Below, piece after piece: positions 1 through 32,000 of a stretch of DNA of 32,000 bases (its first letter is position 1; the number at the start of each line of letters is the position of its first letter). The stretch is taken from contig NC_011979.1 in NCBI RefSeq assembly GCF_000022265.1, positions 1,260,001 to 1,292,000 of the forward strand, read 5' to 3'. The notes beneath the pieces were generated by a model. The model worked only from the letters and a program-made list of their open reading frames with translations, ran no database searches and was not told the DNA's origin. The position numbers and the translations under genes are program-made. The DNA is from Geotalea daltonii FRC-32 (GTDB taxonomy: Bacteria > Desulfobacterota > Desulfuromonadia > Geobacterales > Geobacteraceae).

Positions 1-279
1 CGAAGAAGCCATCGACGGTGGCGGTGGAGCGCCATTGCCGTTCGGGCCGTTGCAACCGCCAGGGACCGCACATGATAGCCCAGTGGAAACGATAATCAGG
101 TGATCCCCCGGCAAGAGCTGCACCCCGCTCGACTGAAAACCGGTGTGCGGGTATCCCGCCAGATACCTATCCGAATATTTCGGATCAACAGTAAATGTTG
201 TCGTTTCCGCGTTGGCGACAATGCATGCACCAATAAGTACCATCCCTCCTGTTATTGCAAGAACAATCTTTCTAAACAT
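1..279 (-). CDS. Secreted hypothetical protein, first 93 codons only (gene runs off the left edge of the window)
   Basis: Absent from the ORF track because there is no stop in the window. Minus-strand ATG at 279-277 follows RBS TAGGAGGGGG (plus coordinates 282-290). The frame stays open to position 1. Translation: MFRKIVLAITGGMVLIGACIVANA/ETTTFTVDPKYSDRYLAGYPHTGFQSSGVQLLPGDHLIIVSTGLSCAVPGGCNGPNGNGAPPPPSMASS. It has a hydrophobic signal peptide with an A-N-A cleavage-type site. Confidence 0.6.
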   Translation of the reverse strand, partial: MFRKIVLAITGGMVLIGACIVANAETTTFTVDPKYSDRYLAGYPHTGFQSSGVQLLPGDHLIIVSTGLSCAVPGGCNGPNGNGAPPPPSMASS

Positions 280-512
280 GCCCCCTCCTAAAAATAAAAG
301 TTGATAATTTTTTAATTTAAAATTAGATTTGTCAAGTAAATAAATTCTTTGACATCACGATTTTAAATGCATACCTTCGCAAGAATCTATGCAGGAATTC
401 CATGAATTCAAAGGACACCAAACTTAATTCCAAAGGCGATCAAAGGGCCGCCTTTGCAGCTTCTGCACAAAAATTTGCGGGAGGCAGGTCTGCCTTTCTG
501 CCCCCACCTTTA

Positions 513-544
513 GATTTTCGGGGGACACGATTTCGGGGGGACAC
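513..544. repeat. Two tandem 16-bp units, GATTTTCGGGGGACAC and GATTTCGGGGGGACAC
   Basis: Read directly. Copy 1 is 513-528 and copy 2 is 529-544, differing only by a T/G shift. The repeat lies in the intergenic space between the polX stop and the start of the secreted-protein gene. Confidence 0.85.
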
Positions 545-600
545 AATACATAATTCAGAAATCTAGGCCAAGACGTTGCACTTAAGTCTCCTTACCTCTT

Positions 601-2340
601 TCAATGCCCGCCAAACTTCCCCGAATTCCTTCTTCTTCTCCGCAAAAACTCCGGCAGCTCCAGGGCGTTCAGCACATCCTCCTTTTCCAGCCAGCCCCTG
701 CGGGCAATGGCTATTCCATAGGGAAGGAAGTCGAAGTTGCTGGTGACATGGGCATCGGTGTTGATGGCCACCGGTACCCCCAGCTCCTTGGCTCGCCGCG
801 CTTGGCGGTCGTTGATGTCCAGGCGGAGCGGATAGGCGTTGATTTCCAGTGCGGTGCCGGTTTCCGCCGCCACCCGGAGCACCTCGTCCATGTCGATCTC
901 GTACGCCTCACGTTCCCCCAGTATTCTGCCGGTTGGGTGAGCGATCATGGTCACCCACGGGTTGCGCATGGCGGCCGCCATCCGGGCGGTGATCTGCTCC
1001 CGGGGCTGCTTGAAGGCCGAGTGGATGGAGGCGATGACGAAATCAAGCTCTTTCAGCACCTCATCGGGAAAATCAAGGGAGCCATCGGGCAGGATGTCCA
1101 TCTCCGTGCCGTGCAGCACCCGGAAGTCGCCACTGTTACGGTTGAAGGCGGCGATCTCCTCCCGCTGCTCTATGAGCCGCTCGATGGTCAGACCACGGGT
1201 GACCCCCAGGGACCGGGAGTGATCGGTGAGGGCGATATAGGCAAGCCCCCGCTTTCTGGCTGCTGCGGCCATCTTGTCCAGGGAGTGCATGCCGTCGCTC
1301 CACCGGGAATGGACGTGCAGGTCCCCCCTGATGTCTCCGGCGGTGACCAGCCGGGGCAAGGCATCGGCCAGGGCCGCCTCCACCTCGCCGCCGTCTTCGC
1401 GCAGTTCCGGCGGGATGAAGGGTAGGCCAACCACCCGATAGACGTCCTCCTCTTCTGCCCCGCCGATCCGCGAATCATCTTCGGTCCGAAAGATACCGTA
1501 CTCGTTGATCTTCAGCCCCTGGCGTACCGCCATGTCCCTGAGCCGCACGTTGTGATTCTTCGAACCGGTGAGATAGGCCAGGGCGGCGCCAAAGGAACCC
1601 CGCTCCACCACCCGGAGGTCCACCTGGATTCCGTCCGTGACAAGCACCGATGACCTGGTCGGCCCTTTCAGCAGCAGCCTGGTTACCTGGGGGAGCGTGG
1701 TAAAGGCGATCATCAGTGCCGCCGGGTCAGAGGCGGTGGCGACGATATCGATGTCCTTCACCGTCTCTTTCCAGCGCCTGATGCTGCCGGCCAGCTCGAT
1801 CCGCTCCACGCATCCCTGCTTGCGCAGGCTATCCACCAGGGAGTCAGCCAGCGGCAGCACCCGCCCGAGGGGAAACCGTTCCCGGCCCCTCTTTACCATC
1901 TCGATTCCCTTAAGGATGTTTTCCTCGGTCTTGCTCTGGATCTTGGGGATTGCCCCCGCCAGCCGGTGCTCGGCCGCGGCCCGTTCCAGATCGTCCATTC
2001 CCTTGACCCCCAGCTTGTCATAGAGGAGTTTCGCCTTTGCCGGCCCCAGACCGGGAATGACCAGCAATTCCAGCATCCCCAGCGGCACCTCTTCCTTGAG
2101 CTTTTCGTGGGCCTCGATCTTGCCGGTGGCGAGATACTCCTCTATCTTGGCGGCGAAATCTTTGCCGATCCCGGGGATTTTCAACAGTTCCTTATGGGAG
2201 AGGTTGTCGATGGCCTGGGACAGTCCTTCCAGGTTCAAAGCGGCACGGCGATAGGCCCTGATCTTGAAAATATCGTAGCCGCGGAACTCCTGGATGTCAG
2301 CGATTTCGGAGAAGATGCGGGCGATCTCATGATTTTTCAT
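601..2340 (-). CDS. polX: Family X DNA polymerase with C-terminal PHP phosphoesterase domain (PolX)
   Basis: 579-aa ORF. Helix-hairpin-helix motifs are present (GIGKDFAAKIEEYL, GLGPAKAKLLY). The pol-beta nucleotidyltransferase core is present (ELAGSIRRWKETVKDIDIV). PHP motifs are present (GDLHVHSRWSDG, LTDHS, INTDAH). Confidence 0.9.
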   Translation of the reverse strand: MKNHEIARIFSEIADIQEFRGYDIFKIRAYRRAALNLEGLSQAIDNLSHKELLKIPGIGKDFAAKIEEYLATGKIEAHEKLKEEVPLGMLELLVIPGLGPAKAKLLYDKLGVKGMDDLERAAAEHRLAGAIPKIQSKTEENILKGIEMVKRGRERFPLGRVLPLADSLVDSLRKQGCVERIELAGSIRRWKETVKDIDIVATASDPAALMIAFTTLPQVTRLLLKGPTRSSVLVTDGIQVDLRVVERGSFGAALAYLTGSKNHNVRLRDMAVRQGLKINEYGIFRTEDDSRIGGAEEEDVYRVVGLPFIPPELREDGGEVEAALADALPRLVTAGDIRGDLHVHSRWSDGMHSLDKMAAAARKRGLAYIALTDHSRSLGVTRGLTIERLIEQREEIAAFNRNSGDFRVLHGTEMDILPDGSLDFPDEVLKELDFVIASIHSAFKQPREQITARMAAAMRNPWVTMIAHPTGRILGEREAYEIDMDEVLRVAAETGTALEINAYPLRLDINDRQARRAKELGVPVAINTDAHVTSNFDFLPYGIAIARRGWLEKEDVLNALELPEFLRRRRRNSGKFGGH

Positions 2341-2623
2341 GGGTGCCTCCTCTCTTAAATTTTATCAGGTGAAGGCCAAGGAGGTAACTTCAACGTCCTT
2401 GTAATTCGTCGCCCATTGAACATTGCTGATGGGGAAGTTGCAAGGTTGTTTAACGGAATTCTGGACATATATGTTCTGACGCTGTTCATTGCAATGCCAA
2501 CCGGCGGATCAAGTGCTCCGGTCCCGGAGCCTGCTTCCTTATCGGTAGCGGATTGTTAGTTCGAAACTTGAATTAAAAAGAGACCTTCTGCGAGGCCAGG
2601 GGCAACCAATGGGGGCGACGTCC

Positions 2624-2653
2624 TTGCTTTTTAGGCCAGTGTAGCTGTATACT
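2624..2653 (+). promoter_or_regulatory. Candidate sigma70 promoter for the decarboxylase transcript
   Basis: -35 TTGCTT (2624-2629), 18-bp spacer, -10 TATACT (2648-2653). It lies about 125 bp upstream of the decarboxylase ATG. Confidence 0.35.
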
Positions 2654-2778
2654 CCTGTTTTAAAATATCAAGGAGCCGAAGTATGGGCGGCAAGAAACGG
2701 CTGCGAAGGACCTTTCTGTTGCTGCCATACTGCCAGTACCAGCCCCGCAGTGGAAGACGCTCCAAAAGGTGAACCATA

Positions 2779-4449
2779 ATGCTGAAAAATCGTGAAGCAG
2801 CTCGTGCCAATCTGGAAAATCTTTACCGGATCTTTACCGTCCCGGAAGCGCCCGATTCGACCCTAGGCGCTATCGATCAGGCGATTGCCGCAGATGTCAC
2901 CGGCTTTTTGCAGACCCATATCGTTGCCATCGAACGCGACCTCGAAGCTATCGAGGCCGATTTCGCCTCTGCCATCATCCCGGAAGAACCGACCTACGTC
3001 TCCGAATATACCGAATTCGTCAAGGAGAACCTGGTCGCCCAGTCGGTCCATACTGCTGCCCCCGGCTTTGTCGGCCACATGACTTCGGCGATCCCCTACT
3101 TCATGCTCCCCCTGGCGCGCCTCATGACAGCCCTCAACCAGAACCTGGTCAAGGTGGAGACATCCAAGGCCTTTACCCCCATGGAGCGGCAGGTCCTGGC
3201 CATGCTCCATCACCTGGTCTACCGCCGGGATGCCGACTTCTATCCCGCCTGGATTCACAACAGCCAGCATGCCCTGGGGGCCTTCTGTTCCGGCGGCACC
3301 ATTGCCAACGTCACGGCACTCTGGGTGGCTCGCAACCGTCTCTTCGCTCCAAGCGCTGATTTTGGCGGGCTTGCACAGGAAGGGCTGGGCCGGGCGCTGC
3401 AGCATCGAGGGGCTGAGGGTATTGCGGTCCTCGTCTCCGAGCGCGGCCACTATTCCTTCGGCAAGGCCGCCGATCTCCTGGGCCTGGGCCGGGACAACCT
3501 GATCAAGGTGCAGACCGATGCCCATAACCGTGTCGACCTGAAGCTGTTGCGGGAAGAGGTCCGGCGCCTGCAGGACAGGAACATACTTCCGCTGGCATTG
3601 GTTGGCATCGCCGGCACCACCGAAACCGGCAATGTCGACCCGCTGGAGGCCTTGGCTGATCTCGCAGGGGAGCTCGGGTGCCATTTCCATGTGGACGCTG
3701 CCTGGGGTGGGCCGACTCTCTTTTCCGACCGGTTCCGCTCTCTGCTCAGTGGCATAGAGCGGGCCGACTCGGTCACCATCGATGCGCACAAGCAGCTTTA
3801 TGTTCCCATGGGGGCGGGGATGGTCGTCTTCAAGGATCCGACGGCCCTTTCGGCGATCGAACATCACGCAAATTACATCCTGCGTCATGGCTCCAAGGAT
3901 CTGGGAAGCCATACCCTCGAAGGATCACGGCCGGGTATGGCGATGTTGGTTCATGCCGGTTTATCCATCATTGGCCGCAAGGGGTACGAACTCCTCATGG
4001 ATATGGGGATCGAGCGGGCGCGGACCTTTGCCGCCATGATCCGCCAGTATCCCGATTTTGAACTGACCAGCGAACCGGAGCTGAATATCCTTACCTACCG
4101 CTACTGTCCGCTCAATGTACAAAAGGCCCTGGCCGCAGCGCCTGCTGAGCAACGTGCCGGTATCAATGCGCTCCTCGACCAGGTCTGCCAGCTGCTGCAA
4201 AAACATCAACGGGAAGCGGGGAAAACCTTTGTCTCCCGAACACGGCTGCGAGTGGCTCGCCATGATGAAGAACTAACTGTCCTGCGCGTCGTGTTGGCCA
4301 ACCCACTGACGACCGACGAGATCCTGGCGGCGGTTCTGGCCGAGCAGTGCGAGATCGTGCAGCAGCCGGAGATTCAGGGCTTGTTGCAGCAGGTCGAGGA
4401 AATCTGTACAGGTCTGACTGCAAAGGCGGCCGATCAGTCGCCTAATTGA
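2779..4449 (+). CDS. PLP-dependent group II amino-acid decarboxylase, possibly a PanP-type aspartate 1-decarboxylase
   Basis: 556-aa ORF with RBS AAGGTGA 7 nt upstream. Motifs: SGGTIANVTALWVARN, HVDAAWGG and DSVTIDAHKQLYVPMGAGMVVF (the H-K PLP lysine). Length and motifs fit the roughly 550-aa decarboxylases annotated as putative pyridoxal-dependent aspartate 1-decarboxylase. Substrate cannot be determined from sequence alone. Confidence 0.8.
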   Translation: MLKNREAARANLENLYRIFTVPEAPDSTLGAIDQAIAADVTGFLQTHIVAIERDLEAIEADFASAIIPEEPTYVSEYTEFVKENLVAQSVHTAAPGFVGHMTSAIPYFMLPLARLMTALNQNLVKVETSKAFTPMERQVLAMLHHLVYRRDADFYPAWIHNSQHALGAFCSGGTIANVTALWVARNRLFAPSADFGGLAQEGLGRALQHRGAEGIAVLVSERGHYSFGKAADLLGLGRDNLIKVQTDAHNRVDLKLLREEVRRLQDRNILPLALVGIAGTTETGNVDPLEALADLAGELGCHFHVDAAWGGPTLFSDRFRSLLSGIERADSVTIDAHKQLYVPMGAGMVVFKDPTALSAIEHHANYILRHGSKDLGSHTLEGSRPGMAMLVHAGLSIIGRKGYELLMDMGIERARTFAAMIRQYPDFELTSEPELNILTYRYCPLNVQKALAAAPAEQRAGINALLDQVCQLLQKHQREAGKTFVSRTRLRVARHDEELTVLRVVLANPLTTDEILAAVLAEQCEIVQQPEIQGLLQQVEEICTGLTAKAADQSPN

Positions 4450-4472
4450 CCAACAACTATAAAATTATTCTT

Positions 4473-4639
4473 CTAGGAGTCTGTCTGACTTAGGGATCGA
4501 AGCGAGAGAATGGAAAATCGAGGACGGATATTTGGAAATTTGAGAGCGAATAGTGGACCTATTTGTCGAAAATTTACAGAGATCCGGACCGATTTGCCAT
4601 TTTCGCAGCCGATTCATTCTAAGTCCGACAGACTCCTAG
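4473..4639. repeat. 167-bp long imperfect palindrome with 21-nt terminal inverted repeats (MITE/REP-like element or structured RNA)
   Basis: Left arm CTAGGAGTCTGTCTGACTTAG (4473-4493) pairs with CTAAGTCCGACAGACTCCTAG (4619-4639) at 20 of 21 positions. The interior arms are also roughly 70-75% self-complementary, for example GAATGGAAAATCGAGGACGGAT against ATCCGGACCGATTTGCCATTTTC. It starts 24 bp after the decarboxylase stop. Confidence 0.75.
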
Positions 4640-4783
4640 CTCGAATTTCCCACGGCTGGTATGCTGGCTACTCTCCTGTTAATTTCCTAGCTTCATTATA
4701 CGGCAGAATTAATCAGGCTCTTTGGAATCTTCGGGAGTGAGAGCTCACACATCTAATAAAAACCCCGCTTCCGGTTCCAAGCG

Positions 4784-4792
4784 TGGTATATT
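4784..4792 (+). promoter_or_regulatory. Candidate extended -10 promoter (TGgTATATT) for the small ORF and GNAT unit
   Basis: TG at 4784-4785, one nucleotide, then TATATT at 4787-4792. There is no good -35. It lies about 55 bp upstream of the ATG at 4847. Confidence 0.3.
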
Positions 4793-4846
4793 GGGTGCCG
4801 TCGCCAAAAAAATGCCGACACAGCAAAACCGAGAGAAGGTGAAACT

Positions 4847-5026
4847 ATGAGTATCTTTAACCTGTTTAATTGTAAGCCAGTATGTCGAACCCGCATGGTC
4901 AGCCAGGATTTCTTCGAGTGCAAGGTGAAAAGACCCAAGCCGAAATTTTGTGAGTATTCCCTTAGCATGGGAGAAAGCTTCATCTGCAACCACCTTGACC
5001 GCGCCGGGTTTTCAAGTAAAAAGTAG
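4847..5026 (+). CDS. Small Cys-rich hypothetical protein (59 aa), not in the ORF track
   Basis: ATG at 4847 follows RBS AGAAGGTGA. Translation: MSIFNLFNCKPVCRTRMVSQDFFECKVKRPKPKFCEYSLSMGESFICNHLDRAGFSSKK, ending at TAG 5024-5026. It has five Cys (9, 13, 25, 35, 47) plus His49. It ends 33 bp before the GNAT start on the same strand. It competes with two antisense track ORFs (4745-4993 and 4753-5097) that have no recognisable features. Confidence 0.4.
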   Translation: MSIFNLFNCKPVCRTRMVSQDFFECKVKRPKPKFCEYSLSMGESFICNHLDRAGFSSKK

Positions 5027-5059
5027 TGCCGAAGCCAACGTCCTGGAGTCCCATTCATC

Positions 5060-5581
5060 ATGAAAATACAGAAGTTGATGATCGAGAACCGCACCAAGGT
5101 CTATGCGCTATTGCAGCATGCCTTTCCCGGCACTGATTATGAAGTGGCGTTGGTACAGAAACTCCACGAGAACAACAGGCTCGTGCATGAATGGGTCTGT
5201 ATTCATACCAGCAAGGTCATTGCCTACATCGCATTTTCCAACGCCTATGATGGCACCGACATCTGTGGCTTGCACCTGGCCCCCATGGCGGTGGCCCCCG
5301 AATTTCAAAATCAGGGGGTGGGTTCGGAACTGCTGAAATTTGCCTTGCGACAGGAGGCGATCAAAAGCCGGACCCTGTTTGTCCTGGGGAAACCAGCTTA
5401 TTACCAACGGTTTGGCTTTGAACCCTGCGGTGCCCCCATCTGTCCGTTTGATAAGAACAACTCCCATTTTCTGAGTATGCGAAACAACATTGCCGTCAGT
5501 TTTTCTGTGGGTTATGAGCCTGAGTTTAACGCTGCTGCCACATCATCCGGCAAGCAGGGAAAGAATCGCCGGTCACGGTAA
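5060..5581 (+). CDS. GNAT-family N-acetyltransferase (YhbS-like)
   Basis: 173 aa. The acetyl-CoA-binding motif A is present (MAVAPEFQNQGVGSELLKFAL). The C-terminal YYQRFGFEP is typical of YhbS-type GNATs. Confidence 0.8.
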   Translation: MKIQKLMIENRTKVYALLQHAFPGTDYEVALVQKLHENNRLVHEWVCIHTSKVIAYIAFSNAYDGTDICGLHLAPMAVAPEFQNQGVGSELLKFALRQEAIKSRTLFVLGKPAYYQRFGFEPCGAPICPFDKNNSHFLSMRNNIAVSFSVGYEPEFNAAATSSGKQGKNRRSR

Positions 5582-5610
5582 GCATCAGAACGATCGATTC
5601 ACTTTTATTC

Positions 5611-5645
5611 AAAAGGCGACCATTGGGTCGCCTTTATTGTTTCTT
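5611..5645. terminator. Rho-independent terminator, copy 1 (A-tract and T-tract on both sides, so potentially bidirectional)
   Basis: AAAA-GGCGACC(5615-5621)-attg-GGTCGCC(5626-5632)-TTTATTGTTTCTTGTT. It lies 30 bp after the GNAT stop. Confidence 0.75.
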
Positions 5646-5663
5646 GTTCCTGAAAACTTATTC

Positions 5664-5698
5664 AAAAGGCGACCATTGGGTCGCCTTTATTGTTTCTT
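5664..5698. terminator. Rho-independent terminator, copy 2 (duplicate of copy 1)
   Basis: Same hairpin offset by 53 bp: stem 5668-5674 and 5679-5685, followed by a T-rich tract. Confidence 0.7.
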
Positions 5699-5771
5699 GT
5701 TCCTGAAAACCGATTTCCAGCCGACGTACAGCCAATGTCTCCCTATATCCACATTTGGGTGGACATGGACG

Positions 5772-5800
5772 GTAATGCCGGACTGATCAGCCGGCATTAC
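5772..5800. repeat. Strong 10-bp-stem hairpin between convergent genes
   Basis: GTAATGCCGG (5772-5781), loop actgatcag, CCGGCATTAC (5791-5800). The loop itself contains the palindrome CTGATCAG. There is no clear U-tract. Function is unknown. Confidence 0.5.
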
Positions 5801-5864
5801 CCGCAGCGCCACAAAAAAAGCCACCTTCGATCTGGTCCTGGCGCCGGAATAGAAAATCAAGTGG

Positions 5865-7136
5865 CTACTGGCGGCGTGACTTGAGCAGAAACGAGAAGAT
5901 GAGCCCTATCAGGAGAAACCCGCATGCCAGGGCAAAACTGTAGAAGGATGCCCGTCCGGGATAGAGTCCAGCCGGATACCGATCCTTGATGAGGGCGACC
6001 AGCTGTGGGCCGGCGATACCGGCGGCGGACCAGGCAGTGAGGATTGTGCCATAGACGGCAGGCATGACCTTGCTGCCGAACAGATCGAGCACGAAGGAGG
6101 GCATGGTTCCGAAACCGCCGCCATAGCAGAGGAGAATGTAACAGACCAGCAGCGCAAAGAGCCAAGGATTGTCGGTGTACGTCAAGAGAATAAACGCCAG
6201 CAGTTGGGTGCCGAGAATGATTCTGAAGGTCTCCCGGCGGCCGATCCGGTCCGAGATCCCTCCCCACAAAAACCTGCCGATACCGTTGAAAATGGAACTG
6301 ACTGCGATCAGGGTGGCGCCGTACCTGGCAAGAGCCTCCTTTCCCAGCGCCGGGTCTGCCTTGCTCCAGATATCCTGAAAGAGCGGCGACTGGAAACCGA
6401 TAATGGCGATGCCGGCGGTGATGTTGCAGAAGAAGATCACCCAAAGCAGCGCAAATTCCCGCGAAATCAGGCAGGCACGGGTTCCCCTGCCATGCTCGTC
6501 CGGGCCGCTCCCGGCGCTCGCCATTGGCAGGATATAACCCGACGGCATCCATCCGGCGGGCGGATTCCTGACAAAGGCTGCAGCAGGAATGATCAGCAGG
6601 AGGAACAGCATCCCCATCACGGCAAAGACCCTTACCATGTCTCCGCCCAGTCGAGCCAGGAGCAGAGGCGCTAAAACCTTCGACATCAGGAGGGCGCCAA
6701 AGCCGAACCCCATGACCACCATGCCGGTGGCAAACCCTTTCCGGTCCGGAAACCACCTGGCCATCGTTGCGACCGGAGTGACATAGCTGAGTCCCAGGCC
6801 GGTTCCACCGATTACGCCGTAACCGGCATAAAGGAGCGGGAGGGAATGTATTCTGAGCGCCTGTGCTGCCAGCAGGTAACCGCAGCCGAACAGCATCCCG
6901 CCCAGCAGGGCAAGGATCGTCGGTCCTGTCTTCGGCAATAACATCCCTCCAGCTGCGGCAGCCAGACCGAGAAAGCAGATGGCGAGGCTGAAAGCCCATG
7001 CCACCTGGCTGTTCGACCAAAAGTAGGCGTCGCTGAGGGGTTTCTGGAAGAAGCTCCAGGCGTACACGGTTCCCAGGTTGACCATCAGCAGCGTGCAGAT
7101 AACCGCAATCAGCCAGCGGTTGAATGTCTTTACCAC
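5865..7136 (-). CDS. MFS transporter, oxalate/formate antiporter (OFA)-like family
   Basis: The track ORF is 5865-7214. I prefer the in-frame GTG at 7136, preceded by GGGAGGTG with a 7-nt spacing. This gives an N-terminus VVKTFNRWLIAVICTLLMVNLGTVYAWSFFQKPL, typical of OFA-type MFS proteins. About 12 hydrophobic segments are visible. The overlapping 5857-7164 ORF is out of frame and Arg/Gly/Pro-rich, so I treat it as spurious. Confidence 0.8.
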   Translation of the reverse strand: MVKTFNRWLIAVICTLLMVNLGTVYAWSFFQKPLSDAYFWSNSQVAWAFSLAICFLGLAAAAGGMLLPKTGPTILALLGGMLFGCGYLLAAQALRIHSLPLLYAGYGVIGGTGLGLSYVTPVATMARWFPDRKGFATGMVVMGFGFGALLMSKVLAPLLLARLGGDMVRVFAVMGMLFLLLIIPAAAFVRNPPAGWMPSGYILPMASAGSGPDEHGRGTRACLISREFALLWVIFFCNITAGIAIIGFQSPLFQDIWSKADPALGKEALARYGATLIAVSSIFNGIGRFLWGGISDRIGRRETFRIILGTQLLAFILLTYTDNPWLFALLVCYILLCYGGGFGTMPSFVLDLFGSKVMPAVYGTILTAWSAAGIAGPQLVALIKDRYPAGLYPGRASFYSFALACGFLLIGLIFSFLLKSRRQ

Positions 7137-7195
7137 CCGTGCACCTCCCTTTGTTCCCGTACAACCCCCGTGTAGCAGCTCCGGGTAGGAATTTG

Positions 7196-7223
7196 AGTAT
7201 ATAGTTGGAAGCAATTTTGTCCA
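7196..7223 (-). promoter_or_regulatory. Candidate sigma70 promoter for the OFA-type MFS gene
   Basis: Minus strand: -35 TGGACA (7223-7218), 16-bp spacer, -10 TATACT (7201-7196). Confidence 0.35.
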
Positions 7224-7290
7224 GTTAACTAATGATGGGCAACAGTGGATTCCGGGGACGGAATTTGCGGGAAGCTTCCTTAAAGCAGAA

Positions 7291-7308
7291 GGCGGCCTGC
7301 TGGCCGCC
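7291..7308. terminator. GC hairpin downstream of sodC (terminator-like)
   Basis: GGCGGCC (7291-7297), tgct, GGCCGCC (7302-7308). It is flanked by moderately T-rich sequence on both strands and lies 66 bp after the sodC stop. Confidence 0.55.
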
Positions 7309-7373
7309 TTTGATGTTTCATGCGCATATAAGCGCGGGTAAATGCCCTTACTGGCCCCTTTAGCCGTGCCGCA

Positions 7374-7892
7374 TCATCTGGCGCCGACCACTCCGCAGGC
7401 TATCCTGTCACCGGAGTTGCCGGTTGGGTCGGTCTTCTCGTCGTCAGGCTTGGCGTGGATGATCAGGGCCGTACCACCATTTTTCAGCAACGAGGTCTTC
7501 CCTTTGCCCAGTGTTGCTCCTTCTGCTGTTGCCGTTAATTTTGCAGTGCCGTCCTTTTTCACCTCCAGGTTGGGCAGGTCGCCGGCATGCTTTCCTTCCG
7601 GGTGACCGGCACCGTGGTGCCTGCCGGTGGGGTTGAAATGAGCGCCTGCGGTGGCAAAACCGGGAGGCTCGCACTTGCCGTTTTCATGGATATGCATGCC
7701 ATGTTTACCTGGCGGGAGGCCCGACGCCTTGATAGTCACTTCTACACCCCCCTTTTTCTCGGCGAAGGTTGCGGTACCGACCGATTTCCCGGTAGTGTCG
7801 ACAATGGAAGAGGAAACTGTTTTTCCCGTTTCGCCAGCTCCGGCAACAGTGGCAGAGGCAATCAGCAGAAGGCATATGGTTGATCTGATCAT
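7374..7892 (-). CDS. sodC: Periplasmic Cu/Zn superoxide dismutase
   Basis: 172 aa with signal peptide MIRSTICLLLIASATVAGA. Cu/Zn-SOD motifs are present: HGMHIHENGKC, GAHFNP, HAGDLPNL, ALIIHAKPDD and GNSGDRIACGVV. RBS AAGGAGAAAG lies upstream. Confidence 0.92.
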   Translation of the reverse strand: MIRSTICLLLIASATVAGAGETGKTVSSSIVDTTGKSVGTATFAEKKGGVEVTIKASGLPPGKHGMHIHENGKCEPPGFATAGAHFNPTGRHHGAGHPEGKHAGDLPNLEVKKDGTAKLTATAEGATLGKGKTSLLKNGGTALIIHAKPDDEKTDPTGNSGDRIACGVVGAR

Positions 7893-7987
7893 TGCTTTCT
7901 CCTTGTAGGTTAGTTTCTGGTGCTAAAAGTGTGGATGTGGTTAACCTGCTGTCAATCCGGCTCAAATGGAGTGTTCCGCCGGATCCG

Positions 7988-8374
7988 TCAACGCTGCCTG
8001 GCGGCATCGACGCTCCAGATTCCACCTCCCTGGGCAGCTATGAAGAGGAAGATAAAACAATACAGCGCCGCCAGTTCGCCTTCATTCTGAAGCGGCAGCA
8101 ACGCCTTCGTTCCATGGCCGATCCAGTAGGCGAAGGCCATCTGGCCGCTGGCAATAAAGGCTGCCCAGTGGGTGAACAGACCTATCATGACCAGTATGCC
8201 GCAAAACAGCTCGATGGGACCGGCCACATAGGTAATGAAGGAGGGGACTCCTGGCGGCATAGGGCTCGGAATAGCGAACAGCTTCTGGGCGCCATGCCAA
8301 AGAAACAGAAAGCCTGCCACGATGCGCATCAACGCATAACAGTGGCTACTGTAGCTGGACATGAACCATCTCAT
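7988..8374 (-). CDS. DoxX-family membrane protein
   Basis: The track ORF extends to 8515. The ATG at 8374 has RBS GGAGGTG and gives MRWFMSSYSSHCYALMRIVAGFLFLWHGAQKLF, the DoxX signature. Four hydrophobic segments are visible. It starts 23 nt after the VOC stop, suggesting an operon. Confidence 0.8.
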   Translation of the reverse strand: MRWFMSSYSSHCYALMRIVAGFLFLWHGAQKLFAIPSPMPPGVPSFITYVAGPIELFCGILVMIGLFTHWAAFIASGQMAFAYWIGHGTKALLPLQNEGELAALYCFIFLFIAAQGGGIWSVDAARQR

Positions 8375-8397
8375 CGTGCACCTCCAGAAATAGCCGC

Positions 8398-8772
8398 TTA
8401 TTCCGGCGAACCGCAGCCGACTGGATTTGTCTGCCACAGTGCCAAAGTCGCCCCTGTCGGGTCTGTGATGACACTGAACCAGCCGATGCCTGGAATCTCG
8501 GTAACCTCCTTGCAAATGGTCGCACCGAGGGTCATGGCCTTCGCCGTTGCCGCCTGAACATTGTCAACCAGTACATAGGCGAGCCATGAAGAGGAGACTC
8601 CGGGACCAGGGGTTTGCATCATACCACCCCCGGTACCGTCGCCCACCTTGATCAGGGTATAGTCCATCCCCGGTATATCCTCCAGCTGCCAGTCGAACAG
8701 TGCCGTGTAAAACGCTTTGGCACGGGCCAGGTCAGTTGTCGTCAACTCCACATGTACAAAGGGATTTCCCAT
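8398..8772 (-). CDS. VOC (glyoxalase/bleomycin-resistance/dioxygenase) family protein
   Basis: The preferred start is the ATG at 8772, preceded by AGGAGGA. The N-terminus MGNPFVHVELTTTDLARAKAFYTALFDWQL and the C-terminal GWFSVITDPTGATLALWQ are typical of small VOC proteins. Confidence 0.8.
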   Translation of the reverse strand: MGNPFVHVELTTTDLARAKAFYTALFDWQLEDIPGMDYTLIKVGDGTGGGMMQTPGPGVSSSWLAYVLVDNVQAATAKAMTLGATICKEVTEIPGIGWFSVITDPTGATLALWQTNPVGCGSPE

Positions 8773-8811
8773 GGCGCATCCTCCTATTTGGTCGCTAACG
8801 AATCTTCTATG

Positions 8812-8817
8812 ATTATA
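8812..8817 (-). promoter_or_regulatory. Candidate -10 box (perfect TATAAT) for the VOC-DoxX transcript
   Basis: Minus-strand TATAAT at 8817-8812, about 40 nt upstream of the ATG at 8772. No convincing -35 was found. Confidence 0.35.
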
Positions 8818-8866
8818 CATCATCGTGAGTGTGTGGCCCTGGAACGGGCAAGAAAAGAAAAAGAAA

Positions 8867-8895
8867 TTGACTTCTGGACCTTTTGGTCCTAAAGT
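8867..8895 (+). promoter_or_regulatory. Candidate tetR promoter with an embedded palindromic operator
   Basis: -35 TTGACT (8867-8872), 17-bp spacer, -10 TAAAGT (8890-8895). The spacer is occupied by the palindrome TGGACC-tttt-GGTCCT (8875-8890). The -10 ends 6 nt before the tetR ATG at 8902. Confidence 0.45.
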
Positions 8896-8901
8896 TTCGT
8901 C

Positions 8902-9492
8902 ATGACAATGGGGAGACCTCTCGCATACGATCCGGAGAAGGCCCTGGATACGGCCATGCAGGTGTTCTGGTCCAGGGGCTATGAAGCGACAACCCTACAG
9001 GACCTGCTCCAGGCCATGGGGCTGTCCAAGAGCAGCTTTTATCAAGCCTTTGGCGGCAAGAAGGAAATTTTTCTGCGCAGCATGGCCCGCTACCGGGAAA
9101 AAATCGGGCAAGGACTATCCCAGTTGCTGGAGAACTCCGGATCGGCGCGGGAATTCATCGAGCGAATGTTGCTGAATTCGGCAGCCGAGGCCAGGCGTCC
9201 CAACGAGACCAGACGCGGCTGTCTAATTATGAATACCGCCACCGAGTGCGCCCAGAAAGACGGTGACATAGCCGGAGAGGTTTCCTCGGGATTTGAGGGG
9301 CTGCGCGCCCTGCTTTGCCGGGCGGTGAGGCGTGGCCAGGCAGAGGGGGGGATTACCCAAGAAGTGGAGGCCGAGGCCTTGGCCGGTTATCTGATCAGCA
9401 GCCTGGGGGGAATCAAGATGGTCGTCAAGGGTGGGGCCGATGAAGAGCGTGTCCGAGAGATCGTTGCCGTCATCCTGCGGGCATTGGACTAA
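8902..9492 (+). CDS. TetR/AcrR-family transcriptional regulator
   Basis: 196 aa. The N-terminal HTH is GYEATTLQDLLQAMGLSKSSFYQAFGGKKEIF. It is divergent from the VOC-DoxX-sodC genes. Confidence 0.88.
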   Translation: MTMGRPLAYDPEKALDTAMQVFWSRGYEATTLQDLLQAMGLSKSSFYQAFGGKKEIFLRSMARYREKIGQGLSQLLENSGSAREFIERMLLNSAAEARRPNETRRGCLIMNTATECAQKDGDIAGEVSSGFEGLRALLCRAVRRGQAEGGITQEVEAEALAGYLISSLGGIKMVVKGGADEERVREIVAVILRALD

Positions 9493-9506
9493 ATTTTTTT
9501 AGGCAT

Positions 9507-9525
9507 TTCTGGACCGGAAGGTCCA
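9507..9525. promoter_or_regulatory. Second copy of the TTCTGGACC-N4-GGTCC palindrome (candidate TetR operator upstream of the cupin gene)
   Basis: TTCTGGACC-ggaa-GGTCCA, a perfect 6-4-6 palindrome (TGGACC/GGTCCA) at 9510-9525. It shares the 9-nt half-site TTCTGGACC with the site at 8872-8889. It ends 19 bp before the cupin ATG. Confidence 0.45.
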
Positions 9526-9544
9526 TAACTTCAAGGAGGATACC

Positions 9545-9970
9545 ATGACCATTCAAGGAGAGAACTTCGCCGCAGAGCACACCGGACCTTTTGCGACACT
9601 ACTGGAGAGGGATTTTCTCGGCTTTCACGGTAAGTACTTCATTGGCGAATCTCTGGGGCTCACCGGCTGCGAGGTGTCCCTCAACCGGCTGCCGGCAGGC
9701 AAGGGGATACCCTTTGTCCATGTTCACAAGAAGAACGAAGAGCTCTACATCGTCCTGGGGGGGACCGGCATCTTTTACGTGGACGGGAATGAGTTCCCGG
9801 TAAGCGAAGGGAGCCTGATCCGGGTGGCTCCGTCCGGCGAGCGGGCCTACAGGGCGGGTGATGCGGATCTCTATTTCATCTGCATTCAGGCCGAAGCGGG
9901 GAGCCTGACCCAGGCCACTCTTGAAGATGGGGTCAGGCTCGCGACCAAAGCCTCGTGGATGACCAAGTAG
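9545..9970 (+). CDS. Cupin-domain protein
   Basis: 141 aa with RBS AAGGAGGA. The cupin_2 core is present: GKGIPFVHVHKKNEELYIVLGGTGIFYVDGNEFPVSEGSLIRVAPSGERAYRAG. Confidence 0.75.
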   Translation: MTIQGENFAAEHTGPFATLLERDFLGFHGKYFIGESLGLTGCEVSLNRLPAGKGIPFVHVHKKNEELYIVLGGTGIFYVDGNEFPVSEGSLIRVAPSGERAYRAGDADLYFICIQAEAGSLTQATLEDGVRLATKASWMTK

Positions 9971-10151
9971 CGTATCTGTGATCGGGGAAATGAATGGAGA
10001 CTCTTTAGTCCCTGCCAACTGCAGGTGGCGGTGGTAGCTTCCTATCCATATCCTTTGCGGCTTGTTTCCTCACCGCTGCTTTTCTTCCTTCATACCAGCT
10101 ACACCGGTCAAGTGCCTTCAGGTGTCCAGGTATGAGTGGTGATCGATAACC

Positions 10152-10180
10152 TTGCTCTTTACTGTCTACGATATTATACT
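10152..10180 (+). promoter_or_regulatory. Candidate sigma70 promoter for the OmpA-family lipoprotein gene
   Basis: -35 TTGCTC (10152-10157), 17-bp spacer, -10 TATACT (10175-10180). It lies about 50 bp upstream of the ATG at 10233. Confidence 0.45.
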
Positions 10181-10232
10181 ACGGCGGTAAAAGCGGGTGC
10201 TGACAGTTCCCGAGATCATCATCAAAGGAGAA

Positions 10233-10925
10233 ATGAAAGTGAGAGCGAAAAGTTTCATCAAGGTAGTTGCTGGCGCATCGATAGTGGCCATGCTGGCAGC
10301 TGGTTGCGCAACCAATCCCGATGGCAGCTATGAATTTAAGCGAAGCGCCATAGGCTCTTTGGGTGGGGCGGCACTGGGCGCAGGTATCGGGGCGCTGGCA
10401 GGCGGAAAGACTCACAGGGGACGAAATGCTGCTATCGGTGGTCTGTCCGGCGCAGTCGTGGGCGGCGGCATCGGTTATTACATGGACCGGCAGGCGGCAG
10501 CCCTGAAGAAGAACCTGCCTGAGGCGGAGGTGGTCAGGGACGGCGACAAGGTTTATGTGGCTTTGCCGTCAGGTATTCTCTTCGATTTGGGCAAGGATGC
10601 CCTGAAGTCGGGAGCCAAAGAGTCTCTGAGCAAGGCGGCGGCAACCCTCAAGGCCTCTGAGACCAATATCGTCGTTCAGGGACATACCGATTCCACCGGC
10701 TCCGATGCCATCAACCAGCCATTGAGTGAAAGGCGCGCGAAGCAGGTTCGCGATTTCCTCACTGCCAACGGTGTGCCTGCGTTCAGGCTGACTGCTGTAG
10801 GCTATGGATCGAGCCGCCCGGCCGTTGCCAACGACACCGACGCCAACCGCGCCCTCAATCGCCGGGTGCAGCTGGAGATCAGTCCCAACGAAAAGGCAAT
10901 AGCCCAGAACAGCGGCAACAATTAA
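10233..10925 (+). CDS. OmpA-family lipoprotein with glycine-zipper region (YiaD-like)
   Basis: The preferred start is the ATG at 10233, after AAAGGAGAA. The lipobox is MKVRAKSFIKVVAGASIVAMLAAG-C. The glycine zipper is GSLGGAALGAGIGALAGG...GGLSGAVVGGGIGYYMDRQ. The OmpA_C peptidoglycan-binding domain is present: VQGHTDSTGSDAINQPLSERRAKQVRDFL...NRALNRRVQLEI. Confidence 0.88.
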   Translation: MKVRAKSFIKVVAGASIVAMLAAGCATNPDGSYEFKRSAIGSLGGAALGAGIGALAGGKTHRGRNAAIGGLSGAVVGGGIGYYMDRQAAALKKNLPEAEVVRDGDKVYVALPSGILFDLGKDALKSGAKESLSKAAATLKASETNIVVQGHTDSTGSDAINQPLSERRAKQVRDFLTANGVPAFRLTAVGYGSSRPAVANDTDANRALNRRVQLEISPNEKAIAQNSGNN

Positions 10926-10952
10926 AGAGCTATACGTCCATAAGCGGATAAA

Positions 10953-10971
10953 GGCGGCCATTCCGGCCGCC
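10953..10971. terminator. GC hairpin after the OmpA-family gene (first of two identical 19-nt copies)
   Basis: GGCGGCC-attcc-GGCCGCC, preceded by AAA. There is no T-tract directly after it because repeat element A follows. Confidence 0.5.
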
Positions 10972-10975
10972 GAGT

Positions 10976-11091
10976 CTGATGAAAAAGCCCCATCTGCGGC
11001 GTTGCCCTTACCATTCGTCGCTGCGGCGTACCGTTAAGTACGCCTCACTCCTCAGGTTTCGGGCGCCTTGCACCTAGGGCTTTTTGATCAG
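10976..11091. repeat. MITE-like inverted-repeat element, copy A (~116 bp)
   Basis: Terminal inverted repeats are CTGATGAAAAAGCCC (10976-10990) and GGGCTTTTTGATCAG (11077-11091), matching at 14 of 15 positions. The internal block is TCGTCGCT..GCGGCGTA..TACGCCTC. The central hairpin is GGCGTAC-cgttaa-GTACGCC (11025-11044). There is no coding capacity. Confidence 0.65.
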
Positions 11092-11122
11092 CCTTACATA
11101 TTGTGATTTTGTCAGCAATCTG

Positions 11123-11152
11123 GGCGGCCATTCCGGCCGCCTTTGCTTTTGT
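11123..11152. terminator. Second identical GC hairpin, followed by a T-tract (likely the functional terminator)
   Basis: GGCGGCC-attcc-GGCCGCC (11123-11141) followed by TTTGCTTTTGT. Confidence 0.55.
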
Positions 11153-11218
11153 GGGTGAAAAAGCTGGAAAACCGCCTTCCCACTGGCTATTATGGAAGCC
11201 TCAAGACGAGGAGGGATT

Positions 11219-12013
11219 ATGGTGACCGTATGGCTGTTGTACTTAGTATTGGGGGCATTTGCAGGCGTCATGGCGGGGTTGCTCGGCGTCGGCGGGGGGC
11301 TGGTGATCGTACCGGTGCTGTCGTTCATTTTCGCCCATCAGCAGTTGCCTCCTGAGCATATTCTGCACCTGGCCCTGGGTACTTCCCTGGCCAGTATCAT
11401 TTTCACCTCCATCTCCAGTCTCCGTGCCCACCATGCGCGGGGGGCCGTCAACTGGAACGTGGTGCGGCAGATCAGTCCGGGCATCGTATTCGGCACCTTT
11501 CTCGGCTCCTGGGTTGCCTCCAGGCTTTCCACCGCATTTCTCAAAGGTTTCTTTGTCGTTTTCCTCTTTTACGTGGCCATACAGATGTTCTTCAATATCA
11601 AGCCGCAGCCCCATCGGCAGCTCCCGGGAAAGGGCACGATTTTCGGCGTGGGTGGCCTGATCGGTGGGGTGTCCAGCTTCGTCGGCATCGGCGGCGGCAG
11701 CATGTCCGTCCCCTTTCTGCTCTGGTGCAACGTTGCCATGCACAATGCCATCGGCACTTCGGCGGCAATCGGTTTTCCCATCGCCCTTGCCGGTGCGGCA
11801 GGCTACGTGGCCAACGGTCTTGCTGCTTCCCTTCCGCCACACACACTCGGTTTCGTTCATCTCCCGGCCCTTATGGGAGTGGCGGCGGCAAGCATTGCCA
11901 CTGCGCCCCTCGGGGCGAAACTGGCCCACTTGCTGCCGGTGGCGGGGCTCAAGAAAATTTTTGCGCTGCTGCTGGTGGTGATTGGAACGAAGATGGTGCT
12001 GGACCTTCTTTAA
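11219..12013 (+). CDS. TauE/SafE-family (DUF81) sulfite/anion exporter
   Basis: The preferred start is the ATG at 11219, after GAGGAGGG. Two internal repeats carry the family signature (GLLGVGGGLVIVPVL and GIGGGSMSVPFLL). About 8 hydrophobic segments are visible. Confidence 0.85.
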   Translation: MVTVWLLYLVLGAFAGVMAGLLGVGGGLVIVPVLSFIFAHQQLPPEHILHLALGTSLASIIFTSISSLRAHHARGAVNWNVVRQISPGIVFGTFLGSWVASRLSTAFLKGFFVVFLFYVAIQMFFNIKPQPHRQLPGKGTIFGVGGLIGGVSSFVGIGGGSMSVPFLLWCNVAMHNAIGTSAAIGFPIALAGAAGYVANGLAASLPPHTLGFVHLPALMGVAAASIATAPLGAKLAHLLPVAGLKKIFALLLVVIGTKMVLDLL

Positions 12014-12014
12014 C

Positions 12015-12134
12015 AGGTTGTTGAAAAACAGCCATTTCACCGCCGTCCTCGTCGCTCTCTTGTGCGGCGTAGCGCAGCTACGCCTCCGCGGTCGCTCCTG
12101 CGGGTGCGACGATCTAACTGTTTTTGAACAACCT
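12015..12134. repeat. MITE-like inverted-repeat element, copy B (~120 bp), same family and orientation as copy A
   Basis: Terminal inverted repeats are AGGTTGTTGAAAAACAG (12015-12031) and CTGTTTTTGAACAACCT (12118-12134), matching at 16 of 17 positions. The internal block is TCGTCGCT..GCGGCGTA..TACGCCTC. The central hairpin is GGCGTAGC-gca-GCTACGCC (12066-12084). An extra solo arm, ATTTTTCAACAACCT, lies at 12138-12152. Confidence 0.65.
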
Positions 12135-12195
12135 GGAATTTTTCAACAACCTCTTAATGTTTCCGACAGTTTTCGGACTGGCCTTTTTGCATTTA

Positions 12196-12618
12196 TCACA
12201 GGGTTACCCATTCCTTCGGCGCAAAGTTGCTCTCCATGGTCCAGGCCAGGGCCTGGCATCCCTCGACGCGGAAAACCGACATGAGACTGTAGCCACTCGC
12301 CTCGATCCATGGCTTCAGGAATTCCCGGCCCGGCGAGTTAACAATCTCCTCTTTCAGCGCCTGGTCGTCCACCAGTTTAGCCTTCCCTCGTACCCTTACC
12401 TGAATGTTTGCCTGCCAGTCATGAAAGCAGAGCTCCACCGCGGGATCGGCTATCATCTGCCGGTGGACATCCTTCATGGCTCCTGTGTGGAAAAGGATTC
12501 CCCGGTCATCGGCGAGATAAACAAGCATGCCCCGCACCCGTGGTTCCCCCTCTTCGATGGTTGCCAGATGGAATACCGGATTCCTGTTGATCAGCTCAAT
12601 GAGTTCTTCTCTTTCCAT
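12196..12618 (-). CDS. Pyridoxamine 5'-phosphate oxidase (PNPOx)-like FMN-binding family protein
   Basis: The track ORF extends to 12795, overlapping the AraC gene. The ATG at 12618 has RBS GAGGAGGAG and gives MEREELIELINRNPVFHLATIEEGEPRVRGMLVYLADDRGILFHT, typical of the split-barrel PNPOx/general stress protein 26 family. Confidence 0.65.
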   Translation of the reverse strand: MEREELIELINRNPVFHLATIEEGEPRVRGMLVYLADDRGILFHTGAMKDVHRQMIADPAVELCFHDWQANIQVRVRGKAKLVDDQALKEEIVNSPGREFLKPWIEASGYSLMSVFRVEGCQALAWTMESNFAPKEWVTL

Positions 12619-12698
12619 CAGCTCCTCCTCGACTCTTTTTCCGCGAAGGTAACAGATTTGCAGCAATGGGGCTTCCGGATTCATGCTTTTTGCTTCGG

Positions 12699-13577
12699 TT
12701 ATCCTGCTTTTACGGTGGTCATGACATCCGAGGGGGGGCAACCGAAACGTTTGCGAAAAGTGTCGGTGAAGTGGGAATGACTGGCGAAACCACAACGAAG
12801 CGCGACGGAGGTGACGCAGGTTTCGCCGGAGACCAGGAGACGGCGGGCTTTTGCCAGGCGCAGGTCGATCAGGTAATTCATCGGTGAAAGACCGGTCTCC
12901 TTGCGGAAGACGCGGCTGAAATGGGAGGGTGACATGGCCGCCACGGTTGCCATCTTGTCCACCGTTACCTTTTCACCATAGCGGCGGTGGAGATATTCGA
13001 CAACGCGATTGATTTCTATCCGGTTCGAAATATGGGGCGCCGATGAATTGACACCATGGGCGGCCCGGAGGATGGAGTGGGTGATGCGGATTGAGACTGC
13101 TGCCAGCACAGCTTCCCCGCCGGGGAGTCCCGCTTCGTGTTCGGTCATGAACTCCTTAAGTAGATTGATCAGTTCCGGACCGGGAAAAAATCGATGGAAA
13201 TCGTAGGCTTTTCCGGCAAGATCGTACTGCCGTGCCTCCCGGTCGTGAAGGGTATGGGAGATGAGGATGGCGATGTAGCGCGACTGCTCTTGTCCGGGAA
13301 CTTCATGATGCAGTGATCCGGGATCGATGGCAACCACTTCGCCGGGGGCGGGGGTGATGTTTTTTCCTTTGGCCTGAAAATTGCCCTTGTCGTCGAAAGT
13401 GAGGACGAAGGAGTATGCCGGGTGACTGTGATCTCGGGTAATGGCGTAGAGACAGGGACCAACTGCCGGAATGAAGAGCCCTATGCCATCGCCGACGAAA
13501 CAGTCAACATATTTGAGCTGTTCTTCCGACACCTCACCGACAAGGGCGCGTATTTTTTCCAGTTTACGGGTTTCCAT
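12699..13577 (-). CDS. AraC-family transcriptional regulator (N-terminal cupin-like sensor, C-terminal dual HTH)
   Basis: 292 aa with RBS GGAGAAA. The C-terminus is MSPSHFSRVFRKETGLSPMNYLIDLRLAKARRLL...VALRCGFASHSHFTDTFRKRFGCPPS. It is divergent from the yqhD homologue, as yqhC is in E. coli. Confidence 0.88.
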   Translation of the reverse strand: METRKLEKIRALVGEVSEEQLKYVDCFVGDGIGLFIPAVGPCLYAITRDHSHPAYSFVLTFDDKGNFQAKGKNITPAPGEVVAIDPGSLHHEVPGQEQSRYIAILISHTLHDREARQYDLAGKAYDFHRFFPGPELINLLKEFMTEHEAGLPGGEAVLAAVSIRITHSILRAAHGVNSSAPHISNRIEINRVVEYLHRRYGEKVTVDKMATVAAMSPSHFSRVFRKETGLSPMNYLIDLRLAKARRLLVSGETCVTSVALRCGFASHSHFTDTFRKRFGCPPSDVMTTVKAG

Positions 13578-13747
13578 AGTTTCTCCGGACGGGCATTATA
13601 TACGATAGCGGAGGGGGACATGTCACTATCTTTATTGAGGTGTTTTTCGCGGTAAAGGTATTCGACCGATCAAAGTAGCGGCTACCGATGCATCGGAACC
13701 TGTGGTAAAGTTACCAGGTTTTTCATCAACCGGATAAAGGAGCAGCC

Positions 13748-14902
13748 ATGAACAACTTCAGCTATTACAACCCCACCAAGATCATCTTCGGCAAGGGTAA
13801 GATAGCCTCCATAGCCAAAGAGATCCCGGCAGAGGCCAGGGTTCTCGTCACCTACGGCGGCGGCAGCATCAAGCGGAACGGTGTCTACGATCAGGTCAGG
13901 GAAGCTCTCAAAGGCCATGACTTCCTGGAATTTGGCGGTATCGAGGTTAATCCCGGCTATGAGACATTGATGAAAGGTGTGGAGGTAGTCAGAAAAGAGG
14001 CGGTGACCATGCTGCTTGCGGTCGGTGGCGGTTCGGTGGCGGACGGAACCAAGTTCATCGCTGCAGCCGCTAATTTTAAGGGTGAGCCGTGGGATATCCT
14101 GTCAAAACAGGCGCCGGTAAAATCCGCCATACCTTTGGGGGTGGTACTGACACTGCCTGCTACCGGCTCGGAATCCAATTCCTTTGCCGTGATCTCCCGC
14201 AAAGCTACCCACGAGAAACTGGCCTTCGGCAGCCCGCTCTGCTATCCGAAATTTGCCGTGCTTGACCCGGAAACCACCTATACCCTGCCGCCAGTACAGA
14301 TAGCCAACGGTGTTGTCGATGCCTTCATCCATACCATCGAACAGTATCTTACCTACCCTGCCGCCGCTCCATTGCAGGACCGTCTGGCGGAAGGGGTCCT
14401 GCTGACCCTGCTCGAGGTGGGGCCGAAGGCCCTTGCCACGCCCAATGACTACGACACCATGGCCAGTCTCATGTGGTGCGCCACTCTGGCCCTGAACGGA
14501 CTCATCGGCTGTGGAGTGCCCCAGGACTGGTCGACCCATATGATCGGCCATGAACTGACGGCGGCATATGGCATCGACCATGCCCGGACCCTGGCCGTTG
14601 TGCTACCGGGACTGTTGCGTAACCGCAGGGAAGAAAAGCATGAAAAGCTGCTGCAGTATGCAAGGCAAATCTGGGGCGTTACCGACGGCAGTGATGATGA
14701 GCGCATTGAATCGGCCATTGGCCGGACCGAAGAATTTTTTCAGTCGCTGGGGGTGCCGACACGGCTGTCGGGATATGTCGACGCCGTTTCTGCGCCGGAG
14801 GCCATTGCTGCGCGTCTTGAGGCTCGGGGTGGCAACCCCTTGGGAGAGCGGGCCAGCATTACGCCTGACGTGGTGCGTGAAATACTGGCAACCCGTCTCT
14901 GA
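13748..14902 (+). CDS. yqhD: NADPH-dependent iron-containing (group III) alcohol dehydrogenase / aldehyde reductase YqhD
   Basis: 384 aa with RBS AAGGAG. It is collinear and highly similar, from memory, to E. coli YqhD. Shared stretches include MNNF...GKG, VLVTYGGGSIK, LEFGGIE.NP.YETLM, LLAVGGGSV.DGTKFIAAAAN, VLTLPATGSESN, FAVLDP..TYTLPP.Q.ANGVVDAF.HT.EQY, LNGLIG.GVPQDW.TH..GHELTA and LLQYA...W..T.GSDDERI. Confidence 0.9.
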   Translation: MNNFSYYNPTKIIFGKGKIASIAKEIPAEARVLVTYGGGSIKRNGVYDQVREALKGHDFLEFGGIEVNPGYETLMKGVEVVRKEAVTMLLAVGGGSVADGTKFIAAAANFKGEPWDILSKQAPVKSAIPLGVVLTLPATGSESNSFAVISRKATHEKLAFGSPLCYPKFAVLDPETTYTLPPVQIANGVVDAFIHTIEQYLTYPAAAPLQDRLAEGVLLTLLEVGPKALATPNDYDTMASLMWCATLALNGLIGCGVPQDWSTHMIGHELTAAYGIDHARTLAVVLPGLLRNRREEKHEKLLQYARQIWGVTDGSDDERIESAIGRTEEFFQSLGVPTRLSGYVDAVSAPEAIAARLEARGGNPLGERASITPDVVREILATRL

Positions 14903-14933
14903 TCCAGGGGTGGCACCCTCAAATATTTGCCGG

Positions 14934-14964
14934 CCGTCGGGCAGCTATGCCGACGGTTTTTTTT
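14934..14964 (+). terminator. Rho-independent terminator of yqhD
   Basis: CCGTCGG (14934-14940), loop gcagctatg, CCGACGG (14950-14956), then TTTTTTTT (14957-14964). Confidence 0.8.
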
Positions 14965-15084
14965 CGCATTTGAGCGGCCACAACCTGCCGATTCAGTAAA
15001 AATGAACGTTTCCCCATGGAGTTAGGCCTTTTCAAAGGTGAAAAAATTATGGTATCGTCAGTCGCTTGAAACCAGGAGGTAGAC

Positions 15085-15393
15085 GTGAAAACATTGCAGG
15101 CCGGATACATCTCTATGGGTCGCCCGGGGAAGGCAATGGCGAGATTTTCTTTGCTCGTGCTGCTGATAATGCTTGCCGTGCTCTCCGGTTGCAGCAAGCT
15201 GACCACGGAAAATTACGAGAAAATCAAGATGGGCATGGACTACGGCGAGGTAGCCGGTATTCTCGGCAAGCCGGACAGCTGTTCCGAGGCGCTTTTTGCC
15301 AAAAGCTGCATCTGGGGCAACGAGCAGAAGAACATCACGGTGAATTTCGTTGGCGACAAGACAATTCTCTTCACCAGCAAAAATATCAGGTAG
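15085..15393 (+). CDS. Small lipoprotein (DUF3862/BLIP-like fold suspected)
   Basis: GTG at 15085 follows a strong RBS, AGGAGGT. An alternative ATG lies at 15136 (MARFSLLVLLIMLAVLSG-C). The lipobox is LSGC. The mature part, ENYEKIKMGMDYGEVAGILGKPDSC, resembles small SmpA/DUF3862-type lipoproteins. Confidence 0.6.
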   Translation: MKTLQAGYISMGRPGKAMARFSLLVLLIMLAVLSGCSKLTTENYEKIKMGMDYGEVAGILGKPDSCSEALFAKSCIWGNEQKNITVNFVGDKTILFTSKNIR

Positions 15394-15445
15394 TCTGGGA
15401 GAGGCTGTAAAAATACGGATTGAGATGACTGTTGAAGGAGTTCGT

Positions 15446-15970
15446 ATGTCATCGGAGCAAGAATCTTTCGAAAGCCTGCCGGAAGTGGGTGGCCGCTGGC
15501 CGGGCTCCTGCTTTGCCTGTTCGGTAGATCATCCCCATGGGCTGCATCTGCGCTTCCGCCACACGGCAGAAGGGGTCGTTTCTAGCTGTGTCGTACCGGA
15601 GCACTACTGCGGCTTCGATGGGATGGTCCACGGCGGCATCATTACGACACTTCTGGACGAGGCATCGGCCTGGGCTCTGATGGCCCGCCACGGCAAACTG
15701 GGCGTGACACGGGAGATGACGGTCCGCTTCCTGAAGCCGGTCCTGACAGGGCAGGAGCTTACAATCGAAGCCTGCATCGTCGAATTCGACAGCAAAACGG
15801 CTGCCGTGAAGGGTACGGTAAAAAACAGCGAAGGTGAGATCCTTGCTGAAAGTTCCTGTTCCTGGGCTTTTCCGCGGTTATCGCGCATTGCCGGGCTGGC
15901 CGGGGTGGAGGAGCAGCGACTGCAGGCTTTTCTCGACGATTGTCGGCTGCCGGGCGATGGTGGTAAATGA
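15446..15970 (+). CDS. PaaI/4HBT-family hotdog-fold thioesterase
   Basis: The preferred start is the ATG at 15446, after GAAGGAG. Motifs: CFACSVDHPHGLHLRF and GMVHGGIITTLLDEASAWAL. Confidence 0.75.
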   Translation: MSSEQESFESLPEVGGRWPGSCFACSVDHPHGLHLRFRHTAEGVVSSCVVPEHYCGFDGMVHGGIITTLLDEASAWALMARHGKLGVTREMTVRFLKPVLTGQELTIEACIVEFDSKTAAVKGTVKNSEGEILAESSCSWAFPRLSRIAGLAGVEEQRLQAFLDDCRLPGDGGK

Positions 15971-16046
15971 AAAATCTGAAGGATTGTTTTGCGTAATGTC
16001 ATGGGAGGTCCCAATGACGGGCCTCGGAAAGAGAGGGGATAGAAGA

Positions 16047-17492
16047 ATGATGAATCAGAAGCAGACAGCGTATTTGAAGGAATGGCAGGGCTATGAAGGA
16101 TTAGCCGAGCAGATGCTGCCCATAATCGGCAGACTTTACCGTGACCATAACGTGGTGACCACCGTCTATGGCCGTTCGCTGGTCAACACCTCCACTATCG
16201 ATATTCTCAAGGCCCATCGTTTTGCCAGGCTTATTCTGGACGGAGAGCTGACGGTTGTGGATACTTTTCCCATCCTGGAGGCGGTAGGCAAGCTGGACCT
16301 GGCTCCGGCGCGCATCGACATCGGCAGACTGGCCATTCGTTACCAGGCACAGGCTGGGCAGTTGCCAGTGGACGAATTTCTCCGCCGTGAGCTTGCCCCG
16401 GTAAACACCGGCCGGGTGCCTTTGCTGGATGAGCCGCGGGATATCGTCCTTTATGGTTTCGGGCGTATCGGCCGTCTTTTGGCCCGGATACTCATTGAAA
16501 AGGCGGGAAGCGGTGAAAAACTGCGCATCAGAGCGGCGGTGGTCCGCAAGGGGAGTGCCGGAGACCTGGCGAAGCGTGCCAGCCTTCTGCGTCGTGACTC
16601 GGTCCATGGTCAGTTCCACGGCATCATCACCATCGATGAAGAGGAAAACGCCATCATTGCCAACGGCAACATGATCCGCATCATCTATGCTGACGCTCCG
16701 GAAGATGTGAATTATACCCAATACGGTATTCACAATGCCATTCTCATCGACAACACCGGTAAATGGCGTGATCGGGACGGGCTGGGGCGACACCTGCAGG
16801 CGAAAGGGATTGCCAAGGTCATCCTCACCGCTCCGGGCAAGGGGGACATTCCCAACGTGGTGGCCGGGGTCAATAACGAACTGATTACTGCCGAAGAGAC
16901 CCTGTTTTCGGCCGCCAGTTGCACCACCAATGCCATCGTGCCGGTGTTGAAGGCCGTGAACGACCGCTTTGGCATCGTCAGCGGCCACGTGGAAACCTGC
17001 CACTCCTATACCAATGACCAAAACCTCATTGACAATTACCACAAGGCTTCCCGCCGTGGCCGGAGCGCTCCTCTCAACATGGTCATTACCGAGACCGGTG
17101 CCGCCAAGGCGGTGGCCAAGGCCCTGCCCGAGCTGACCGGCAAGCTGACCGGCAACGCCATCCGGGTGCCGACCCCCAACGTCTCCCTGGCCATACTCAA
17201 CCTGGAACTCAAGCAAGGGGCTACGGTGGAGACTCTGAACGGATACCTGCGCGACATCTCGCTGGAATCGCCACTGCAGAACCAGATCGACTTCACCAAC
17301 TCGCCGGAGGTGGTATCCAGTGATTTCGTCGGTTCCCGCCATGCCGGGGTCGTAGATTCCCTGGCGACTATTGTCCAGGGTAACCGCTGTGTCCTCTATG
17401 TCTGGTACGACAATGAGTTCGGTTACAGCTGTCAGGTGGTGCGCATGGTGCAGAAGATGGCTGGTCTTGAGTTGCCGGCAATGCCCAGCTGA
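16047..17492 (+). CDS. gap: Glyceraldehyde-3-phosphate dehydrogenase, long form with about a 130-aa N-terminal extension
   Basis: The catalytic motif SAASCTTNAIVPVLKAV and the Rossmann motif IVLYGFGRIGRLLARIL (starting near residue 133) are present, as are NAIRVPTPNVSLA and WYDNEFGYS. The start is uncertain: ATG 16047 (RBS GAGGGG, about 481 aa) or ATG 16014 (RBS GGGAGG, about 492 aa). The track start at 15834 overlaps the thioesterase and is unlikely. Confidence 0.85.
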   Translation: MMNQKQTAYLKEWQGYEGLAEQMLPIIGRLYRDHNVVTTVYGRSLVNTSTIDILKAHRFARLILDGELTVVDTFPILEAVGKLDLAPARIDIGRLAIRYQAQAGQLPVDEFLRRELAPVNTGRVPLLDEPRDIVLYGFGRIGRLLARILIEKAGSGEKLRIRAAVVRKGSAGDLAKRASLLRRDSVHGQFHGIITIDEEENAIIANGNMIRIIYADAPEDVNYTQYGIHNAILIDNTGKWRDRDGLGRHLQAKGIAKVILTAPGKGDIPNVVAGVNNELITAEETLFSAASCTTNAIVPVLKAVNDRFGIVSGHVETCHSYTNDQNLIDNYHKASRRGRSAPLNMVITETGAAKAVAKALPELTGKLTGNAIRVPTPNVSLAILNLELKQGATVETLNGYLRDISLESPLQNQIDFTNSPEVVSSDFVGSRHAGVVDSLATIVQGNRCVLYVWYDNEFGYSCQVVRMVQKMAGLELPAMPS

Positions 17493-17518
17493 AGGGCCTG
17501 CAGATCCACATCATATGA

Positions 17519-17555
17519 AAGCGAAGGCGACCGCAGGGTCGCCTTCGCTTTTGTG
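17519..17555 (+). terminator. Rho-independent terminator of gap
   Basis: AAGCGAAGGCGACC (17519-17532), loop gcag, GGTCGCCTTCGCTT (17537-17550), then TTGTG. The stem is 14 bp. Confidence 0.8.
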
Positions 17556-17675
17556 CTTCCCCGGCCTGGGCACCTTGTGAACGAACCTGGCCTGGGTGCA
17601 ACACAATAGATCTGGCAGGATACTGCCGATGAAAGTAATATACGGTTTTACAGTAAATTTTGAGGAGAGCGCACA

Positions 17676-19313
17676 ATGAGTGAGATGCTGATTCCCCGCA
17701 CCCCATCCGCCCATAATTACCAGCTGTTGATCAAGAACATGCTCTACACTCCCATGGTCAACAACCCCGATCAGGAGATCGTTTACCGTCACCACTATCG
17801 CGGCACCTATCGGGATCTGCGCGAGCGTGTCTGCAGGCTTGCTTCAGTGTTGACCGGCCTTGGGGTAAAACCGGGGGACACGGTGGCGGTGATGGACTGG
17901 GACAGCCACCGCTACCTGGAGATGTTCTTCGCTGTGCCCATGATCGGCGCGGTGCTGCACACTATCAATGTCAGGCTTTCGCCTGAGCAGATCCTCTACA
18001 CCATCGACCATGCCGAGGATGATGTCCTTTTCGTCAACAGCGAATTTCTGCCCATCCTGGAGCAGATCCGTGGCCGAATCGACCTGGTGCGGACCTACGT
18101 GCTCATTGCCGATGAGCCGTGCGACGCCCATACTGTCAAGTTTGCCGGAGAGTACGAGCAACTGCTGGCCCAGGCGGCCTCCCATTTCGACTTTCCCGAT
18201 CTGGATGAAAATACCCGCGCCACCACCTTCTACACCACCGGCACCACCGGTTTGCCGAAGGGAGTCTATTTCAGCCACAGGCAGCTAGTGATGCATACCA
18301 TGGGACTACTGGCCATGCTGGGATCGGTGGTCGGCCACGGCGGTTTTCGCCGTGACGATGTCTACATGCCCATGACCCCCATGTTCCACGTGCATGCCTG
18401 GGGAATCCCCTATGTGGCGACCATGCTCGGCGTCAAACAGGTCTATCCCGGCCGCTATTCGCCGGACCTGCTGCTGGAGCTGAAGGAGAAGGAGCAGGTG
18501 ACCTTCTCCCACTGTGTGCCGACCATTATGCATATGCTCCTCAAGCATCCCCATGCCGACCAGATGGACCTTTCCGGGTGGAAGCTGATTATCGGCGGTG
18601 CTGCCATGTCCCGGACCCTCTGCCTGGACGCGCTGTCCCGAGGCATCGACGTCTTTACCGGTTACGGCATGTCCGAAACTTGTCCGATTATCACCATCTC
18701 CCAGCTGACCCCGGGAATGCTTGCCCTGTCCCCCGAGGAACAGGCGATGATCCGTTGTCGCACCGGCCTTTCTCTGCCGCTGGTGGAGCTGAGGGTAGCC
18801 GACTCGACTCTGCAGGAACAGCCATGGGACGGCAAGAGTAGCGGCGAGATCGTCGTCCGCGCCCCCTGGCTGAGCCAGGGCTATCTGAAAGACCACAAGG
18901 CGTCCGAGCGATTGTGGGACGGCGGATACCTGCACACGGGCGATGTGGCGGTGCGGGACGAGAAGGGATATGTGCGGATCACCGATCGTACCAAGGATGT
19001 GATAAAGGTGGCAGGGGAATGGATTTCGTCCCTTGAACTGGAGGATATCGTTGCCCATCATCATGCTGTGGCCGAGGTGGCGGTGATCGGCCAGCCCGAC
19101 GAAAAGTGGGGTGAGCGCCCCCTGGTCCTGGTGATGGCAAAGCCTGGGGAACAGGCGAACGAGAAGGAAATTGCCCATCATCTTCGGCAGTACGCCGACA
19201 AGGGGGTAGTGAGCAAACATGTGGTGCTGGCCAGGGTGCGGCTGGTGGAGGCGATAGACAAGACCAGTGTCGGCAAGATCAACAAGGTTGCCTTGCGGGA
19301 GAAGTACCTGTAG
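17676..19313 (+). CDS. AMP-dependent acyl-CoA synthetase (fatty-acid--CoA ligase family)
   Basis: 545 aa with RBS GAGGAG. AMP-binding motifs are present: YTTGTTGLPKGV, GYGMSET and YLHTGDVAVRDEKGYVRITDRTKDVIKVAGEWISS. Confidence 0.9.
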   Translation: MSEMLIPRTPSAHNYQLLIKNMLYTPMVNNPDQEIVYRHHYRGTYRDLRERVCRLASVLTGLGVKPGDTVAVMDWDSHRYLEMFFAVPMIGAVLHTINVRLSPEQILYTIDHAEDDVLFVNSEFLPILEQIRGRIDLVRTYVLIADEPCDAHTVKFAGEYEQLLAQAASHFDFPDLDENTRATTFYTTGTTGLPKGVYFSHRQLVMHTMGLLAMLGSVVGHGGFRRDDVYMPMTPMFHVHAWGIPYVATMLGVKQVYPGRYSPDLLLELKEKEQVTFSHCVPTIMHMLLKHPHADQMDLSGWKLIIGGAAMSRTLCLDALSRGIDVFTGYGMSETCPIITISQLTPGMLALSPEEQAMIRCRTGLSLPLVELRVADSTLQEQPWDGKSSGEIVVRAPWLSQGYLKDHKASERLWDGGYLHTGDVAVRDEKGYVRITDRTKDVIKVAGEWISSLELEDIVAHHHAVAEVAVIGQPDEKWGERPLVLVMAKPGEQANEKEIAHHLRQYADKGVVSKHVVLARVRLVEAIDKTSVGKINKVALREKYL

Positions 19314-19385
19314 CAGTTGCGCCTGCTTTCCGGCAAAAGCAGCGGATATGAAGCAGCCGGTGTTGATTGAAGATGTTTCTCTGAT

Positions 19386-19420
19386 GGGCGGTCAAGATGA
19401 CCGCCCTTTTATTTTTCTTT
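19386..19420 (+). terminator. Rho-independent terminator of the acyl-CoA synthetase gene
   Basis: GGGCGGTC (19386-19393), loop aagat, GACCGCCC (19399-19406), then TTTTATTTTTCTTT. The T-tract overlaps the last codons of the convergent MBL gene. Confidence 0.8.
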
Positions 19421-20338
19421 ATCCCTCAGTGCTCGCCGTTCCTTATCGGGGAGGCTTTCCACGTATTCAATGAGGCCGCGCAGGGTATTGCCCAGGAAGT
19501 AGCGTTCACGGACGGTTAGGTCCTGGGGCAGGCGGCTGACGTTGCGGTAATTCTCATCCTTTTGCAAGAGCCAATCGACAATCGCTTCCTCCCGTTTTGC
19601 GCCTTCCAAAGAAATGTTTGCCGCAACTCCCTTGACCCAGAGCAGCAGCTGGTTGCGGGCAACTTGCAGATGCTTCAGCGCATCATCCACTAATCCATAG
19701 TGGGCAAAGACCATGGTGCGCGGAGCAAGATCTATCATCCGGTCAATGGAGTCCAGTGCCACCTGGAGGATAAAACGGGGCGGGGTGGCAGGGCGCATGT
19801 AAAGGCCGTCGGCAAGCTCGCAATGGACACCGGCCACCTCCCCGGCGAAAAGGAGGTCATCGAGCAGATAGCTGCAGTGGTGCTGGGCATGGCCGGGGGT
19901 AAGGAAGGCGCGGATGCCGGTTTTTCCGATAGTTTCTTCGTAGCCGATTCTTCCTTCGGGCACCGGGACGATTTCCCCATAGGCCTCGGCCAAACGGGGG
20001 CCGAGTACCTTGCGCGTGCCTTGCCACAGCTTTTCCGGCGCCGTCATGTGCCGGACTCCCTCGGGATGGCAGATCACCGTCGCCTCGGGGAATTCCTTGA
20101 GCAGCGCCCCGGTTCCACCGGCATGATCGATGTGGATGTGGGTGAGAAGCACATAATCGAGGCGTTCGATCCCTTTTTGCCGAAGTTGGCTGCAAAGATG
20201 GGTGATGGTCGAGAGCGGTCCGGGGTCGACGAGGATGGTGAAGGTCTCGCCCAGGTAAAGCCAGGAACTGATGAACTTGCGGAATCCTTCCAGGCTGGGT
20301 TGATCAAGATCAATGCAGAAGAGGTTGTTACGATTCAA
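19409..20338 (-). CDS. MBL-fold metallo-hydrolase
   Basis: 309 aa. The TTG start at 20338 follows AAAGGAG with a 6-nt spacing. The metal motif is LLTHIHIDHAGG (HxHxDH), followed by TPGHAQHH. Confidence 0.85.
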   Translation of the reverse strand: MNRNNLFCIDLDQPSLEGFRKFISSWLYLGETFTILVDPGPLSTITHLCSQLRQKGIERLDYVLLTHIHIDHAGGTGALLKEFPEATVICHPEGVRHMTAPEKLWQGTRKVLGPRLAEAYGEIVPVPEGRIGYEETIGKTGIRAFLTPGHAQHHCSYLLDDLLFAGEVAGVHCELADGLYMRPATPPRFILQVALDSIDRMIDLAPRTMVFAHYGLVDDALKHLQVARNQLLLWVKGVAANISLEGAKREEAIVDWLLQKDENYRNVSRLPQDLTVRERYFLGNTLRGLIEYVESLPDKERRALRDKEK

Positions 20339-20519
20339 TGGAAACTCCTTTCACTGAAGACCATCGGAGGGGCAATAAGTTTACCGGCGGTGATTTTCGC
20401 CGAATAGAAGATACTTGTCAATGGATGATCCGCATCTTGTCTCTCTGCCGCATTGTTGCATTCCCCGGCTTTCCTGCAAGAATTTAAGAGGAGCATCAAT
20501 TCACAGGCAGGAGGTTGAG

Positions 20520-20981
20520 ATGGAATTCAAGCTGACGTGTCCCGCTTTTCACCATGGCTCACAGATTCCGTCCAGGTATACCTGCGATGGAGACGACATC
20601 AATCCTTACCTGGTCATTCAGGGCGCGCCGGCGGCGGCAAAGTCGCTGGCCTTGATCATGGATGATCCGGATGCACCGGGCGGAACCTGGGTTCATTGGT
20701 TGTTATGGGATATCTCTCCGGAAATAAAGGAGATAAAGGAGCATACCGCTCCCTTTGGCGCAAAGGAGGGTGTCAATAGCTGGGACAGGAGCGGCTATGG
20801 TGGACCCTGTCCTTCCTCCGGCCTCCACCGCTATTTCTTCAGACTGTTTGCTCTCGACATCAGGCCGAAGATTGCCGGGTCAGCGGCGAGGGAAGAGCTG
20901 GAAAGGGCAATGGAGGGGCATATCCTTGCGACAACTGAGCTGATGGGCACCTATGCCAGAACAAATCAGGCACCGATGTAA
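20520..20981 (+). CDS. YbhB/YbcL-family PEBP (Raf-kinase-inhibitor-like) protein
   Basis: The preferred start is the ATG at 20520, after CAGGAGG. Motifs: MDDPDAPGGTWVHWLLWDI and GYGGPCPSSGLHRYFFRLFALD. Confidence 0.85.
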   Translation: MEFKLTCPAFHHGSQIPSRYTCDGDDINPYLVIQGAPAAAKSLALIMDDPDAPGGTWVHWLLWDISPEIKEIKEHTAPFGAKEGVNSWDRSGYGGPCPSSGLHRYFFRLFALDIRPKIAGSAAREELERAMEGHILATTELMGTYARTNQAPM

Positions 20982-20998
20982 AAGCCTCTTGAACGAAA

Positions 20999-21028
20999 GG
21001 AGGGGCAGGAGTGATCACCTGCCCCTCC
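20999..21028. terminator. 11-bp-stem hairpin between the convergent PEBP and FKBP genes
   Basis: GGAGGGGCAGG (20999-21009), loop agtgatca, CCTGCCCCTCC (21018-21028). The flanks are only weakly T-rich (TTTCGTT on the minus strand). Confidence 0.5.
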
Positions 21029-21067
21029 TCTACTGAAATGCCGTGTCAGCTCTGCATGGATTTCCTG

Positions 21068-21730
21068 CTATTTGACGATGTCCAGCAGCTCGACTTCGAA
21101 AACCAGCGTGGCATTGGGGGGGATAGCGCCGGAACCTGCCTTGCCGTAGGCTATCTCAGGCGGGCAGATGAGCTTTGCCTTGCCTCCGGTCTTCATCATC
21201 TGCAGCCCTTCGGTCCAGCAAGGGATTACCTGGTTCAAGGGAAATTCCGCGGCCTGTCCCCGTTTGTAGGAGCTGTCGAATTCCTGACCGTTGACAAGGG
21301 TGCCACGGTAATTTACCTTCACCTTGTCCGTTGCTTTCGGACTGGTTCCGCTGCCATCCTTGACCGGCAGGTAGATCATGCCTGAGGCAGCCTTAACCGC
21401 ACCCTTTTCCTTTGCCGTCTTTTCAACGTATTCTTTTGCCTCGGCGGCAAGCTTTTCTCCCTGGGCATTGCGTCTGGCAGTGGCAAGTTCCTGTATCTTT
21501 GCCGTATAACCGGCTTCATCCACAAGGGGCTTCTTGCCGCTTACCGCATCGGTCAATCCCTGCTTGATCAGTTCCAACTCGGAGGGGGTCAGGTTGAAGA
21601 CGGACAGCTGACGGGCGATGACCGTGCCGATGGCATAAAGGGTCTTCTGTTCTTCTGTCTTCGGCTCTTCGGCGGCGAAGACAGGGGTGGCGATGAGGGC
21701 GATCAGAATAGCGATGATGACTCTTTGCAT
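21068..21730 (-). CDS. Periplasmic FKBP-type peptidyl-prolyl isomerase (FkpA/Mip-like)
   Basis: The preferred start is the ATG at 21730, after AGAGAGGA. The signal peptide is MQRVIIAILIALIATPVFA. A helical N-terminal domain is followed by the FKBP core: YRGTLVNGQEFDSSYKRGQAAEFPLNQVIPCWTEGLQMMKTGGKAKLICPPEIAYG...LVFEVELLDI. Confidence 0.88.
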   Translation of the reverse strand: MQRVIIAILIALIATPVFAAEEPKTEEQKTLYAIGTVIARQLSVFNLTPSELELIKQGLTDAVSGKKPLVDEAGYTAKIQELATARRNAQGEKLAAEAKEYVEKTAKEKGAVKAASGMIYLPVKDGSGTSPKATDKVKVNYRGTLVNGQEFDSSYKRGQAAEFPLNQVIPCWTEGLQMMKTGGKAKLICPPEIAYGKAGSGAIPPNATLVFEVELLDIVK

Positions 21731-21859
21731 AAATTCCTCTCTTTGAATTAATGTGAACAGGCTAAATAATATCAGCATTTTTTTAAGAATCAATCCCGCA
21801 AATTGTTTTACCTTGAAAGGGAGCTAAAATAGATGGATAAAAGTATAAAGGAGACCACC

Positions 21860-22186
21860 ATGGGAGAAACAGCACGCATTACGGTTTCGGATGCCCACCG
21901 CAGGGTGGAGGAAGGCAAGGCCCTCTTTGTCTGCGCCTATGAAAGCGAAGATGTTTGCAAAGGCATGATGCTGTCGGGGGGAATGTCTCTTGCCCAGTTC
22001 AGGGCGCGCGTTCCATCACTGGACAAGGGGCAGGAAATTATTTTCTACTGTGCCTGACCCACCGAGCACACCTCCGCCGGTCGGGCGGAAGAATACCGGA
22101 AGCAGGGGTTCGTCAATGTCTCAGCTCTGCTGGGTGGAGTCGAGGCATGGAAAAAGGCAGGTTTCGGGGTGCAGAACCAGCGATGA
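21860..22186 (+). CDS. Single-domain rhodanese-like sulfurtransferase with an in-frame TGA at 22055-22057. Candidate selenoprotein, or alternatively a nonsense pseudogene
   Basis: ATG at 21860 follows AAGGAG with a 6-nt spacing (the track start at 21833 is also possible). The track ORF stops at ...EIIFYCA-TGA. The same frame continues for 42 codons, PTEHTSAGRAEEYRKQGFVNVSALLGGVEAWKKAGFGVQNQR, to TGA 22184-22186. This completes a rhodanese fold of about 108 aa. The strong terminator lies only after the second stop. Confidence 0.6.
22071..22091 (+). promoter_or_regulatory. Candidate bacterial SECIS hairpin
   Basis: Stem UCCGCC (22073-22078) pairs with GGCGGA (22084-22089). The apical loop is GGUCG (22079-22083). 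The stem starts 15 nt after the UGA and the loop Gs lie 22-23 nt after it. The GGUC loop recalls the apical loop of E. coli fdhF. Confidence 0.45.
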
Positions 22187-22210
22187 TTTGTATCTCAATG
22201 TCTTGAATAT

Positions 22211-22235
22211 GCGGCCTTATGGTCGCTTTTTTTTT
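22211..22235 (+). terminator. Rho-independent terminator after the full-length rhodanese frame
   Basis: GCGGCC (22211-22216), loop ttat, GGTCGC (22221-22226, with one G-U pair), then nine T (22227-22235). Confidence 0.8.
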
Positions 22236-22307
22236 GGAATTTGATGACGATTTCTTTCAATTAGTCATGGGCAAGAACCGAAAAGTCAGAAATGAGATGT
22301 AGTTTCC

Positions 22308-24992
22308 ATGGGTGCAGGAGAAACAAAATTGGCTTTTTTTAAATGGTATTCCATAAGAATAAAGCTTCTTGGCATCATGTTGCTGTCCGGATTACCGCTG
22401 GTGTTGGCGGTGGGTTCGCTTCTGCATGGCAATTTCAAGGGAGCTTACCGTGAATCTGAGCATGCGGCTATCGTAACTGCACAAGCCATTGCCTACCGCC
22501 ATAATGCCCAGGTCGAGGGGCTGCGCCACCTTTTAGTCGCCCTGGCCCAGCATCCTGATATCAAAGCAAGGAATAGGGGCGCATGCGCTCGGATTCTCCA
22601 GGAAATAATGAGCCAGGGTTCTTCCAGCTCCAATATCGGCATTGCCGATACCAAGGGCAACCTGATTGCCTCGGGAACCCGCTCGCTGGCGCCTGACTTC
22701 AACATCCTGGACCGGAAGTATTTCCGGGATGCCCTTCGAAACAGGCGCTTCAGCGTTGGGGAGTTTGCCATCAGCAGGACTTTGGGAAAGGCTTCGCTGC
22801 ATTTTGCCTTGCCGGTCCTTGATGCGTCCGGAGAGCCGCAGGCTGTAATTTTTGCCATACAGGACTTGAACCAGTTTGACACTTTCTTCAACCTGCAGGG
22901 ATTTCCGGCCGATTGCAACCTTACCCTTTCCGATCACAGGGGGATGATCATCTACACCTATCCTGGCGTAAGAGGGTTGAAAGTCGGCAGTCCCGACAGG
23001 CTGGAGATTACCGGAATGTTGCATGGTGGCGGGGATGAAGGGACCTTTGTCAAGATAGGCCTGGACGGGGTGAAGAAGCTGTTCGCCTTCAAAAAAATCA
23101 GGCTGGAACAAGATGGGGAACCCTACATGTACATCCGGATTACCATCCCCCATGAAGTGGCCATGGCTGACGCAAACCGGTTTATCCTCACTTCTGTGGC
23201 AGTGCTTTTCCTTGCCACACTGTTAACCATAGCTCTAAGCAGTCTGCTGGCAGGCCGGTATCTGACAACGCCCCTGGAGCAGCTGTCGTCGGCAGCCCGG
23301 GAGGTGGCTCATGGCAATCTCTCCGTCAGGACTGCTCTTCCCTCCCATGACGAGTTGGGCTTCCTCTCCCGTTCCTTTGATGCCATGACAGAAGCCCTGA
23401 GCGCAAGACTGCAGGAAAAAGATGCGGCTGAAGCACAGCTCAAGGTAAGTGAGGAGAAATTCAGGGCAATTTTCGATCACCTAAGCGATGCAATTTTTAT
23501 TCATGAAATCGGCAATGGCCGGATCATCGATGTGAACTATGCCATGTGCGATATGTATGGATATACTGCGACAGAGGCCATTAAATTGACTATTCAGGAG
23601 ATAAGCCAGGGTGAGCCTCCCTATTCGGCAACAGAGGCGATGCAGTTCATGCAGCTTGCCGGAGATGGCGAGCCACAGCTCTTCGAATGGCATGCCAGGC
23701 ACCATGATGGTTCCTTTTTCTGGGTGGAAGTGAGCATGCGCCGGGCGGCGGTCGGTGAAACGGATGCCATCGTTGTCCTGGCCCGCGACATTTCTGAACG
23801 CAAAGCTGCAGAAGCTGAAAAGAAAACTCTGCTGGAGCAGCTCAACCAGTCCCAGAAGATGGAATCAGTCGGCCGGCTGGCTGGCGGTATTGCCCATGAC
23901 TTCAACAACCTGTTGACCCCCATCATTGGCTTTGCCGAGCTGGCGGCACAAGAAATTCCCGAAAATGGCACTACCAAGGCAAAGATCGACCGGATCGTCC
24001 AAGCCGCTTTGCGGGCCAAGGATCTGGTCCACCAGCTTTTGAGCTTCAGCCGGAAGCAAATTCTCGACATGAAGATCATCGATCTCAATGTGGTCATCTC
24101 CTCATTTTATCAGATACTGCGCAGGACCATCAGCGAACGCATCGAGATCCGACTGCAACTTTTTCCCGGACTTGGCGGAATACGTGCCGACAGGACCAAT
24201 GTGGAGCAAATTCTCATGAATCTGCTGGTCAACGCCCAGGATGCCATAGACGGTGCAGGTACGGTCACCATCGAGACGGGGGAAGTCGTACTTGATGATG
24301 AATATGCGCGGTTTCATGCCGAAGCCGTGCCGGGACGTTATGCCCTGCTTGCCGTGACCGACACCGGCAACGGCATAGCCAAAGGGGACCTGCCCCATAT
24401 ATTCGAGCCGTTTTTCACTACGAAGATGACCGGCAAAGGCTCCGGTTTGGGGCTGGCGACGGTATACGGCATAGTGAAGCAGCATCACGGCAATATCTGG
24501 GCCTATTCCGAGGAAGGGCAGGGGACGGTCTTCAAGATGTATTTTCCCATGACAGAAGCTATGCCCTATCTGGCTGATGAAAAACCGATAGAGCAGGTTG
24601 ACAGGGGGAGGACCCAGGGCGTTATCCTACTGGTGGAGGATAACGAACTGGTGCGGACCATGCTAAAGGAACTTCTGCTTGGCATCGGCTACGATGTTCT
24701 GGATGCCGAGCATCCGCGCCAGGCGATCCTGTTGGCCGAGGGTCGGCAGATCGACCTGCTGCTTACCGATGTCATCATGCCTGACATGGACGGACCGGAG
24801 CTGCATAGAAGACTGCTTGCCGCATATCCCGGTTTGAGAGTTATCTTCATGTCCGGATATACCGACAATGTGGTTGTGCAACTGGTGAAAGAGGTGCAAA
24901 TGGCCAATTTTATTCAGAAGCCTTTCACTGTCCATGATATCGTCGAGCGCGTTGCGGCCATGATGGCCGCGGCGCAACGCCCAGTCAGCTGA
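22308..24992 (+). CDS. Hybrid sensor histidine kinase / response regulator (Cache-like periplasmic domain, HAMP, PAS, HisKA, HATPase_c, REC)
   Basis: 894 aa. Two TM segments flank a periplasmic region of about 250 aa. The HAMP region includes [24 protein letters not shown]...[17 protein letters not shown] domain follows ([15 protein letters not shown]...). The H-box is [14 protein letters not shown]. The N/G boxes are [15 protein letters not shown] and [13 protein letters not shown]. The receiver is [11 protein letters not shown]...[13 protein letters not shown]...FMSGY. Confidence 0.92.
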
Positions 24993-26022
24993 AGAGGCGA
25001 TTTTCCTGTTCCTGAACGCGGATGAAAGTGGTGCGCTTGGTCAGTTCCCGCAGCGCTTCTGCTCCCACATAGGTACAGGCAGAGCGCACTCCGCCGAGAA
25101 TGTCTTTCACCGTTTCCGCTATGGGACCGCGATAGGGGACTTCGACCGTTTTGCCTTCCGAAGCGCGATATGCAGCCACTCCGCCGGCATGCCTGGCCAT
25201 GGCTGTCTTTGAACTCATTCCGTAGAACAATTTGTACTGCTGCCCACCTCGCTCTACCAGCTGACCGCCGCTTTCGTCGTGACCGGCAAGCATGCCGCCA
25301 AGCATGGTAAAATCAGCGCCGCCCCCGAAGGCTTTGGCGATGTCGCCGGGGCAGGTGCAGCCGCCATCGGAAATGATCCGGCCCCCGAGGCCATGGGCGG
25401 CATCGGCGCATTCGATGACTGCCGAGAGCTGAGGGTAACCGACACCTGCTTTAGTTCTGGTAGTGCATGCCGAACCGGGGCCGATTCCCACCTTGACCAC
25501 ATCGGCGCCGGAGAGAAGCAGTTCCTCGACCATTTCGCCGGTTACCACATTGCCGGCGACAATGGTTTTATCCGGATAGGCTTCTCTGACGCGGCTGAGA
25601 AAGGCGACAAAGCTTTCGGAGTAGCCGTTGGCCACGTCGATGCAAATGAACTCCAACTGGGGATGATTGCCGGCAATTTTGGCCAGCTTGCCGAAGTCGT
25701 CATCGGAGGTGCCGGTGCAGACCATGATCCTGGAATAGATGCGACTGTCACAGTCCTTGAGGAAGTTTTGCCAGTCGGCAGGGGTATAATGCTTGTGGAT
25801 GGCGGTGAGCATGTTGTGTTCTGCCAGCACCCCGGCCACTTCAAAGGTGCCGATGGTGTCCATGTTGGCAGCGATGATCGGTACGCCGGTCCACTGCCTT
25901 TTACTGTGGAGAAAGGTGAAGGTCCTTTCCATTTTCACCTGGGCACGGCTCTTCAGATTCGACCGCTTCGGTCTGATCAGCACATCCTTGAAGCCCAGTT
26001 TCAGATCCGTCTCAACCCGCAT
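24985..26022 (-). CDS. guaC: GMP reductase
   Basis: 345 aa with RBS AAGGGGGGTG. The N-terminus [29 protein letters not shown]...[15 protein letters not shown] closely matches E. coli GuaC. An IMPDH/GMPR-type catalytic Cys region is present ([11 protein letters not shown]). Confidence 0.93.
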
Positions 26023-26130
26023 CCTGCACCCCCCTTGATTGTTGGAACCTTCTGCAGAGATTTATACAGTACCCATTTTACCTCAAGGTGGTGCATAATC
26101 ACGTGGATTTCTACCGTGGAGGAATTGCCC

Positions 26131-26862
26131 ATGGAGCAATACCGGGAAAATGATCTTGTGGATGCCTGCCGCTTGCTGTTCGGTGCTCATACGGGTGTGA
26201 ACAGGGATTTTCTGAAGTACATGCAGCCCGATGGCCTGCGCCGGGCCTATCGTAGGCGGGCACGTGAATTCCATCCCGATGTGGCGCCTGCCACTGCCGA
26301 CCAGGCAAGGCGTAACGAGCTGTTTCGTCGTTCTGTCGAAGCCTATGAGCTTTTGACTGTCTACCTGCAGCAGCGCCGGGTAACCGTGGCACCGCCGCGT
26401 CCAAAGCCGCAAAGGTGCTCCCGGCCGAATCCATGCCAGGACCGGACTGCCAATGAAAGGTACTACAGCGGCCTTTTTCCGTCGGTGGAGCTGAAGATAG
26501 GCCTCTTCCTCTATTACCGGGGGCATATTTCATACCAGTCGCTGGTCCGCTCGCTTCTGTGGCAGCGTGAGCAGCGACCTCCGCTGGGGGAATTGGCCTG
26601 CAAGTGGGGCTGGTTGAAGGAAGAAGCAATTCCGGTGATACTCAAAGCAACATTTATTCCCGGCTTTTTTGGCGAACGGGCGGTAAAGATGGGATTTCTC
26701 AAGGAACAGCAGCTCCGGGTCCTGCTCTTTCATCAGCGTTCGCTGCATCAGCCCATAGGCCGCTACTTCGTCACCAACGGGCTGATTACTGAAGACCTGC
26801 TTCGCCGGTCATTGCGGGAATGCGCCATACACAACAGGAAGGTGTGTGAAGGCCGCAGTTAG
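26131..26862 (+). CDS. J-domain (DnaJ-like) protein with a C-terminal domain of three MshEN/T2SSE_N-like motifs
   Basis: The real start is probably the ATG at 26131, after GGAGGA with an 8-nt spacing. The upstream part of the 527-aa track ORF is antisense to guaC. The J-domain is LRRAYRRRAREFHPDVAP...LFRRSVEAYELL, with the HPD triad. A Pro/Arg-rich linker follows, then the repeats PLGELACKWGWLKEEAIPVILKAT, FFGERAVKMGFLKEQQLRVLLFHQ and PIGRYFVTNGLITEDLLRRSLREC. Confidence 0.7.
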   Translation: MEQYRENDLVDACRLLFGAHTGVNRDFLKYMQPDGLRRAYRRRAREFHPDVAPATADQARRNELFRRSVEAYELLTVYLQQRRVTVAPPRPKPQRCSRPNPCQDRTANERYYSGLFPSVELKIGLFLYYRGHISYQSLVRSLLWQREQRPPLGELACKWGWLKEEAIPVILKATFIPGFFGERAVKMGFLKEQQLRVLLFHQRSLHQPIGRYFVTNGLITEDLLRRSLRECAIHNRKVCEGRS

Positions 26863-26987
26863 TTCGGAGGCTCGGCCGGCACCACTCCTGTAAAACATTG
26901 GTTTGAAATAAGCCAAGTCTTTCTTTACCCTCCCACGTCCTTGTGCTAGGATGCCCTGACCGTCGCATGCACGGTTCAGGAGGGGGA

Positions 26988-28235
26988 ATGCCCGATCAGC
27001 AAACGCGCCGCCAGCGGTGGATAATCTTCTCCGTGCTGGCACTCATGTACATCCTCGTATACTTTTATCGCGTATCACTGGCGGTCGTTGCGGGAGACAT
27101 CTCCAGGGAACTCAGCCTCACACCGCAGCAGCTCGGCTCACTTTCCGGCATCCTTTTCTATGTCTATGCAGTGGCCCAGATTCCGCTGGGGCCCATGATC
27201 GACAGGCTGGGCAGCCGCCTGGTCATCAGCGGCTGCGGTGTCCTCACCGCCATCGGCGGCATCCTCTTCTCCCAGGCAGAGACTCTCTCCACGGCCATGG
27301 CGGCGCGGGTTCTGATCGGCATCGGCACCGCCTCGGTGCTCATGGCCACCTTCACTATTTTCAGCCACTGGTTCAGCAAGCAGGAGTTCGGCCGCGTTTC
27401 CGGTTTCATGGTCGCCGTGGGCAACCTGGGAAACCTTTCGGCGACGGCCCCCCTGGCGCTGGCGGTGGCGGCTTTCGGCTGGCGCAACTCTTTCCTCATT
27501 ATCGGCATAGGGCAGGCACTGGTAACGATGCTGGTTTACACTATGGCCAAAGATAGACCTGCCAAGGCTGTTTCCGCCGAACCTTCCAGTACGGCAACCC
27601 AGTCCCTGGGCTTGTTGGCTGCCTGGAGACAGATTTTTTCCAGCCGTGATTTTTGGCTCCTGGCGGTCATTTCGTTTTTCTGGTATGGCAACTATCTGGC
27701 GCTGCAGGGTTTGTGGGGGGGGCCTTACCTGATGGAGGTGATGGGGCTTTCCCGTGCCGCTACTGGTAAGATGCTGATGTTCACCTCGTTGGGCTTCATC
27801 AGCGGCAGCATGGTCACGGATACCATCGCTCGTAAATTCTTTCATTCCTATAAAAAGACGCTGCTGGTCGGGCAGATGGTCCTGCTGGTGCTCATGTGCG
27901 CATTTTTCGGCATAGCCGAACTGCTGCCGCTGCCGGTTCTGGCGGTACTTTTCTATGCCATCGGCCTGGCAGTATCGAGCGGCGTGATGATCTATCCCAT
28001 CGTCCGCTCCATGTTTCCGGTTACCATCGTCGGCACAGCGCTTACCTCCCTCAATTTCTTCGTTCTGATGGGGGCAGCAATGACCCAGCACGTCATGGGG
28101 CTGGTCGTCGGGGGGCTGAAACAGGGGGCAGGGGGAATACCGCAGGCATTCCATGGGGCCTTCGTCTTTCCGGTGGCAGGGCTGGCCGTTGCCATTTTTC
28201 TCTTTTTCTTTGCCATGGATTATTCCGAGGTATGA
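26988..28235 (+). CDS. MFS transporter
   Basis: The preferred start is the ATG at 26988, after AGGAGGGGGA. About 12 hydrophobic segments are visible. The MFS loop motif PLGPMIDRLGSR lies between TM2 and TM3. Confidence 0.85.
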   Translation: MPDQQTRRQRWIIFSVLALMYILVYFYRVSLAVVAGDISRELSLTPQQLGSLSGILFYVYAVAQIPLGPMIDRLGSRLVISGCGVLTAIGGILFSQAETLSTAMAARVLIGIGTASVLMATFTIFSHWFSKQEFGRVSGFMVAVGNLGNLSATAPLALAVAAFGWRNSFLIIGIGQALVTMLVYTMAKDRPAKAVSAEPSSTATQSLGLLAAWRQIFSSRDFWLLAVISFFWYGNYLALQGLWGGPYLMEVMGLSRAATGKMLMFTSLGFISGSMVTDTIARKFFHSYKKTLLVGQMVLLVLMCAFFGIAELLPLPVLAVLFYAIGLAVSSGVMIYPIVRSMFPVTIVGTALTSLNFFVLMGAAMTQHVMGLVVGGLKQGAGGIPQAFHGAFVFPVAGLAVAIFLFFFAMDYSEV

Positions 28236-28247
28236 GGCGAGTTCTTT

Positions 28248-28472
28248 TCAGCGGAGAGGTTCGAACAGGTATTCAAGGCCATTGACCTTGATCTCGTAGA
28301 TGGTGCGCAGCTGTTCGCCCAGTTTTCCTTCGGGAAAGCCCTGCCCGGCAAACCAGACCACATAAGGCTCCGGAAGATCGATTAGCCGCACTCCCTGGTA
28401 TTTGCCGAAGGGCATGCGGGCCCTGGCCAGTTCCAGCAGGGCATGGTGGTTCAAAGCAGGTGACTCTGTCAC
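28248..28472 (-). CDS. DUF3820-family protein
   Basis: 74 aa with a GTG start. MPFGKYQGVRLIDLPEPYVVWFAGQGFPEGKLGEQL...EIKVNGLEYLFEPL matches my recollection of the DUF3820 family. The start overlaps the Dus stop (GTGA), suggesting translational coupling. Confidence 0.7.
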   Translation of the reverse strand: MTESPALNHHALLELARARMPFGKYQGVRLIDLPEPYVVWFAGQGFPEGKLGEQLRTIYEIKVNGLEYLFEPLR

Positions 28473-29470
28473 TGAAGTTCCTCCAGTGCCGTCACGAAAG
28501 CCCCGATCGTTTTCGTCTTCCTCAACCGTTTGACCGGTTTCTCCAGGTGGGGATCATTGATGAAATGGAGTACTTCCTTTATCTTGGCAAGAACCTGCGC
28601 CTCGCCACAGAATAGCTTTCCATAGCGTGCCAGCAGTTCCAGCAGATAGCTTTGCAGCATCGCCGACCGGTCATGCTGATCGGGCTCACTGGGGGCCGAC
28701 TGCCGCAACCTCTGAAAAATGAAGGGGTCGGCTATGGCTCCCCTGCCGAGCATGAGGCCCGCGGCGCCTGTCTCCTCAAGGAGTTGTAGCCCTGCCGAGG
28801 CCGTGCGGATGTCACCGTTGGCTATGACCGGTATCTCCGTTTCCCTGACGACGCGGGCGGTAATGGCATGATCGGCCAGTCCCTGGTATTGCTGCAGCAC
28901 GGTCCGTGGATGAAGGACGAGAAAGTCTACCTTCGCCGCTTCAAAAAGAGGGAGCAGGCGAAGGATTTGCTCCGGGTCGTCGTATCCTGCCCGCATTTTC
29001 AACGAAAAAGTGCCCTTGATCACCCGGCGCAGGGAGGGGATTATCTCGGATAGTACTTCAGGGTGACGGAGCAGACCACCGCCGGTAGGGCCTGAAGTCA
29101 TGCGGCCATAGGGACAGCCCATGTTCAGGTTGATGTGAATCGCTCCGGTTGCCTGGGCAGCCTCGGCAGCGGATACGAGGGCATCCCTGCCATGACCGAT
29201 CAGCTGCACCACCAGAGGCACGTCCTTTTCTGCGGCTGCCATTTCCTTGAGATCGCCGGCAGAAATGCGACGAACGGGGGCAGCGGCATTGACCCTGATG
29301 AACTCGGTAAAGACGGTGTCAGGCCTTACTAACTCGATAAAGAGGGAGCGCATGGCCCGGTTGGTCACTCCCTGCATGGGGGCGAGCATCAGCGGCCTCT
29401 TCCCCGGTTGCCAGGGAAGAGGTTGATGTTCAGAAAATCCGTTACAGGATCTCGACAAGCTCGAATTCAT
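28469..29470 (-). CDS. tRNA-dihydrouridine synthase (Dus family)
   Basis: Motifs: LMLAPMQGVTNRAMRSLF, catalytic NLNMGCP, and LHPRT...IPVIANGDI...MLGRGAI. The ATG at 29470 overlaps the slyD-like gene by 29 nt. An alternative ATG at 29389 (MLAPMQG) follows GGGGAAGAGG. Confidence 0.85.
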   Translation of the reverse strand: MNSSLSRSCNGFSEHQPLPWQPGKRPLMLAPMQGVTNRAMRSLFIELVRPDTVFTEFIRVNAAAPVRRISAGDLKEMAAAEKDVPLVVQLIGHGRDALVSAAEAAQATGAIHINLNMGCPYGRMTSGPTGGGLLRHPEVLSEIIPSLRRVIKGTFSLKMRAGYDDPEQILRLLPLFEAAKVDFLVLHPRTVLQQYQGLADHAITARVVRETEIPVIANGDIRTASAGLQLLEETGAAGLMLGRGAIADPFIFQRLRQSAPSEPDQHDRSAMLQSYLLELLARYGKLFCGEAQVLAKIKEVLHFINDPHLEKPVKRLRKTKTIGAFVTALEELQ

Positions 29471-29945
29471 AAGTTATATCTTCACCTGCCAGGGGATGGT
29501 TGGCGTCCAGCAGCACCGCATCGTTTGTTACCTCTACTACCGTGACTTCCAGCACCTCATCGTCGTCGCTCGTGAATTCCAGTTCCTGGCCCACTTCCGG
29601 GGTAATGTCGGCAGGGATCTGGTCGCGGCCGATGCTGAAGACCTTTTCTTCATCATACTCGCCAAATGCGTCTGCTGCAGTGATGGTGAGCTTTTTCCGT
29701 TCTCCGGGAGTCATGCCGACCAGCGCTTCTTCTATCTGAGGGAAAAATTCTTCCTTACCGATCACGAGCTCCATTGGACCCGTTTCACAGCTGCAGCCGT
29801 CGTCATCACAGCCGCAGCCGTCGTCATCGCAGCCGCAGTCGTGTGAATGATCGTGATCTTCATAGGTGGTGTCGATTACGGTACCATCCTCCAGGGTGCC
29901 GGTGAAGTTGATCTTCACCTTATCTCCGTTTTTTGCCAATGCCAT
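29442..29945 (-). CDS. slyD: SlyD-type FKBP peptidyl-prolyl isomerase with IF chaperone insert and an internal Cys/Asp/His-rich metal-binding-like cluster
   Basis: 167 aa. The FKBP N-terminus is GDKVKINFTGTLEDGTVIDTT. An IF-domain-like segment is present (FGEYDEEKVFSIGRDQIP...LEVTVVEVTNDAVLLDANHPLAGEDITYEFELVEI). Between them lies YEDHDHSHDCGCDDDGCGCDDDGCSCETG. Confidence 0.8.
   Translation of the reverse strand: MALAKNGDKVKINFTGTLEDGTVIDTTYEDHDHSHDCGCDDDGCGCDDDGCSCETGPMELVIGKEEFFPQIEEALVGMTPGERKKLTITAADAFGEYDEEKVFSIGRDQIPADITPEVGQELEFTSDDDEVLEVTVVEVTNDAVLLDANHPLAGEDITYEFELVEIL
29793..29843. repeat. 21-bp tandem repeat (about 2.4 copies) inside the slyD-like gene, encoding the GCDDDGC units
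   Basis: GCAGCCGTCGTCATCACAGCC (29793-29813), GCAGCCGTCGTCATCGCAGCC (29814-29834), then the partial copy GCAGTCGTG. Confidence 0.85.
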
Positions 29946-30161
29946 ACCAGTCCTTCCTCTTCCAATAAATTTGCCAGCCTTGAAGACTAAACTCTAAGGG
30001 TTGCGTCTCCAGAAATCCAGCAAAATCTTGATGGTTGAAGAGATTGACAGGTAAAATAATTTAATAAACACCGTCGCCATGCCGATATTTCAAAGAAGGA
30101 CTGCAAGTCTCAGGACTGCTTGAAGCTGATAATTTTGACAGCGTTTGGATAAGGGGCATTG

Positions 30162-30440
30162 ATGCCGGAGCCACAACGGTATGAGAGGATAGAGGTCGCC
30201 CTGAAGATCAGGATTGCCTGGCCCGACAAGGGTACGGTCATCGGCACCACCAGATATGTCAGTGATGACGAGACACTCCTTGTTGCCGATTTTGACGAGG
30301 TGCCTGCACCCGGGACGGAAATGCTGCTGCAGTTGGACTGCACCGTTCTTGAACGGGAGGCGCCAATAGTTAAGGCAACGGTGCTGCGGGCAGAGGGGCG
30401 GGAGATAATTTTTCGCCTGCCCGTTGAAAATGCCGGCTGA
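30162..30440 (+). CDS. Small PilZ-like protein with degenerate motifs
   Basis: ATG at 30162 follows AAGGGG; the track begins at TTG 30159. It is 92 aa with a beta-rich pattern: RYERIEVALKIRIAWPDKGTVIGTTRYVSDDETLLV...GTEMLLQL...KATVLRAEGREIIFRL. This resembles PilZ topology, but the canonical RxxxR and D/NxSxxG motifs are not intact. Confidence 0.35.
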   Translation: MPEPQRYERIEVALKIRIAWPDKGTVIGTTRYVSDDETLLVADFDEVPAPGTEMLLQLDCTVLEREAPIVKATVLRAEGREIIFRLPVENAG

Positions 30441-30484
30441 TCAAGGAACTTGCCGGCTGTCTGCCGGCGTAGGGAAGGAAAGGA

Positions 30485-32000
30485 ATGGCATTCATCAGTC
30501 TTAAAACCAAGATGTCCGTTGCCGTTTCCCTGCTGGTGATCGCATTGGTTGGTGCGCTGGCCCTCTCCCTGTTCTCTTATTTTGAGAACCAGACAAAAAA
30601 GTCCATTGCCCAACACCAGGCAGTTCTCATATCGGGAATTGCCGATGATATTGACGACAAGATCCTGCGCTCCCTTAATGCGCTCATCTCGGTGGCAAAG
30701 ACCATTTCCCCCGACATCATCAATGATCCGGAAAAGGCGCAGATATTCCTGGACAAACGACCGGGCACCCATTCCATATTCGATAACGGGCTTTTCCTTT
30801 TCTCTGCCGATGGCAAAATCATCGCCGAGAGCCCATATCGCCCGGGACGAAGGGGGCGGGACATCTCCTTTCGCGACTATTATAAAAAAACAGTGGCCAC
30901 CCAGAGGCCGCAAATTTCCGATCCATATCTTTCCACCCATAATCCTGGAAAACCGGCCATTATCCTCACTGTCCCTGTTTTTGATTCCAGCGGTCGTTTG
31001 CAAGCCATTTTTGCCGGCAGCCTCGATCTGACAAAGCAGAACTTTCTCGGCAAACTTTCACACATCAGGCTGGGCAGAACGGGCTATCTTTTTCTCTTTA
31101 CCACCGATGGCACTTTTGTCATGCATCCTGATCCAGGGAGGATCTTAAGGCCTGGTACCCTGATCGGGAGCAGCTTTTTCCACATGGCTGCCAACGGTTT
31201 CGAAGGGACCAAGGAAAGGGAAAATTCACGGGGCATCCGCGTTCTAACAACCTACAGGCATCTGCGTGCCACCAACTGGATCCTCGGCGCAAACTACCCT
31301 CTCAAGGAAGCCTATGCTCCGGTGGAGCAAGCAAAGTTTTATGTCGCATTGGCCTCTTTTTTCGGCATCATTCTTTCCATTCTGGTCGTCTGGCTTGGCA
31401 TGAGGTACCTGACCATGCCTCTGCTGAACATGGCCCGACATATCAGGAGCATGCACGGTGAGCCGGGTAAAACATCCCCGGTGGAGGTACTGTCGGAGGA
31501 CGAAATAGGCGAACTGGGGTTGGCATTTAACGATCTGCTGGACCGTGTGGGAAAAGAACAGGAAGCATTGCGCGAAGCCGTGCTGACTGCAAAAAATGAA
31601 CGGGCCAAATCGGAGGCGATCGTTGCCGCCCTGGGCGATGGCATGAGCATGGTTGATACAGACTTCAAGGTCCTGTACCAGAATAAGGTTCACCAGACCT
31701 TGGCTGGTGGGGAATTCATCGGCAGCTACTGTTATCAGGCATTCGAAGGCAAGGATGCTCCCTGCAGCGGCTGCCCGGTGGCAATGTCCTTTGCCGATGG
31801 TTTAGTACATACGGCGGAACGGGTCGTTGAGCGGGACGGAGAAAAACTGTACCTGGAAATAACTGCCTCCCCACTTTTTGATTACGATGGCCGGATAAAC
31901 GCCGGTATCGAGGTGGTGCGGAATATTTCCAGGAGGAAGCAGATGGAATCAGCCATTGAACAGATGGCTTTTCACGATGCACTGACCGGCCTTCCCAACA
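30485..32000 (+). CDS. Cache-HAMP-PAS-GGDEF sensor diguanylate cyclase, 5' part (runs off the right edge)
   Basis: Absent from the ORF track because there is no stop in the window. ATG at 30485 follows GGAAGGAAAGGA. The frame is open for 505 codons to the window end. TM1 is MAFISLKTKMSVAVSLLVIALVGALALSLF. The Cache signature is ISDPYLSTHNPGKPAIILTVPVFDSSGRLQAIFAGSLDL. A second TM segment (TM2) follows. The HAMP region is LTMPLLNMARHIRSM...EDEIGELGLAFNDLLDRV. The PAS region is IVAALGDGMSMVDTDFKVLYQN...GIEVVRNISRRK. The GGDEF domain begins at AFHDALTGLPN at the edge. Confidence 0.8.
   Translation, partial: MAFISLKTKMSVAVSLLVIALVGALALSLFSYFENQTKKSIAQHQAVLISGIADDIDDKILRSLNALISVAKTISPDIINDPEKAQIFLDKRPGTHSIFDNGLFLFSADGKIIAESPYRPGRRGRDISFRDYYKKTVATQRPQISDPYLSTHNPGKPAIILTVPVFDSSGRLQAIFAGSLDLTKQNFLGKLSHIRLGRTGYLFLFTTDGTFVMHPDPGRILRPGTLIGSSFFHMAANGFEGTKERENSRGIRVLTTYRHLRATNWILGANYPLKEAYAPVEQAKFYVALASFFGIILSILVVWLGMRYLTMPLLNMARHIRSMHGEPGKTSPVEVLSEDEIGELGLAFNDLLDRVGKEQEALREAVLTAKNERAKSEAIVAALGDGMSMVDTDFKVLYQNKVHQTLAGGEFIGSYCYQAFEGKDAPCSGCPVAMSFADGLVHTAERVVERDGEKLYLEITASPLFDYDGRINAGIEVVRNISRRKQMESAIEQMAFHDALTGLPN

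What the first reader, a model, noticed from the sequence alone, without database searches (positions are those of the whole stretch)
21860..22186. Rhodanese gene with an in-frame UGA in the active-site loop plus a SECIS-like hairpin: candidate selenoprotein
The annotated 74-aa ORF ends at ...QEIIFYCA-TGA (22055-22057), exactly inside the rhodanese catalytic loop. The same frame continues without a new RBS or start for 42 codons: PTEHTSAGRAEEYRKQGFVNVSALLGGVEAWKKAGFGVQNQR. That is the expected C-terminal half of a single-domain rhodanese (the GG..AW..AG motif). The combined protein is about 108 aa, the normal size. From memory, many small rhodaneses carry a YC-x-CP-x-E loop. Here the second Cys position is the UGA (YCA-U-PTE), which is the Cys/Sec substitution pattern typical of selenoproteins. 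Fifteen nt after the UGA, a hairpin forms (UCCGCC / GGCGGA) with apical loop GGUCG, resembling the GGUC loop of the E. coli fdhF SECIS. The loop-to-UGA distance of about 22 nt is similar to that in fdhF. The only strong terminator (nine T) lies after the second stop. As I recall, rhodanese-related sulfurtransferases appear in computational surveys of bacterial selenoproteomes, and deltaproteobacterial lineages are selenoprotein-rich. A standard gene caller would truncate or split this gene.
Basis: partly seen in the sequence, partly recalled or inferred. Interest (0 to 1): 0.8.

Follow-up and report, generated by a model that had tools for sequence, protein, structure and literature searches.

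The report
Selenocysteine rhodanese gene, truncated in annotation
This is a real 108-residue rhodanese gene whose internal UGA almost certainly encodes selenocysteine, guided by a conserved RNA hairpin; this type of selenoprotein is already catalogued, but this branch of it is still annotated as a truncated hypothetical protein.

Summary

- **The gene.** Window 21860-22186 (+) is one gene for a 108-aa single-domain rhodanese. Its loop reads C64-A-U66, with the UGA at 22055-57.
- **Conservation of the UGA.** Of 83 orthologues from at least eight phyla, 82 carry TGA at this codon and one carries TGG. None carries TAA or TAG. The frame stays open without indels, and the downstream codons evolve like coding sequence.
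- **The hairpin.** It lies 15 nt after the UGA (22073-22089: 6 bp, loop GGUCG). It meets every rule of the published bacterial SECIS model, shows compensatory changes at synonymous sites, and is the only consensus structure RNAalifold finds. Resampling synonymous codons gives a stem of 5 bp or more in 12% of cases, against 92% observed.
- **Cys/Sec pattern.** More distant full-length relatives have FYC-x-C-P-x-E. Twelve orthologues also have TGA in place of Cys64 (U-x-U).
- **Novelty.** CxU rhodanese selenoproteins are already catalogued (NCBIfam NF041203 "rhodanese_LYCAU"; "form 3" in reviews). This FYCAU clade scores only 57 bits against that model's 115-bit cutoff, and its N-terminal half does not match the model. 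RefSeq calls it a 74-aa hypothetical protein.
- **Not testable here.** The sel genes of this genome, selenium in the product, and the biochemical function.

The parts
21743..21770 (+). Promoter-like site (TTGAAT-16-AATAAT). Weak evidence only.
   Evidence: 9 of 12 consensus matches. Such sites are about as frequent in shuffled sequence.
21848..21853 (+). Shine-Dalgarno sequence AAGGAG, 6 nt upstream of the conserved start codon.
   Evidence: sequence. The start position is supported by the orthologue N-termini.
21860..22186 (+). Complete selenoprotein gene: a 108-aa single-domain rhodanese (M1...C64-A65-U66...R108) plus its stop codon.
   Evidence: Pfam PF00581, 30.6 bits; 83 orthologues with the frame intact; purifying selection downstream of the UGA.
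21932..21934 (+). Codon for Cys25 (TGC) in the V-C-A-Y motif. This clade-specific Cys replaces the Asp of the canonical rhodanese D-x-R motif.
   Evidence: Cys in 81 of 83 orthologues. alignment to GlpE (C25 aligns with D of D-I-R). (LYCTU relatives keep D-x-R).
22049..22051 (+). Codon for Cys64 (TGT), the canonical rhodanese catalytic cysteine at the end of the central strand. It is TGA (Sec) in 12 of 83 orthologues.
   Evidence: AF2 model of a Cys-form homologue: strand 59-63, loop 64-69, helix 70-81.
22055..22057 (+). In-frame UGA read as selenocysteine (residue 66).
   Evidence: TGA in 82 of 83 orthologues, TGG in 1, never TAA or TAG. (Cys at this position in CxC relatives).
22073..22089 (+). 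SECIS hairpin: stem UCCGCC/GGCGGA (6 bp), apical loop GGUCG (22079-22083), 21 nt between the UGA and the loop, -11.0 kcal/mol.
   Evidence: 91.8% paired; pair 33-45 never unpaired, UA56/CG17/UG6/AU1/GC1; 0 of 500 shuffles reach the observed values; frozen synonymous sites; meets the bSECIS rules; RNAalifold consensus; synonymous resampling control.
22184..22186 (+). True stop codon (also TGA), with no SECIS-type hairpin behind it.
   Evidence: In the orthologues the terminal stop is TGA 42, TAA 32, TAG 9.
22211..22235 (+). Intrinsic terminator (GCGGCC-UUAU-GGUCGC plus a T-run).

Best explanation
Window 21860-22186 is a single functional gene for a 108-residue rhodanese-domain selenoprotein.

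**Shown by comparison.** The UGA at 22055-57 is a conserved sense position. The reading frame and protein sequence downstream are under purifying selection. An RNA hairpin at 22073-89 (loop GGUCR), 15 nt after the UGA, is under selection at the RNA level.

**Inferred.** During translation the hairpin binds the C-terminal domains of SelB carrying Sec-tRNA(Sec). This places selenocysteine at residue 66 instead of allowing RF2-mediated termination. When that fails, a 65-aa fragment is released.

**Protein anatomy.** The protein has the canonical rhodanese active-site cradle. Cys64 ends the central beta-strand and a six-residue loop (C-A-U-P-T-E) leads into a helix. Sec66 therefore sits two residues after the catalytic Cys.

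**Most likely chemistry (inferred, not tested).** Cys64 carries a persulfide, or another chalcogen adduct, as in sulfurtransferases. Sec66 (Cys in the CxC relatives) acts as the neighbouring, highly nucleophilic resolving or relay residue, cycling through a Cys-S-Se-Sec selenenylsulfide. The clade-specific Cys25 is a possible third redox partner.

**Family placement.** The gene belongs to the already catalogued group of CxU rhodanese selenoproteins. It sits in a sister clade (V-C-A-Y ... F-Y-C-A-U) that current annotation models miss.
For: 1. In-frame TGA with an open frame on both sides. The joined product is a rhodanese, the fragment is not.
2. 28 of 30 database homologues are 64-74-aa "proteins" that all end at ...FYCA.
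3. Of 83 loci from Geobacterales, Acidobacteriota, Nitrospirota, Syntrophia, Planctomycetota, Poribacteria, Rokubacteriota and others, 82 have TGA, 1 has TGG and none has TAA or TAG. Terminal stops are TGA 42, TAA 32, TAG 9.
4. There are no indels: GG..W lies at offset 25 in all 83. Codon-position entropy downstream is 0.65/0.73/1.39 bits, against 0.89/0.73/1.48 upstream. Window versus L004 shows 16 synonymous and 4 non-synonymous codon differences downstream.
5. Cys/Sec pairs: CxC in full-length relatives, and TGA in place of Cys64 in 12 loci.
6. Hairpin: 91.8% of cells are paired, and none of 500 shuffles reach the observed pairing, covariation score or counts of changed cells and pair types. 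The synonymous-site pair 33-45 is never unpaired. RNAalifold finds it as the only consensus structure.
7. Third-position entropy is 0.22/0.33/0.09 bits in hairpin codons 7-9 (1.04 in codon 10, whose third base covaries with codon 6), against about 1.8-2.0 in other Ala and Gly codons.
8. After synonymous resampling, a stem of 5 bp or more appears in 11.7% of cases versus 91.6% observed, and a GGU loop in 14.7% versus 90.4%.
9. All four bSECIS model rules quoted in PMC13188914 are met.
10. The related LYCTU gene L088 has TGA plus a hairpin at the same offset, built from different codons (AGC...CUG).
11. The AF2 model of the Cys-form homologue has pLDDT 89.9 and a canonical cradle. Its Foldseek neighbours are sulfurtransferase rhodanese domains with TM 0.65-0.75.
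12. Geobacter species, including G. uraniumreducens, have SelD and FdhA selenoproteins (PMC1794560).
Against: - The Sec machinery of this genome could not be examined. There is no tRNA, sel gene or other selenoprotein gene in the window.
- There is no protein-level evidence.
- Single-sequence folding is not significant, and its MFE prefers a competing helix.
- Four of six Cys-form relatives still have a stem at the same register. Part of the stem is therefore either a fossil or favoured by the S-A..A-E peptide. Only the GGU loop is clearly Sec-specific.
- Two metagenomic relatives have TGG (Trp) at this codon.
- The biochemical role is inference only. There are no conserved gene neighbours to constrain it.
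Confidence: 0.88

Rival explanations
1. The UGA is a real stop. The gene is a decaying pseudogene, or only the 65-aa N-terminal fragment is made, and the downstream frame is non-functional.
For: Gene callers and RefSeq annotate a 74-aa or 65-aa product. Sec insertion is generally inefficient, so some truncated product is expected in any case.
Against: - The same stop, always TGA, is kept in 82 of 83 orthologues across phyla, with no indels and no second stop.
- The downstream codons show a coding pattern and an excess of synonymous changes.
- The fragment alone is not a rhodanese domain.
Confidence: 0.03
2. The UGA is read through without selenocysteine, for example by near-cognate tRNA-Trp or tRNA-Cys. 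The hairpin would act as a generic readthrough or pausing stimulator rather than as a SelB-binding SECIS.
For: - TGG (Trp) occupies the codon in L002 and L087.
- Hairpin stems persist in some Cys-form genes that need no recoding.
- SelB binding was not tested.
Against: - The Cys/Sec alternation at two positions (CxC, CxU, UxU) is the signature of Sec.
- The loop GGUCR, at 21 nt from the UGA, fits the SelB-type consensus, and the GGU is frozen only in the TGA forms.
- The family is listed among predicted selenoproteins (PMC13188914).
- Trp forms are rare and known only from single metagenome contigs.
Confidence: 0.05
3. There are two separate cistrons: an N-terminal 65-aa protein and a 42-aa C-terminal peptide made by re-initiation after the UGA.
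For: None beyond the existence of two adjacent ORFs in one frame.
Against: - There is no start codon or RBS after the UGA.
- The two parts are always in the same frame, without indels, in all 83 loci.
- Together they form one rhodanese fold, with the break inside the active-site loop.
Confidence: 0.01

Closest known systems
NCBIfam NF041203 "rhodanese_LYCAU, rhodanese-related (seleno)protein". [quoted passage not shown] It was first predicted by Zhang & Gladyshev 2005 (bSECISearch), as cited in those reviews.
   Same: - Single rhodanese domain.
- Sec two residues after the catalytic Cys (Y-C-A/T-U-P-x-E).
- The same ...S-A-G-x-A... segment after the Sec.
- A SECIS hairpin at the same offset (L088).
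- It is the best NCBIfam hit for the window protein.
   Different: - The window protein scores 57 bits against the curated cutoff of 115.
- It matches only profile positions 65-125, the C-terminal half.
- Its N-terminal half has V-C25-A-Y where LYCTU relatives keep the canonical D-x-R.
- It is 108 aa against a 126-position profile.
- RefSeq does not recognise it and annotates a 74-aa hypothetical protein.
Bacterial SECIS elements: the E. coli fdhF type and the bSECIS consensus of Zhang & Gladyshev, as summarised in PMC13188914.
   Same: - A stem-loop in the coding region just downstream of the UGA.
[quoted passage not shown]
- Stem of 4-16 bp (here 6).
- Spacing of 16-37 nt (here 21).
- Free energy at or below -7.5 kcal/mol (here -11.0).
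- From my own memory: the fdhF loop is also GGUC, about one codon closer to the UGA.
   Different: - There is no match in Rfam; no Rfam family matched it.
- There is no evidence for a conserved lower helix.
- In the U-x-U variants, one hairpin would have to serve two UGAs 6 nt apart.
Single-domain rhodanese sulfurtransferases (E. coli GlpE 1gmx, YgaP, TSTD1) and the rhodanese domains of persulfide dioxygenase or CoA-disulfide reductase fusions.
   Same: - Same fold (Foldseek TM 0.65-0.75).
- The catalytic Cys is at the strand-to-loop junction, with a six-residue loop before the helix.
   Different: - Only 14-26% sequence identity.
- A Sec or second Cys at loop position +2, and conserved P-x-E in the loop.
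- Asp and Arg of the D-x-R motif are replaced by Cys and Tyr.
- No activity data exist for this clade.
Other rhodanese-type selenoproteins: forms 1, 2 and 4 (UxxS, UxxG) and TsoB (UxxxxU, NF045694), as listed in PMC13188914.
   Same: A rhodanese domain carrying Sec in or near the active-site loop.
   Different: - In those forms Sec heads the listed motif (UxxS, UxxG).
- Here the catalytic Cys is usually kept and Sec is at +2.
- The match to TsoB is marginal (15 bits).

Membership tests
Bacterial SelB/SECIS-dependent selenoprotein gene | In-frame UGA with the ORF continuing in the same frame and homology on both sides. | tested here: met
Bacterial SelB/SECIS-dependent selenoprotein gene | The UGA is conserved in orthologues and aligns with Cys in homologues (a Cys/Sec pair). 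| tested here: met
   (TGA in 82 of 83; Cys64 is TGA in 12 loci). (CxC relatives).
Bacterial SelB/SECIS-dependent selenoprotein gene | [quoted passage not shown] | tested here: met
   (6 bp, GGUCG, 21 nt, -11.0 kcal/mol; 70 of 83 orthologues reach -7.5 or lower). Covariation. Controls.
Bacterial SelB/SECIS-dependent selenoprotein gene | selA, selB, selC (tRNA-Sec) and selD are present in the same genome. | not testable with these tools
   The window has no tRNA and no sel gene. Only literature on the genus is available (PMC1794560: Geobacter species have SelD and FdhA selenoproteins).
Bacterial SelB/SECIS-dependent selenoprotein gene | Selenium is present in the full-length product. | not testable with these tools
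   Requires 75Se labelling or mass spectrometry.
Rhodanese homology domain (Pfam PF00581) | Profile score above the gathering threshold. | tested here: met
   30.6 bits against 22.2, for the joined protein only.
Rhodanese homology domain (Pfam PF00581) | An alpha/beta fold with the catalytic Cys at the start of a six-residue loop between the central strand and a helix. | tested here: met
   (AF2 model of Cys-form homologue P0181, pLDDT 89.9: E59-63, loop 64-69, H70-81). (PDB neighbours are all rhodanese domains).
NCBIfam NF041203 rhodanese_LYCAU (equivalog) | A C-A/T-U motif in the active-site loop. | tested here: met
   (F-Y-C-A-U).
NCBIfam NF041203 rhodanese_LYCAU (equivalog) | Whole-protein HMM score at or above the curated cutoff (115 bits) over the full profile. 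| tested here: not met
   57.1 bits, profile positions 65-125 of 126 only. The U-x-U orthologue scores 55.4 bits.
Cdc25/Acr2-type CX5R phosphatase or arsenate reductase | Arg at the end of the CX5R loop. | tested here: not met
   The loop is C-A-U-P-T-E followed by H-T. The position after Glu is A, H or G in orthologues (codon 4).

The most novel reading that the evidence does not exclude
The V-C-A-Y ... F-Y-C-A-U clade may be a distinct selenoprotein subfamily, not yet recognised by annotation, rather than a peripheral NF041203 member. It would have a three-chalcogen active site: Cys25 (replacing the D of D-x-R), Cys64 and Sec66. It would also include natural U-x-U variants in which two selenocysteines 6 nt apart are decoded with one SECIS hairpin. 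Neither a U-x-U motif nor this clade appears in the 2026 catalogue (PMC13188914: no occurrence of "UxU"; rhodanese form 3 is listed with one Sec).
Probability: 0.35. Interest if true: 0.5.

Novelty: new member of a known kind. Interest (0 to 1): 0.3.

Why it matters
**Annotation.** The practical value is a correction. At least 207 species-representative genomes in the scanned collection, and dozens of protein clusters, carry this gene as a 64-74-aa "hypothetical protein". In some records it is mistranslated with W for UGA. A dedicated profile plus the hairpin rule (TGA, 15 nt, 5-7 bp stem, GGUCR loop) would fix these calls.

**Biology.** The gene adds a well-supported, very small selenoprotein to Geotalea/Geobacter and to Acidobacteriota, Nitrospirota and other lineages. 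Its 83-sequence alignment makes an unusually clean natural SECIS data set. The CxC, CxU and UxU series in one active-site loop offers a simple system for asking what Sec contributes next to a rhodanese catalytic cysteine. It does not change what is known about recoding.

Tried and rejected
- **Long helix containing the UGA** (UGCCUGACC/GGUCGGGCG, the MFE). It is 83% paired, its percentage paired is barely above the shuffle mean (83.1% versus 82.3%), and it has few compensatory changes. It breaks, without compensation, where Pro67 is replaced. Rejected as a conserved structure. The UGACC:GGUCR complementarity remains unexplained.
- **Rfam.** There is no family at the site or anywhere in the window.
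- **Gene neighbourhood.** All-against-all clustering of flanking ORFs in 83 loci found no conserved partner. The two largest clusters were shadow ORFs overlapping the gene itself. Context therefore gives no functional clue.
- **Sec machinery in the fetched sequence.** There is no tRNA-Sec in the window or in any of the 81 loci scanned (L003-L082 and L086). A scan of all loci for other in-frame TGA plus GGUC-loop hairpins returned only chance hits.
- **Cys-form genes as a negative control for the hairpin.** The result was ambiguous. Four of six keep a 6-7 bp stem, and only one keeps the GGU loop. The synonymous-codon resampling control replaced this test.
- **Structure of the window's own joined protein.** No coordinates are returned, so the Cys25-Cys64-Sec66 distances could not be measured.
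- **Source organism.** The exact protein is on record only in one Logan assembly (SRR29904085). The closest named genome is Geotalea toluenoxydans JCM 15764 (96% identity).
- **CX5R arsenate reductase or phosphatase reading.** Rejected, because the loop has no Arg.
Full report
**1. What is in the sequence**

- On the + strand an ORF starting at ATG 21833 ends ...QEIIFYCA at a TGA at 22055-57. The same frame then runs for 42 further sense codons to a second TGA at 22184-86.
- The only terminator-like site is a GC-rich stem at 22211-22226 followed by a T-run, after the second stop.
- The joined translation passes the Pfam Rhodanese threshold (30.6 bits, cutoff 22.2). The 74-aa fragment matches no family.
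- On its own the local RNA is not unusually stable. The 66-nt segment folds no better than shuffled sequence (z = -0.30). Its minimum-energy structure is a different helix that pairs UGCCUGACC, including the UGA, with GGUCGGGCG.
- The case therefore rests on comparison across orthologues, not on thermodynamics.

**2. Start codon**

- Homologues begin M-[GA]-E-x-x-R exactly 65 codons before the stop.
- In Geotalea sp. SG265 an in-frame stop lies just upstream of that Met.
- The conserved start is therefore ATG 21860, preceded by AAGGAG at 21848-53.
- The product is 108 residues, with the UGA at residue 66, Cys64 two codons before it and another Cys at residue 25.

**3. Homologues truncated at the same spot**

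- A word-indexed search of about 5.8 billion proteins with the joined sequence (Sec replaced by Cys) returned 30 hits. Of these, 28 are 64-74-residue "proteins", 48-95% identical to the query, that all end ...FYCA (one ends ...FFCG and one ...FYCV). The best is a "hypothetical protein" of Geotalea toluenoxydans.
- Two hits were full length with Trp at the critical position. For P0004 the DNA has TGA, and the caller had used a code in which TGA is Trp. For P0008 the DNA really has TGG.

**4. Orthologous loci**

- A scan of one genome per species for 185,579 bacterial and archaeal species found 207 relatives. The best 80 were fetched.
- They come from Geobacterales (Geotalea, Geobacter, Geomonas), other Desulfuromonadales, Syntrophales and Syntrophobacterales, Acidobacteriota, Nitrospirota and Thermodesulfovibrionia, Planctomycetota, Myxococcota, Poribacteria, Rokubacteriota and Abyssobacteria.
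- The closest is G. toluenoxydans JCM 15764 (96% amino-acid identity).
- Together with the window and the two metagenome contigs this gives 83 sequences.
- At the window's UGA position, 82 have TGA, one has TGG, and none has TAA or TAG.
- The genes' real terminators are TGA 42, TAA 32 and TAG 9.
- There are no indels between the UGA and the GG..W motif in any sequence (offset 25 in all 83). Apart from the second TGA in the U-x-U variants (section 5), no sequence has another in-frame stop.
- Mean entropy per codon position in the 35 codons after the UGA is 0.65/0.73/1.39 bits. This is the same coding signature as upstream (0.89/0.73/1.48).
- Against Geotalea sp. SG265 the downstream 38 codons differ at 16 synonymous and 4 non-synonymous codons. 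Against G. toluenoxydans the figures are 2 and 0.
- This excludes a pseudogene, and it excludes two independent cistrons.

**5. Cys/Sec pattern**

- An exhaustive HMMER search of 1.84 billion cluster representatives, using a profile of the two full-length hits, gave 3,475 hits at E of 0.001 or better.
- Among the best 150, many full-length relatives read FYC-x-C-P-x-E (CxC). Others have CxS or CxD. Several "CxW" or "WxW" entries are TGA translated as Trp; P0031 even reads through the true stop.
- In 12 of the 83 loci the Cys64 codon is also TGA, giving U-x-U. Ten of these are Acidobacteriota; the other two are Thermodesulfobacteriota or "delta" MAGs.
- Alternation of Cys and TGA at two neighbouring active-site positions is the classical signature of selenocysteine.

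**6. The hairpin**

In the gap-free alignment A3 (TGA = columns 13-15):

- The pair formed by two synonymous third positions (columns 33 and 45) is UA 56, CG 17, UG 6, AU 1, GC 1, and is never unpaired.
- None of 500 column shuffles reach the observed percentage paired, covariation score, number of cells changed on both sides or number of further pair types. For the number of pairs with a change on both sides, 31 of 500 shuffles do. Registers slid by one to three columns fall to 26-59% paired.
- RNAalifold, run without guidance, returns the core of this hairpin as the only consensus structure.
- Third-position entropy collapses in the hairpin codons: Ala7 0.22, Gly8 0.33 and Gln/Arg9 0.09 bits. 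Other Ala and Gly codons of the same genes show 1.75-1.99 bits.
- The loop is GGUCA in 39, GGUCG in 33 and GGUCU in 3 sequences. [quoted passage not shown]
- As a control I kept each peptide and resampled synonymous codons from the genes' own usage:

| Feature | Resampled | Observed |
|---|---|---|
| Stem of 5 or more contiguous bp | 11.7% | 91.6% |
| Both synonymous-site pairs complementary | 15.2% | 100% |
| Loop starting with GGU | 14.7% | 90.4% |

- The window hairpin (6 bp, 5-nt loop GGUCG, 21 nt from the UGA, -11.0 kcal/mol) satisfies all four constraints of the published bacterial SECIS model. Those constraints are a 3-9 nt loop, a 4-16 bp stem, G in the first two loop positions, 16-37 nt spacing and a free energy of -7.5 kcal/mol or lower (PMC13188914).
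- The competing long helix that contains the UGA is 83% paired. That figure is barely above the shuffle mean (82.3%), the helix has few compensatory changes, and it breaks without compensation where Pro67 is replaced. I do not regard it as a conserved structure.

**7. Caveats on the hairpin**

- Four of its six pairs are fixed by the conserved peptide S/A-A-...-A-E/A.
- Four of six Cys-form (CxC) relatives whose DNA I could fetch still have a 6-7 bp stem at the same register. One of them uses quite different bases (UCGGCG/CGCCGA). Their loops, however, are GCCCG, AGCGU and GGCGU, and only once GGUCA.
- This fits either fossil SECIS elements after recent Sec-to-Cys changes or a stem that has some value of its own. 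Six sequences cannot decide between these.
- What is clearly tied to TGA is the frozen GGU in the loop.
- In the single orthologue with TGG (L002) the stem has an A·C mismatch.
- A second TGG case (L087) belongs to the related LYCTU group and keeps its hairpin.

**8. The protein**

- AlphaFold2 on a Cys-form homologue (P0181, with 14 relatives aligned) gave pLDDT 89.9 and pTM 0.84. It shows strand 59-63, loop 64-69 and helix 70-81. This is the canonical rhodanese cradle, in which the catalytic Cys ends the central strand and six loop residues precede the helix.
- HMMER alignments to 6mxv and GlpE place Cys64 on the catalytic Cys.
- The best Foldseek matches in the PDB are all rhodanese domains of sulfurtransferase type, with TM 0.65-0.75: 6mxv, 3tp9, the persulfide dioxygenase fusion 5ve5, GlpE 1gmx, YgaP and TSTD1.
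- Sec66 is therefore loop position +2. Pro67 (67 of 83) and Glu69 (81 of 83) are conserved.
- There is no Arg closing the loop, so a CX5R phosphatase or arsenate reductase is unlikely.
- Cys25 is conserved in 81 of 83 sequences. It aligns with the Asp of the usual D-x-R motif of rhodaneses, which the LYCTU relatives retain.
- No conserved gene neighbours exist, so the gene looks monocistronic.

**9. Mechanism**

- *Shown:* a conserved UGA, a conserved downstream frame, and an RNA hairpin under selection.
- *Inferred from established knowledge of bacterial Sec insertion:* SelB·GTP·Sec-tRNA(Sec) binds the hairpin loop as the UGA enters the A site, and inserts Sec in competition with RF2.
- *Inferred for the enzyme:* Cys64 accepts a sulfane sulfur, or a selenium or other electrophile, as in sulfurtransferases. 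Sec66 (Cys in the relatives, and both residues Sec in the U-x-U forms) attacks it or forms a selenenylsulfide with Cys64, speeding transfer or release. Cys25 may complete a relay. This part is a hypothesis and I hold it with modest confidence.

**10. Relation to what is known**

- Rhodanese selenoproteins have been predicted since 2005.
- The 2026 catalogue lists five rhodanese forms. One is "form 3, NF041203, CxU, one Sec", credited to Zhang & Gladyshev 2005 (PMC13188914). The 2022 review calls it "COG0607 form 2 (CxU)" (PMC9312934).
- Against NCBIfam the window protein's best hit is indeed NF041203 "rhodanese_LYCAU". It scores only 57.1 bits against a 115-bit cutoff and matches only the C-terminal half of the profile.
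- LYCTU-type relatives score 88-94 bits over the whole profile, even with W at the Sec position.
- L088 of that group has TGA and a hairpin (AGCGCC-GGUGC-GGCGCU) at the same offset, made from different codons.
- The window gene therefore works like, and is clearly related to, the known CxU rhodanese selenoproteins. It belongs to a sister clade (V-C-A-Y ... F-Y-C-A-U) that the equivalog model, and hence RefSeq annotation, does not capture.
- The U-x-U variants are not mentioned in the catalogue.

**11. What could not be done**

- The sel genes of the source genome could not be examined. The window contains none and no tRNA. The fetched loci contain no tRNA-Sec.
- The exact protein is on record only in one read-archive assembly.
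- Literature shows that Geobacter species, including G. uraniumreducens (now Geotalea), have SelD and FdhA selenoproteins (PMC1794560).

**12. Verdict**

- Novelty is low to moderate: a new, mis-annotated member or sister clade of a known predicted selenoprotein family.
- The side observations (U-x-U forms, TGG forms, persistent stems in Cys forms) may merit a short follow-up.

Noticed in passing
L038, L048, L056, L058, L059, L062, L069, L073, L076, L079, L081, L082 (for example L048:6190-6198): Twelve orthologues have TGA-x-TGA (U-x-U): the catalytic Cys64 codon is also TGA. A single hairpin lies 21 nt from one UGA and 27 nt from the other. This double-Sec rhodanese motif is not in the 2026 selenoprotein catalogue.
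   Followed up: partly
L002:1822-1824 and L087 (about 514-516): A genuine TGG (Trp) sits at the Sec position in two metagenome contigs. One is in the FYCAU clade and its hairpin carries an A·C mismatch. The other is in the LYCTU clade and its hairpin is intact. These could be sequencing errors, Sec-to-Trp loss events, or evidence that Trp is tolerated.
   Followed up: partly
Proteins P0004, P0031, P0071, P0119: Public gene calls translate the TGA codons of this family as Trp (CxW, WxW). P0031 even reads through the true TGA stop into 75 spurious residues. An alternative genetic code was evidently applied to ordinary bacterial contigs.
   Followed up: partly
L083, L084, L085, L089, L090, L091: Cys-form (CxC) relatives often keep a 6-7 bp stem at the SECIS register (4 of 6), but with other loops (GCCCG, AGCGU, GGCGU). 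L090 keeps the stem using different bases. This may be a fossil SECIS or a second role for the stem.
   Followed up: partly
window 22051-22059 with 22079-22087: The UGA plus the following Pro codon (UGACC) is complementary to the SECIS loop GGUCR. The resulting 9-bp helix would sequester the UGA and excludes the SECIS hairpin, and it is the single-sequence MFE. There is no covariation for it, and its significance is unknown.
   Followed up: partly
P0048 (L090:501-1259) and P0167: The rhodanese module also occurs fused behind a PA2169/DUF2383 four-helix-bundle domain. This is seen both as a CxC form and as a form truncated at FYCA, which is presumably the Sec form.
   Followed up: no
L056:6963-7036: A tRNA gene (Rfam 48.6 bits) has an anticodon arm one nucleotide short, and ARAGORN cannot name it ("tRNA-???"). 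It lies about 650 nt downstream of a U-x-U rhodanese gene in an Acidobacteria MAG. It may be an assembly indel or an unusual tRNA.
   Followed up: partly
L063 (from 6196): In this Nitrospiraceae MAG the frame after the Sec codon stays open for 163 codons instead of about 40. This suggests a lost stop or a C-terminal fusion.
   Followed up: no
window 15834-17492 (+): This mechanical 552-aa ORF has GAPDH domains only from residue 203 onward. The real start is probably about 600 nt downstream. The overlapping ORF 15350-15970 was not examined.
   Followed up: no
window 1-32000: The surrounding genes are unrelated housekeeping or regulatory genes: PolX/PHP, a PLP decarboxylase, Cu/Zn SOD, a TauE exporter, Fe-ADH, an acyl-CoA ligase, an MBL hydrolase, PEBP, FkpA-type PPIase, a hybrid histidine kinase, GMP reductase/IMPDH and Dus. 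There are no selenium- or sulfur-trafficking partners next to the rhodanese gene.
   Followed up: yes
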